From contig JAUWPG010000001.1 in the NCBI GenBank assembly GCA_030611725.1, positions 12,323 through 76,322 on the forward strand: a DNA stretch of 64,000 bases. Direction: 5' to 3'. Positions 1 through 64,000 of this stretch are shown in pieces. This stretch comes from Gammaproteobacteria bacterium (GTDB taxonomy: Bacteria > Pseudomonadota > Gammaproteobacteria > PS1 > Pseudothioglobaceae). The translations under genes and the position numbers were made by a program. Position 1 is the stretch's first letter. Every line of letters starts with the position of its first letter. The notes under the pieces are model-generated. The model was not told where the DNA came from and did no database searches. It was given only the letters and a program-made list of their open reading frames with translations.

Positions 1-430
1 CGAACCAATATTTTTACATGAGACCGCCATACTTACTGGCATTGAAGGGTTGTTAAGCAATCCATTAAAAAATATTTCTGGGGGTGAGTTACAACGCGTC
101 CTACTCACACGGGCACTACTCAATAAACCCAATGTCTTGATCCTGGATGAACCCGCTCAAAACCTTGATGTGAATGGACAGATGCATTTGTATAAGCTTA
201 TCCAAGACATTCATCATCAACAAGGCTGTGCTGTTCTTATGATTTCGCATGATCTACATCGTGTTATGAAAGAATCTACTCAAGTATTGTGCTTATATCA
301 TCACATTTGTTGCATGGGGAAACCTAAATCTATCTTGCAAGATTCACAATTTAATGATTTATTTGCCGATCAAATGGACGATCTAATGGCGACTTACGAA
401 CACCACCATAATCACTGTCACGAAGATTAA
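1..430 (+). CDS. znuC: Zinc ABC transporter ATP-binding protein ZnuC, 3' portion (5' end lies outside the window)
   Basis: Reading frame is open to the window edge. ABC signature SGGELQR, Walker B LILDEP, H-loop ISHDLH, ZnuC-like HICCMG motif, His-rich tail HHHNHCHED. Confidence 0.8.
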   Translation, partial: EPIFLHETAILTGIEGLLSNPLKNISGGELQRVLLTRALLNKPNVLILDEPAQNLDVNGQMHLYKLIQDIHHQQGCAVLMISHDLHRVMKESTQVLCLYHHICCMGKPKSILQDSQFNDLFADQMDDLMATYEHHHNHCHED

Positions 431-632
431 CCCTAGCCTGCACCATTGAGCAAATATTTTAGCTGAGGCCATCAACTTGACTCGTGCCTTTATCGAAGCA
501 TTTCTTAAATTCACAACCTTATTTCATTAGCAGGTTTATTAATGCATTGATGTGTGTCAATAATGCCATTATGTATTCAGCATCAAAATGTGCCTCTGAT
601 ATAATATTATTTTTTTTATTCATAAAATCAAC

Positions 633-1448
633 ATGAAAGATATTATCGAAACAGCTTTTGAAGACAGAGCTAACCTCAACCCACAAACAGCCAGTACAGA
701 GATCAAACAAGCTGTTTCTGAAGCAATCCGCTTGCTTGATTCTGGTCAAGCGCGTGTTGCAGAGCAACAAAGTGTTGGTAATTGGACAGTTAATGAATGG
801 CTTAAAAAAGCTGTGTTATTGTCTTTCCGACTTGAGGACAATGTCCCAATGGCAGGTGGTTTCACTCAATACTACGACAAAGTGCCTTCAAAATTTGCCA
901 ACCTAACGCCAGAAGAATTTAAAGCAACCGGTGTACGTGTGGTGCCACCAGCCAGTGCTCGACGCGGTTCGTTCATTGCACAAGATACGGTACTGATGCC
1001 GTCGTATGTCAATATTGGTGCTTATGTTGATTCAGGCACTATGGTAGATACTTGGGCAACGGTTGGATCCTGTGCACAAATTGGTAAAAATGTGCACCTT
1101 TCTGGTGGTGTGGGCATTGGTGGCGTATTAGAGCCTTTGCAAGCTAGCCCAACCATTATCGAAGACAATTGCTTTATCGGTGCAAGATCTGAAGTTGTAG
1201 AAGGTGTGATCGTTGAAGAGGGTTCGGTAATCTCAATGGGTGTTTACATTGGTCAGTCAACTAAGATCTTTAATCGTGAAACTGGCGAGGTGACTTATGG
1301 CCGAATCCCAGCAGGCTCTGTTGTGGTTTCGGGCAACTTACCTTCTAAAGATGGCAGTTATTCACTCTACTGTGCAGTAATTGTTAAGCAAGTAGATGCC
1401 AGAACACTTTCTAAAGTTGGTATTAATGAGCTTCTAAGAGGGATTTAA
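633..1448 (+). CDS. dapD: 2,3,4,5-tetrahydropyridine-2,6-dicarboxylate N-succinyltransferase
   Basis: 271 aa. Full-length similarity to DapD, with N-terminal MKDIIE..AFE and hexapeptide-repeat left-handed beta-helix segments ([40 protein letters not shown]). Confidence 0.9.
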
Positions 1449-1464
1449 TTTATCATTAAAACTA

Positions 1465-1490
1465 AAAAACCCGCCTTTCGGCGGGTTTTT
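1465..1490. terminator. Bidirectional rho-independent terminator between convergent dapD and the small membrane gene
   Basis: aaaaacccgcc-tttc-ggcgggttttt: GC-rich stem flanked by an A-run and a T-run. Confidence 0.7.
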
Positions 1491-1508
1491 ATTGGTATTT
1501 ATGTGTTA

Positions 1509-1730
1509 CTAGTCGCGTGTAAACAAAGAATAGATAACAGCAATTGCAGCTAAACCAACCAGGCCATTTGCGCCTAATTGTGCAACAATTCCAGTAATAG
1601 ATCCAATTATATCACCACCAATAAATGGAACGGTAGCGCCAAAAATCACTTGCAATACAATTGCTAATGCGATTAATGCCAAACCAGCTTCTGTTAACTT
1701 CTTGAATGAACCGATAATAGTATCAAACAT
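1509..1730 (-). CDS. Small Gly-rich two-TM membrane protein, function unknown
   Basis: 73 aa, hydrophobic with GxxxG-like motifs. GAGAGGAAA Shine-Dalgarno (SD) about 6 nt upstream of the ATG; terminator downstream. Confidence 0.55.
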   Translation of the reverse strand: MFDTIIGSFKKLTEAGLALIALAIVLQVIFGATVPFIGGDIIGSITGIVAQLGANGLVGLAAIAVIYSLFTRD

Positions 1731-1893
1731 AATTTCCTCTCTTTAGTTATAAAAACCCCAACACCGTTGTTGGTTATTAACTTTTTACCCCAAATCATAC
1801 ACTTGTCAAGTTTTATCGATGAAATAATACCTAAAATTGATTAAAAACAAGACAAAATATAAAAATATTTACATTTATGCAACATTAAGACCC

Positions 1894-2736
1894 CTATGTA
1901 GCAAGCTGGGCCGCAATTCCGATGAAAATAACCATGCCAATGAAATTGTTATGCAAAAAAGCTCGAAAGCAGTCTGTTTTCTCTCTATTTTTGATCAAAT
2001 TTTGATGATAAATCATTAAAAATGCACTCAAAATAACTGAAACATCATAAAAAATACCCAACTTGAAAATTTCTGAAATTTTAAAAAACACCAATAATAA
2101 ACAAATTTGTAACAATCCAATGATCAATTTATCATACTTTGCAAATAAAACCGCTGTGGATTTCACCCCAATTTTTAAATCTTCTTCACGATCTGCCATG
2201 GCATACATAGTGTCATAAATCACTGTCCAAATAACCGTTGCAGCAAATACCCACCACATTGAGTCAGGCACATGGCCATTTGTTGCAGAAAAAGCCATTG
2301 GTACACTCATGGCGAACGCTAGGCCTAATACGAATTGAGGCAAGTGCGTCCAACGTTTGGTAAATGGATACAAGGTTGCCAAGCCAGCTGCAACGAATGC
2401 CAGCTGAATAGTTAGCACATTGGTCATTAATACCAGGCCAAAAGCAGTGGCCATTAAAACAAAAAATACCACCAAGGCAGACTTGCTGCTGATTTCATCC
2501 GCAGCAATGGGCCGATGTTGCGTACGCTCAATTAATTTGTCAATTTTACGATCAGCATAGTCATTGATAACACAGCCCGCTGAACGCATAATACCCACAC
2601 CTAAAATGAAAATGACCAGCAACTCTATTCGAGGCCATCCATCTGCGGCTAAAAATAGCGCCCATAACGTTGGCCACAACAGCAAATAAATGCCGATCGG
2701 TTTATCAAGGCGCATGAGACGAAAATATGCATTCAT
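1894..2736 (-). CDS. ubiA: 4-hydroxybenzoate polyprenyltransferase
   Basis: 280 aa polytopic membrane protein. UbiA motifs NDYADRKID and DxxxD-like YAMADREED. Confidence 0.85.
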   Translation of the reverse strand: MNAYFRLMRLDKPIGIYLLLWPTLWALFLAADGWPRIELLVIFILGVGIMRSAGCVINDYADRKIDKLIERTQHRPIAADEISSKSALVVFFVLMATAFGLVLMTNVLTIQLAFVAAGLATLYPFTKRWTHLPQFVLGLAFAMSVPMAFSATNGHVPDSMWWVFAATVIWTVIYDTMYAMADREEDLKIGVKSTAVLFAKYDKLIIGLLQICLLLVFFKISEIFKLGIFYDVSVILSAFLMIYHQNLIKNREKTDCFRAFLHNNFIGMVIFIGIAAQLAT

Positions 2737-3644
2737 AATTGGTCTAAAAAATCTTGTAAATCTTTTGTCAAAGGTGCTTGTACTTTTTGAATCTCGTTGG
2801 TCAATGGATTGGTGAATGTTAACTGATGTGCATGTAAAAATAAACGCTTCAAACCTTTTGTTTTTATCTCGGCATCGAAACTTGGATCACCATACTTATC
2901 ATCACCCGCAATGGGGTGGCCTGCATATTTCGCATGAGCACGTATTTGATGCGTGCGTCCGGTCTCAATTAAGACCTCGACCAATGAAGCCTCAAAATCC
3001 TGTTGATGAAAATTCTTCAGTGGCTGAAAATGACTAATCGCCTCTTTTCCCTTGGCGTCAACCACAGTGCATCTTGAGTTTTGATACAATGGCGCATCAA
3101 TAGTGTGACGCTTTTTTGACCATGTACCCTTAACCAATGCCGTGTAGCGTTTTTCCATTTGATGTTGACTTAGCTGCTCATGTAGATTTTTTAACACACT
3201 GCGTTTTTTTGCAATAAGCAATATGCCCGAGGTTGCTCGATCTAATCTGTGTACTAATTCAACCGGATCTTTATACATGTTTCGTAAAGCTTCGATCACA
3301 CCAATGGTTACGCCACTACCGCTGTGCACTGCCAAACCACTTGGCTTATTAATGATCAGCAGACCTTTGTCTTCATACAAAATCGAATCATTCAATAACT
3401 GCTTAAGACTGTCTGAAGCCGTAACTTGGCTAGATTCTGAAACACGAATTGGAGGAATACGGACCACGTCATCCAGTTGTAATTTGTATTCTGCTTTTTT
3501 TCGACCTTTGTTTACTCGTACTTCGCCTTTGCGAATCACTCGATAAATATGCGACTTTGGTACGCCTTTTAAATGCTTTAACAAATAATTATCCAGGCGT
3601 TGCCCTTCTGAAAATTCATCGACGGTTTGAAAGCTAACACTCAT
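2733..3644 (-). CDS. rluC: 23S rRNA pseudouridine synthase, RluC-like (RluA family)
   Basis: 303 aa. N-terminal S4 domain, catalytic HRLDRATSGILLIAKK, C-terminal GRTHQIRAH. Confidence 0.8.
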   Translation of the reverse strand: MSVSFQTVDEFSEGQRLDNYLLKHLKGVPKSHIYRVIRKGEVRVNKGRKKAEYKLQLDDVVRIPPIRVSESSQVTASDSLKQLLNDSILYEDKGLLIINKPSGLAVHSGSGVTIGVIEALRNMYKDPVELVHRLDRATSGILLIAKKRSVLKNLHEQLSQHQMEKRYTALVKGTWSKKRHTIDAPLYQNSRCTVVDAKGKEAISHFQPLKNFHQQDFEASLVEVLIETGRTHQIRAHAKYAGHPIAGDDKYGDPSFDAEIKTKGLKRLFLHAHQLTFTNPLTNEIQKVQAPLTKDLQDFLDQL

Positions 3645-4411
3645 AAAGAAAAAAGTTTTTTGAAATTATTCGTGGTCGTGTCAGCAATATCATTAATACT
3701 GACCCCACGTATCTCGGCTAATTTTTCGGCCACATAATAAGTGTAAGCTGGTGAATTTGGTCTACCACGATAAGGCACGGGGGTTAAATAAGGCGAGTCT
3801 GTTTCGATCAATAAGCGATCAGCCGGAACTTTCTTGGCTACTTCACGTAAATCAGATGCGCTCTTAAAAGTTATGATGCCGGAAAAAGAAATATAAAATC
3901 CCAAGTCTAGCGCTGCCTTAGCAGTCTCCCAATCTTCAGAAAAACAATGCATAACACCCGCACGCGCTTGTTCCTCTTGCATAATTTTTATTGTATCGGC
4001 TTTGGCATCGCGGGTATGGATAATCATCGGCTTTCCTGATTGATTAGAAGCAGCGATATGACGCTTAAAGCGATCACGCTGCCAATCAGCACCGTCCTTC
4101 TTGACGTGGAAATAATCTAATCCCGTTTCACCAATGGCAATAATTTTATCATGGTTGGCAAGTTTAAGCAGTTCATCAATACTCGGATCTTTACCTTCTT
4201 GTTCCACTGGGTGCACGCCTACTGAAGCATAAATTTTCTTGTGTGCTTTTGCCAAAGAGAATACATCATCAAAGTGCTCAAGATCAATACAAACACATAA
4301 GAATTCTTCTACTGAAAATTCTTTCGCATGATTTAGCATACTTTCAATGCTGCCACCGAATTGCGCTAAATCAACGCGATCAATATGGCAATGGGAGTCG
4401 ATAATTTTCAT
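3641..4411 (-). CDS. TatD/YcfH-family metal-dependent hydrolase
   Basis: 256 aa. DSHCHID start motif, IGETGLDY, MIIHTRDA, ETDSPYL. Confidence 0.85.
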   Translation of the reverse strand: MKIIDSHCHIDRVDLAQFGGSIESMLNHAKEFSVEEFLCVCIDLEHFDDVFSLAKAHKKIYASVGVHPVEQEGKDPSIDELLKLANHDKIIAIGETGLDYFHVKKDGADWQRDRFKRHIAASNQSGKPMIIHTRDAKADTIKIMQEEQARAGVMHCFSEDWETAKAALDLGFYISFSGIITFKSASDLREVAKKVPADRLLIETDSPYLTPVPYRGRPNSPAYTYYVAEKLAEIRGVSINDIADTTTNNFKKLFSL

Positions 4412-5175
4412 AAGCCTATTTTTTTAAGAAAGTCTCTGGCTTTATCATCCAGCTTATCTTTGAGACCTTCTAATTCTCCTTTAAGTTGTCGACGAATACC
4501 TTCTTTGATTTCTTTTTCGCTCAATTTTAAGCCTTTATTTTCAACTTCATCTTCGATTCTTCGTAAAGCCAACTTCATTAATTCTACACCAACCAGACTC
4601 ACTGGAATGCCTTGAGGTGAGCCAAAATAGCCAATCACAACGTCAGGGACTTCAACAGTTTCTTTAAGCCACTGGGTGTCAATCTTCAGCTGAGTATTAA
4701 TAAACCTCAACTCATTAATTACTACCCTAGCCTCAGACGAGGCAGCACTGTTGCTCGGTTTATTTATTGCCACTTGTTGAGTTGAGTCATTTAATGTTGA
4801 CTTTAGATTTTTAAGTAATGTGACTAAATTCACTTGTTTGTTGTTTTGCTCTAACGTAAATAACAACCCATTAAATTCTAAATGATCTAACACAATCAAC
4901 TCATCGTTGCTTTTTGGGTTAATAATCGCGCTCATATGATTAAGTACAAAAGCATTTTTATTCTTAAAGATTTTTGGATTTTTTACTTCGATAAAATCCA
5001 TGTTGATTTTTCCAGTAGACAACTCGCTTCTAAATTCAGTAATACTGACCGGTGTTTTTAGTGCTTGCTCTACATAGTTCTCAATGACACCTTTAATAAT
5101 GCCATCAAAGAATAAAGCCATTACACCGATGACAATTACAACAAGTGCAAATAAGTAGATTAGTATTTTTTTCAT
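4408..5175 (-). CDS. Hypothetical membrane-anchored protein with a charged coiled-coil C-terminus
   Basis: 255 aa. N-terminal TM helix. 4-nt ATGA overlaps with both neighbours. No family recognised. Confidence 0.6.
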   Translation of the reverse strand: MKKILIYLFALVVIVIGVMALFFDGIIKGVIENYVEQALKTPVSITEFRSELSTGKINMDFIEVKNPKIFKNKNAFVLNHMSAIINPKSNDELIVLDHLEFNGLLFTLEQNNKQVNLVTLLKNLKSTLNDSTQQVAINKPSNSAASSEARVVINELRFINTQLKIDTQWLKETVEVPDVVIGYFGSPQGIPVSLVGVELMKLALRRIEDEVENKGLKLSEKEIKEGIRRQLKGELEGLKDKLDDKARDFLKKIGL

Positions 5176-5792
5176 GCTTGCCCTAATTGTATTTCTAATA
5201 AAAATCGATCATCTGATACACCAGGCACATTAATTTGGTGTGGCGTCATTAACACACCCTGAATGCCTTCTTGTAAAAAATGATCACCTTTCATCAGCAG
5301 ATAACGCCCATTATCACACAATAAATGTCGAGTGAGTTTTAATGTTTTATCAACATCAGCAAAGGCTCTTGAGGTAATTTGCCCAAAACATCTGACTGGC
5401 TTGAAATTTTCAACGCGCTGATTAATCACACTGAGATTATCAAGTTGTAGTTGGGTTTTGGCAAACTGCATAAATCGGCATTTTTTACCAACACTGTCAA
5501 GTACACTCACCAACAACATTGGTTTCATAATCGCCAGAACAATACCTGGTAGACCCGCACCTGCGCCTACATCTAGTAAAGGCTCATTGTCAATATAAGG
5601 CAGGATTGACAAACTATCGAGCAAGTGTTTTTTAACCCCAGACTGCGGATCTCGGATGGCGCTAAGATTGTAGGTCTTATTCCACTTAATCATCAATTTA
5701 AGGTAATTAAGTAGTTTATCGCATTGCAATTCACTTAACGACAAATTCATTTCTTCAGCACCGCTAAGCAAAGTTTGCCGAAGCTCACTCAT
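5172..5792 (-). CDS. rsmG: 16S rRNA (guanine527-N7)-methyltransferase
   Basis: 206 aa. SAM motif [12 protein letters not shown]. Classic position downstream of mnmG. Confidence 0.9.
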
Positions 5793-7660
5793 AAAACTGC
5801 TTTGTATGTTTTTAGATAAACCAATAAAATAGAAATAGAGGCTGGTGTCACACCTTGGATACGGCTAGCTTGGCCAATGGTTTCTGGCCGATGAGTGTTT
5901 AACTTTTGTCGTACCTCTGCCGAAAGTGCTTGAATAGTATCATAGTCCATCAACTCTGGTAGGCGTGTGTTTTCATTCTTTCGGTACTTTTCAATCTCAC
6001 CGAGTTGGCGTTTAATATAACCCTCGTACTTCACTTGATTTTCTACTTGTTCTATTTGAATACGATCTTGTAAAAAAGGCTGAGCTGATTCGATTTGACT
6101 GAGTAATTGGTAATCGACTTTAGGTCGTTTTAACAACGTTTCTAGATTGTACTCGTGGTTGAGCTTAGTGCCCAAAACTTCACTTGCCTGTTGGTCATCA
6201 GCCTGCACCCAGGTGGTTTTTAAGCGTTGTTTTTCTTTAGAAATTAAATCATACTTTTGCTCGAATGCTTGCCAACGATCATCATCAATCAAACCCAACT
6301 CTCTGGCTTTTGGTGTTAGACGTTCATCGGCGTTGTCTTCACGTAAAAGTAGTCGATATTCAGCTCTAGAAGTAAACATGCGATACGGCTCATTAGTACC
6401 CTTGGTAACTAGGTCATCCACCATTACACCAATATAACTCTCGTCACGCTTGGGATGCCATGGATCTTTTCCTTGGACAGAACAAGCAGCATTAACACCC
6501 GCCAATAAACCTTGGGCTGCAGCTTCTTCATAACCAGTTGTGCCATTAATTTGCCCGGCAAAATACAAACCGGCTATTCTCTTAACCTCAAGTGTTTGTC
6601 TTAAACCTCGTGGATCGAAAAAATCATATTCAATCGCATATCCTGGGCGAATAATTTGCGCATTCTCAAAGCCTTTAATTGAATGAATAAAATCGACTTG
6701 CACTTCATATGGCAATGATGTTGATACACCATTTGGGTACACCTCATTAGTGGTTAAGCCTTCAGGTTCAACAAAAATCTGATGCGAATCACGCTCGGCA
6801 AAACGCACTACCTTGTCTTCAATCGATGGACAATATCGTGGGCCGATACCTTCGATATTACCGGTATACATTGGTGAATCTTTCAAGCCTTTACGAATAA
6901 AATCATGGGTTTTTTCATTGGTATGGGTAATATAACAAGGGATCTGCTCAGGATGATCTGTCAATTTCCCCATAAAAGAAAATGTTGGTAATGGTGTGTC
7001 GCCAGGCTGTTTTTGTAAGGCGCTAAAGTCAATCGTACGTCCATCAAGCCTTGGCGGTGTGCCTGTTTTTAATCGCCCCACACCGAGGTCATAAGACCTT
7101 AGCTTTCTTGATAGAGGGTTAGACGGTGCATCACCGGCGCGACCCCCTTGATAATTAGATTGTCCAATATGAATCACTCCCCCTAAAAATGTGCCTGAAG
7201 TTAAGACGACTTTATCAGCATAAAAATTCAAGCCCATCTGAGTTTTTATGCCTTTGATCACATCATTCTCAATAATGAGATCATCGACCGCTTGTTGAAA
7301 CAATGATAAATTCTCTTGATTCTCTAAGATATAACGAATCGCCGCTTTATACAATACACGATCCGCTTGTGCTCGTGTTGCACGCACAGCGGGGCCTTTT
7401 GAAGAATTTAAGGTTCTAAATTGAATACCAGCTTGGTCAATAGCAGTTGCCATCGCACCACCCATGGCATCAATTTCTTTGACTAAATGACCCTTGCCAA
7501 TACCGCCAATCGCAGGGTTACAGCTCATTTGCCCAAGCGTTTCAATATTGTGTGTAATCAATAAAGTATTCACACCCATACGTGCAGAAGCCAAGGCGGC
7601 TTCGGTGCCGGCATGGCCGCCGCCAATCACAATGACTGAATAATACTTATTGATTTGCAT
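5789..7660 (-). CDS. mnmG: tRNA uridine 5-carboxymethylaminomethyl modification enzyme
   Basis: 623 aa. FAD motif [14 protein letters not shown]. Strongly conserved GidA blocks throughout. Confidence 0.95.
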
Positions 7661-7685
7661 AATTTATTGTATCACCTGAAAACAA

Positions 7686-7713
7686 AAAAGGCCCGTTATA
7701 AAAACGAGCCTTT
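7686..7713 (-). terminator. Rho-independent terminator after fba
   Basis: Minus strand reads aaaggctcgtt-tttat-aacgggccttt followed by tttgtttt. Confidence 0.6.
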
Positions 7714-7733
7714 CAAGCTTGGTGTTTAGATGC

Positions 7734-8795
7734 TTACTTAATGTTAGCGTCTAACTCACCTGAAGCATATCTTTGGCTCATTGTGTCTAATGAAGATACT
7801 TTGATTTTATCTGCATTACCTGCAGAACCAAACGCTTCAAAACGTGCTGCACAAATAGCAGACATTGCTGCTGTTGAATCTTTTAAGAATTTACGTGGAT
7901 CGAAGTTTGATGTGTTTTCAATCAAATGCTTACGAACTGCACCCGTTGAAGCCATACGTAAATCTGTATCAATGTTTACTTTACGCACACCATTCTTGAT
8001 GCCTTCTTGAATTTCTTCAACTGGCACACCATAAGTTTGGCCCATATCGCCACCATGCGAGTTGATGATTTCTAACCATTCTTGTGGTACTGATGATGAA
8101 CCATGCATTACTAAGTGGGTATTTGGTAAACGTGCATGAATTTCTTTAATGCGATCAATTCGTAATACATCGCCTGTAGGTTCTGCAGTAAATTTGTACG
8201 CACCGTGTGAAGTACCAATCGCGATTGCCAATGCGTCAACGTTTGTTGCTTTTACAAAATCAGCCGCTTCTTCAACAGAAGTTAATAACATATCAAGATT
8301 TAATTTTCCTTCAGCGCCATGACCATCTTCTTCACCCATCATGCCAGTTTCTAACGAACCTAAACAACCCAGTTCGCCCTCTACTGATACACCACCTGCA
8401 TGTGCCATTTTTACAACTTCGGCAGTGACTGCAACGTTGTACTCAAAACTTGCTGGTGTTTTCATATCAGCTTCTAAAGAGCCATCCATCATTACTGATG
8501 AGAAACCTGATTGAATTGAACGTAAACAAATGTCTGGCTCAGAACCATGGTCCTGGTGCATTACCACTGGAATGTGTGGATACATCTCAGTCGCTGCAAT
8601 AATTAGGTGACGTAAAAATGGTTCACCTGCATAAGAACGCGCACCTGCAGAACCTTGCATGATTACTGGGCTGTTGGTTTTGTCAGCTGCTTGCATGATC
8701 GCATGAACTTGCTCCATGTTGTTAACGTTAAACGCAGGCATACCGTAACCATTTTCTGCTGCGTGATCTAGTAATTCTCTTAATGAAATTATCAT
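7734..8795 (-). CDS. fba: Class II fructose-bisphosphate aldolase (Calvin-cycle/CbbA-like 354-aa subtype)
   Basis: 353 aa. [33 protein letters not shown]. Confidence 0.9.
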
Positions 8796-8899
8796 ATATT
8801 TACTCCTTTCTTGTTTTACTTAAAAAGAAAATGTTTATTTTTAATTAAACATCCGCCTAAATCTTAGTGTTGCTTACTTGTCTTTCTTTTCTTACTATT

Positions 8900-10348
8900 T
8901 TAATAATTGGAATCGCCAACACGAAGAACCTTCATCATGTTGGTTCCGCCCGATTTATCCTTATACATACCCTTGGTCAATACTACCAAATCTCCATTTG
9001 CTACAACCTCGTTTTTTGTCAGTGTTTCGATCACTATTTCATTGACTTGAGACCAGTCGTTGGCATTTGATTTTTCAATACCGCATGGATAAACACCACG
9101 ATACAATGTTACTTTACGCAATGTCTGAACATTATCACTCATTGCAAAAATTGAAATATTCGAGCTCATTCTTGACATCCACATTGCTGTCTTTCCTGTT
9201 TCTGTAAGCGCCGCCACTACTTTTACACCTAAGTGGTTGGCTGCATACATAGAGCTCATTGCAATAGTTTCGTCAATATCTTTAAAATGTTCATGAAGCC
9301 TGTGATGCGAAGTTTTTGCAATAGGATTTTTCTCAGTCTCTAAACAAACATCATGCATAGTCTTTACTGCATTTTCAGGGTAATCACCTGCTGCTGTTTC
9401 TGCTGAAAGCATAACTGCATCAGTGCCATCAAGTACAGCGTTGGCTACGTCAAATACTTCTGCACGTGTTGGAATAGGGTTCTTAATCATTGATTCAAGC
9501 ATCTGAGTCGCAGTAATAACAATACGATCGTTCGATCTAGCAAGTTTGATTAGTCTTTTTTGTTGTGCTGGTAATTGAGCATCACCAATTTCAACGCCCA
9601 AATCACCACGAGCCACCATAATGCCGGCCGATTCTTTAATAATGTCTAAAATGGTTTCTTCAACCAATGATTCAGCGCGTTCAATTTTTGAAATGACACC
9701 GGCATGTGCGCCTGCTGCTGCCAACAAAGCTTTAGTTTCACGTACATCATCGCCATTCACTGTGAATGATAATGCCACATAGTCAGCTTTGGCTTTGGCT
9801 GCAATTAAAATGTCTTTTTTGTCTTTTTCGGTTAACGCATTGGCCGATAAACCGCCGCCACGAAGGTTGATGCCTTTTTTGTCGGACAAAGCACCGCCTT
9901 GCGTTACTATAGTATGGATTTTATTGCCTTTAATACTGGTTACTTCCATAACAAGCTTGCCATCGTCTAGCAATAACACGTTGCCTGGTTCAACTTCTTG
10001 AGGTAGGGTTTTGTAAGCAATACCAACAGCGCTCTGATTGCCAGAATTTTCATCAAGATCAGCATCTAATGTAAAAACATCGCCATTATTGAGTTGAATT
10101 TTTATGCCATCCTTGAATGAAGCAATGCGAATTTTAGGGCCTTGCAGATCCATTAAAACACCCACATAGGTGTTATTGGCTTGTGCCCATTTACGCACTG
10201 CTTTAACCCTACCTAAATGCTCTTCTTCTGATCCATGTGAGAAGTTAATGCGAACCACGTTCACCCCTGCAGCTAGAATACTCTCTAAGACGCCTTCTTT
10301 ATCCGTTGCCGGACCGAGTGTTGCTAATATTTTGGTTCTTCTTGCCAA
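8900..10348 (-). CDS. pyk: Pyruvate kinase
   Basis: 482 aa. TKILATLGPA, RINFSHG, MVARGDLGVEI. Confidence 0.9.
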   Translation of the reverse strand: MARRTKILATLGPATDKEGVLESILAAGVNVVRINFSHGSEEEHLGRVKAVRKWAQANNTYVGVLMDLQGPKIRIASFKDGIKIQLNNGDVFTLDADLDENSGNQSAVGIAYKTLPQEVEPGNVLLLDDGKLVMEVTSIKGNKIHTIVTQGGALSDKKGINLRGGGLSANALTEKDKKDILIAAKAKADYVALSFTVNGDDVRETKALLAAAGAHAGVISKIERAESLVEETILDIIKESAGIMVARGDLGVEIGDAQLPAQQKRLIKLARSNDRIVITATQMLESMIKNPIPTRAEVFDVANAVLDGTDAVMLSAETAAGDYPENAVKTMHDVCLETEKNPIAKTSHHRLHEHFKDIDETIAMSSMYAANHLGVKVVAALTETGKTAMWMSRMSSNISIFAMSDNVQTLRKVTLYRGVYPCGIEKSNANDWSQVNEIVIETLTKNEVVANGDLVVLTKGMYKDKSGGTNMMKVLRVGDSNY

Positions 10349-10351
10349 GTA

Positions 10352-11515
10352 TTACTCCGCTGCTCTTTGTTCTAAAATTTCCACGGCTGGTAATTTCTTA
10401 CCTTCTAAAAACTCTAAGAATGCACCGCCGCCAGTTGAAATGTAACTAATCTTGTCTTCAATATTGTATTTATCCACTGCTGCCAATGTATCACCGCCAC
10501 CTGCAATTGAAAATGCATCAGAATTTGCAATAGCCATGGCCAGTGTTTTAGTGCCGCCTTCAAACTGATCAAATTCAAATACGCCAACTGGACCGTTCCA
10601 AACAATTGTACCTGCATTTTTCATAATCTCTGCTAATTCAGTCGCTGAATTTGGGCCAATATCAAAAATCATATCATCGTCTACTACTGCATCAGATGCC
10701 TTAGTTTCTGCTGGCGTTGACTCTGAGAATTCTTTTCCACAAACCACATCTGTTGGTACTGGGATTTCACAATCTTCCATTAACTTTTTTGCTGTAGGAA
10801 TTAGATCGTCTTCGCAAAGTGATTTACCTATGTTATGGCCTTGAGCTGCAATGAATGTATTGGCAATACCACCACCAACAACCAGCTGGTCAACAATCTT
10901 AGACAAAGATTCTAAAACGGTTAGTTTGGTTGATACTTTAGAACCACCAACGATTGCAACCATCGGACGTTTAGGGTTGTCTAGCGCCTTACCCAGTGCC
11001 TCTAATTCACCTGATAATAATGGACCAGAACAAGCAATTGGTGCATATTTAGCCACACCATGGGTTGACGCTTGTGCACGATGCGCTGTACCAAAGGCAT
11101 CCATGGCAAAAATATCACACATCGCTGCCATCCGCTTAGAAAGCTCATCGTCATTTGACATTTCACCTTTATTAAAACGAACGTTCTCACAAAGCACGAC
11201 TTCGCCATCCTTCATGTCAACGCCGTCTAACCAATTGGTTTCTAAGCGTATAGTAACACCCAATAACTCTGTTAAACGATCAGCAACAGGTTGTAATGTG
11301 AATTCATCGTTTGCTTCACCTTCAACAGGGCGACCACAATGTGACATTAACATAACTTTAGCGCCTTGTTTCATCGCCATTTCAATCGTTGGTAATGAAG
11401 CTTTAATTCGCTTGTCACTAGTGACCACGCCATCTTTAATTGGCACGTTAAGATCCTGGCGGATAAGTACTCTTTTTGAGCTTAAATCTAAATCTGATAA
11501 ATTAATAACTGACAT
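10352..11515 (-). CDS. pgk: Phosphoglycerate kinase
   Basis: 387 aa. [33 protein letters not shown]. Confidence 0.95.
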
Positions 11516-11533
11516 AATAATTCTCCTACTTAT

Positions 11534-11926
11534 TTATACAATAGACTGGTTAATAATTTTAATCAGACTTTGTTCAACTGTCTCGATCAGTGATGACAAG
11601 TCATCGGCATCTGACAGCTGAGTAATATGTTTAGAGGGTAGCGCCAATCCAACCATGGTAGCGCCATCCTCTGTAAATACCGAAATTCGGCATGGTAACA
11701 CTGTTGCCAAATTCATATCCTTCTCAAGGATATCTTTTGCAACCTTTGGGTTGCAAACTTCAAACACATGACATTCTTCTGCCAGTGTTTGGCCTTTATC
11801 AGCCAGTGTTTGTTTAATATCATAAGAATGCAAAATTCCAAACTGATTGTTTGGAACGGCTTCTTTTAATCTTTTAATAACTTCATCAACACTCAGTTGT
11901 GAATTTCGAATATATAAATTTGACAT
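11534..11926 (-). CDS. DUF302 domain protein
   Basis: 130 aa. Resembles the DUF302 pattern (FEVCNP..A...L, LPCRISV). Inserted between gap and pgk. Confidence 0.55.
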   Translation of the reverse strand: MSNLYIRNSQLSVDEVIKRLKEAVPNNQFGILHSYDIKQTLADKGQTLAEECHVFEVCNPKVAKDILEKDMNLATVLPCRISVFTEDGATMVGLALPSKHITQLSDADDLSSLIETVEQSLIKIINQSIV

Positions 11927-11966
11927 AAAAACACGCCCCTTATTACGAGCCGTAATTTTTTATTAA

Positions 11967-12962
11967 TTAAGCAATATGCTCAACTAAACGAAGCATGTTA
12001 CAAGTGTAACCATACTCGTTATCGTACCATGAAACAACTTTTACAAACGTGTCATCAAGTGCAATACCGGCATTGGCATCGAAGATTGAAGATGCACTGA
12101 TACCGCGGAAGTCAGATGAAACCACCATGTCTTCTGTGTATGCTAATGTGCCTTTCATTGAACCCTCTGAAGCTTCTTTAATTGCTGTACAAATTTCTTC
12201 ATAAGTTGCAGGCTTGTCTAACTCACAAGTTAGGTCAACCACTGAAACGTCAACTGAAGGAATACGGAAAGCCATGCCTGTTAATTTGCCGTTAAGCTCA
12301 GGTAAAACCACGCCTACTGCCTTAGCAGCGCCTGTTGATGAAGGGATAATGTTCTCAAATACTGCACGACCACCTCTCCAATCTTTCATTGAAGGACCAT
12401 CAACCGTTTTTTGTGTTGCTGTTGCTGCGTGAACTGTTGTCATTAAACCGCGCTTAAGGCCCCAGTTGTCATTGATGACTTTAGCAATTGGCGCTAAACA
12501 GTTAGTTGTACATGAAGCGGCTGAAACAATTGCTTGGCCAGCGTACTCAGTATGGTTAACACCGTATACAAACATTGGTGTACCGTCTTTAGAGGGTGCT
12601 GATTGAACAACTTTCTTAGCGCCGGCATCAATATGTGCTTGGCAAGACTCTTCAGTTAAGAAGAAACCAGTACAATCGATTGCTACGTCTACATCGATAT
12701 CGCCCCATGCTAAATCAGCAGGGTTGCGCTCAGCCGAAAGACGGATTTTCTTACCATCGATAACAAAGTTGTCACCTTCTACTGCAACTTCACCGTCAAA
12801 ACGACCGTGTGCTGTGTCATACTTAAGCATATATGCTAAGTAATCGTTGTCTAATAAGTCGTTAATACCGACCACTTCTAATTCTGGAAAATCTTTTGCG
12901 ATTGCACGAAATGCCATGCGACCAATGCGACCAAAACCGTTAATACCTACTTTAATTGTCAT
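11967..12962 (-). CDS. gap: Glyceraldehyde-3-phosphate dehydrogenase (type I)
   Basis: [27 protein letters not shown]. Start trimmed to the ATG at 12962, preceded by a GGAG SD; the upstream 12 codons of the tracked ORF are unsupported. Confidence 0.92.
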
Positions 12963-12983
12963 CTTTCTACTCCTTTTATTGTT

Positions 12984-12999
12984 TATGTCAATTGACATA
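12984..12999. promoter_or_regulatory. Perfect 16-bp palindrome TATGTCAATTGACATA just upstream of the gap SD (candidate operator or 5'-UTR hairpin)
   Basis: Read directly from the sequence. Lies 22-37 nt upstream of the gap ATG and just downstream of the tkt terminator. Confidence 0.35.
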
Positions 13000-13010
13000 A
13001 ATTCTTAAAA

Positions 13011-13046
13011 AGCCAAGCTAGGTTATGACGACCTATTCTTGGCTGA
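13011..13046 (-). terminator. Rho-independent terminator after tkt
   Basis: Minus strand reads cagccaag..(inner taggt/acct stem)..cttggct followed by ttttt. Confidence 0.55.
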
Positions 13047-13053
13047 ATTTTAT

Positions 13054-15036
13054 TTAGCCTAATACTTTTTTCGCTGTTGCAACTACATTGTCAACAGTAA
13101 AGCCAAATTCTTTAAATAAGTCAACTGCTGGTGCAGACTCACCAAAAGTTGTCATACAAACCAAACCACCATCGATACCAATGTATTTATACCAGCCATC
13201 GCCAACGCCTGCTTCAATGGCAATACGTTTAACGCCTGGTGTTAAAACTGAATCTTTGTATGCTTGATCTTGCTCGTCATAAGCATTCGTACAAGGCATT
13301 GAAACCACACGTACATTAGCGTCCATCGCCTCAGCAGCTTCAACCGCTAAACCAACTTCAGAACCCGTTGAGATGAAAATAATATCTGCATCGCCATCAC
13401 AGTCCTTAAGTACATAACCACCTTTTTCAATGTTAGCCACTTGCTCAGCCGTACGTGGCTGAGGTGTTAGTGCTTGACGTGAGAACACCAAACCTGTTGG
13501 CGCATTACCTCTCAACATTGCCATTTTCCAGGATACTGCTGATTCAACTGCATCACAGCCTCTCCAAGAATGGAAGCCAGGAATCATGCGCATGGTTGAC
13601 ATTTGTTCAACTGGTTGGTGTGTTGGACCATCTTCACCCAAGCCAATAGAGTCGTGTGTATAAACATAAATTGTGCCAATCTTCATCAGTGATGACATAC
13701 GTAATGCATTACGCATAAACTCCATAAACATGAAGAACGTTGCACCATAAACTTTAAAACCACCGTGAAGAACCATGCCGTTCATCATATGTGCCATACC
13801 AAACTCACGTACACCCCAAGAGATATAGTTACCGTTAGCATTATCAGCATTAACCTTAACCGTGCCTGACCAGTTAGTTAGATTAGAGCCAGTTAAGTCA
13901 GCAGAACCACCAAACATCTCTGGTAATAATGGGCCCATCGCTTCAATCGCACGTTGAGACGCTTGACGTGATGCAATGTTTGGCATTTCGTCTTGGGTCT
14001 TAGCAATAAACTTATCCATTTCAACTTCAAAGTTAGCTGGCAATGTGCCTGACATACGACGCTCAAATTCTGCAGCATCTGCCGGGAATTCAGCCTTATA
14101 GGCTGCAAATGTATCATTCCAAGCTGCTTCATCAGTCGCGCCTTGTTCTTTATGATCCCAACCAGCATAAATATCTGCAGGAATCTCAAATGGTGCTGCG
14201 TCCCAGCCTAATGCTGCGCGCGTACCTGCAATTTCTTCATCACCCAATGGGGCGCCGTGACAGTCGTGCGTACCTGACAATGTCGGTGCACCAAAGCCAA
14301 TAACTGTCTTACAACAAATTAAACTTGGCTTATCAGTAACAGCCTTAGCTTCTGTGATCGCCTTGCTGATTGCATCTGCATCGTGACCATCAACTGCAAC
14401 TACGTGCCAATCGTATGAGTTAAAACGCCCTGGAACGCCACGCTCCATCCAATCACCAATGTGGCCATCGATAGAAATATCGTTGTCATCCCAAAATGCG
14501 ATTAATTTACCCAAACCTAATGTACCAGCCATTGCACATGATTCATGTGATAAGCCTTCCATTAAACAACCATCACCCATAAATACATACGTGTTGTGAT
14601 CAACAATATCATGACCTGGCTTGTTGAATTGTGCGCCTAATGTGCGCTCAGCAATCGCCATACCAACAGCATTAGTGATGCCTTGGCCTAGTGGGCCAGT
14701 TGTAGTTTCAATACCTTCTGCATAGCCATACTCAGGGTGTCCTGCAGTCTTTGAATGTAATTGACGGAAACCTTTAATATCATCCATACTTAATTCAAAG
14801 CCCGTTAAATGTAGTAACGAGTACATAAGCATTGAGCCGTGGCCATTTGACAATACAAAACGATCACGATCAGCCCACTTAGAACTAGTTGGGTTGTACT
14901 TCATGTGGTCATTCCAAAGCACTTCAGCAATATCCGCCATACCCATTGGTGCGCCCGGGTGGCCTGAATTTGCTTTTTGGACTGCGTCCATGCTTAAAGC
15001 ACGAATCGCATTTGCAAGATCTCTGCGTGATGGCAT
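13054..15036 (-). CDS. tkt: Transketolase
   Basis: [45 protein letters not shown]. Start trimmed to the ATG at 15036, preceded by a GAGGA SD. Confidence 0.95.
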
Positions 15037-15064
15037 AATATTTTCCTCGAACAAAAGCTGACAA

Positions 15065-15093
15065 ATTATACGCAAAAATTACGCTTCAATCAA
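15065..15093 (-). promoter_or_regulatory. Putative sigma70 promoter of tkt
   Basis: Minus strand has TTGATT, a 17-nt spacer, then TATAAT, about 29 nt upstream of the tkt ATG. Confidence 0.5.
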
Positions 15094-15216
15094 GGCGCTT
15101 AATTTCAATAGTGTAGGGTTGAGGGCTATCAGTGTCCACAGACTATAATAACTGTATTTTAAGATTGGTAGAGTCTATTTCTCCTTAGGCTTTCATTTAA
15201 ATCTCCTTAGATTATG

Positions 15217-15621
15217 CTACTTAGCTGTGATTAATAATTGTGGTGCTACTTTCCATAACTCATCTTCTAGAAAAAGCGTGTCTTGAAAAAATATAGTGGC
15301 ACCTGTTTTACGATAGTACGATTTGTAATTTACAACCGCTTTATCAGCATTGTTAGAATGACTGATGATTTCAATCAACCCACGCCCTTCTTTGTCAGCG
15401 CTATCTTGGTAGTTTTTAACGATCCTTGTTAGACCGCCTTTGTTTTTAATATAGTCAACCGCTGTTGCAGAAGTATGTTTCTCAACTAAATCATAATTTG
15501 CATTATACAAACCGGTATGCCACATAGCGACCACGTCTGCAGGCTTTGATTTTGGCAGAAGCATAACCAATAAAGCAATAAACGCACCAATAACACCTAT
15601 TATTAAGATTGATTTTTTCAT
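15217..15621 (-). CDS. Hypothetical membrane-anchored or periplasmic protein
   Basis: 134 aa. N-terminal hydrophobic anchor MKKSILIIGVIGAFIALLVML. GAGGAG SD upstream. Confidence 0.55.
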   Translation of the reverse strand: MKKSILIIGVIGAFIALLVMLLPKSKPADVVAMWHTGLYNANYDLVEKHTSATAVDYIKNKGGLTRIVKNYQDSADKEGRGLIEIISHSNNADKAVVNYKSYYRKTGATIFFQDTLFLEDELWKVAPQLLITAK

Positions 15622-15672
15622 TGCTTACTCCTCTAATAAAAAATGAATTACCACTATTACTTAAAAGCACTT

Positions 15673-15696
15673 AAAAGGGGGTGGCCCCCTTTTATA
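15673..15696 (-). terminator. Rho-independent terminator after the DoxX gene
   Basis: aaaaggggg-tgg-ccccctttt hairpin with flanking T/A runs. Confidence 0.6.
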
Positions 15697-15819
15697 AGCT
15701 ATTTACACCAAATTAATTTCTTGCCACCACTGTACCCATAAGCCAACTTATTATCAAGGAGTTCTTACTCTAAACTAACACCATCAACAATCACTCTAAA
15801 GTGCTTGTCTTTCTGTAGA

Positions 15820-16197
15820 TCAGTCAGCTTTTAGTGCAAACTTCCCGCTGCCTAATAAAGCAATAACCACAGCTGCCGATAGATACAAAATTTGCACTTC
15901 GATAGCCCAAGCACCCCCTTCGGTTAATGTAAATATTTGTTCAGAATGCATCAAACCTATTGCAAATAACATATTAACAGCCATTATCCATCCGCCAACT
16001 CGAGCGTATAATCCAACAATTACCATTAATGGTGCGAGTACTTCACCAATATATACACCATTTGCGATAATCCCTGGTAATCCAATTCCAACCAAGGTTC
16101 CAGTAATAAACTCAATACCGTCAAACTTAGCTATGCCGTGTAATAGCATAGTAAATCCAACGGTTAATCTTAGTAATAATTTTGCTTGGTCATCCAT
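15820..16197 (-). CDS. DoxX-family membrane protein
   Basis: LLLRLTVGFTMLLHGIAKF and 4 TM segments. Start trimmed to the ATG at 16197 with an AAGGAG SD; the longer tracked ORF would overlap the upstream gene. Confidence 0.7.
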   Translation of the reverse strand: MDDQAKLLLRLTVGFTMLLHGIAKFDGIEFITGTLVGIGLPGIIANGVYIGEVLAPLMVIVGLYARVGGWIMAVNMLFAIGLMHSEQIFTLTEGGAWAIEVQILYLSAAVVIALLGSGKFALKAD

Positions 16198-16285
16198 ATA
16201 CTTCTCCTTATTTTTTAACATAAGCTTAAAGTCAGCATCATTAGATACAACAACCCCTTCTGTGGGCGATAATCTTACTTGCTCA

Positions 16286-16522
16286 TTATTCTTTCCTCCA
16301 TCTGTTCTTGCCATCTTCAATCAACTTAGCCCTTGCATTCTTGTAATTCTGAGTAAGTCGTACAGATACGTCATCTGTTGGTGCATAAGCAGCGTTCTTC
16401 TTAGCTAAATCTTCCTTACTCGCACCAATATCTGGAACATCCATTGGTGGTAGGTTGTTTGAGTGAACTCTACATCCGTACTCGTTTTCTTTTAAGTTTG
16501 TATTAATTGGTTTCTCGAACAT
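16286..16522 (-). CDS. Hypothetical 78-aa soluble protein
   Basis: The ATG at 16522 is preceded by an AAGGAGAAA SD. No family recognised. The longer tracked ORF (to 16663) lacks an SD. Confidence 0.45.
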   Translation of the reverse strand: MFEKPINTNLKENEYGCRVHSNNLPPMDVPDIGASKEDLAKKNAAYAPTDDVSVRLTQNYKNARAKLIEDGKNRWRKE

Positions 16523-16667
16523 CTTATTTCTCCTTTTATTAAACGTTATTTTTAATTTTGTAAGTAATTTCCCATCAATGAATAGGGACGGTACCCTTTT
16601 ATAAAGATTGGACATGATAATATTGTAGTCCATTTTAGAAAGTGTGATAAATAAATTGGGCAAAAAA

Positions 16668-16691
16668 AAATACCCCTGAAAAGGGGTATTT
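16668..16691 (-). terminator. Rho-independent terminator after tRNA-Met
   Basis: Minus strand reads aaatacccc-tttt-caggggtattt followed by T9. Confidence 0.65.
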
Positions 16692-16698
16692 GAATGGA

Positions 16699-16775
16699 TG
16701 GTGGTTATAGGTGGACTTGAACCACCGACCCCAGCATTATGAATGCTGTGCTCTAACCAGCTGAGCTACATAACC
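16699..16775 (-). tRNA. tRNA-Met (CAT), elongator type
   Basis: 77-nt cloverleaf read by hand: GGTTATG acceptor stem, anticodon loop TTCATAA, T-loop GGTTCAAGTCC, encoded CCA. Acceptor and D arm resemble E. coli elongator tRNA-Met rather than tRNA-Ile2. Confidence 0.85.
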
Positions 16776-16873
16776 AAAAGAGCGTGTATTATCGAAATAT
16801 TTAAGCAAAATGTCAATAGCTAAACCATAATATTGTTGATACTGGTTGCCGACAGTTGCTAAAATCAGTCACT

Positions 16874-17479
16874 ATGACAACCCTTAAAATAGCACTCACC
16901 GGCGGCATTGCTTGTGGAAAATCAAGCGTGAGCCAGGTTTTCAAAAGAAATGGTGTGCCTATTATTGAGCTTGATAGAATTGCACGTAAGATAGTCGAAC
17001 CCAACACGCAAGGCTTGACTGAGCTGGTGGCACACTTTGGTCAAGGTGTTTTAAACGCTGATCAAACCTTGAATCGAAAAGCGCTACGTCAACAATTATT
17101 TAAGGGGAAAGATAACCAACAAAAGATTGAAGCAATTTTGCATCCAAAAATATTGGAAAAAATGCAAATAGAGATCCAAAAACTCAATACACACCTGGTG
17201 GTGGTCGAAGTGCCCTTGCTGGCAGAACAAAACCTATCACATTTATTTGATCGTGCGATTGTGGTGGATTGTGGCGAAGAAAATCAACTCAAAAGACTGA
17301 TAACACGTGAAAATATTGATGAAGAATTAGCCAAAACAATGATTTCAGCTCAAGCTAGCCGAGAACAGCGCCTAGAATTGGGCGAAAAATTACCCATAGA
17401 TGTGATTGAAAATAATTCAGATATTTTGTCTTTAGAGCAAAAAACACAAGATTTAGCTCAAAAACTACTTGATTTGTAA
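16874..17479 (+). CDS. coaE: Dephospho-CoA kinase
   Basis: IALTGGIACGKSS P-loop near the N-terminus. Start set to the ATG at 16874 (the tracked ORF begins at an upstream TTG). Confidence 0.85.
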   Translation: MTTLKIALTGGIACGKSSVSQVFKRNGVPIIELDRIARKIVEPNTQGLTELVAHFGQGVLNADQTLNRKALRQQLFKGKDNQQKIEAILHPKILEKMQIEIQKLNTHLVVVEVPLLAEQNLSHLFDRAIVVDCGEENQLKRLITRENIDEELAKTMISAQASREQRLELGEKLPIDVIENNSDILSLEQKTQDLAQKLLDL

Positions 17480-17776
17480 GCGCTTAACTGCCTTGCCACC
17501 AATCAAATGCTCGATGATAATTTCATCAATATCATCTTCATCAATATATTGATACCAAATATTATCGGGATATACCACTGCCACTGGCCCGTGCTCACAC
17601 CGGCCCAAACAACGTGATTCGCTGACGCCAATTTTGCCTTCGCCTAATTTACCCTCATCACGACATTTGTCTTTTGCATGACGATACATTTGCTTAGCGC
17701 CCAGTTTTGAACAGCAGGCTTTACCATCTCCTCTCACGTTGTTACAAAAAAATATATGGTGTTTGTAATAACTCAT
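17465..17776 (-). CDS. Thioredoxin-like [2Fe-2S] ferredoxin domain protein
   Basis: 103 aa. Cys ligand pattern FFCNN..C, then CLGRCEHGP. Confidence 0.6.
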   Translation of the reverse strand: MSYYKHHIFFCNNVRGDGKACCSKLGAKQMYRHAKDKCRDEGKLGEGKIGVSESRCLGRCEHGPVAVVYPDNIWYQYIDEDDIDEIIIEHLIGGKAVKRLQIK

Positions 17777-18597
17777 AGCTCGATTACTCTTTGGTAGCAG
17801 TGTTTTTTATCAATACCCGTGATTTTAGCTGCCAATTTGGCGGCTTTTGAGGCACCCATCTCCATCAGTAAAATTGGCAATATTTTATCTAGTTGCGCCT
17901 CACCGACCACTTTATTGTCTTTACCAATACCAGAAATAAGAATCACAAATTCGCCTTTTTGGTGGGCATCGTCGGCTTGTAAATATTCAATTAAATTGGG
18001 CAAGATGTCAGTCTTGATGGTTTCAAAAGATTTGGTAAGCTCTTTGGCTAAACACACCACACGCTCATCGCCTAATACAGATTGTAAGTCTAGTAAGCTG
18101 GCCAAAATACGTTTGGGCGATTCGTAAAAAATAGCAGTTTCATCTAGGTGTGCACTAATCTGAATCATTTTTAGTCTTGCGGTTTGTTTAGAAGGTAAAA
18201 ATCCAAAAAAACTAAAGCTGTCACTGGCAATGCCTGAGGCTGACAGTGCGCTAATGATTGCACTGGGGCCAGGAATCGGCACCACTTTAACGCCTGCTCT
18301 TTTGGCTTCACTCACCAACACATAACCTGGGTCACTAATCAATGGTGTGCCCGCATCGCTAATTAATGCCATGCTCTTGCCCGCTAATAAGTCATTAATC
18401 ACTTCAGTGGATTTCTGAGTTTCATTGTGTTCATGAAATGCACGCATCGGTGTACTAATATCGTAATGGTTCAACAGTTTTTTGCTGTGGCGCGTATCTT
18501 CTGCCAGAATAATATCGACAGTTTTTAGCGTTTCAATCGCCCTAAAGGTGATATCATCTAAATTTCCAATCGGTGTAGCAACAATATATAACGACAT
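17773..18597 (-). CDS. rsmI: 16S rRNA (cytidine1402-2'-O)-methyltransferase
   Basis: 274 aa. LYIVATPIGNLDDITFRA, AEDTRHS, SDAGTPLISDPG. Confidence 0.9.
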   Translation of the reverse strand: MSLYIVATPIGNLDDITFRAIETLKTVDIILAEDTRHSKKLLNHYDISTPMRAFHEHNETQKSTEVINDLLAGKSMALISDAGTPLISDPGYVLVSEAKRAGVKVVPIPGPSAIISALSASGIASDSFSFFGFLPSKQTARLKMIQISAHLDETAIFYESPKRILASLLDLQSVLGDERVVCLAKELTKSFETIKTDILPNLIEYLQADDAHQKGEFVILISGIGKDNKVVGEAQLDKILPILLMEMGASKAAKLAAKITGIDKKHCYQRVIEL

Positions 18598-18602
18598 AAT
18601 TT

Positions 18603-18974
18603 ATGTTTAGCTTTAAACGACAAGTTGGTGATCAGGCTGAAACCATTGCACTTAAATATCTCTGCAAACACGGTCTCGAACCCATTGAAAAAAACTATCT
18701 AGCTAAAACTGGTGAAATAGACATTATTATGCTTGATAAATTTGAACAAACGTTAGTTTTTGTTGAAGTTCGTTATCGACAAAATACACGTTTTGGTTCT
18801 GCCACCGATACGGTTGACTACAACAAACAAGTCAAACTCATTCGCACCGCACAGCATTACTTACAAAAACACATTAAATATCAAGACTTTGTCTGTCGGT
18901 TTGATGTTGTTGGTGTGGAATCTGATTTAAAATATCCTCAAATTAGTTGGATTAAAGACGCTTTTACGCTTTAG
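18603..18974 (+). CDS. yraN: YraN-family (UPF0102) endonuclease-like protein
   Basis: 123 aa. GEIDIIM..VFVEVRYR motif. Conserved divergent synteny with rsmI. Confidence 0.85.
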   Translation: MFSFKRQVGDQAETIALKYLCKHGLEPIEKNYLAKTGEIDIIMLDKFEQTLVFVEVRYRQNTRFGSATDTVDYNKQVKLIRTAQHYLQKHIKYQDFVCRFDVVGVESDLKYPQISWIKDAFTL

Positions 18975-18982
18975 GAGATTAT

Positions 18983-19720
18983 ATGAAAAAATTAGCCTTA
19001 TTTACATTTCTCATTGCTGGCTCTATATTATTAAGCGGATGCTTTCCTGCCATGCAAAATATATCTAGTGTTGGCTCTATTATTTCTGTTAATAATGATC
19101 GTCGTAGTGTAGGCACCATATTGGACGATAAGACCATTTATCTACAATTGGCCACCTGGGCATCTGAAGACGCCAAGCTAGATAGTGCACACCTTAACTT
19201 CTTAATTTATAACAAGAGTGTATTAATAACCGGTGAAGTGCCAAGCAAGAAATTGCATGCTTATGTGGGTCAACAAGCAAAACGCCAATCTCCGAAAATT
19301 AAACAAATATTCAACGAAGTAAGTATTGGGCCGACCAGTAGTTTGTTAAAAAGAGCACAAGATGTAGGCATCACTTTACAGGTTGAGGCAATGTTACAGA
19401 ATCAAGAAGTTTTTCATCCAACACACATCAAATTAATCACAGAGGCGCAGACTGTCTATCTAATGGGCTCTGTGACTAAACGCGAAGCAGATAGGTCGGT
19501 AAAAATAGCATCTGACGCTAAAGGCATTAAACAAATCGTAAGATTGTTTGATTATTTAAAAACCAGGCCAGCAGCTGAAATTAAACGAGACAAGCTTCGG
19601 GCCGAAGCGTCTGTCAAGAGGGCTAAATTAGAGGCGGAAAAGGCCAGTTTAGAAGCAGAAAAAGCCAGAATTCAAGAAAAAATTAACCAGCTAACTGGCA
19701 CCATTGGGACAAGCTTCTAA
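18983..19720 (+). CDS. BON-domain lipoprotein (DolP/YraP-like) with a C-terminal coiled-coil extension
   Basis: 245 aa. Lipobox LLSGC and two BON-like segments. Synteny with yraN as in E. coli yraN..yraP. Tail [31 protein letters not shown]. Confidence 0.7.
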
Positions 19721-20280
19721 TTAGAGGCTTGCACTCGTTTAATGGGTGCGAAAGAATAACGATGCTGGCCTTTGATTGCGCCGAACTCTGCCAACGCCTC
19801 AAAGTGTGCTTTTGTTCCATAACCTTTGTGTTTGGCAAAACCATATTCTGGATATAGCTTATCCAACTCAATCATTTGCCTGTCCCGAGTGACCTTAGCA
19901 ATAATCGATGCGGCTGATATTACTGGCTCAGTGAGATCACCTTTCACAATTGCTGTGCAATTCTCAACATTTGGACAACGATTACCATCTACCAAAACTT
20001 GATCATACTTTGTGTTTAATCTTTCAACCGCACGTTGCATCGCAAGCATGGTTGCTTGCAAAATATTAATCTCATCAATCTCAATTGCATCAGACTCACC
20101 CACCGCCCACTGGCACTGATCAGTAATCAGTTGATACAAGGTTTCTCGTTTTTTTTCACTGAGTTTTTTGGAATCTGTTAGTTCAGGCAGACTAAATTCA
20201 GCTGGCAGTATGACTGCACCAGCAACCACCGAGCCTACTAATGGACCACGGCCCGCTTCATCAACGCCAACAATAATCAA
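19717..20280 (-). CDS. rnhB: Ribonuclease HII
   Basis: 187 aa. [21 protein letters not shown]. Confidence 0.9.
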
Positions 20281-20282
20281 CT

Positions 20283-21548
20283 CTATAACGCCTTAAATCC
20301 GATATCGGTACGATAATATGCGTCTGACCAATCAATTTTTTTAAGTAGTGCATAAGCATTGTTTTTTGCTTCTTGAGTATCGGCACCCAATGCTGTTGCA
20401 CAAAGTACACGCCCACCACTACTCACAACAGTGCCATCGTTCATTTTTGTGCCTGCATGAAAAACTTTGGTATCGTCGCTATCTGCCGGCAAACCTATCG
20501 CTTCACCTGATGGATAGGCATCTGGGTAACCGTTCGCTGCTAACACGACACCCAATGCAGCGCGTTCATCCCATTCAATGCTTGCTTCATCAAGCTTGCC
20601 TTTAATAGAGAGCAAACATAAATCTGCCAAGTTGGATTGCAAACGCATCATAATCGGCTGTGTCTCAGGATCGCCAAATCGACAATTGTACTCAAGCACT
20701 TTAGATTTACCATTCTTATCAATCATCAGCCCTGCGTAAAGAAAACCTGTGTAAGGATTGCCCTCATTCGCCATGCCATCAACCGTTGGTCGAATCACGG
20801 TATCCATCACATCTTGAAAAATTTCATCAGTAACAATGGGTGCTGGAGAATATGCACCCATACCACCCGTATTTGGCCCTTCATCGCCATTATCACGTGC
20901 CTTATGATCTTGCGAAGTGGCCATTGGTAAGATATTTTTGCCGTCAACCATCACAATGAAACTGGCTTCTTCACCAACTAGAAATTCTTCGACCAATACA
21001 CGGGAGCCAGCCTCACCAAAACGATTACCCTCAAGCATATCGTTAATCGCAGCTTCTGCTTCTTGCTGAGTATTGGCAATAATTACACCTTTTCCTGCAG
21101 CCAAGCCATCGGCTTTGATTACAATTGGCGTGCCTTTATCTTGCACGTATTTAACTGCTAGATCAACCTCAGTAAACACGCCATAATAAGCGGTAGGGAT
21201 ATGATTACGGTCAAGAAAATCTTTACAGAAGGCTTTCGAGCCCTCAAGTTGTGCGGCGGCCCGAGTCGGGCCAAAAATTGCCAATCCTTGCGCTTGAAAA
21301 CTATCGACTACACCAATTACCAGGGGCATTTCTGGACCAACAATGGTTAAATCAATCTGATTGTCTTTGGCAAAAACAATGAGCTCATCAATATTCTGTG
21401 CATCCACATCAATATTGGTAAGTTTATCTTCTAATTCAGTGCCAGCATTACCCGGTGCAACAAACACCACTTCGACATTATCAAATTTGGCACATTGCCA
21501 TGCCAAGGCGTGCTCTCGTCCGCCGCTTCCTATTACTAAAATCTTCAT
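20283..21548 (-). CDS. purD: Phosphoribosylamine-glycine ligase
   Basis: 421 aa. [20 protein letters not shown]-grasp blocks. Confidence 0.95.
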
Positions 21549-22183
21549 ACGTATTCTTCAATAAATTCTCTAAATTTCTTGTGCGACATAATTTGTGTGC
21601 CGTCACAGTTGAACGACATCGAAATCGTTGAGTTAAATAAATTAATCACTGCTGAACGTAAATAATAACCCTCTAAATTACGCAAAGCAGGAATATGTTC
21701 AACGATGTATCTAAGTTCACCTTCATCAGTTAACTGCTTCATCACTTTGTTACGTTCATGAAATGAATCTTGCCACTCTTCAGACAAATACTCGAATGCA
21801 TGATCATGCTCAAGCATTTGATAATAACGCTTAATCAATGCTTCTTTTTCATCTAGAGCAATCATACCAAAATGATTAAAAACATAATCAGGCACTAGCA
21901 AATCTTCAGCCAAGTGTACCTCTACATTAAATGGATCAAATACTGATGAGGTTTTAATCTCACCATTATTCAGCCCAATCACAACTCGATAAATACCCGT
22001 AGACAATAATAAAAATAAGATAACTTCTAACAATTCATCAATATTTTCATCTACTAAATTTAATGTACGCTCACGGTTGTAAACGCTGTCACGAAAACTG
22101 CTGTCACCCTTAACGCTACGCATTAAGTTTTCATCAAAGCCATAACCAACTAAAGCATTTTTTTTATTCTTCCCAATGTTCAT
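21545..22183 (-). CDS. Hypothetical protein (orphan between truB and purD)
   Basis: 212 aa. ATGA overlap with the purD start. No family recognised. Confidence 0.55.
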   Translation of the reverse strand: MNIGKNKKNALVGYGFDENLMRSVKGDSSFRDSVYNRERTLNLVDENIDELLEVILFLLLSTGIYRVVIGLNNGEIKTSSVFDPFNVEVHLAEDLLVPDYVFNHFGMIALDEKEALIKRYYQMLEHDHAFEYLSEEWQDSFHERNKVMKQLTDEGELRYIVEHIPALRNLEGYYLRSAVINLFNSTISMSFNCDGTQIMSHKKFREFIEEYV

Positions 22184-22198
22184 GCGCTAGATTATAGA

Positions 22199-23110
22199 TT
22201 AAACAAATAAACGTTTGGGCTGAATGGTGCCATCTTCCAATAATTCACCAATGCCTAAAAAAACCTGGTTCGAATCAAACAGCTTTACCTTATATGTCAA
22301 GCCTTGCTTATCATGTTGTATGGCTCGACCATGTCTAATATCAATGGTTTGCGTCTCATCAAGGGTGACATCTTGAATATTAGGTAACATTTGTTCACTG
22401 GGGAAAACTTGCTTATCTAGTATTTGATAGTCACCCGTTGCCAAAGGCTCTAGATCTGAAAATTTAATGGTTTGTGAGATATCAATATGTGCGAATCCAG
22501 TACGTCGAAGCTCAACTACATGTGCACCACAACCAAGCTTTTCGCCAATATCGTGTATTAATGAACGAATATAAGTGCCTTTTGAGCATGACACATCCAG
22601 TGTTAAAAAACCATTTTCATAGCTTATAAAATTAATTTCATGAATGCTAACAGGGCGTGCTGGGCGTTCAATCTCAATGCCTTGTCTGGCGAGTTTATAC
22701 AAAGGTTTTCCATTTTTTTTTAGCGCCGAATACATGGGTGGCACTTGCAAAATATCGCCCTTAAAACTCATGGCTGCTTCAATAATCTCAACCTCACTCA
22801 AATGCTCAAATGTCTGTGTTTTTGTGATTTCACCTTCGCAATCGAGTGTATCGCTAATCTCACCAAGTTTGCCCCGCACAAAATAACGCTTATCGTCATC
22901 TAGCAAAAAACCTGCTACCTTAGTCGCTTGACCTAAACAAATTGGCAAGATGCCACTGGCCAACGGATCTAGCGCGCCAGTATGGCCTGCCTTCTTAGCG
23001 AAAAATAATCGTTTTACTTTTTGTAGAGCGGCATTTGAGCTTAGGCCAGTGTCCTTATCAAGCAAGACAATGCCATTAATCTCTCTGCCTTTAGGGTTAC
23101 GCCGTGACAT
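22199..23110 (-). CDS. truB: tRNA pseudouridine55 synthase
   Basis: 303 aa. GHTGALDPLASGILPICLG. Confidence 0.92.
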   Translation of the reverse strand: MSRRNPKGREINGIVLLDKDTGLSSNAALQKVKRLFFAKKAGHTGALDPLASGILPICLGQATKVAGFLLDDDKRYFVRGKLGEISDTLDCEGEITKTQTFEHLSEVEIIEAAMSFKGDILQVPPMYSALKKNGKPLYKLARQGIEIERPARPVSIHEINFISYENGFLTLDVSCSKGTYIRSLIHDIGEKLGCGAHVVELRRTGFAHIDISQTIKFSDLEPLATGDYQILDKQVFPSEQMLPNIQDVTLDETQTIDIRHGRAIQHDKQGLTYKVKLFDSNQVFLGIGELLEDGTIQPKRLFV

Positions 23111-23119
23111 GGCTGGTAT

Positions 23120-23458
23120 TTATAGTTTAGACAATAAATCTTCAATTCTGGCACCGGCATTTGGTGCGGGATCAAAGATGAATCTCAGTGCTGGTGTATG
23201 ACGCAAATCTAGCGTTTCCGATAGGCGAGAACGAAAAAAACCACCGGCTTTATTTAATAAAATCTCAACAGCCGCTTGTTCGGATTCTGTCACTGTATAA
23301 AACACCTTGGCGCTACTCAAATCTCGGGTGGCCAATACATCGGTTATATTAACAACTTGCAACCTGGGGTCTTTAGTTTCTTTCTTTAACAACAACACCA
23401 ATTCTCGACGAATCAGCTCGTTAATTCTTTCAACTCTATAGGAGGGCTGTTCTTGCAT
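23120..23458 (-). CDS. rbfA: Ribosome-binding factor A
   Basis: 112 aa. RVERINELIRRELV, and operon position. Confidence 0.9.
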   Translation of the reverse strand: MQEQPSYRVERINELIRRELVLLLKKETKDPRLQVVNITDVLATRDLSSAKVFYTVTESEQAAVEILLNKAGGFFRSRLSETLDLRHTPALRFIFDPAPNAGARIEDLLSKL

Positions 23459-23464
23459 TTGTCC

Positions 23465-25879
23465 TTAAAGTGTACGTTCGGTTTCAATGCGCTCAAACAC
23501 CTCGATCTGATCGCCCGGTTGAACGTCGTTATAACCTGCAACACCAATGCCACATTCAGTACCAGACTTAACTTCTTTAACGTCATCCTTGAAACGTCTT
23601 AGAGACTCTAACTCGCCTTCATAAATAACCACGCTATCACGTAATACTCTGATTGGACTGTCTTTTCTAACCACGCCTTCTTCAACCATACAACCAGCAA
23701 TATCACCCAGCTTCTGTGATCTAAATATATCCTTTACATTAGCGATACCGATAATGTTCTCACTCAGCTCAGGGCCGAGTAAACCGCTCATGATAGCTTT
23801 CACATCGTCAATCAAGTTGTAGATGATTGAATAGTATTCAATGCGCACACCCTCGTTATCGGCTGTCTTGCGTGCAACCGCATCAGCACGTACATTAAAT
23901 CCAAGTACCAATGCATCAGAGGTCGCTGCTAAATTAATGTCAGTATTATTAATACCACCCACGCCACTTGAGACAACTTTAACACGCACCTCATCGGTGG
24001 ATAACTCCTCTAAAGCTTCAACCAATGCCTGCGCTGACCCTCGTACATCGGACTTTAACAATACGTTAACCGTAGAAACATCGCCTTCTTCCATTTTTTG
24101 TAAGAAGTTCTCCATCTTTGATGCTTGTTGTTTTTGTAATTCGGCTTCACGATCACGTGTTTTTCTAAAGTTAGCCACTTCACGTGCTTTACGCTCGCTC
24201 TCTACCACCAAAACTTCATCGCCTGCATCTGGTACGCCTGAAAGACCTAACACCTCTACTGGTGTCGATGGGCCAGCTTCTTTTAATACCTTGCCTTGAT
24301 CGTTAACAATTTGTTTAACCTTGCCGTATTCTAAACCAGCAATCATAATATCGCCTTTCTTCAAAGTGCCTGATTGCACTAAAATGCTGGTGACCTTGCC
24401 ACGTCCCTTTTCAAGACGTGCTTCTAATACCGTGCCGTGTGCTGGACTTTCTGCTACTGCTGAAAATTCTAACACTTCGGCGGTTAATGTAATGGCCGCC
24501 AATAAGGCATCAACACCTTCACCTGTGTGTGCAGATACTGGCACCATCATTACCTCACCACCCCAATCTTCAGAGATGACATCATGCGTTGAAAGTACTT
24601 GCTTAATTTTGTCAATGTCAGCACCCTCTTTGTCAATCTTATTAATAGCAACAATTATCGGCACATCTGCCGTTTGTGCATGCTTAATTGACTCAACAGT
24701 TTGTGGCATCACACCATCATCAGCAGCCACAACCAAAATAACAATATCGGTTGTGCTGGCACCACGGGAACGCATTTTAGAAAATGCCGCGTGTCCCGGT
24801 GTGTCAATAAAAGTAATTGCACCGCCTTCTGTCTCAACCTGATAAGCACCAATGTGCTGCGTAATACCACCCGCCTCTCCATCAGCGACTTTAGCCTTAC
24901 GAATATAATCTAATAATGATGTCTTGCCGTGGTCAACATGCCCCATAATAGTTACCACTGGGGATCTAGGGCTTTCGTCACCCGTAGGCTTTGACTTTTC
25001 AATCAATGTATCTTCAATGGTTTCTTGCTTGCTTGCGACACCTTCGTGACCCATCTCTTCAACCACTAATAATGCGGTATCTTGATCGATTACATCGTTC
25101 AATGTCACCATCACACCCATGCCCATGAGTACTTTAAGTACTTCACCAACCTTGACTGTCATTTTTTGTGCAAGGTCTATCACCTTAATATTTTCTGGTA
25201 TAGCCACTTCGTGAACAATTTTTTCAACCGGCTTTTGGAAACCGTGTTGTGCTTGCTCTTCTTGAGTCTTTAGACTTAAACGCGTTCTGTCTTTTTTCTT
25301 CAGCTTGCGCTTCGACTTATGCGCAACATGCAGTTGTTGGCGTTTATTACCACCACCCGGCGTACTACGCAAACGCTTTGGTTTTTTGTCTTCAGCAGGT
25401 GCTGCTTTTTTAGTTGCTTGCTCATCTTCCTGCTGTTTAGTTGCCGACTCCTGTACTTTAAGCGCCTCATCTTGTTCTTTTTTCAAACGTGTCATTTCAT
25501 GACGCTTAGCATCTTGCGCTGATTGTTTTTCGTCCACAGCACGGCCCGCTTCTAACGCGGCTTGCGCTCTAAGGGCTGCTTCGTTGTTCTCAGGTTCGCT
25601 GGTTTGGGCGACTGCTTTTTTTACTCGTTTTTTCTTAACTTGAACCTTGATGCCACCCGAAGAACTACTACTTGACTTGCTACCAGGTTTTCTCGAAACT
25701 GACATGCTGGATTTATTACTTGAACGTTTAGACAAACTGCCCATCAAAATTTTTCGCTCTTCTGCTGAAATTATAGAGTCTGCCGTCTTTCCATCAATAC
25801 CGGCATTCACCAGAATTGAAATAACTTCATCTGGAGTCTTTTTCAGTAGTTTAGATAACGTTTGAACTGTATGTGCCAT
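23465..25879 (-). CDS. infB: Translation initiation factor IF-2
   Basis: 804 aa. [13 protein letters not shown]-domain, low-complexity Lys/Ala/Glu-rich N-terminal region. Confidence 0.97.
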
Positions 25880-25937
25880 AATGCTTGCCTATTTGTTTTT
25901 GTTTATTTTTAATTAAGTGTTTTTTATAATTACTTAA

Positions 25938-27413
25938 TTAATCAAACCATCCTTCATTTTCTCTTGCGGTCATGATAACAGCCGATGCTGCCTCAGTGCC
26001 CATATCATGAATATCTAATAATTCATCAATAGACAATTCTGCCAGGTCATCTACAGTGACAATATCAGATTCAATTAATGCTTGTGCTAAATTTTCGTCA
26101 ACACCTTTAACGCTCATCAACACTTCAGAAGATTCTGCATCACCCAATGCCTGCACTAACTGTGCATCTGAAGCTCGCTCTTGTAGTTCTTCAACTATTG
26201 AGGTATCAAACTCTTCGATGCCTGATAAACTCGCTACATCAGCATCTGCTACGTCATCAACACTGACAAAACCTTCATCGATTAATACGTCAGCTACTTC
26301 AGAATCAACACCCAATTGCTCGGCTAATTTAGCACTAATTTTTTGATTTTCTTCGGCTTGTTTATCCTCTGACTCGCTCACTGACATTACATTAAGCTTC
26401 CAGCCTGTTAAACGAGCAGCCAATTTAATATTTTGTCCACCACGGCCAATTGCCAATGCAAGCTGATCTTCTTCCACAGCAATGTCCATTGAATTTTTTT
26501 CCTCGTCCACCACGATTGAGCTCACTTCGGCAGGCGCCATTGCATTAATCACAAATTGTGCAGGATCTTCATCCCACAAAATCACATCAACGCGCTCACC
26601 ATTCAACTCGTTTGAAACAGCCTGTACGCGCGCACCACGCATACCAATACAAGAACCGATTGGATCTAGACGCTTGTCCTTGGACTTGACCGCTACTTTA
26701 GCGCGTAAACCAGGATCGCGACTAGCGCCCATAATCTCAATCACACCTTCAGAAATCTCAGGTACTTCCATTGAAAATAGTTCGATCATCATATCTGGTG
26801 CGGTACGACTTAAGAAAATTTGTGCGCCGCGTGGAGATGATTTTACTTCTTTAATATAGGCCCTTAAGCGATCATTTTTACGTACTGACTCATTAGGAAT
26901 TAAATCAAACTTAGAAATCATGCCGTCAACACCGCCCATATCAACATAGACGTTACCTCTATCAACACGCTTAACCGTTACCATAATCACTTCACCCACA
27001 CGCTTGGTATAGTCTTCAACGATCACTTCTCTTTCAGCTTCGCGAACTTTTTGAATAATCACTTGCTTTACAATTTGCGCTGCGATACGACCAAACTCTT
27101 CGGTCTCCATTGGCTCACGAACAAAATCATCTACGGCTACGCCATTTGCATCCTTGGCATGAATATGTAATTCGCTATCAAATTCTGTGCCATCGTCATC
27201 CACAAAGTTTTCGCCATCGTCGATAACCATCCACTGCCTAAAGGTATTAAACTCACCAGTTTTTCTGTCGATATCAACATGAGCATCAATATTGTTGCGC
27301 TTCTTGGTTGCAACTGCTAACGCCTCTTCTAAAGACTCAAGCACATCCTCTTGCGAGATGTTTTTTTCATTAGAAATTGCCTCAACCATTAAAAATAATT
27401 CTTTACCTTCCAC
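25938..27413 (-). CDS. nusA: Transcription termination/antitermination factor NusA
   Basis: 491 aa. S1/KH blocks and C-terminal acidic repeats. GTG start with a GGAG SD. Confidence 0.95.
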   Translation of the reverse strand: MEGKELFLMVEAISNEKNISQEDVLESLEEALAVATKKRNNIDAHVDIDRKTGEFNTFRQWMVIDDGENFVDDDGTEFDSELHIHAKDANGVAVDDFVREPMETEEFGRIAAQIVKQVIIQKVREAEREVIVEDYTKRVGEVIMVTVKRVDRGNVYVDMGGVDGMISKFDLIPNESVRKNDRLRAYIKEVKSSPRGAQIFLSRTAPDMMIELFSMEVPEISEGVIEIMGASRDPGLRAKVAVKSKDKRLDPIGSCIGMRGARVQAVSNELNGERVDVILWDEDPAQFVINAMAPAEVSSIVVDEEKNSMDIAVEEDQLALAIGRGGQNIKLAARLTGWKLNVMSVSESEDKQAEENQKISAKLAEQLGVDSEVADVLIDEGFVSVDDVADADVASLSGIEEFDTSIVEELQERASDAQLVQALGDAESSEVLMSVKGVDENLAQALIESDIVTVDDLAELSIDELLDIHDMGTEAASAVIMTARENEGWFD

Positions 27414-27422
27414 GCCTTTCTC

Positions 27423-27884
27423 CTAAAAATGAGCAACTAAATTTGCTTTCTCTATCAGTTCAATGTCTAGCGTTACTGAACCTAACTCTGTTACTAGCTC
27501 AACACTATTGTCGAGCTCACTAACACTACCAATCACGCCGTTAAATTTTCTTTGTCCATTGATTGGCCTAACCAATCTTAATTTAATATCATAGCCTAAA
27601 AAACGCTGATAATGCCCAATATGAAACAATGGACGTTCAACACCTGGCGATGAAACTTCTAAATTGTACTGTGTCGCAATTGGATCTTCCACATCAAATA
27701 TCGCACTCACTTGGCGAGATACTGCCTCACAATCATCAAGGCCAATGCCATTTTCAGAATCAATATAAACTCTTAAAATGCTGTGCTTGCCACTGGCAGT
27801 GTGCTCAATACCCACCAGTTCATAGCCCATATCCGTAATCACCGGATCAATTAACGCTTCAATTTTGTCAGAAATTTTTGCCAT
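27423..27884 (-). CDS. rimP: Ribosome maturation factor RimP
   Basis: 153 aa. LEVSSPG motif; position upstream of nusA. Confidence 0.9.
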   Translation of the reverse strand: MAKISDKIEALIDPVITDMGYELVGIEHTASGKHSILRVYIDSENGIGLDDCEAVSRQVSAIFDVEDPIATQYNLEVSSPGVERPLFHIGHYQRFLGYDIKLRLVRPINGQRKFNGVIGSVSELDNSVELVTELGSVTLDIELIEKANLVAHF

Positions 27885-27907
27885 TCTTTTTCGTCAAATA
27901 AAACATA

Positions 27908-27930
27908 ATAAAAACCCCCTAAAAAGGGGG
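27908..27930 (-). terminator. Hairpin plus T-tract between metY and rimP (attenuator-type terminator)
   Basis: Minus strand reads ccccc-ttttta-ggggg followed by tttttatt. It occupies the position of the known terminator downstream of metY in the E. coli metY-nusA operon. Confidence 0.5.
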
Positions 27931-27941
27931 TCGTAATCTTT

Positions 27942-28018
<77 letters not shown>

Positions 28019-28030
28019 CTAAAGCCGGCA

Positions 28031-28059
28031 ATGATACGCTCTTATCGATCAACTGTCTA
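28031..28059 (-). promoter_or_regulatory. Putative promoter of metY
   Basis: Minus strand has TAGACA, a 17-nt spacer, then TATCAT, followed by a GC-rich discriminator (tgccggc) 12 nt before the tRNA 5' end. Confidence 0.4.
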
Positions 28060-28152
28060 CTGTCTAGTAAAAAATATTAAGTATATATAAAGACTTTAAG
28101 TATAGCCTGTCTTATAATCAACCTGTACGCCAATTAATTTATAATAGTCTGC

Positions 28153-29106
28153 ATGAGTTCAACGAAGATAGCCATACTAATGGATGATATTTCCAATATC
28201 AATCCAAAAAAAGATTCCTCTCTAGCGATGATGTTAGAAGCCAAACGCCGTGGCTGGGAAATTTATACTTTTGACACCACTGATTTATTTGTAGAAGATG
28301 GTAAAGTTTTTGCCCGCGCATCTAAAACCACTGTAGTTGATGATTTAGACAATTGGTTTGAAAAACAACCCAGTCGTGTCGTTGAACTTACAGGGTTTGA
28401 TGTGATTTTAATGCGTAAAGATCCGCCATTTAACATGGATTATATTTACACCACTTACTTACTCGAACAAGCTGAGCGCGCCGGTGTACTGGTAGTCAAT
28501 AAGCCGCAGTCCCTACGCGATGCGAATGAAAAACTATTTGCACTCCACTTTGAGCATTGCATGCCGTCAACACTTGTCAGTACAAACCCTGTGCAAATTA
28601 AATCATTTATTAAAACACAAAAAACTGTTGTGGTTAAACCACTAGATGGCATGGGCGGTACCGATATATTTAAGCTTGTTGATGGTGATGCCAACATCGA
28701 TGAAGTGCTTGACTACTTAACCCATCAAGGAACACGTCAAATCCTGACTCAAGAATTCTTAGTGGATATTGTTAAAGGAGATAAGCGCATTCTCTTAATT
28801 AATGGAAGGCCTATTGATTACGCTTTGGCTCGACTACCGGCCAAAGGCAGTTTTAAGGGGAATTTAGCCGCAGGCGCAACTGGCATTGGTCAGCCTTTAA
28901 GCGATAGAGATTACTATTTATGCGAACAAATTGGCCCTACATTAAAAGACAAAGGATTAATGTTTGTCGGGCTTGATGTGATTGGTGATTACATTACTGA
29001 GATTAACGTCACTAGCCCCACCTGTATTCGTGAACTCGATACGCAGTTTGATTTAAATATTGCTGGTGTTTTGTTTGATGCTATTGAGCAGCAAATAAAT
29101 ACCTAG
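28153..29106 (+). CDS. gshB: Glutathione synthetase
   Basis: 317 aa. ATP-grasp; VVKPLDGMGG, GLDVIG..ITEINVTSP. Confidence 0.9.
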   Translation: MSSTKIAILMDDISNINPKKDSSLAMMLEAKRRGWEIYTFDTTDLFVEDGKVFARASKTTVVDDLDNWFEKQPSRVVELTGFDVILMRKDPPFNMDYIYTTYLLEQAERAGVLVVNKPQSLRDANEKLFALHFEHCMPSTLVSTNPVQIKSFIKTQKTVVVKPLDGMGGTDIFKLVDGDANIDEVLDYLTHQGTRQILTQEFLVDIVKGDKRILLINGRPIDYALARLPAKGSFKGNLAAGATGIGQPLSDRDYYLCEQIGPTLKDKGLMFVGLDVIGDYITEINVTSPTCIRELDTQFDLNIAGVLFDAIEQQINT

Positions 29107-29476
29107 TAAGCACCACGCCAATGCCTGCTGCTGATAACGACAACAGCACATTCAATAAAATATTGATGCTGGCTTGTCCGTAATGCCCTAAGCTAATCAT
29201 CTCTACAGACTCCCAAGATAAAGTCGACATGGTGGTTAAAGAGCCAGTAAGTCCAATCAATAACAACAATCGATAAGCCTCGTGCAGGGCGGCTTTTTCC
29301 AAAATAATTACCACCAAGATGCCTGCTAAAAACGAGCCGACAATATTGGCGCTTAAGGTGCCGTAAGGAAACGCTGGACCAAAACTTGCATTCATAAATT
29401 GTGTTAAATAATAACGCACACTTGCACCAATCGTTGCACCAACACCAATCGCTAAAACCGTGGGTAAAAAAGTCAT
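29081..29476 (-). CDS. crcB: Fluoride ion channel CrcB/FluC
   Basis: 131 aa with 4 TM segments. GATIGASVRY, TGSLTTMST. Confidence 0.85.
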   Translation of the reverse strand: MTFLPTVLAIGVGATIGASVRYYLTQFMNASFGPAFPYGTLSANIVGSFLAGILVVIILEKAALHEAYRLLLLIGLTGSLTTMSTLSWESVEMISLGHYGQASINILLNVLLSLSAAGIGVVLTRYLFAAQ

Positions 29477-30708
29477 TTATTAACGCCCCTTAATTGTTTC
29501 AATTTTTCATTGATTTTAATCTCTAAACCACGATCTGTTGGTGCATAATAAGTTTGTTCGCCTAACTCATCTGGAAAATAAGTTTGCCCCTTAGCAATTC
29601 CATCTGGCTCATCATGCGCATAGCGATATCCCTTTGTGCTGTCTATTTCAACTGTGGCGTTGCACAAATGTTTTGGTACAGCTAAATCTGGCATTGCTCT
29701 GGCTTCACTCATCGCCTGATTAAAAGCTTTATAAAGGGCGTTGGATTTAGGTGCGACGGCACAATAAACGGCCGCTTGAGCAATCGCACGATTGCCCTCT
29801 TTATCGCCCACACGCTCAAATACTTGCCAGGCGTTTAAAGTAATTTCCAGCGCTCTTGGGTCAGCATTACCAATGTCTTCTGAGGCAATGGCCAATAGCC
29901 GTCTAGCAATAGTTTTAGGGTCACAACCACCGACTAACATTCTGGCCATCCAGTAAAGCGCTCCATCTGGTGAAGAACCACGAACTGATTTATGAAAAGC
30001 CGAGAGTTGCTGATAAAAAATATCGCCACCTTTGTCAAAGACACTTAATTTTTCTTGCAACAATTGTCCAACCGAATCCATATCAAGCCTATCTAACCTT
30101 GCCAAAGAAATTTGTTCAACAATATTGATCAAACGACGCGCATCGCCACTGCTGGCATTGATAACGCTCAATTGGGTTGCTTCATCCATCAATCCTATGT
30201 TTTCATGCAACAAGGCACGCTGCAAAATCTGTGCTAACTCTTTTGCGCTTAACGGTTCAAACATATATACACTCAAACGTGATAGTAATGCATGATTCAG
30301 CTCGAACGATGGGTTTTCGGTAGTGGCGCCAATCAGTGTGATTAACCCTGATTCGATGTGCGGTAAAAATCCATCTTGCTGTGCTTTATTAAACCGATGT
30401 ATTTCATCAACAAACAAAATGGTCTTTTGTCCAATATTTTGAAACTTCTTAGCATTTTCAACCACTGCCCGCAGTTCTTTTACCCCGTCTAATACTGCGC
30501 TCATTTGTACAAAATGCCCTTCAACTTGGGTGGCAATAATACGTGCCAAAGTGGTCTTTCCTGTGCCTGATGGGCCCCATAAGATTATTGAGTGTAATTG
30601 CTGATGATCAATCGCCTGCTTAAGCGGATGGTTATCGCTTAATAGGTGCGACTGACCAAAAAAATCACTTAATACTTGCGGTCTTAGGTTTTCAGCCAAA
30701 GGTTTCAT
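29473..30708 (-). CDS. rarA: Replication-associated recombination protein A (AAA+ ATPase)
   Basis: 411 aa. LWGPSGTGKTTLARIIA, FVDEIHRFNK, MgsA C-terminal blocks. Confidence 0.9.
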   Translation of the reverse strand: MKPLAENLRPQVLSDFFGQSHLLSDNHPLKQAIDHQQLHSIILWGPSGTGKTTLARIIATQVEGHFVQMSAVLDGVKELRAVVENAKKFQNIGQKTILFVDEIHRFNKAQQDGFLPHIESGLITLIGATTENPSFELNHALLSRLSVYMFEPLSAKELAQILQRALLHENIGLMDEATQLSVINASSGDARRLINIVEQISLARLDRLDMDSVGQLLQEKLSVFDKGGDIFYQQLSAFHKSVRGSSPDGALYWMARMLVGGCDPKTIARRLLAIASEDIGNADPRALEITLNAWQVFERVGDKEGNRAIAQAAVYCAVAPKSNALYKAFNQAMSEARAMPDLAVPKHLCNATVEIDSTKGYRYAHDEPDGIAKGQTYFPDELGEQTYYAPTDRGLEIKINEKLKQLRGVNK

Positions 30709-31640
30709 AGATTAATTTTTACCACTTTAAAGTCGGCTTGTTGATTTAATATCAAGATCGCCGATAAATCTAATCGTTTTGCCAAAGCAATTGCTTTTTG
30801 ACTACCCATGGCCATCATTGCCGTGGCATAAGCATCGGCCATCATTGTTTGAGCATGTAAAACACTGACAGATGCCAAATCATTCTTTGCAGGCAGACCG
30901 CTTTTAGGATCAATAATATGCATATAACGCTCACCTTTCCAAACAAAATAATTACGATAATTACCTGAAGTGGCGATTGCTTGATTTTTTAACACAATGG
31001 CAATTGATTCTGCACCATTTGGACGCTCAATGCCTAACGTCCAATCTTTGCCATGATTATTACCACTGGTCAATACTTCACCGCCAATTTCTATGAGGTA
31101 GTTTTGAGTATGAAGCAATTTGGCAATCTCATCTACACCAAAGCCTTTGGCAATTGCTGACAAATTAATATTAATATCTTTAGTTTTTTTAACCTTGCCG
31201 TCCTTCAGCGTTACAGACAGAATAGAGGACTTCTCAAGCGCTGAAAGCACTTGCGCTCGACTCGGTTTATGCTCAACTTTGACGGCGCCAAAGCCCCACA
31301 TATCAATCAAATTTCCAATTCCTGGGTCAAAATAACCTTGTGTCTGCTGATAAAGCTCTTGTGATTGAGTTAAGACAAAAAACAAATCAGCCGATACATT
31401 GATCCACTGGTTAATAGGCCCTCGGTTAAGTGAAGACAATTCTGAATTTACATCCCAGGTTGAGAATATCTGGTTAACCCTATCAAACACCAGTTCAATC
31501 TGTTGCTTTGAAATGTCACCCCCAATCGACTTAACCATATAGGTAGTGCCCATTGTTGAACCCGTAATTGTTCGTGTTGGTTGGTCACCACCACAAGCAC
31601 TCAAAAGTAAAAAGATAAATATTAGTAAGGCTCTAAGCAT
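30705..31640 (-). CDS. apbE: FAD:protein FMN transferase (ApbE family lipoprotein)
   Basis: 311 aa. Lipobox LLSAC; MGT.Y, AIATSG.Y, DP..G. Confidence 0.85.
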   Translation of the reverse strand: MLRALLIFIFLLLSACGGDQPTRTITGSTMGTTYMVKSIGGDISKQQIELVFDRVNQIFSTWDVNSELSSLNRGPINQWINVSADLFFVLTQSQELYQQTQGYFDPGIGNLIDMWGFGAVKVEHKPSRAQVLSALEKSSILSVTLKDGKVKKTKDININLSAIAKGFGVDEIAKLLHTQNYLIEIGGEVLTSGNNHGKDWTLGIERPNGAESIAIVLKNQAIATSGNYRNYFVWKGERYMHIIDPKSGLPAKNDLASVSVLHAQTMMADAYATAMMAMGSQKAIALAKRLDLSAILILNQQADFKVVKINL

Positions 31641-31654
31641 TATATAATTTTGAC

Positions 31655-32833
31655 ATGTTGCGACTTATTTTTTGCTTATTATTAACGACATCTGCATATG
31701 CCGATGATACCACTGCACACAACTTTGAAGCATTCTTAGTAGATATTCGTACTCAAGCAATTAACCAGGGCATATCAACCGCAACACTAGACCTTGTATT
31801 TAAAGGATTAACGCCCAATCCAAAGGTCATTGAACTTGATCGCACACAAGCAGAATTTAGCCAAAATTTTTGGCGTTATCTAGGTTCTAGAGTGAGTCCA
31901 TATCGACTCAAAAACGGCGGGAAATTACTCAAAGCCCACCAAGATGTTTTACAACATAATTATCAAAAATATGGCGTTCCACCACACATTATTGTTGCGT
32001 TCTGGGGCCTAGAAACCAACTATGGTAACAACACTGGTAATTTAAACCTAGTCAGGTCTCTTGCCACCTTAAGTTTTGATAAACGACGCTCAGTCTTTTT
32101 TACCAAACAACTCTTAGCCCTACTCAAATTGATGGATGCGAATATAATCCCGCTAGATGCTAAAGGCTCCTGGGCGGGTGCGATGGGTAACGTGCAATTT
32201 ATGCCGACCAATGTCGCTGCTTATGGCGTGGATGGTGATGGCGATAACAAGATTGGCTTGTGGAATAATAAAGACGATATTTTTGCCAGTGCAGCTAACT
32301 TCTTGCAAAAAATTGGCTGGCATCGAGGGGAACGCTGGGGGCGTGAAGTCACTATTCCATCAGAATTTAGCTACCAACTGGCCAGTCTAAAAATTAAAAA
32401 AACCGTTGATGAATGGCAAGCACTTGGTGTGCGCACCGCCACTGGGAAAAACCTGCCAAGCTCAGCCATGAAAGCATCGTTAGTACTACCTATGGGCTAT
32501 AATGGCCCGGCTTTTCTGGCCTATCGAAACTTCCATGCAATCCTTAGGTGGAATCACTCAATTCTCTACGCTTTATCCGTTGGTCATTTATCTGATCGTC
32601 TGGCCGGCACCCGCGCATTATTTGCCAAGCCGATTACCGAGCCAGCTTTGAGTCGTGACAACATCCAATTTATTCAAACCACACTCAATCAATTGGGTTT
32701 TGATACTGGAGAACCTGACGGTATCTCTGGGCCGAAAACACGAGCCGCAACACGTAACTATCAACGTGCCAATCAATTACCAATTGACGGCTACGTTGGC
32801 TACCAACTCCTACAGCAATTACAAGACTCATGA
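31655..32833 (+). CDS. Lytic murein transglycosylase (MltB/SltB-like) with a C-terminal peptidoglycan-binding domain
   Basis: 392 aa with signal peptide. WGLETNYG, GAMGNVQFMP; C-terminal PG_binding_1-like LGFDTGEPDGISGPKTRAA. Confidence 0.8.
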   Translation: MLRLIFCLLLTTSAYADDTTAHNFEAFLVDIRTQAINQGISTATLDLVFKGLTPNPKVIELDRTQAEFSQNFWRYLGSRVSPYRLKNGGKLLKAHQDVLQHNYQKYGVPPHIIVAFWGLETNYGNNTGNLNLVRSLATLSFDKRRSVFFTKQLLALLKLMDANIIPLDAKGSWAGAMGNVQFMPTNVAAYGVDGDGDNKIGLWNNKDDIFASAANFLQKIGWHRGERWGREVTIPSEFSYQLASLKIKKTVDEWQALGVRTATGKNLPSSAMKASLVLPMGYNGPAFLAYRNFHAILRWNHSILYALSVGHLSDRLAGTRALFAKPITEPALSRDNIQFIQTTLNQLGFDTGEPDGISGPKTRAATRNYQRANQLPIDGYVGYQLLQQLQDS

Positions 32834-33258
32834 ATGTTAAAACTTACCTAGGTTTTGATGTTGGTACCAAGCGTACTGGCGTTGCCATTGCCAATAATTT
32901 GATTGCGCAAGCCAATGGCTTTGAAGTGGTTGTTCATCATAAAGATGGCTCAACCAATTGGGCGGATTTCGACTCAATCATCAATACGCATGATGTCGAT
33001 TTATTTATTGTCGGCTTGCCACTTGATCAAGATGGGAAAGAGCAAGAAATGACTTTTATCGCCAAATCATTCGCTAGAAAGCTTGGAGAGCGCTACAACA
33101 CCAAGGTCGAGATGGTTGATGAGTATTTATCCTCAAATGAAGCCAAAAACCAATTAAAATACAATCATTATCATCCAAACGCAGAGCGCGGTGATGTTGA
33201 TAAACGCTCAGCACAGTTAATATTGCAAACATGGTTAAATGAAAAAAAATTTGATTAG
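32830..33258 (+). CDS. ruvX: Pre-16S rRNA nuclease / Holliday junction resolvase-like YqgF
   Basis: 142 aa. LGFDVGTKRTGVAIAN. Confidence 0.88.
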   Translation: MNVKTYLGFDVGTKRTGVAIANNLIAQANGFEVVVHHKDGSTNWADFDSIINTHDVDLFIVGLPLDQDGKEQEMTFIAKSFARKLGERYNTKVEMVDEYLSSNEAKNQLKYNHYHPNAERGDVDKRSAQLILQTWLNEKKFD

Positions 33259-34201
33259 CAATGACATCCAAATCAGCCCAAAAGGAAAATTAATCCATTT
33301 ATTAGGTCTTGAGGGTCTTTCTAAAAAACATTTAACTCGTATTCTTGATGTTGCTGACGGGCTAATCGACGATTCTGGTAACCTTAAAAAATCCAAAGCA
33401 CTCGACGACATGAGTGTGGCCAACTTATTTTTCGAGCCTTCTACCCGTACACGAAACACCTTTGAAATTGCAGGCATGCGCACCAGCGCCAACATTATTA
33501 ACGTCGATCTAGCTAACTCAGCTACTAAGAAAAATGAATCTCTGCTCGATACCATGCACACACTCAAAGCCATGCAAATCGACATGTTTGTGATTCGTCA
33601 TAAACAAAACGGCTTGCCACACCACGTGGCTGAAAATTTAGAAGGCGTTTCTATTCTCAATGCGGGTGACGGTATTAACGCCCATCCAACACAAGCATTG
33701 TTAGACATGCTCACCATCCGTCAACATAAGCAAAGTTTCAAGAACTTATCGGTTGCCATTGTTGGTGATATTGTGCACTCACGAGTGGCACACTCCAATA
33801 TTCAAGCTTTAAAAACCTTGGGAACAAGAGACATTCGCTTGGTAGCACCAAAAGGCCTGCAATACGACTCTGAAAGTTGTGCAACGGTTAAGTGTTTCAG
33901 TGACATTCAAGCAGGCTTAAAAGATTGCGACGTGGTCATAGTGCTTCGCTTACAAAAAGAACGCATGTTGGAAGCCGATATCCCGAACGAGCAAGAGTAC
34001 TTTGATAATTATGGCCTTACTGCTGAGCGTTTAGCACTTGCCAAGCCCGATGCTATTGTTATGCATCCGGGCCCAATTAATCGCGGCGTTGAGATAGATT
34101 CATCGATCGCGAACGGTATTCAGTCTGTCATCTTACAACAAGTCACCAACGGTATTGCTGTACGTATGGCGGTAATGGAAATATTGGCCGGAAAATCATA
34201 A
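33239..34201 (+). CDS. pyrB: Aspartate carbamoyltransferase catalytic subunit
   Basis: 320 aa. FFEPSTRTRNTFEIA, HPTQALLD, MHPGP. Confidence 0.93.
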   Translation: MKKNLISNDIQISPKGKLIHLLGLEGLSKKHLTRILDVADGLIDDSGNLKKSKALDDMSVANLFFEPSTRTRNTFEIAGMRTSANIINVDLANSATKKNESLLDTMHTLKAMQIDMFVIRHKQNGLPHHVAENLEGVSILNAGDGINAHPTQALLDMLTIRQHKQSFKNLSVAIVGDIVHSRVAHSNIQALKTLGTRDIRLVAPKGLQYDSESCATVKCFSDIQAGLKDCDVVIVLRLQKERMLEADIPNEQEYFDNYGLTAERLALAKPDAIVMHPGPINRGVEIDSSIANGIQSVILQQVTNGIAVRMAVMEILAGKS

Positions 34202-34758
34202 TGAATAATGCCATTGACTACGACGAAGCAAAAAGCGTTCTACATCTTCTTAATACTGATGATACAATTTCCAGTGCACATGGAATTTTATGTGGGTTTG
34301 CCTGTGTCAAACCCGATCTCACTCTAGATAATTGGCTTGGTGAAATCCTAGTCAGTATCGACCTTAATAATCTAAATGAAAAATTGGCCCATGAACAGCT
34401 TGCACAAATCTACAACAATACTTTGTTACAACTTAATGATGCTACATTGAATTTTAAACTGTTAATTGCAGACGAAGATTGCAAGCTTAGAGAACAAGCC
34501 GATACGCTTATTAAATGGTGTCAAGGATTTTTACTCGGTTTAGGGTTGCAAAAAATCTCAACCAACGACGAAGACGTGTTGGAGATGATGAAAGATCTTA
34601 ATGAGATATCACAACTCGATGTCGACATGTTGGACAACGAACAAAATGCCCAAGACCTCAATGGAATTATCGAATACGTACGTATGGGCACTTTACTAAT
34701 TCAAGAAACCTTACAACCATCTAAACAGGATTATATTTCTCCAGAGTTGCTCCATTAA
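34201..34758 (+). CDS. ygfB: UPF0149 family protein (YgfB-like)
   Basis: 185 aa. Aligns by eye with E. coli YgfB (HG..CG, W..GFLLGLGL, IIEYVR..LL). Confidence 0.7.
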   Translation: MNNAIDYDEAKSVLHLLNTDDTISSAHGILCGFACVKPDLTLDNWLGEILVSIDLNNLNEKLAHEQLAQIYNNTLLQLNDATLNFKLLIADEDCKLREQADTLIKWCQGFLLGLGLQKISTNDEDVLEMMKDLNEISQLDVDMLDNEQNAQDLNGIIEYVRMGTLLIQETLQPSKQDYISPELLH

Positions 34759-34838
34759 ACCTTTTCTTGGTAACTTTATGGTCAATTTTGATTGTTATTC
34801 AGTGTTTATAATACCGATATTATGTTTATTTAATTCTT

Positions 34839-34886
34839 GAAAGAGAAAGAGAAAGAGAAAGAGAAAGAGAAAGAGAAAGAGAAAGA
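34839..34886. repeat. Hexanucleotide microsatellite (GAAAGA)x8, part of a 50-nt pure polypurine tract
   Basis: Eight perfect tandem units counted in the sequence. Intergenic; no ORF with a start codon spans it. Confidence 0.95.
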
Positions 34887-35273
34887 GGCAGCCGCCTAAC
34901 TAAACTTGAGGAGAATAAAAAAAACGACTACCTAGTAGAAAGTCATAAATATATCTCGGGGGGAGAATATGGCTTTCTAATTATTATTATACCATAATAT
35001 ATTAATATATTAATATAAATTCAATCAGGTCAATCCACATGAATTATAAACTTGAAAAGTTCGTTAAGCCTTGTGTATCAAAAAAAACCCGGTTGCCGGA
35101 ATGTCAAAGACCAAAAAAATCACTCGAGTCACTTCAGGGTTATCGGGTTAAACCCTCTTTATGCTGGCCAACTATTCACCACCTATATACGTCAGTGAAA
35201 AATAGAACACAGCATAACTTGCCCAACCAGCCAAGCATGGTCGCGATTAACACTGCTGTAGACTACTAAAGAC

Positions 35274-35519
35274 TTATCTAACTAAACTGGCTGTTTGCCT
35301 TGGTGTAACTAATGGTACGGATATAGCTTGTACCACAAAATCATAGCCTTTATTGCCGTAGTTGTAAAAAGCACTGTCCAACTTTTTTGTAGTTGCTTCA
35401 GGCACAAGACCAAACATTGCCAATGGATTAAACACACCATAAGGCTTAGAAACTTCAGCATACGCACCTGTTGCTGTTAATAGTAGAAACAGTGCAATTG
35501 TGTTAATCATTATTTTCAT
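35274..35519 (-). CDS. Small secreted protein, function unknown
   Basis: 81 aa. Clear signal peptide MKIMINTIALFLLLTATGAYA|EV. Weak AAGAGA SD. Confidence 0.45.
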   Translation of the reverse strand: MKIMINTIALFLLLTATGAYAEVSKPYGVFNPLAMFGLVPEATTKKLDSAFYNYGNKGYDFVVQAISVPLVTPRQTASLVR

Positions 35520-35545
35520 TTTGTTTGTCTCTTGGTTAATTGTTA

Positions 35546-35599
35546 TGTTGCTACCTTATCTCTTGAGGAGAGAATAATTCTTTGGGGATGGTAGCAACA
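35546..35599. repeat. 10-bp inverted repeat TGTTGCTACC / GGTAGCAACA separated by 34 nt, upstream of the 81-aa gene
   Basis: Read directly. The loop contains a nested tctct/agaga hairpin and a CTTGAGGAG motif. Confidence 0.6.
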
Positions 35600-35788
35600 T
35601 GAAACATATTATATAATAAAATTATAATATGTCAAGTTTATAATATAAATAAACTCTAATATAGTTTAGCACCAAGATAAAAGACCAATATTAGTCAACA
35701 ATGATAGTTATATCAATAACTTTTAATTATGTTAAGATTTGATTGGTATTAACAAAAAAATATTTTTTATCTTGAGGGGGAAACGAAT

Positions 35789-35929
35789 ATGCTGAAATAC
35801 AACGGCCAAGAGATTGGCTCAAAAAAATGCGGCATCACACAGGTTTGTGTTGTTATGGCGATGTTAGCAGGTGCGTTTTTAACACTGTTAATTATTTGGG
35901 GCATTGTAGAATTTATGCCAGCAGTATGA
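35789..35929 (+). CDS. Unannotated 46-aa hydrophobic peptide (single TM)
   Basis: ATG preceded by a GAGGGGGA SD. Translation MLKYNGQEIGSKKCGITQVCVVMAMLAGAFLTLLIIWGIVEFMPAV. Below the 60-aa cutoff of the ORF track. Confidence 0.4.
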   Translation: MLKYNGQEIGSKKCGITQVCVVMAMLAGAFLTLLIIWGIVEFMPAV

Positions 35930-35992
35930 CCTTGTATGGCTCTTAAATAAAAAGAACAACCTAATGGTGCATTTTTTATTGGCCCATCATTA

Positions 35993-36036
35993 TTGTGGTC
36001 ACACCTAGAATTGACATCAGGGCAATAAAATCCCTA
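35993..36036 (-). pseudogene. Degenerate fragment of the tRNA-Phe 3' half (older att scar)
   Basis: ttgtggtcacacctagaattgacatcagggcaataaaatcccta aligns with tRNA-Phe 38024-38072, with several mismatches and a short deletion. Confidence 0.6.
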
Positions 36037-36065
36037 AACAATCTTTGCGTGTCGCTATTGTTGTT

Positions 36066-36135
36066 TTAAATATGGTGGCCACACCTAGAATTGAACTAGG
36101 GACACAGGGATTTTCAATCCCTTGCTCTACCAACT
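36066..36135 (-). repeat. Perfect 70-bp direct repeat of 38017-38086 (63 nt of the tRNA-Phe 3' portion plus 7 nt of flank); distal att site of the island
   Basis: Base-by-base identity checked. Sequences diverge immediately after ...ctaccaact. Confidence 0.9.
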
Positions 36136-36257
36136 ACTCACTTCGTTCATACCCTTTACAAACAGCTGGAAAGATTGGTCTATAACAATAATAAGACTTA
36201 AAGGCACTCCTTTTTTACATCTTAAATTATATCACTTTAGTGTCTTATTCAGGCCCC

Positions 36258-36277
36258 ACTGTACCAAAACTGTACCA
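36258..36277. repeat. Tandem direct 9-mers ACTGTACCA-aa-ACTGTACCA (11-bp phasing) inside the island near the distal att
   Basis: Read directly from the sequence. Confidence 0.7.
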
Positions 36278-36355
36278 TATTAAGCGAGTTGTGAATTGTG
36301 AGTCCTTCGACATCCAATACTAATTATAACACCTCTATCTAAAACACTTATACGG

Positions 36356-37090
36356 CTATACGCATCTATCTAATGGAAGATATGTTAATGATTCTATATC
36401 ACCCCTATCACCTTTAGACCATGTATTGAATGATAAACTAATTCTTTCTTCATCAGATTGGTTGGGAGGAACCATATGTTCCAAATTGCTTGGAAATAGT
36501 ATCAATTCACCTTTTCTCAATGGCAACATATATGTTGCACTATTGAAGTTATTAAATTCTTTAATATCAAATGATGTAACCGAATAATCACTCCTCTTGA
36601 ACTTAATAGGTGGTGATTTTTCATTGATAAGAGGATACCACACACCACTTACCATACTATTTGGATGTACATGCTCATGATGCCATTGATTTTTAGCATT
36701 CTTATTCAGCCATGACTGAGTAATAACCACTTTATTAGTAGCTCCCATTATATTAGTCACATACTCATCCAACTTCTCCTCAATAAATGCACGAATCCTT
36801 GATAACTCTGGTTTATCAAGTAAAAAAGTATCTTGTGATTGATGATTAAGCCCTCTAGACTCTCTGGCACTATCTTTAACTCTATATTTTTGCTTTTTAA
36901 TCCATTCCAATTCACTACTATAATCATTTGTATAAGGACAAACCAATACAGGAACAGAAAACAACTGTATCAATTCATTATTAGGAGTAGGAGATGGTGA
37001 TGGAGGAGTATTAGTTAAATTTTCAGACTTAAAATCTTCTTTTGTGAGTTGGGCCTTGTGGTTTAGATTTCTGTTGAACTTGTTTCCCAT
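36356..37090 (-). CDS. Putative 2OG-Fe(II) oxygenase (phage/marine 'TIGR02466 / 2OG-FeII_Oxy_5'-like, recalled from memory) with a Pro/Ser-rich N-terminal extension
   Basis: 244 aa. WLNKN....HEHVHPNSMVSGVWYP and GELILFPSNLEHMV....ERISLSFN match the remembered family pattern. N-terminal PPSPSPTP linker. Confidence 0.6.
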   Translation of the reverse strand: MGNKFNRNLNHKAQLTKEDFKSENLTNTPPSPSPTPNNELIQLFSVPVLVCPYTNDYSSELEWIKKQKYRVKDSARESRGLNHQSQDTFLLDKPELSRIRAFIEEKLDEYVTNIMGATNKVVITQSWLNKNAKNQWHHEHVHPNSMVSGVWYPLINEKSPPIKFKRSDYSVTSFDIKEFNNFNSATYMLPLRKGELILFPSNLEHMVPPNQSDEERISLSFNTWSKGDRGDIESLTYLPLDRCV

Positions 37091-37132
37091 AATTTAAATA
37101 GTCCATAATAAAATTGTTGCTTAGTCGGTGGT

Positions 37133-37546
37133 TTATTGGGTCTTTCCTTTTACAGCAGGGCACGGATGACCTCCGTATAATGCACTACATTCCCTAAAAC
37201 TACCCTTCGTGTGTGGTTTTGTTATCCGGCCATCCTTACTTGGTTTAAATATAGTGCGCTCTTTCTGGCTCTTTACAGCCGGGCACGGAAGACCGCCGTA
37301 TAATGCTAATGCACTACACTCCCTAAAACTACCCTTCGTGTGTGGTTTTGTTATCCGGCCATCCTTACTTGGTTTAAATACATTACCTCTTCTTTCCTGG
37401 CCCTTAAATGCATTCATATTAGGTTTCTTACCTTGGAATTTCTTAGGACTAAAATCCCTAATATGTGGGGAAGCATAAGAAGCATTGTTACCAGTAACCA
37501 ACAATAAAGTTAATGCACTAGATAGTAGTATTGTTATTTGTTGCAT
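37133..37546 (-). CDS. Secreted basic Lys/Pro-rich protein with two 43-aa tandem repeats, each carrying 2 Cys
   Basis: The ATG at 37546 is preceded by a GGGGGAAGAG SD. Signal peptide MQQITILLSSALTLLLVTGNNASYAS. Repeats FKPSKDGRITKPHTKGSFRECSAL(AL)YGG(L/H)PCPAVK. Confidence 0.5.
   Translation of the reverse strand: MQQITILLSSALTLLLVTGNNASYASPHIRDFSPKKFQGKKPNMNAFKGQERRGNVFKPSKDGRITKPHTKGSFRECSALALYGGLPCPAVKSQKERTIFKPSKDGRITKPHTKGSFRECSALYGGHPCPAVKGKTQ
37142..37380. repeat. Tandem duplication with a 129-bp period; the 61-nt cores 37191-37251 and 37320-37380 are identical
   Basis: Direct comparison of the two units. Confidence 0.9.
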
Positions 37547-37925
37547 ACTCTTCCCCCAAAGATAATTAATACTTATCACTATACTCCGCATTGCCTCGGA
37601 CACATCGCTAATTGTAATGTCTGAAATTGGTTTAATCTCAATACTCTTAACCCAGAAATCTAGCCTAGTACTTTGCTTCTTATAGTCTTTACCTTTTGTA
37701 CTCATTAGATAGGTAATCAGAAGTCAGTTTCTCCAGCGTTTGGTTCGATTTGTTACTGTTTCCATAAACCAGAAGCAGTTCTTTATCGTTCTCTACACGC
37801 TGAGCAAATTGCAATGCCAGCTTTTTAGATGGGGATGTCCTAGATATTTGCCTAATACCTTTCTTTCTAATGATAACGCGGTAAGCATTTCCTTTAGAAC
37901 GTGGTCGTTTTTGAATGGTAGCCAT
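37547..37925 (-). pseudogene. Tyrosine-recombinase (phage integrase) N-terminal relic, frameshifted and lacking the catalytic domain
   Basis: MATIQKRPRSKGNAYRVIIRKKG..ISRT..SKKLALQFAQRVE is the typical integrase N-terminus. It continues in another frame as GKDYKKQSTRLDFWVKSIEIKPISDITISDV. No R-H-R-Y catalytic region follows. Confidence 0.65.
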
Positions 37926-38023
37926 TAAGGCTTCCAATTTAGTGTGCCTTTTTTTGACTTATTAGCAAGGAAAATTAATGTGAATAAAATCCACTATTCC
38001 TTTGAGTTATATGAAGTTAAATA

Positions 38024-38099
38024 TGGTGGCCACACCTAGAATTGAACTAGGGACACAGGGATTTTCAATCCCTTGCTCTACCAACTGAGCTATGTGGCC
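38024..38099 (-). tRNA. tRNA-Phe (GAA)
   Basis: 76-nt cloverleaf: GGCCACA acceptor stem, anticodon loop TTGAAAA, GGTTCAATTCT T-arm, encoded CCA. Close to E. coli tRNA-Phe. Confidence 0.92.
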
Positions 38100-38144
38100 T
38101 TAAAAGGCAAAATTATACCAACAAATTACAAGATTAATTGGAAA

Positions 38145-39089
<945 letters not shown>

Positions 39090-39191
39090 TTAAATACCAA
39101 TCCTTTATACTTATACACAGTTTGAAACATTATAAAGGAAACGCTGATTCAGTATGCTTATTTATGATGCACCAACCAACCCAAAATTACC

Positions 39192-41495
39192 TTGAAAAAT
39201 AACACTCAATCCAAACTTAAAAAACGCACCTCTCAGCCTCGCTCTCGAGCGATGAATGAAGTTTTGTTTATTGTCTTAATCACATTAAGTCTTGTTTATC
39301 TATTAGCACTCTTTACACACTCCCCCCTAGAAAACCCCTACTCTAGTTCTGACATACTAAGCACACCTGTACTTAATCAATCAGGTACTGTTGGTGCTTA
39401 TTTGAGTGATTTTTCATTATCGATATTGGGCTATTCTGCTTATTTGATTCCGCTTTCACTGATTTGGCTAGGATGGTGTATCCATAAGAATACAGGGCAG
39501 CAGTCCACCAGTCGCACTGTGTTCATAATTCGTTTTTTTGCCTTTATTGTGCTCTTATTATTTACTTCAGCACTTTTGAGTATCGACACACCTGACCCAC
39601 TTGATGGAGGTGGGCCAATCGCTGGTGGTTATGTTGGTTACTTGATGCATCTCTATTTTGGAACATTGCTTGGTTCGGCGGCATCTCTTATTTATTTTAG
39701 TATGATGATGATTAGCTTCAGCGTTGCCAGCACTGCCTCATGGATAAATATCTTTACTTCTACTGGCGGCATGCTTAATACATTATTAGAAAAACTTAGA
39801 AACTCTCGTAAAAAAGTTAAAACTCGTAAAGCGGTTAAAATGGTGATTACCCCCAAGCAAACCAGTGCACCAAAACCGAATGTGTTGGCCAAAATTAAAT
39901 CAGCCAAAATCAAGCCCGGTAAAAAAATCGCACCAGCTTCTTCTAACCTGTTTAACACTAAGGCGCTCAGCGGCTTACCTGATTTATCACTACTTGATGA
40001 AATCAATGTAAATACCAATGGTTATTCTGAGCAAGCACTTGAGAATATGTCACGCCAAGTTGAGATTAAGCTTAAAGACTTTGGTTTTGACGTCAGTATT
40101 ACCACCGTTACTCCAGGACCAGTGGTTACCCAGTTTGAAATTTCACTAGCACGAGGTGTTAAAGTTTCACAGATTATGAACCTGAATAAAGACTTGGCCC
40201 GTGCACTACTGGTAGAAAGTGTACGTATTGTTGATGTTATTCCTGGGAAGCCGGTGATTGGACTAGAGATTCCTAATGCCGAACGTGAAATGATTAGCTT
40301 GAAAGAAATTCTCGCCTCTGAAGCCTTTGCCAAATCAAGCTCTATGCTTAGTATGGGACTAGGAAAAGACATTAACGGCTTGCCTGTCATTGCCAATTTG
40401 GCGAAAATGCCACACCTGCTCGTTGCTGGTGCTACTGGTATGGGCAAATCAGTTGGTATTAATGCCATTATTTTAAGTGTGCTCTATAAGGCCAGTCCGG
40501 ATGAAGTACGCATGATCATGATTGACCCAAAAATTGTTGAACTTGCTTGCTATGCCGATATCCCACACTTACTGACACCTGTTGTCACTGACATGAACCA
40601 AGCTGCCAGTGCGCTCTGGTGGTGTGTAAATGAAATGGAACGTCGTTATTCTTTACTGGCTAAATTTGGCGTTCGTAATATCGATGGTTTTAACGACAAA
40701 CTCAAAAAAGCCAAAGACAAAGGCAGTCCATTGCTAGACCCCTCCTTTAACGAAAATATTGCTGAAGAAGGTGAGACTGCTCCTGAACTAGAGGCGTTAC
40801 CACTAATTATGCTGGTGATTGATGAATATGCCGATATGCTTGGTGCTCTTGCCCAAGAAGACCGAGCTAAAGCCAAACGAGTTGAAGCCTTAATTGTACG
40901 TCTAGCTCAAAAAGCCCGTGCTGCCGGCATTCACTTAATTATCGCTACACAGCGTCCAAGCGTAGACGTTATTACTGGCTTGATTAAATCCAACGTGCCA
41001 ACTCGTATTGCTTTTAAAGTATCTTCGAAAGTAGACTCGCGTACCATTCTTGACCAAGGTGGCGCAGAACAGTTGCTCGGCATGGGTGATATGCTTTATA
41101 TGACGCCAGGAATTTCACACCTAACTCGCGTACATGGTGCCTTTGTAGATGATGGTGAAATTGAGCGTGTGGTTGAATTTTTACGCAAAAACTCAGAAAC
41201 CAATTACCTTGACGGCATTCTTAATGTCCAACGAGAATCAGCCGACACGCCTGGGGGGACTAGCAGTTCTTCCGGCCCTTCTGGGGAGCTTGATCCTTTA
41301 TATGATGAAGCCGTTCAAATTATCACTTCATCACGTCGTGCATCCATCTCTAGCTTACAACGACGTATGCGTATTGGTTATAACCGTGCCGCGCGTATTA
41401 TCGAAGATATGGAGGCCAGTGGCGTAGTTTCAACCATGAACAGCGCTGGTAATCGCCAAGTGCTTGCACCAGAGCCAATTAACCATGATGAATAA
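39192..41495 (+). CDS. ftsK: DNA translocase FtsK
   Basis: 767 aa. N-terminal TM helices, Walker A GATGMGKSV, C-terminal gamma winged-helix domain. Exact start uncertain (TTG at 39192 or ATG at 39252). Confidence 0.93.
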   Translation: MKNNTQSKLKKRTSQPRSRAMNEVLFIVLITLSLVYLLALFTHSPLENPYSSSDILSTPVLNQSGTVGAYLSDFSLSILGYSAYLIPLSLIWLGWCIHKNTGQQSTSRTVFIIRFFAFIVLLLFTSALLSIDTPDPLDGGGPIAGGYVGYLMHLYFGTLLGSAASLIYFSMMMISFSVASTASWINIFTSTGGMLNTLLEKLRNSRKKVKTRKAVKMVITPKQTSAPKPNVLAKIKSAKIKPGKKIAPASSNLFNTKALSGLPDLSLLDEINVNTNGYSEQALENMSRQVEIKLKDFGFDVSITTVTPGPVVTQFEISLARGVKVSQIMNLNKDLARALLVESVRIVDVIPGKPVIGLEIPNAEREMISLKEILASEAFAKSSSMLSMGLGKDINGLPVIANLAKMPHLLVAGATGMGKSVGINAIILSVLYKASPDEVRMIMIDPKIVELACYADIPHLLTPVVTDMNQAASALWWCVNEMERRYSLLAKFGVRNIDGFNDKLKKAKDKGSPLLDPSFNENIAEEGETAPELEALPLIMLVIDEYADMLGALAQEDRAKAKRVEALIVRLAQKARAAGIHLIIATQRPSVDVITGLIKSNVPTRIAFKVSSKVDSRTILDQGGAEQLLGMGDMLYMTPGISHLTRVHGAFVDDGEIERVVEFLRKNSETNYLDGILNVQRESADTPGGTSSSSGPSGELDPLYDEAVQIITSSRRASISSLQRRMRIGYNRAARIIEDMEASGVVSTMNSAGNRQVLAPEPINHDE

Positions 41496-42081
41496 ATGGG
41501 CCGCCTTATTGGTTTTGTTTTGGATTAATACTGCAACAAGCGCAAACAGCAACCAGTTTGATATTTTTTTCAACGGATTAGAGTCACTAAATGCTAACTT
41601 CAATCAAACAACTTATAGTGATACTAGAGTTCTGCTAAACAATGCTTCTGGTCGTTTTACATTCAAGCGCCCCAAACAATTGCGCTGGCATACAACAAAA
41701 CCAAATGAACACATTCTGTTGCTTAACAGCAATGAATTGTGGTTAATCGACGTCGAACTTGAACAGGCCATCTTACAAAAAAACCAGGACCTATCTCAAA
41801 CACCTTTATATTGGTTAATCAATAAACCCAGCTCGATGATACACACACCAAAATTCTCTCATCGCAAAAACAGCATAGACTGGTATCAAACTGATAAGCA
41901 TTTGACTCAATATCAACAGTTATTATTTGGTTTTAAAAACACAAAATTATATGCAATCTCTCTCAAGAACGCATTGGGACAAACTGCTTTAATTGTATTT
42001 GATAAAGTCGTGATCAATGCCGAGATAAAACCGAAAACTTTTACGTTGAATCTAGGGCCAGAATTCGATATTATTCAATAA
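41485..42081 (+). CDS. lolA: Outer-membrane lipoprotein carrier protein LolA
   Basis: Signal peptide MMNKWAALLVLFWINTATSA. Conserved ftsK-lolA synteny. The ATG at 41485 overlaps the ftsK stop. Confidence 0.7.
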   Translation: MMNKWAALLVLFWINTATSANSNQFDIFFNGLESLNANFNQTTYSDTRVLLNNASGRFTFKRPKQLRWHTTKPNEHILLLNSNELWLIDVELEQAILQKNQDLSQTPLYWLINKPSSMIHTPKFSHRKNSIDWYQTDKHLTQYQQLLFGFKNTKLYAISLKNALGQTALIVFDKVVINAEIKPKTFTLNLGPEFDIIQ

Positions 42082-42190
42082 GCAACCTCTCTTTTATAGC
42101 AAGATCTCAAGTTTATAGGATGGGGCGGCTAAATTGAACGATTTTAGGGTGAAGAACAACCTGGTTACGACACCACGACGACACACATAA

Positions 42191-42226
42191 AAAAAGGCTC
42201 ATAGTGTGATCACTACAAACCTTTTT
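42191..42226. terminator. Bidirectional hairpin between lolA and tRNA-Thr
   Basis: aaaaagg..tagtg-tgat-cacta..ccttttt, with A and T tracts on both sides. Confidence 0.4.
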
Positions 42227-42231
42227 AAATA

Positions 42232-42307
42232 TGGTGCCGAAGGCCGGACTCGAACTGGCGACCTACTGATTACAAATCAGTTGCACTACCAACTGTGCTA
42301 CTTCGGC
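42232..42307 (-). tRNA. tRNA-Thr (TGT)
   Basis: 76 nt. GCCGAAG acceptor stem, anticodon stem ACTGA/TCAGT with loop TTTGTAA, GGTTCGAGTCC-like T-arm, CCA. Confidence 0.85.
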
Positions 42308-42561
42308 AATAGTTGGAAATTATACCTAGAAAGAAAACAAACTCCTTGAATAAATCGTGAATTTTTAAGTGTCACTATTCACCATATATTGAATAAATAA
42401 ATATTATGATTACGAACTATTTCATTGTCTTCCTGTTAAGCTCATTTAAACCACCTTTCCTTACTTAATTAACAATCCTACCTTATCAGTTATTTAAATA
42501 AGGGGCGTTTCTACATAGAGCTAATCATGTCATCGAGTTAAAAATGGACTAAGGATACAAA

Positions 42562-43260
42562 TCAATTCCTACTGTTTTTTATCAACAATCTTACTGCAAT
42601 AATACTAAGCACTAAAGCCATTAAGAACCATTGTAGGGCATAGCCCAAATGTTTATCAACACTGCCATAAAAGGGCCTCCACTGACGAAAAAATCCATTT
42701 TCGGCTTTAACATCAAGTTGTCCCAGCATAGAAATAAACTGATAGTCAGCCAGTATTGAGAGCTGGCCCATGTCTAAAGATTGAATAAGCTTTGGGAATG
42801 TGGTGTCAATATTTTCTTGTTTGAGTTCAATGCGCTGTTTGGTTGCAATAAGTTTCACCTTGATGGTGGTTATATTTTCACTAATATTAATATCAGCTAA
42901 TTTTTCACGATTACCATACCAAGGCACAAATCCACGATTCACCAAAATTGCTGTATTATTTTCAAGCACAAAAGGGGTTAGTACATAATAGCCGGCATTA
43001 CTATTGACAACTTGATTATCGTAAATGAATTGCTTGTTATTATCATAATGACCTTTAAGCAATACTTGATAATGCTCTTTGTCTATTAGAGCACTAGGTC
43101 GTAAGACAATTTCAGCAGGATTTGACTGCGCTAAAACAATGGCTTGTTCAATAATGCGTTTTTCATCCGCACGGTCCAACTGCCAAAACCCTAATGACAA
43201 CAAGCCCCATAGTGTGAGAGTAATTAATAATCCTGGTAGGAAAAATGAGCGCTTAATCAC
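42562..43260 (-). CDS. SURF1-family cytochrome oxidase biogenesis protein
   Basis: 232 aa. N- and C-terminal TM helices, GFWQLDR motif, cox-cluster context. Confidence 0.8.
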   Translation of the reverse strand: MIKRSFFLPGLLITLTLWGLLSLGFWQLDRADEKRIIEQAIVLAQSNPAEIVLRPSALIDKEHYQVLLKGHYDNNKQFIYDNQVVNSNAGYYVLTPFVLENNTAILVNRGFVPWYGNREKLADINISENITTIKVKLIATKQRIELKQENIDTTFPKLIQSLDMGQLSILADYQFISMLGQLDVKAENGFFRQWRPFYGSVDKHLGYALQWFLMALVLSIIAVRLLIKNSRN

Positions 43261-43499
43261 TTATCAACCGATGTTTGTACTGTTGGCGCATCTAGCATTA
43301 TTGTATTGGGCGTAATCCAGCCCATGTAACCCGCAAACATCACAAAAATAAATAACACAACTGATAATGTAATGCGCACCACTAAAGACTTAAACATTTT
43401 ATCTGAACCTTGCTTTCCGCCTTTAACCATTCCGATTAAGCCAAAACCCAGTGCGATCAAAATAGCAATGATCACAACAACAATTAATACTTCTGACAT
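43257..43499 (-). CDS. Twin-transmembrane-helix small protein (DUF2909-like)
   Basis: 80 aa with two TM helices. Typical position between coxC and SURF1. Confidence 0.6.
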   Translation of the reverse strand: MSEVLIVVVIIAILIALGFGLIGMVKGGKQGSDKMFKSLVVRITLSVVLFIFVMFAGYMGWITPNTIMLDAPTVQTSVDK

Positions 43500-43528
43500 A
43501 AATATCCTTTTTTTACTATGAAAAAAAA

Positions 43529-43545
43529 GACCCCAATAAGGGGTC
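43529..43545 (-). terminator. Hairpin gacccc-ttatt-ggggtc flanked by A8/T8 after coxC (terminator or attenuator)
   Basis: Read directly. The minus strand has T8 after the stem. Confidence 0.55.
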
Positions 43546-43570
43546 CTTTTTTTATTGTGCCTGAACTATA

Positions 43571-44491
43571 TTATAGCCAATAAACAAACACGAATAAGCC
43601 TAACCATACCACATCTACAAAGTGCCAATACCAAGCCACACCTTCAAAACCAAAATGATTGTCAGCAGTAAAATGGCCTTTTTGTACACGGTACAAAATA
43701 ACTGTTAACATAATCACACCTACCGTTACATGAAAGCCATGAAAGCCGGTTAACATATAAAAAGTAGAGCCGTAAATACCTGAAGTTAATTTCAAACCAT
43801 CTTGGTATGCATGACCATATTCCATAATTTGGAATCCTAAGAATGCAGCACCCAAAGCAATTGTTGCTACTAACCAGCCAACGATTTGATTTCGATGACC
43901 GGCACGTAGTGCATGGTGGGCAAAAGTTAGAGTCACACCTGATGCTAATAGCAATGCTGTATTTAATGCAGGCAAGCCCCACGGATCAACCACATCAGCT
44001 GGTGTTGCAGTAACAATTCCAGTGTCTGGAATAGCAGGAAAACTCATTACCGTGCCTGATTGTAATTCTGTACCTGGCGCTAAAAATGCCATTTGATGCC
44101 AAGACGCACTAAATGCATTCCAAAGGTCTGGGGTAAAGATATTATTACCTTCACCACCTAACCATGGCACTGAAAATTGTCTTGCATAGAACAGTGCACC
44201 AAAAAAGGCTGCGAAGAACATTACTTCAGAGAATATAAACCAGCTCATGCCCCATCGGAAAGAACGATCTACTTGCTTATTATAGATGCCGTTTGTGCTT
44301 TCATTAACAACCTGTCCAAACCAGCCGAACATCATAAACACCAAAATCGCAAAACCAAGCGCCATCACTGAGCCACCCCATTCTGCGCCATGCATTTGAT
44401 TAGCAAAACCAACAAATAACGTTGATACGCCGATTGAGCCAATGATTGGCCAGTAAGTACCGTGTGGTATGTAATATTCTTGTTCGCTCAT
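43571..44491 (-). CDS. coxC: Cytochrome c oxidase subunit III
   Basis: 306 aa. Heme-copper oxidase subunit III pattern (FYMLTGFHGFHV, WYWHFVDVVW). Confidence 0.92.
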   Translation of the reverse strand: MSEQEYYIPHGTYWPIIGSIGVSTLFVGFANQMHGAEWGGSVMALGFAILVFMMFGWFGQVVNESTNGIYNKQVDRSFRWGMSWFIFSEVMFFAAFFGALFYARQFSVPWLGGEGNNIFTPDLWNAFSASWHQMAFLAPGTELQSGTVMSFPAIPDTGIVTATPADVVDPWGLPALNTALLLASGVTLTFAHHALRAGHRNQIVGWLVATIALGAAFLGFQIMEYGHAYQDGLKLTSGIYGSTFYMLTGFHGFHVTVGVIMLTVILYRVQKGHFTADNHFGFEGVAWYWHFVDVVWLGLFVFVYWL

Positions 44492-44506
44492 AGTTTCTCC
44501 CTTTTT

Positions 44507-45028
44507 TTAGCTGTCAAGTTCAAAAAAATTATAGGACAAGCTAATATCTTCTATACGCTTATCCAACTCTGGTTCAACCACAAATCGGAGTGTCATTTCG
44601 ACCTCTTCGTGTGGCTTGAATGCCTGTCTATTAAAACAGAAGCATTCCAACTTCTTGAAATAAAGTGCTGCATCTGTTGGTGCTACACTAGGGATCGCTT
44701 GGCCAAAAACTGTTTTATCGGTATTGTTCTTAGCAATATAACTGGTCGTATAAAACTTGCCAGGTATTACCTCCATCGAACTTACCTTTGGTCCAAACTG
44801 TACTGGAAATCCACCCATAGTCATGGCAAAAAAACTCACCTCGACTTTTCGATTCTCATCTACCACATATTGTTGCTCACTATCCACTCTACCCGTCCTA
44901 CCGTTAAACCCGGTAATCTCACAAAAAATATCGTAGATAGGTACCATTGCAAAAGCAAAGGCGAACATCAATATTGGCGCTGAGACTAGTTTAATCCAGA
45001 ACCCTTTTGTTATTTCTTTTCGTTCCAT
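44507..45028 (-). CDS. ctaG: Cytochrome c oxidase assembly protein CtaG/Cox11
   Basis: VPIYDIFCEITG copper-site motif. Start set to the ATG at 45028, directly after the stop of the upstream 34-aa ORF. Confidence 0.88.
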   Translation of the reverse strand: MERKEITKGFWIKLVSAPILMFAFAFAMVPIYDIFCEITGFNGRTGRVDSEQQYVVDENRKVEVSFFAMTMGGFPVQFGPKVSSMEVIPGKFYTTSYIAKNNTDKTVFGQAIPSVAPTDAALYFKKLECFCFNRQAFKPHEEVEMTLRFVVEPELDKRIEDISLSYNFFELDS

Positions 45029-45029
45029 A

Positions 45030-45134
45030 TTAGCTACCAGGGTTAAAGTACACAATGGTCGCTACAAATACTCCTATTGCTATAGCGCCTACAATTACCG
45101 CTGTAATTACGACGCCTTTTTTTCTATCATCCAT
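45030..45134 (-). CDS. Unannotated 34-aa single-TM ORF between coxA and ctaG (candidate cytochrome oxidase small assembly protein or subunit)
   Basis: The ATG overlaps the coxA stop (TAATG). Translation [34 protein letters not shown]. Its stop lies 1 nt before the ctaG ATG. Confidence 0.5.
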   Translation of the reverse strand: MDDRKKGVVITAVIVGAIAIGVFVATIVYFNPGS

Positions 45135-46738
45135 TAAGAATTTTGAGACTCAGCCTCAATCAATGCTCTTGACGGTGGTGTGTTAAATGAATGGTATTGA
45201 GCTTTTGGCTCTAATGTCCACTCTAATCCTTTTGCACTTTCCCAAGGACGTGACCCACATGGCTTGCCATTACGAACACAATCAATCACGATGTAAGTCA
45301 ATAAGATGAATGATGCACCGAATGCAAAACCACCTAATGAAGAAATCAAGTTGAAATCTGCAAACTGTAACGAGTAATCAGGAATACGACGTGGCATGCC
45401 CGCAAGACCTAAGAAATGCTGAGGGAAGAACAATACGTTTACTGAAATAACGGCCCACCAGAAGTGTACTTTGCCCAATGTTTCGTTATACATCCTGCCA
45501 GTCCACTTTGGCAACCAGTAGAATGTCGCCGCAATGATTGCCCACAATGCGCCTGTTACCAGTACGTAGTGAAAGTGTGCAACCACGAAGTAAGTATCAT
45601 GATACTGAATATCTGCTGGAACGATGCCTAGCATTAAGCCAGAGAAACCACCAATTGTGAATAAGAAAACAAATGAAACCGCCCATAACATTGGCGTCTC
45701 AAACGTCATTGAACCTCTCCACATAGTAGCGATCCAGTTAAAGACTTTAACACCTGTAGGGACTGCAATTAGCATTGTTGCATACATAAAGTACAGCTCA
45801 GCTGCAACCGGCATACCCGTTAGGAACATGTGATGTGCCCATACTATGTATGATAAGAATGCGATTGATGCTGTTGCATATACCATTGAAGAATACCCAA
45901 ACAACGGCTTACGCGCAAACGTTGGAATAATATGAGAAACCACACCAAATGCTGGCAGGATCATAATATAAACCTCAGGATGGCCAAAGAACCAGAAAAT
46001 ATGCTGGAACAATACTGGGTCACCACCACCGGTTGCATCAAAGAATGCTGTGCCGAAGTTGCGGTCTGTCAACATCATTGTTACTGCACCTGCCAATACT
46101 GGCATCGCACCAATTAGTAGGAACGAGGTAATTAACCATGTCCAAACAAATAATGGCATGTCCATTAATTTCATCTCAGGAGCGCGCATGTTAAGTACAG
46201 TTGCAATAATGTTAATCGCACCCATAATTGATGAGAAGCCTAGCAAGTGAACTGCAAAGATAAAGAAGTCAGTAGAATCTGGTGCAAACGTTGTTGATAA
46301 TGGCGCGTAGAACGTCCAACCAAATGCTGGTGCACCGCCTTCCATAAAGAACGTGCTTAACAAGATGGCGCCAGCGAACGGTAGAATCCAGAAAGACCAG
46401 TTGTTCATACGTGGTAACGCCATATCAGGCGCGCCAATCATCATCGGAATTAACCAATTACCCAAGCCAACAAAGGCTGGCATAATCGCACCAAACACCA
46501 TGATCAAACCATGCATGGTTGTTAACTGATTAAAGAACTGTGGTTCCATCAACTGCATACCCGGCTGTAATAATTCAGCACGAATACCCATTGCGAAGGC
46601 ACCACCCACTAATAACATAGTGAATGCAAACCACAAATATAGAGAACCAATATCTTTATGGTTCGTTGTTTTCACCCATCTCATTAAGCCTTTTTCAGGG
46701 CCGTGATGATCGTCGTGAGAAGCTGTTGCTGTTGTCAT
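45134..46738 (-). CDS. coxA: Cytochrome c oxidase subunit I
   Basis: 534 aa. [13 protein letters not shown], and 12-TM heme-copper oxidase blocks. Confidence 0.97.
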
Positions 46739-46754
46739 TATATTTCTCCTTTAA

Positions 46755-47864
46755 TTAGCGTGCAGATTTAACATCTGAAGGTTGAACAACGCTGCCTGTG
46801 TTGCCAAAGGCATTTCTTTCGTAAGTAATTACTGCTGCTAGATCACTATCACCCAACATTTTAAATAGTGGCATACCGCCCTTACCATTTATAACGATGT
46901 TCATATGATCAGCTGCTGGTCCGTTTGCTACCGGTGAGTCCTTCATTGCTGGGAATATTGGTGGCATACCTGAACCATCTGCCTTATGACAGCCTGCACA
47001 GCTAGTGTCATATACAGTCTTACCTTTTGCCATTAAATCAGCTTTGGACCATGTCTTAGTAGCATTTTCTGCTTCTGCTGCTGCTGCTGCTTGTTTCTCA
47101 GCTACCCACTCAGCATAATCTGCCTTGGACACAACATCAACTACGACTGGCATAAAGCCGTGATCTTTGCCACAAAGTTCAGCACATTGGCCACGGTAAG
47201 TACCGATTTCATCGACCTTAGCCCACGCATCATTAATAAAGCCTGGATTGGCATCTTGCTTCACACCAAATTCTGGTACCCACCAAGAGTGGATCACGTC
47301 GTTTGAAGTGATTAAAAAACGAACAGAAGTATCTACAGGCAGAACCAAATGATTATCTACTTCAAGTAAGTAATGACCGACAGCCTCACGGTCAGCGTCT
47401 GTACCTGTGGTTGCATCCTTAGAAGATTGTGCCATATTAGAAATAAAGCTAATACCCTCTTTAGGGTAATCATACTGCCATTTCCATTGATGACCTGTAA
47501 CCTTAACGGTCATTTCAGCTTTAGTCGTATCTTCTAAGTCAATCAATACTTTTGATGCTGGAACAGCCATTCCTACTAAAATAATGACTGGAATGATTGT
47601 CCAGATAATCTCTGCTTTAGTGCTCTCATGGAATTGAGCCGCTACCGCGCCCTTTGATTTTCTGTGTGCAAACACAGAATAGAACATTGCACCAAATACA
47701 ACCACCGCAACCAACACACTAATCCAAAATACCATCATGTGTAAATCATAAATATCACGACTTATAGAAGTTACACCCTCTGTCATGTTTAGGCCGTACT
47801 CAGCAAACACATTCGTTGACATCATGGCAACTAAAGCGCTTAAAAGAGTTGTTAATCTTTTCAT
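46755..47864 (-). CDS. coxB: Cytochrome c oxidase subunit II fused to a C-terminal cytochrome c domain (caa3-type)
   Basis: CuA site HSWWVPEFG...CAELCGKDHGFM and C-terminal CAGCHK heme-c motif. Start trimmed to the ATG at 47864 with a GGAGG SD. Confidence 0.93.
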   Translation of the reverse strand: MKRLTTLLSALVAMMSTNVFAEYGLNMTEGVTSISRDIYDLHMMVFWISVLVAVVVFGAMFYSVFAHRKSKGAVAAQFHESTKAEIIWTIIPVIILVGMAVPASKVLIDLEDTTKAEMTVKVTGHQWKWQYDYPKEGISFISNMAQSSKDATTGTDADREAVGHYLLEVDNHLVLPVDTSVRFLITSNDVIHSWWVPEFGVKQDANPGFINDAWAKVDEIGTYRGQCAELCGKDHGFMPVVVDVVSKADYAEWVAEKQAAAAAEAENATKTWSKADLMAKGKTVYDTSCAGCHKADGSGMPPIFPAMKDSPVANGPAADHMNIVINGKGGMPLFKMLGDSDLAAVITYERNAFGNTGSVVQPSDVKSAR

Positions 47865-48237
47865 AAATCCTCCAAATAAATAAATACCTTTCGTTTCATT
47901 AATACGAAACTGCATTAAAAAACTGATGTGAATTATACTTACTTTTTGTATTGTTTTGTTAAAAGACAATCAATTTTATTGACATAAATTAATTTCTTTA
48001 AACAAAAATGGATTATTATGACATCTGTATCTGTTATTTTGGTGGTCTGGCATTTGTGATCCCGGCATTTGTTCACTTGATTTAGTGCCACCAATAAGAT
48101 CATAATCGGTGAATCAAAATAACACCGGCCTAATTCTTAATCTATAAAGCCTCTTTATATAATATGTACAGTTTTTTTCATGCAGGACTTTGCATAAAAA
48201 AATTTATGCATTAAAATAGTGACATTATTTAATTTAG

Positions 48238-49224
48238 TTGCTCTTTATGTTTAAAAAATTACTACAAACCTCCATTATTTTAGCGTTAATCGTAGTAATT
48301 TTAGGCGCCTATACTCGTCTCAGTGATGCGGGTCTAGGTTGTCCAGATTGGCCGGGCTGTTATGGCCAGCTCGTTGTTCCAGATGTGGCTGATGGCACAA
48401 AGCTTGAAGGTTATGATCGCCCACTTGAAACTGCCAAAGGTTGGAAAGAGATGGTTCATCGCTATGCTGCCTCAATACTTGGACTGGTCATTCTAATTTT
48501 ATGGTTCTTAGTTTTAAGGGGGAGGCCACGACGTTTCCAATCCATGGCTCTGCCAAGTTTTACGGTATTGTTCGTGATATTACAAGGCGCTTTTGGTATG
48601 TGGACTGTAACGCTCATGGTTCATCCTGGCATTGTCACCACACACCTTGTTGGTGGTTTTGTGACTACCGCTCTACTCACTTGGTTATACTTAAATCAAA
48701 ACACCCAAACTTTGGCTTATCGGCATATTTTAAAACGACACAAATACTTGCTTTTTGTGACCCTGTTTGCACTTAGTCTACAAATCATTTTAGGCGGCTG
48801 GACCAGCACCAATTATGCGGCACTTTCTTGTGGTGATCAATTCCCAACCTGCCTAGACTCGTGGTGGCCAAATATGGATTTTGCTAGAGCATTATATTGG
48901 GGGCCAATTGGCACAGAATATGATTACGAATATGGTGTACTAGAAAGCCAAGCACGTGCAGCCATTCAAATGATGCATCGTATTGGTGCATTAATAATTA
49001 CCATATTAGTTATAACCCTAGTTTTTTCATTTAAAAACTATACACACATGAAAAATAACTTGCTATTAATTGGTGGGCTGTTGACAGCTCAAGTAACGCT
49101 TGGCATCTTAAACGTTGTCCTATCGTTGCCAATGTTCGTCGCTGTTTTGCATAATGTTTTCGCATTGTTACTATTGCTTAGCATTGTTGGTCTAACACAC
49201 AAAATATTTAAAACTAGCGTCTAA
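48238..49224 (+). CDS. ctaA: Heme A synthase (COX15/CtaA)
   Basis: 328 aa polytopic. GCPDWPGCYG, HR..A, His-containing TM pairs. Confidence 0.85.
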   Translation: MLFMFKKLLQTSIILALIVVILGAYTRLSDAGLGCPDWPGCYGQLVVPDVADGTKLEGYDRPLETAKGWKEMVHRYAASILGLVILILWFLVLRGRPRRFQSMALPSFTVLFVILQGAFGMWTVTLMVHPGIVTTHLVGGFVTTALLTWLYLNQNTQTLAYRHILKRHKYLLFVTLFALSLQIILGGWTSTNYAALSCGDQFPTCLDSWWPNMDFARALYWGPIGTEYDYEYGVLESQARAAIQMMHRIGALIITILVITLVFSFKNYTHMKNNLLLIGGLLTAQVTLGILNVVLSLPMFVAVLHNVFALLLLLSIVGLTHKIFKTSV

Positions 49225-49251
49225 ATCGCAAAATATAAGGAATGTCGAACA

Positions 49252-49995
49252 ATGAGCAAAACCAACAACTACGCACAATCCAAGAAAACACGTAACACTA
49301 TTATATGGGCAGGACTGGGTGTTATTGTATTGGTGTATTACTTATTCTTCCAGAACGCCAATCAGTTCAAAGACTTACAAAAACACGTGAATCCAACCGT
49401 TTCTTTGTATCCCAACCCTAAGTCATTACAAGGGATGTTCCCACTAATCGACGATAATCGTGCCACAACATCATTATCAGCAACAGCTAGCGGAAAATGG
49501 TCTGTTTTATATTTTGGTTATACCTCGTGTCCCGATGTATGCCCAATAGATTTAGCAATACTCAATCAAACACTGAGCATGATGCAGCAGCCCGACAAGC
49601 TACAAGTTATATTTATCTCGGTCGATCCGAATCGTGATATTGGCAAACTAGGGGCCTTTGTCAAGCGCTTTAATACAGACTTCATTGGGCTAAGCGCTGA
49701 AGATGAAACACTAAAAAAATTAACAAAAACGCTAGGGGTTTATCACGAGGTTGTTCAGACCAAAGAAAGAGCGTCGCAAGACCACTCTCAGCATACGCTC
49801 AAAAAAGATGATGGGGAAATGGCGATGCCGATGAAAAAAATGAAGACCGTTAAAAAGAGTAACCATTTAATTAACCACACTGCCAGTTATTTACTGCTTA
49901 ATCCTAAACTGGAGTTAACTGGGCTACTAACCAACCCACACCATGCCAAGAAAATGGCGACTGCACTTGATTTGATTATTAAAACGCTAGACTAG
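49252..49995 (+). CDS. SCO1/SenC copper chaperone with a His/Met-rich insertion
   Basis: 247 aa. WSVLYFGYTSCPDVCP, DPNRD, distal His (NHTASYLL). Insertion DHSQHTLKKDDGEMAMPMKKMK. Confidence 0.85.
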   Translation: MSKTNNYAQSKKTRNTIIWAGLGVIVLVYYLFFQNANQFKDLQKHVNPTVSLYPNPKSLQGMFPLIDDNRATTSLSATASGKWSVLYFGYTSCPDVCPIDLAILNQTLSMMQQPDKLQVIFISVDPNRDIGKLGAFVKRFNTDFIGLSAEDETLKKLTKTLGVYHEVVQTKERASQDHSQHTLKKDDGEMAMPMKKMKTVKKSNHLINHTASYLLLNPKLELTGLLTNPHHAKKMATALDLIIKTLD

Positions 49996-50000
49996 GCTAA

Positions 50001-50192
50001 CTAGGCCAGGGCAAATTTAACGACAACCATCACCAACATAATAAACACTATTGTCATTACTATACCGACAACGATATAAACCCATGGGCCTTGTTTTTCT
50101 GTGCGTTCAAAATCTTTAATCAGGTTTTCTCTTTTGCCGATACCAATCATGGCTGACGTTACCGCTTTAAATACTTGTGCCAATCCTTTCAC
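50001..50192 (-). CDS. DUF2970-like small membrane protein
   Basis: 63 aa. Amphipathic N-terminus plus one TM helix; cox-cluster context. Confidence 0.5.
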   Translation of the reverse strand: MKGLAQVFKAVTSAMIGIGKRENLIKDFERTEKQGPWVYIVVGIVMTIVFIMLVMVVVKFALA

Positions 50193-50211
50193 AAAAGTCC
50201 TTTTTGCTTGT

Positions 50212-51093
50212 TTATAGCCTAATAAGCCAATAATGATCGACCAGTAGTGCTACAAATAATAACATTAAATAGTTGACTGAGAACGTAAATGTAGCCCAAG
50301 CTATTTTATCATCATCAGGGTTTCTGTATATTTTGATCGAATATGCCAAGAACATAAAGCCCAAAATTAAGGCAGCAGCAAGATAAATCAAACCTGACAT
50401 ACCCGCCAAATAAGGCAGCAGTGTTACCAACAATAACAATACCGTGTAAAGCAAAATTTGTACTCTAGTGTAGGCCAAACCATGTGTTACTGGTAGCATC
50501 GGCACATCGACTTTTTTGTATTCTTCAACTCGATAAATAGCCAATGCCCAGAAATGTGGTGGCGTCCAGATAAACACAATTAAAAACAAAAGAAGTGCGT
50601 ATTCAATGCCTTGCATACCGGTAATTGCCGTCCAGCCAAGCACTGGTGGTGCGGCACCTGCAGCACCACCGATCACAATATTTTGTGGAGTTGCACGCTT
50701 TAAATACATGGTGTAGATCACCGCATAACCAATTAAAGAGATAAAAGTGAGCACCGTGGTGATGGTGTTAACAAATAATTGCAAAACACCCAAACCAATC
50801 ACACCTAAAAATACCCCCCAAACCAGCGCTTGATTACGGCTCACTTTACCTTGCGGCAGGGGGCGCTGATTGGTACGTGACATCTGCATGTCAATTTGCT
50901 CATCAACCACATGATTAAACACCGCTGCAGATGCTGAGGCCATACTAATGCCAATTGAGGCGCTAATAACTAACCATGCATCAGGTAAAAATGGCGCTGG
51001 CACGGCTAAGAACATGCCTACTACAGCCGTTAATAAAATAAGCGCAACAACTTTGAGTTTGCACAAACCAAGTAAATCAATTAATGAGGGCAT
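50212..51093 (-). CDS. ctaB: Protoheme IX farnesyltransferase (heme O synthase)
   Basis: 293 aa. UbiA-superfamily motifs NHVVDEQIDMQMSRTNQRPLP, TPPHFWALA. Confidence 0.92.
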   Translation of the reverse strand: MPSLIDLLGLCKLKVVALILLTAVVGMFLAVPAPFLPDAWLVISASIGISMASASAAVFNHVVDEQIDMQMSRTNQRPLPQGKVSRNQALVWGVFLGVIGLGVLQLFVNTITTVLTFISLIGYAVIYTMYLKRATPQNIVIGGAAGAAPPVLGWTAITGMQGIEYALLLFLIVFIWTPPHFWALAIYRVEEYKKVDVPMLPVTHGLAYTRVQILLYTVLLLLVTLLPYLAGMSGLIYLAAALILGFMFLAYSIKIYRNPDDDKIAWATFTFSVNYLMLLFVALLVDHYWLIRL

Positions 51094-51105
51094 AACAATC
51101 TCCGT

Positions 51106-51657
51106 TTAACCTATGCGTGATAATTTAAGCAGGCGTTTCAGGTCTTTAAGTACAAGCTTAATCACCAATGTTTGTGGGTTGTAATGTAGCATAACATTGC
51201 CCAAGGGATCAATTAAAAACAAGGTGTTGTTTGGGAACCTCCCTAATTGTTGTCTGAGTGCCTCACTCGGTTGGGCAATCAATAAACCGGGCTCTGTAAT
51301 ATCGGTAGTGCCATTAATTAATAATAATCGCTGAATACGGCGCATGTTCTCGTTCACTAGTGTGCGTGTGAGCTTCATATCTTTAAGTGTGTTTATACAG
51401 GCATCATCACACTGATTAGTCACATATGCCAACGTCCATAAGCCTTGTAAACTGCCCTTAGAACCCTTAGCAAAAACCACATCTTGTTCTTTTGTGGCAA
51501 TGATTGGATTAACAAACTCTCCGTAATTAACCGTATTGCCGGTGAAGGCGGTCGGATTCCAATAGAAAAACGCTGTGCCGAGCGCAATTGGCAAGATAAA
51601 TGAGGACAACAATACCCATAATTCTTTTTTAGAGTTCATAAAAACCTTGTTTTGCAA
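51106..51657 (-). CDS. Membrane-anchored SCO1-like thioredoxin-fold protein (CDDAC in place of CxxxC/CPDVC)
   Basis: 183 aa. LWTLAYVTNQCDDACINTL parallels the SCO1 motif. Located immediately downstream of ctaB. Confidence 0.45.
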   Translation of the reverse strand: MQNKVFMNSKKELWVLLSSFILPIALGTAFFYWNPTAFTGNTVNYGEFVNPIIATKEQDVVFAKGSKGSLQGLWTLAYVTNQCDDACINTLKDMKLTRTLVNENMRRIQRLLLINGTTDITEPGLLIAQPSEALRQQLGRFPNNTLFLIDPLGNVMLHYNPQTLVIKLVLKDLKRLLKLSRIG

Positions 51658-51705
51658 AGCGCAAAATTATACGCTTAAGTCGTTAAAAAATCAATATCGA
51701 TAAAG

Positions 51706-52479
51706 CTACAGTCTAACCTCTATGCCATTTTTCTGCATAGCAAGTTTTGCTTCAGTAACTGTATATTCACCAAAATGGAAAATACTAGCCGCTAGCACTG
51801 CATCAGCACCACCCCTTAACACACCTTCAGATAAATGTTCTAAATTGCCCACACCACCTGAGGCAATTACTGGCACATTAACTGCATCTGAGACTGCTTT
51901 TGTGAGCGCCAAATCAAAGCCGGTTTTAACGCCATCACAATCCATCGAAGTTAACAATACTTCGCCTGCACCACACTCACCCTCAGTCATCTTGACCGCC
52001 CACTCAACAGCATCAATACCTGTGGTTTGACGCCCACCATGGGTAAAAATCTCCCACTTTGGTGGATTGTTTGACACTTGTTTGGCGTCAATGGCGATAA
52101 CAATACACTGCGAGCCAAATTTTTCACTCAGCTCATTAATCAAGTCAGGGTTAAAAATCGCCGCTGAATTCACCGCTACTTTGTCAGCGCCTGCATTGAG
52201 CATTGCGCGCACATCTTCAGCTTTGCGAATACCACCACCAACGGTTAATGGAATAAACACTTGCTCGGCGATACTTTCCACCATATGTGCGGTAGTATCA
52301 CGCCCTTCGTGCGAGGCTGTAATGTCTAAGAACGTAATCTCATCAGCACCCTCAAGGTCATAACGTTTGGCCACTTCAACAGGATCTCCAGCATCTTTAA
52401 TATCAACAAATTGCACACCTTTAACCACACGACCATCGCGCACATCAAGACAAGGAATGATTCTTTTAGCTAAGCTCAT
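51706..52479 (-). CDS. hisF: Imidazole glycerol phosphate synthase cyclase subunit
   Basis: 257 aa. [27 protein letters not shown]. Confidence 0.95.
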
Positions 52480-52546
52480 AAATGTAATTTTACCGTATTT
52501 ATACTTTCAAAAGGTTGGTGCCGACCTATGGGTATAATTACCGCTC

Positions 52547-53260
52547 ATGATCACACCCAAACACATTGCAATTATTATGGACGGCAACGGCCGTTGGGCA
52601 TCAAAACGCTATTTACCACGCATACAAGGTCACAAAAAAGGGATTAAGGCTGTGCGTGAGGCGGTTAAAAACTGCAATAATCTCGGTGTTGAGACGCTCA
52701 CGCTTTTTGCTTTTAGCAGTGAAAATAAAAACCGTTCTAACAATGAGGTTTCTTTGTTATTCAAATTGTTTCTCAACGTTTTAAAAAAGGAAACCAACAA
52801 ACTAAATAAATACAATGTTAGGCTAAAAATTATTGGCGATATGGGCTTATTTCCGCAAGAAATCCAACAAGCTGCAATCGATGCACAAACATTACTGGCT
52901 AACAACAGTGGGCTAACCTTGGTGATTGCCGCTAACTACGGCGGACAATGGGACATTGCACAAGCAGCTCAGAAGCTTGCCAAACAGGCTGTTGATGGTA
53001 AAATTAATTCAGACGAAATCAACATTGAGTCCTTCGAAAAATACATGTCTTTGGCAGACCAGCCTAAAGTTGACTTACTGATTCGTACCAGCGGTGAACT
53101 TAGAATCAGTAATTTCTTACTGTGGGATATTGCTTATAGCGAACTCTATTTCACTGACATTTTGTGGCCCGATTTTAACTCAACAGAACTCGACAAAGCC
53201 ATTGTAAGCTTTAACAATCGCGACCGTCGTTTTGGCTCGCGCAAGGACAAAGCATGTTAA
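52547..53260 (+). CDS. uppS: Ditrans,polycis-undecaprenyl-diphosphate synthase
   Basis: 237 aa. HIAIIMDGNGRWA, FAFSSEN, RTSGE.RISNFLLW. Confidence 0.93.
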   Translation: MITPKHIAIIMDGNGRWASKRYLPRIQGHKKGIKAVREAVKNCNNLGVETLTLFAFSSENKNRSNNEVSLLFKLFLNVLKKETNKLNKYNVRLKIIGDMGLFPQEIQQAAIDAQTLLANNSGLTLVIAANYGGQWDIAQAAQKLAKQAVDGKINSDEINIESFEKYMSLADQPKVDLLIRTSGELRISNFLLWDIAYSELYFTDILWPDFNSTELDKAIVSFNNRDRRFGSRKDKAC

Positions 53261-54063
53261 GCGGATTAGCGCAAAGAAGTATTACCGCGTTGGTTTTAGC
53301 GCCTTTATTTATTTGGGCAATATTTGCCATGCCTAAACACTATTTTTCATACTTATTGCTGGCATTCGTCGCACTGGGTGCTTTAGAGTTTTCACGCTTA
53401 ATTAAAATTAATCAGCTTGCCGGTAGAATACTGTTTACTGTGTTTATTGTTGGCTGTGCATGGATTGCAAATAACCATGGAGGTAACTTACAAACACTGC
53501 TTTATGTCTCCATCGCTTGGTGGTTTTTAAACTTATTTTGGGTGTTTAGTTATCCTAATAATGCTCAAGCTTGGTTTGGTTCTGGCATTATTCGAGTGAT
53601 GAATGGTGTTATGTTGTTGGTACCGATGTGGGTTGCTTTGGTTAATCTACAAGCACAACACGGTGCGTCTTATTTTCTGTTGTTGATGGCGCTAATTTGG
53701 GGTGCTGATTCGGGCGCTTACTTTGTTGGCATAAAATTTGGAAAACACAAGCTTGCACCTAAAGTCAGCCCGGGAAAATCAATCGAAGGCGTAATGGGTG
53801 GCGTTATTTTTGCACTGATCGTGATGATTGTTTTCTTACAGACCCAAGCTATTGACTCAGAAAAATACCTGAGTTATTTAGTTTTGGCGATTATTGTGTC
53901 TAGCGTTTCGGTGTTAGGCGACTTATTTGAGAGCCTGTTTAAGCGTGAATCTGGTATGAAGGACAGTGGGCAAATCCTACCGGGTCATGGTGGTATTCTC
54001 GATCGCATTGACTCACTCACTGCAGCTGCACCATTTTTCTTGGTCGGATTAAATCTACTATGA
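53254..54063 (+). CDS. cdsA: Phosphatidate cytidylyltransferase
   Basis: 269 aa polytopic. SLFKRESGMKDSG..LPGHGGILDRIDS. Confidence 0.9.
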   Translation: MLSGLAQRSITALVLAPLFIWAIFAMPKHYFSYLLLAFVALGALEFSRLIKINQLAGRILFTVFIVGCAWIANNHGGNLQTLLYVSIAWWFLNLFWVFSYPNNAQAWFGSGIIRVMNGVMLLVPMWVALVNLQAQHGASYFLLLMALIWGADSGAYFVGIKFGKHKLAPKVSPGKSIEGVMGGVIFALIVMIVFLQTQAIDSEKYLSYLVLAIIVSSVSVLGDLFESLFKRESGMKDSGQILPGHGGILDRIDSLTAAAPFFLVGLNLL

Positions 54064-55211
54064 AAAATATCACTTTATTAGGTGCTACTGGCTCCATCGG
54101 GAAAAGCACCCTGTCTGTGGTTGACCAACACAGTGATAAATTTAACATCTTCGCGCTTAGTGCTAATACCAGCTGGGAGAAAATGGCCGAATTGTGTCAT
54201 CAATACCGGCCAAAATTTGCAGTAATGATGGATGAAAATGCAGCGTCACAATTGCAAAGCGTGATTAATAACGACACTCAGGTGCTTAGTGGTGAACAAG
54301 CCTTATGTGATGTTGCAGCGCACGAACAAACCGACTATGTGATGGCGGCAATTGTTGGCTCTGCAGGCATGTCTTCAGCGCTTTCTGCCGCTAGGGCGGG
54401 CAAGCGCATCATGCTAGCCAACAAAGAATCTTTAGTCTTAGCGGGTGACATCTTTATGGATGCGGTTAAGCGCTCTGGCGCAGAGCTCATTCCTGTTGAT
54501 TCAGAACACAGTGCTATTTTTCAGTGTTTGCAAAGCGGTCGCTCTGGCTTAAGTAAAATTCAACTGACTGCCAGTGGCGGGCCATTCTTGCACACGCCAA
54601 TTAATGAGTTGCAATCAATCACACCTGATGAGGCTTGTGCTCATCCGAACTGGAGCATGGGTCGTAAAATCTCAGTTGATTCTGCCACCATGATGAACAA
54701 AGGCCTGGAAGTGATTGAAGCTTATTATTTATTTGCGCTTAAACCCGAACAAATCGATGTGGTAATACACCCACAGAGCATTATTCACTCTTCAGTTTAT
54801 TATAAAGATGGATCTACCTTGTCTCAACTCGGCAATCCAGATATGCGCAGTGTAATTTCATATGCAATGGCTTATCCTCGGCGTATTAGTGCTGGCGTAG
54901 CACCACTTGATTTGGCCAACAATTCACCGTTAGAATTTTATGCGCCTGATCTTGATAAATTTGCCTGCCTAAGATTGGCTTTTGACGCACTGAAACAAGG
55001 TGGTAGCGCTATGGGCACCATGAATGCTGCCAACGAAGTCGCCGTTGATGCGTTTTTAAGTCATAAAATTAAGTTTTTAGACGTTCCAGACGTTATTGAA
55101 AAAACCCTTAATCAGGCGCAACATGTAACACACACTAGCTTAGATGAGATTATCGCTAACGACCAAAGTGTACGTGAAATTGCCACACAAATTGTTAAAC
55201 AACATGCTTAA
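54060..55211 (+). CDS. dxr: 1-deoxy-D-xylulose 5-phosphate reductoisomerase
   Basis: 383 aa. LGATGSIGKSTL, LANKESLV, PVDSEHSAIFQ. Confidence 0.95.
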   Translation: MKNITLLGATGSIGKSTLSVVDQHSDKFNIFALSANTSWEKMAELCHQYRPKFAVMMDENAASQLQSVINNDTQVLSGEQALCDVAAHEQTDYVMAAIVGSAGMSSALSAARAGKRIMLANKESLVLAGDIFMDAVKRSGAELIPVDSEHSAIFQCLQSGRSGLSKIQLTASGGPFLHTPINELQSITPDEACAHPNWSMGRKISVDSATMMNKGLEVIEAYYLFALKPEQIDVVIHPQSIIHSSVYYKDGSTLSQLGNPDMRSVISYAMAYPRRISAGVAPLDLANNSPLEFYAPDLDKFACLRLAFDALKQGGSAMGTMNAANEVAVDAFLSHKIKFLDVPDVIEKTLNQAQHVTHTSLDEIIANDQSVREIATQIVKQHA

Positions 55212-56049
55212 ACACGCTTTATTCTTAATTGCCGTCTTAGGGCTTTTAAACACAGGCAATGTATTGGCACGTGGCGCCAATACGCCTGAATACGCTACCA
55301 TTTACATTACTCGTTCACTAAATTATGATGCGCGAAAAGCCAACATCAACCCTAAAATTGTTGACACTATCGTCCGCATATTTTCATGGGAAATTGATTT
55401 TAATAAAGACTTACAAAAGGGGGACCGCTTTATTATTGTTGGTAACGGCGGCACTCATCCAAGTGCGATAATCTACCTTGGTGCAAATAAACGTGTGGCT
55501 GTCTTTGCTTATACTGATAAACATGGTCAAAACAATTATTACGATATTAACGGTAAGTCGCTATATCCTTCTTTTTTAAAGGCGCCTTTAAAATATGACC
55601 GAATCAGCTCTAAATTTCAAAGAAAACGTTTTCATCCTATTTTAAAAACCTGGAAACCACACAGGGCTGTCGATTTTGCTGCAAAATCAGGTACGCCTGT
55701 TTATTCAGTAGCCAGTGGTGTAATTCAACACCGAAAACGAATGGGCGCATTAGGCAATGTTGTCTACATCAAACATGGTAGCAACTACACCACAGTATAT
55801 GGCCATTTATCCAGGTTTTCTCACGGCCTCAAACCCTCATCAAAAGTTAAAAAAGGTCAAGTAATCGGCTATGTGGGATCAACGGGACGTTCAACGGGGC
55901 CTCATTTGCATTACGAATTACGCTATAACGGTATAAGGCAAAATCCACTCACTTATAGATTGCCCAAGCAAAAAAATGTAGGCACAACAGACCTGTGGAA
56001 CTTTAAAAACAAAGCCAACAAAATTCTAAACAGCTTAAGAAGCTACTGA
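55204..56049 (+). CDS. M23-family metallopeptidase (secreted)
   Basis: Signal peptide MLKHALFLIAVLGLLNTGNVLA. HRAVDF, and GSTGRSTGPHLHYE zinc motif. The ATG at 55204 overlaps the dxr stop. Confidence 0.85.
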   Translation: MLKHALFLIAVLGLLNTGNVLARGANTPEYATIYITRSLNYDARKANINPKIVDTIVRIFSWEIDFNKDLQKGDRFIIVGNGGTHPSAIIYLGANKRVAVFAYTDKHGQNNYYDINGKSLYPSFLKAPLKYDRISSKFQRKRFHPILKTWKPHRAVDFAAKSGTPVYSVASGVIQHRKRMGALGNVVYIKHGSNYTTVYGHLSRFSHGLKPSSKVKKGQVIGYVGSTGRSTGPHLHYELRYNGIRQNPLTYRLPKQKNVGTTDLWNFKNKANKILNSLRSY

Positions 56050-56654
56050 CGCTCTAACCATTTTTTCCAATTACTGGAACGAAGTGTTTTCCAGTGCCCA
56101 CTATTGACGCGTTGTGTTTGATAAGCTTTTGCTCCCTTAACATTGTTTAGAATTGCAAAAGCCAAAAGCTCTCCAATGCGCTGAGGTCTTTTAGTGCCTG
56201 GCACCAAAGATTCGTTTCTAATCACAGTAGCAACAAAGGCTGATTGTGCATTTCCATGAACCTCAAAAGATTCCTCGAACAAGTTAAGCGCCAAAAATTC
56301 GTTCTTAACAAAACCGTTGTCGCCATCAAGTAAATATAGCCCATACTCATACAATGCAGGGTCATAACTTTGTCTCACCAATTTGATTAATATCTCGTTA
56401 GCGCCGCGCTCATGTGGCGGATATTTCATCAACGGATTTCCCTGACGAACCTGCTTAGAAGACTCGTATAAAGCGTCTAGATCATATAAATCAAAAGCGC
56501 CTTTAAGCAATAAAGATTGGCCTCGCATCACAATATCACGTGACCCTATTTCATTACCGGTTTGAATTAGACGAAGCGCGCCATCAGAAAGTGGCGATGC
56601 CGATACAAGCGAAGCAACTAACAATAAGGCAATTAAAAAAATATTTTTCATCAT
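56043..56654 (-). CDS. Hypothetical secreted protein
   Basis: 203 aa. Signal peptide MMKNIFLIALLLVASLVSAS. Helical-repeat-like composition; no family recognised. Confidence 0.5.
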   Translation of the reverse strand: MMKNIFLIALLLVASLVSASPLSDGALRLIQTGNEIGSRDIVMRGQSLLLKGAFDLYDLDALYESSKQVRQGNPLMKYPPHERGANEILIKLVRQSYDPALYEYGLYLLDGDNGFVKNEFLALNLFEESFEVHGNAQSAFVATVIRNESLVPGTKRPQRIGELLAFAILNNVKGAKAYQTQRVNSGHWKTLRSSNWKKWLERQ

Positions 56655-56751
56655 AGGGTGGCTTTGTATTCTACCCTATAAAGGTAAATATATGCGCAAT
56701 CGCAAGCGCCCCATTGTTAAGGATTAAGGTTAAAATAACAACAATCGATTA

Positions 56752-57645
56752 TTGCTAAATACACACTTGCAAACACTATTTGAAACCGAACTTAGCCTGC
56801 CGCTTATTCAAAAAGGAAAGGTACGAGACCTCTACGATATTGACGATAAACGCATGCTGATTATCACTACCGATCGACTCAGTGCGTTTGATGTTGTTTT
56901 CGACGAACCAATCGCTCAAAAAGGTGTTGTACTCACCAGTGTTGCTAACTTTTGGTTTAATAAAACTCAGCACATTATCCCTAACCATTTAACCCTCGAG
57001 CCTCTGAGCAATGTTTTAAGTCCGGAAGAGGTTAAACAGGTTGAAGGTCGTGCAGTCATAGTTAAAAAACTCAAGCCACTTGCGGTTGAGGCGATTGTGC
57101 GTGGTTATTTAATTGGCTCTGGCTGGAAAGATTACCAACAAACAGGCGCAGTTTGTGGCATTACACTACCAAACAATCTTGATCTTGCTGCAAAATTACC
57201 AAGTACGCTTTACACGCCATCCACCAAAGCCGCTTTGGGCGAACATGACATGAATGTTGATTTTGAAAAAACGATTGAAATCCTGGGCGAAAACATAGCC
57301 AATCAAGTCAAAAAAGTCAGCCTTAAGATTTACCAATTTGCGGCTGATTACGCATTAGAGCGTGGCATTATTATTGCCGACACTAAGTTTGAATTTGGTC
57401 TCGATGAAAACAATCAGCTTACTTTGATGGACGAGGTGCTTACGCCAGACTCTTCACGATTTTGGTCAAAGGAAGACTACCAGGTGGGCATCAGCCCAAA
57501 AAGTTTTGATAAGCAAATTGTGCGTGACTACTTGGAAACATTAGACTGGGATAAAACGCCACCCGCCCCAACACTGCCAGAACATATCATTCAAAAAACA
57601 GCTGACAAATATCTCGAAGTACAGTCGCGACTAACCCAAATCTGA
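56752..57645 (+). CDS. purC: Phosphoribosylaminoimidazole-succinocarboxamide synthase (long form)
   Basis: 297 aa. GKVRDLY, TDRLSAFD, ADTKFEFG. Non-ATG (TTG) start in the tracked ORF. Confidence 0.92.
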   Translation: MLNTHLQTLFETELSLPLIQKGKVRDLYDIDDKRMLIITTDRLSAFDVVFDEPIAQKGVVLTSVANFWFNKTQHIIPNHLTLEPLSNVLSPEEVKQVEGRAVIVKKLKPLAVEAIVRGYLIGSGWKDYQQTGAVCGITLPNNLDLAAKLPSTLYTPSTKAALGEHDMNVDFEKTIEILGENIANQVKKVSLKIYQFAADYALERGIIIADTKFEFGLDENNQLTLMDEVLTPDSSRFWSKEDYQVGISPKSFDKQIVRDYLETLDWDKTPPAPTLPEHIIQKTADKYLEVQSRLTQI

Positions 57646-57649
57646 CCTC

Positions 57650-58450
57650 ATGCAGCTAAGCGGACTTATTAGAAAAATGCACACCCGCCTCAACTTAGGC
57701 ACCGTGCAATATCAATTACCAATTGGGGATAAGTTGCTAAACATGAACGACTTGATTGGCGAGAACATTCAGCTTGAATTTACTGGTCAAATCCGTTGTG
57801 CAAATTGTGGTGTGGTCACCAAAAAGAGCTATTCTCAAGGCTACTGCTACCCTTGTTGTCAAAAACTTGCCAGTTGTGACTTGTGCATTATGAAGCCTGA
57901 AACTTGCCACCATCATCTCGGCACCTGTAGAGAGCCAGAATGGGGGCTGGAAAACTGCTTTGTGCCACATATTATTTATTTAGCCAATTCATCAGGCGTC
58001 AAAGTGGGCATTACACGCAAGTCTAACATTCCCAGTCGATGGATCGATCAAGGTGCTGTGAGCGCACTGCCGATACTAGAAGTAGACGCTCGTCTTAAGT
58101 CTGGGCAAATCGAAGTCGCTTTGAAGGCGTTTGTTAACGACAAAACCAATTGGCGAAAAATGCTCAAAAACGAAGTGGATTCAATTGACCTTCAAAAAGC
58201 GTGTGAAGACCTGTTGCCAAAGGTGCAAAATTTGGCTGACAAATTAGGCGCCACAACGCTAAATAACGAGACTTTTGAAATCAATTACCCTGTGGTAGAA
58301 TACCCAAGCAAAATTAGCTCGCTAAATTTTGACAAAACACCAGTTATTTCAGGTGTTTTAAAGGGCATTAAAGGGCAATATTTAATTTTGGATTGTGGCG
58401 TACTCAACATTAGAAAATTTGGCTCTTACGATATAACATTAACTTATTAG
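57650..58450 (+). CDS. DUF2797-like zinc-ribbon protein
   Basis: 266 aa. Cys clusters [34 protein letters not shown], then [20 protein letters not shown]. Confidence 0.6.
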
Positions 58451-58457
58451 GAAAATT

Positions 58458-58784
58458 ATGGCAGATTTAATCATTGAAGAACTAAGCTTAGGCGAAGGCA
58501 TTAAAGCAAAATCAGGTGATCATATTTCAGTACACTATACAGGCTGGCTCACCAACGGAAAAAAATTTGATTCTAGTGTTGATCGTAACGATCCGTTTGA
58601 CTTTCAACTGGGTGTTGGACAGGTTATTCCTGGTTGGGATCAAGGCGTTGAAGGCATGCAGGTTGGCGCTAAACGCAAACTTACCATCCCTTCAAGTTTG
58701 GCTTATGGACCTATTGGGGCGGGCGGCTTAATTCCACCTGATGCAACCCTTGTTTTTGAAGTGGAATTACTGGTAATAAAATAA
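58458..58784 (+). CDS. FKBP-type peptidyl-prolyl cis-trans isomerase
   Basis: 108 aa. [39 protein letters not shown]. Confidence 0.92.
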
Positions 58785-59972
58785 ATGAATACAGACTTCC
58801 CTCGAATTAAGCGCTTGCCTGCTTACGTTTTTGCCGTTACCAACGAGCTAAAATCTAAGGCGCGTGCACGCGGCGAGGATATTATTGACTTTGGCATGGG
58901 CAACCCTGACCAGCCCACCCCTGATCACATTGTTGAAAAATTGGTAGAGGCAGCACGCCGCAAAGACACGCATCGCTACTCTACTTCTCGAGGCATTCCA
59001 CGTCTAAGGCGCGCTATTGCCAACTGGTACAAAACCCGTTTTAATGTTAGTTTAGACCCGGAAACTGAAACCATTGTCACCATTGGCTCCAAAGAAGGTC
59101 TGGCCAACTTAGCTCAAGCAGTAGTTGGCAATGGCGATACAGTTTTAGTGCCAAATCCAGCCTATCCAATCCACCCTTATGGTTTTGTGATTGCGGGTGC
59201 CGATATTCAACATGTGCCTTGCGGCCCTGATGATGATTTTTTTGCGGAGCTAGAACGCTCAATTAAAAACACCTTTCCCAAACCTAAAATGCTGGTGCTT
59301 AATTATCCATCTAACCCAACCACTGAATGTGTCGAGTTAGAATTTTTTGAGCGTGTTATTAAAATTGCTAAAGAACACGAGATTTGGGTGGTTCAAGACC
59401 TGGCTTATGCCGATATTGTTTTTGATGGTTACGTGGCACCAAGCATTCTTCAGGTTGAAGGCGCCAAAGATGTTGCGGTTGAATTTTTCTCTTTATCAAA
59501 AAGCTACAATATGCCAGGTTGGCGTGTGGGCTTTATGGTCGGCAACCCAACGCTTGTTGCCGCTTTGGCAAAGATAAAGTCCTACCTTGATTACGGCATG
59601 TTTACCCCAATTCAAGTAGCTGCTATTGAAGCATTAGAAGGTGATCAAAGCTGCGTTAAAGAAATTTCAAACATGTATCAAGATCGTCGCGATGCATTAT
59701 GTGATGGACTACAATCGATTGGGTGGGACGTCACACCACCTAAAGCCACCATGTTTGTTTGGGCAAAAATCCCTAAATTTTATCAAGAACTGGGCTCGCT
59801 CGAATTTACCAAAAAATTATTAAAAGTTGCTAAAGTTGGCGTTTCTCCTGGTGTTGGCTTTGGCGATTATGGTGATAATTACGTGCGTTTTGGTTTAATT
59901 GAAAATGAACACCGCACTCGTCAAGCGGTACGCGGTATCCGTGAAATGTTTAAGCAAGACGGATTATTGTGA
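58785..59972 (+). CDS. Class I/II PLP-dependent aminotransferase (AlaC/aspartate-aminotransferase-like)
   Basis: 395 aa. [26 protein letters not shown] (PLP lysine). Confidence 0.85.
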
Positions 59973-60805
59973 AACTCTCAGCTGCAGAATTCAAACAATC
60001 AAACAACAAGCGCTTAACCCTGCTCGGTATGTCGGGTGTTGGCAAAACCCACCTGTCAAAATTGCTCAGCAATAAAGATAAATGGTATCACTATTCAGGT
60101 GATTATCGCATTGGTGCAGAGTACCTAAACAAGCCCATTCTTGACAATATTAAGCAAAACATTAAACAAGATGCTTGGTTAGCTGCTTTGTTAGACAACG
60201 ACTCAATCAGCATTCAAAATCACATTACGTTTGACAATTTGTCTTCGGTCTCTGCATTTTTAGGCAAAGTTGGCAACCCCGAACAAGGAGGCCTGCCGAT
60301 TGATGAATTTACCCATCGTCAAGCACTACATCGAGAAGCCGAGGCTAGCACAATGCTGGATGTGCCTAAGTTTATTAAAAAATCTGGGCAACAAGGGTTT
60401 AATCATTTTATTAATGATGCAGGTGGTAGCTTGTGTGAGCTCGACGATGACAACGTTTACCAAACACTAGCTAAGCACACACTCATTCTCTATATTAGGG
60501 CCGGTAAGAGAAACGAATCTGCGCTGGTTGAGCGCGCACAAACACACCCTAAGCCTTTGTACTATCAAGCTGAGTTTTTAAAAACCCAGCTGTCTATTTA
60601 TTTGGCTGAACAAGATTTAACTTATGTAGCGCAAATCAATCCAGATGCTTTTGTTGGATGGATATTTCCGCGCTTACTTGAGCATCGTGTGCCAAAATAT
60701 GAAGCCATTGCCAATCAATATGGCTACACCATTGACAGCGAAGACTTGTATCAATGTAACAATGCTGATGAGGTGTTTAAGCTTATTTATGGAGCACTCG
60801 ACTAA
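59969..60805 (+). CDS. P-loop NTPase/kinase-like protein of unknown function
   Basis: 278 aa. Walker [13 protein letters not shown], later DAGGS and LILYIR..R segments reminiscent of a shikimate-kinase-like fold. GTG start overlaps the upstream stop; its own stop overlaps the metA ATG. Confidence 0.6.

Positions 60806-64000: not shown

Follow-up and report, generated by a model that had tools for sequence, protein, structure and literature searches.

Integrative Elements at tRNA Genes

Islands inserted at tRNA-Phe genes include the pheV/pheU islands of Enterobacteriaceae and the Mesorhizobium symbiosis island at phe-tRNA. They carry P4-type tyrosine integrases, and their repeats typically measure about 17-25 nt, starting in the T-loop. 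Longer att identity is found in actinomycete elements, with about 58 bp in pSAM2 and about 112 bp in SLP1. In streptococci, the elements known as CIMEs are deletion derivatives of ICEs in which attL and attR persist but the recombination module is gone; they can be mobilised after accretion. As for the position of the exchange inside the tRNA gene, the described sublocations are the anticodon loop, the T-loop and the asymmetric 3' end, with a "novel D-loop sublocation" in some Klebsiella islands; published repeat lengths range from 15 to 221 bp, D-loop boundaries have been reported, and one of the two Klebsiella D-loop cases (arg2A-VII) has its insertion upstream of the gene, at the 5' end (bioRxiv 10.1101/2020.11.02.365908).

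The locus considered here lies in the window, that is, the whole 64,000-nucleotide stretch of DNA that was analysed. Its segment 36066-38016 is very probably the remnant of a decayed integrative element, which a tyrosine integrase placed in the sole tRNA-Phe gene of a Pseudothioglobus-like bacterium (Thioglobaceae). In both the Klebsiella survey and the present analysis the crossover sublocation is read by proxy, from the 5' limit of att identity. Unlike the Klebsiella cases, however, the present one concerns a whole family of elements, found at tRNA-His and tRNA-Phe, whose identity block starts in the D-loop and runs 3'-ward as far as the CCA end. The islet resembles the tRNA-Phe islands in having its integrase gene by the intact tRNA-Phe 3' end, a bounding repeat of the tRNA 3' part, a patchy presence and an integrase decayed to a pseudogene. 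It differs from them in its repeat of 63+7 nt starting in the D-loop, in its size of only 1.95 kb and in its 1.16-Mb marine host. The long identity over most of the tRNA 3' part is reminiscent of pSAM2 and SLP1, but in those elements it starts at the anticodon loop, and their hosts and integrase lineages are unrelated to those of the family described here. By itself the islet is an ordinary genomic island scar, coming from a marine family with repeats that start unusually far into the tRNA. Its features are collected in Table 1.

Table 1. Features of the islet and of its immediate surroundings, in window coordinates.
Feature	Position	Strand	Description	Basis
Older scar	35991..36065		Decayed tRNA-Phe 3' fragment and a foreign arm of about 30-37 nt	Homologous to the end of G004:C182
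Distal repeat copy	36066..36135		Displaced tRNA-Phe fragment (nt 14-76) + 7 nt	Repeat search, Rfam
Distal (P') arm	36136..36355	-	Non-coding distal end; TGAACGAAGTGAGT (tRNA sense) at 36136-36149	Motif
2OG-Fe(II) oxygenase	36356..37090	-	244 aa, full length; PF13759 / TIGR02466 / phrog_81 type	
Secreted repeat protein	37133..37546	-	137 aa, basic, Cys-containing, signal peptide	
Integrase relic	37589..37937	-	Tyrosine integrase, aa ~1-120, in two frames	ORFs, homology, tree
Truncation junction	37592..37593		Integrase homology stops, secreted-protein leader homology starts	
P arm	37938..38016	-	tRNA 3' end to integrase start	
Proximal repeat copy	38017..38086		7 nt of flank + tRNA nt 76-14	Repeat search
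tRNA-Phe(GAA)	38024..38099	-	Intact	ARAGORN + Rfam

The Direct Repeat and the Empty Site

The host assembly is an 81-contig draft of a streamlined marine genome of 1.16 Mb, 99.8% complete, in which the tRNA-Phe gene of the window is the only one. The insert has this intact tRNA at one end and lies between two direct copies of the tRNA 3' part. The perfect 70-bp repeat reported in the initial annotation was recovered by repeat search, with 70 of 70 bases matching at a spacing of 1951 nt. It consists of 63 nt of tRNA-Phe(GAA) (nt 14-76) and of 7 nt past the CCA end, the distal copy departing from the tRNA immediately after ...CTACCAACT, as had also been noted. The 70-nt sequence has no further copy in the genome, a scan with Rfam returned the tRNA and the tRNA fragment only, and a perfect 70-mer cannot have originated by chance. 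The 63-nt overlap, at first regarded as unusually long for an att core, is indeed long, but it falls within the published 15-221 bp and is a fixed trait of the element family.

Comparison with relatives indicated that the site can be vacant. In at least six congeners (G010, G005, G001, G009, G007 and G003) the left flank is joined to tRNA-Phe with no islet in between, meaning that the arrangement seen in the window is not common to all relatives. The junction could be read in G010, G005 and G001, where the conserved left block abuts tRNA-Phe directly; roughly 85-270 unaligned bases separate the two in G009 and G003. In the window, the sequence immediately left of 35991 is homologous to the terminator-bearing flank of the empty-site congeners. 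An ancient duplication of a tRNA fragment, made without site-specific integration, has nothing in its favour except the repeat itself; it is refuted by the empty sites, by the integrase relic and by the arms conserved across tRNA-His and tRNA-Phe elements (see below), which leaves it a practically negligible probability. The empty sites and the integrase relic support instead the site-specific integration into the tRNA-Phe 3' end that had been proposed originally.

The extent of the foreign DNA had to be revised. The block 34760-35990 is AT-rich (33.6% GC), contains small orphan ORFs only and lies beyond a degenerate tRNA fragment, so that the accessory region could be pictured as larger (34760-38016), with this block as the remnant of an older island. 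This is highly improbable, because the block is present at the same position, with 72-79% identity, in genomes of the same genus, abuts tRNA-Phe in the three congeners with a readable junction, and is in part conserved in other genera of the family. The extension of the island to 34760 was consequently dropped, 34759-35990 being genus-conserved DNA and no part of the island. The islet has 35.8% GC against 40.5% in the window (2.7th percentile), a modest deviation, and the native left block is equally AT-rich. What remains is about 2 kb of truly accessory DNA pinpointed in a streamlined genome, which helps annotation and comparisons among strains of Pseudothioglobus-like bacteria.

The Integrase Relic and the Proposed Course of Events

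The integrase gene at the tRNA-proximal end is present as a pseudogene. It is split over two frames (37692-37925 and 37589-37696) by an additional base in an A-run near 37694-37697, and it lacks the catalytic domain. A sequencing error might account for the frameshift, but with or without it there is no catalytic domain. The integrase N-terminal relic noticed next to the tRNA in the initial annotation proved to be genuine, since the 37547-37925 translation matches the PF00589 integrase of the congener G008, an intact protein of 345 aa whose gene adjoins tRNA-Phe and trxB. Identity to this integrase is 55% over aa 9-85 and 64% over aa 85-120, reaches 81% with aa 94-129 of a metagenomic integrase, and ranges from 51 to 81% across the intact PF00589 integrases found at the same locus in relatives. 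In a phylogenetic tree the relic, with only 33% of alignment columns filled, groups with G008 and L094 (Phe clade, support 90/85) inside a 100/100 family clade.

The junction where the integrase is truncated coincides, within 3 nt, with the onset of homology to the leaders of paralogues of the secreted protein (contig C29 of the same genome and G003:C32). Over its first ~15 nt the P arm is similar to those of G008, L094 and L099, and also to the native flank of empty sites, TATT(C/T)(A/G)A.

In the model that best accommodates these data, the attP of the element would have carried tRNA-Phe nt 14-76 and a few flank bases. Recombination would have joined the 13 nt of the chromosomal 5' part to the element-borne 3' part, giving a working tRNA, with the chromosomal 3' part being displaced to the far end and appearing today as the 70-nt repeat. 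A later internal deletion presumably took everything in the integrase past codon ~120 as well as whatever followed, fused the remaining stub to a cargo-gene leader and left two cargo genes intact.

It might be argued that the repeat arose during assembly, when a contig of a co-occurring strain or organism was joined through the shared tRNA sequence. The assemblies of four congeners (G002, G004, G006 and G008) do break exactly at tRNA-Phe, which indicates that the site is hard to assemble and variable within populations. Nevertheless, the distal junction is specific (element arm, then tRNA fragment, scar and native flank), the relic occupies the place of the intact integrase of G008, and normal reads are longer than a 70-nt repeat. 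An artefact is accordingly very improbable, and insertion followed by decay is retained as the reading of the locus.

A Family of Elements at tRNA-His and tRNA-Phe

The Pseudothioglobus-type tRNA-His/Phe element family, as defined in this analysis, has members adjoining either tRNA, the D-arms of the two being identical. It includes an 11.76-kb element (L093) with a tRNA-adjacent integrase, a Prim-Pol + D5_N primase-helicase and cargo; an 8.8-kb element at tRNA-His with a 133-nt repeat (L028); tandem arrays (L090, L102 and L094); and a 1.27-kb integrase-less islet at trxB-tRNA-Phe (L099), with the same arms and the same site as the islet of the window. Integrase stubs were also seen in relatives, and contig C50 of the host genome has an intact paralogous integrase of the family adjoining tRNA-His. 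The family forms a natural series that begins with an 11.8-kb element bearing a replication gene, continues with tandem arrays and finishes with islets of 1.3-2 kb. The islet of the window belongs to it, as both the arm motif and the integrase clade fit.

The primase-helicase (Prim-Pol/D5) module present in L093 has no counterpart between the repeats, which makes the islet a deletion derivative. P4-like and PICI-like satellites are similar to L093 in its tRNA-adjacent integrase, its primase-helicase and its cargo. They differ from the islet, which lacks the primase-helicase, and from L093 itself, which has no recognisable genes for capsid, packaging or helper interaction.

In the window the distal arm motif, TGAACGAAGTGA plus 2 nt abutting the AGTTGGTAGAGC of the tRNA fragment, was found as an exact match at 36130-36149. 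The same motif, abutting the D-loop, occurs in L028 and in 24 marine metagenome contigs with tRNA-His and tRNA-Phe elements, these contigs having been picked with a search pattern that already includes the D-loop boundary. It matched nothing among the IMG/VR viral contigs, and a search of the host genome and two Pseudothioglobus genomes found it at the window site only, the tRNA-His element on C50 being unassembled at its far end. A conserved hairpin (about 36150-36175 in the window) precedes the TGAACGAAGTGAGT motif.

In all four loci where both copies were compared (the window, L028, L093 and L099) the repeat starts at tRNA nt 13/14. That the identity block of every family member starts at the same D-loop position (AGTTGGTAGAGC), beside TGAACGAAGTGA, suggests, without amounting to proof, that strand exchange takes place in or beside the D-loop, a position inferred solely from the boundary of identity; if so, it would be a rarely reported sublocation, which the fixed boundary of the family makes directly testable. 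For the elements at L025, at L026 and at the Methylococcales tRNA-Lys loci, no direct repeat was found within 10 kb. A broader proposal is that of a widespread marine family with D-loop strand exchange, in which attP would correspond to an entire tRNA gene interrupted in its D-loop by ~40 nt of inserted sequence with the structurally conserved hairpin and the integrase-proximal motif, and in which integrase-less islets would then be mobilisable via tandem accretion. This is put forward tentatively, the balance being somewhat against it.

The islet cannot move autonomously. Homologous recombination between its repeats can remove it, and a related integrase might move it, either from elsewhere in trans or once a tandem accretion has taken place. 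Such movement would make it a non-autonomous but still mobilisable CIME-like element, with both att sites available to an integrase supplied in trans or by a tandem newcomer. It resembles CIMEs in that both att sites are retained, the recombination module is reduced to an integrase stub and autonomous relatives occur in tandem arrays. The two repeat copies match perfectly, the arm motif equals the family consensus exactly and L099 provides a second integrase-less mini-islet with the same arms and site; the tandem arrays and the intact integrase on C50 are circumstantial support. Against this, the C50 integrase is 33-39% identical to the relic (N-terminal region compared) and falls outside the Phe clade, and in the window the distal arm shows partial decay of both its hairpin and its AGCTCA element. 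Mobilisation of the islet is putative and on the whole unlikely. As a difference from the streptococcal systems, conjugation genes are absent throughout the family as sampled, with no Pfam domains of relaxases, coupling proteins or type IV secretion in the islet ORFs or the sampled relatives.

Cargo Genes

The two cargo genes expected between the repeats encode the oxygenase and the secreted repeat protein. The gene of the latter contains a 129-nt tandem duplication (37149-37380), and paralogues elsewhere share 82-85% identity with its N-terminus and 45-nt leader. The oxygenase was tried as an anchor for the parent element and rejected, its ~60% identical homologues residing in phage-like contigs by radical-SAM/SPASM genes and not in islands. 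No close relative of the islet oxygenase or of the cargo set appeared in the viral or metagenome contigs searched. At the DNA level, phage databases gave matches to the tRNA only. Prophage structural, packaging and lysis genes are absent from the islet, which carries only the phrog_81 auxiliary oxygenase and the orphan secreted protein. A terminator scan detected none between the tRNA and the co-oriented islet genes, and their expression by read-through from the tRNA is possible.

An Older Scar at the Same Site

A third, degenerate repeat copy borders the islet on its left, with 22 of 24 bases matching at 35991-36014, followed by tRNA-like remains. Counted from the 3' end, the tRNA part of this scar reaches the anticodon stem, less a short deletion, and it occupies the place where the tRNA 3' end lay ancestrally; the scar is common to a sister species. 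It is the trace of an earlier insertion, the tRNA-Phe site having been used at least once before. With two scars in the window and congener assemblies breaking at the same point, tRNA-Phe emerges as a recurrent insertion hotspot. The 51-nt spacer between scar and repeat might be what is left of a P arm of the same family, since one 10-mer recurs in it and in the P arm of the islet (shuffle p about 0.004). The same spacer also resembles a native flank (p about 0.014) and is contiguous with the tRNA-like fragment in common with G004. The tRNA identity of the scar begins at the anticodon stem, which indicates that it probably derives from a different type of element.

The tRNA-Phe Locus and Its Empty Counterparts

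The islet at 36066-38016 belongs to a marine family of integrative elements that target tRNAs, of which it is a decayed representative, and the integrative origin proposed in the initial annotation holds in view of the empty sites found in congeners and of an integrase relic. A repeat search of the window recovered the perfect 70-bp direct repeat described there (36066-36135 and 38017-38086, 70/70 bases identical), which, from the coordinates of the intact tRNA gene, corresponds to tRNA nt 14-76 plus 7 nt past the CCA end. Divergence of the distal copy from the tRNA begins directly after ...CTACCAACT, precisely where the divergence had been placed. A third, degenerate copy lies at 35991-36014 (22/24 bases matching). 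The own genome is Pseudothioglobus-like and belongs to the Thioglobaceae; its 81 contigs total 1.16 Mb at 99.8% completeness, and neither a further copy nor a second tRNA-Phe gene was found in them. An Rfam scan returned the tRNA and its fragment only.

The ygfB-tRNA-Phe-trxB site lacking the islet, as sought, is present in six same-genus genomes (G010, G005, G001, G009, G007 and G003). In these, pyrB-ygfB and a block matching 34760-35990 are conserved at 72-79% identity; tRNA-Phe, trxB and ftsK come next, either at once or behind an unaligned stretch of no more than a few hundred bases. In G010, window positions 35326-36014 and 38019-40193 align to adjoining stretches with a 27-nt overlap; this is the tRNA 3' end, to which both the intact tRNA gene and its degenerate copy align. 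The sequence immediately left of 35991 shares homology with the flank that carries a terminator and abuts the tRNA in G010, G005 and G001, meaning that the extra DNA in the own genome corresponds to 35991-38016.

The block 34760-35990 was ruled out as an island remnant, since it is native and conserved across the genus; for some parts, conservation extends to other genera of the family Thioglobaceae. This AT-rich block carries a (GAAAGA)8 microsatellite at 34839-34888. In the suggested GC comparison, the islet has 35.8% GC versus 40.5% for the window, but the adjoining native block has 33.6%.

Coordinates of features at the tRNA-Phe locus and of related loci (window positions unless a genome, contig or locus is named)
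Feature	Position	Strand	Basis
Intact tRNA-Phe(GAA)	38024-38099	minus	ARAGORN + Rfam
Full-length 244-aa 2OG-Fe(II) oxygenase	36356-37090	minus	PF13759, TIGR02466, phrog_81
137-aa secreted, basic repeat protein	37133-37546	minus	
Secreted-protein family loci	37133-37592; L002:1-171; L017:5086-5792		
Hairpin/AGCTCA region	36136-36200; L090-L113, about 75 nt upstream of tRNA fragment		
81-aa secreted ORF in native block	35274-35519	minus	
46-aa membrane ORF in native block	35789-35929		
Contigs at assembly breaks	G002:C30 end, G002:C43, G004:C132/C182, G006:C58, G008:C75/C97		

Integrase Relic and Cargo Genes

The integrase N-terminal relic postulated beside the tRNA proved to be 55-64% identical to an intact 345-aa tyrosine integrase (PF00589, E = 6e-29) encoded beside trxB and tRNA-Phe in the congener G008. 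Positions 37692-37925 (minus strand) match amino acids 9-85 of this protein with 55% identity, while the next frame (37589-37696) matches amino acids 85-120 with 64% identity and the corresponding part of a metagenomic Phe-type integrase (L094) with 81% identity; an additional base within an A-run near 37694-37697 accounts for the shift between the two frames. The counterpart of amino acids 121-345, including the catalytic domain, is absent. In a maximum-likelihood tree the relic and the two tRNA-Phe integrases group together (support 90/85), nested in a 100/100 clade with Pseudothioglobus integrases associated with tRNA-His, Arg and Pro, whose sister group is formed by Methylococcales integrases adjoining tRNA-Lys.

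Integrase homology stops at about 37589-37592, and from 37592 downward the sequence shows 82-85% identity to the part of a secreted-protein gene family that spans leader and signal peptide. The simplest reading is an internal deletion that would have removed the DNA between integrase codon ~120 and the downstream cargo gene's leader, joining the integrase stub to it.

The two cargo genes noticed between the repeats encode a 2OG-Fe(II) oxygenase and a secreted repeat protein. The oxygenase matches PF13759 (E = 4e-21), TIGR02466 (above cut-off) and phrog_81 (E = 2e-42). Marine metagenomes contain its closest homologues (about 60% identity), which lie on phage-like contigs (L070-L074) with numerous small unannotated or orphan genes and form part of a conserved set of three, together with a radical-SAM/SPASM protein and another 2OG-Fe(II) oxygenase. 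Some of these contigs also carry Trp-halogenase and GmrSD-like genes. Homologues in named phages (30-40% identity) belong mostly to cyanophages and pelagiphages, with one gammaproteobacterial phage. At the DNA level, the suggested comparison of the islet with phage records yielded a match to the tRNA only.

The secreted protein is without family match, and its gene contains a 129-nt tandem duplication. The same gene family occurs on another contig of the own genome (C29) and in a congener (G003:C32), in both cases beside a conserved 106-aa gene. The repeat regions of the copies are wholly unlike, with 129-nt units in the window and another unit in G003. All islet genes are co-oriented with the tRNA, from which no predicted terminator separates them.

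Relatives of the Islet

A full-length 11.76-kb tRNA-His element makes up a metagenomic contig (L093, Ga0222718_10004243). Besides several orphan genes, it carries an integrase gene and codes for a Prim-Pol/D5 primase-helicase of 701 aa and an inverse autotransporter of 926 aa. Three further loci (L090, L102 and L094) present another integrase gene within about 100 nt after the displaced tRNA fragment, indicating tandem arrays; L090 and L102 have this following gene complete, and in L094 it is cut by the contig end. In L097 merely a 30-aa integrase stub follows the fragment. At L099:4089-5440 (JYMV01032125.1), in a lolA-ftsK-trxB context shared with the window, an islet of 1.27 kb separates tRNA-Phe from its 63-nt fragment, which has 3 mismatches; this islet comprises two small lipoprotein-like genes and lacks an integrase. 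The own genome has a second family member, an intact 338-aa integrase (L062, C50:201-1390) beside a tRNA-Pro/Arg/His cluster, which is just 33-39% identical to the relic; the short contig C50 ends about 200 nt past this gene, leaving the tRNA-His element unassembled.

A Boundary in the D-Loop

In the single-cell genome L028, an 8.8-kb element at tRNA-His is bounded by a 133-nt repeat (98% identity) beginning at tRNA nt 13, and its distal arm, the end beside the displaced tRNA fragment, terminates in TGAACGAAGTGA plus 2 nt, immediately preceding AGTTGGTAGAGC. The distal arm in the window (36136-36149) has the same ending. A 26-nt pattern covering arm and tRNA had zero matches in IMG/VR and was found in 24 marine metagenome contigs (tRNA-His fragment in 21, tRNA-Phe fragment in 3), in all of which the tRNA sequence runs on towards the CCA end or to the contig end; as the pattern already contains the boundary, the latter was checked separately by comparing both repeat copies, which start at nt 13/14 in 4/4 cases (window, L028, L093 and L099).

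The D-arm is identical in tRNA-His and tRNA-Phe. A hairpin and, about 40 nt upstream, an AGCTCA element resembling the 5' D-stem are common to the distal arms, the hairpin stem showing compensatory differences between His and Phe types; attP therefore looks like a complete tRNA gene interrupted within the D-loop by an insert of ~40 nt. Given that the boundary is fixed although tRNA rebuilding does not require identity on the 5' side of a crossover, we infer that strand exchange would occur in or beside the D-loop. The known tRNA sublocations are the anticodon loop, T-loop and 3' end, and a D-loop preference has been described as new in a small number of Klebsiella islands, with repeats of 15-221 bp (bioRxiv 10.1101/2020.11.02.365908). 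The apparent family-wide D-loop boundary is the sole feature of wider interest here.

An Older Scar and Probable Variation of the Site

The scar at 35991-36065 starts where the tRNA 3' end lay ancestrally. Its tRNA-like part, which contains a short deletion, reaches back to the anticodon stem, and about 30-37 nt of other sequence separate it from the 70-nt repeat. The scar suggests an earlier integration with an anticodon-stem boundary, and because its tRNA identity begins there and not at the D-loop, another element type, later deleted almost completely, is its probable source. A longer homologous scar of about 77 nt lies at the end of G004:C182 (L075, last ~100 nt) beside another native flank; two species have in common a decayed tRNA-Phe fragment and foreign arm with different native flanks. 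The 30-37-nt spacer in the window may be an arm of the older element or native flank.

In four congeners (G002, G004, G006 and G008) the draft assembly is interrupted at or within tRNA-Phe, which fits a site that probably varies within populations. In G002, part of the conserved block is duplicated beside the tRNA on a second contig.
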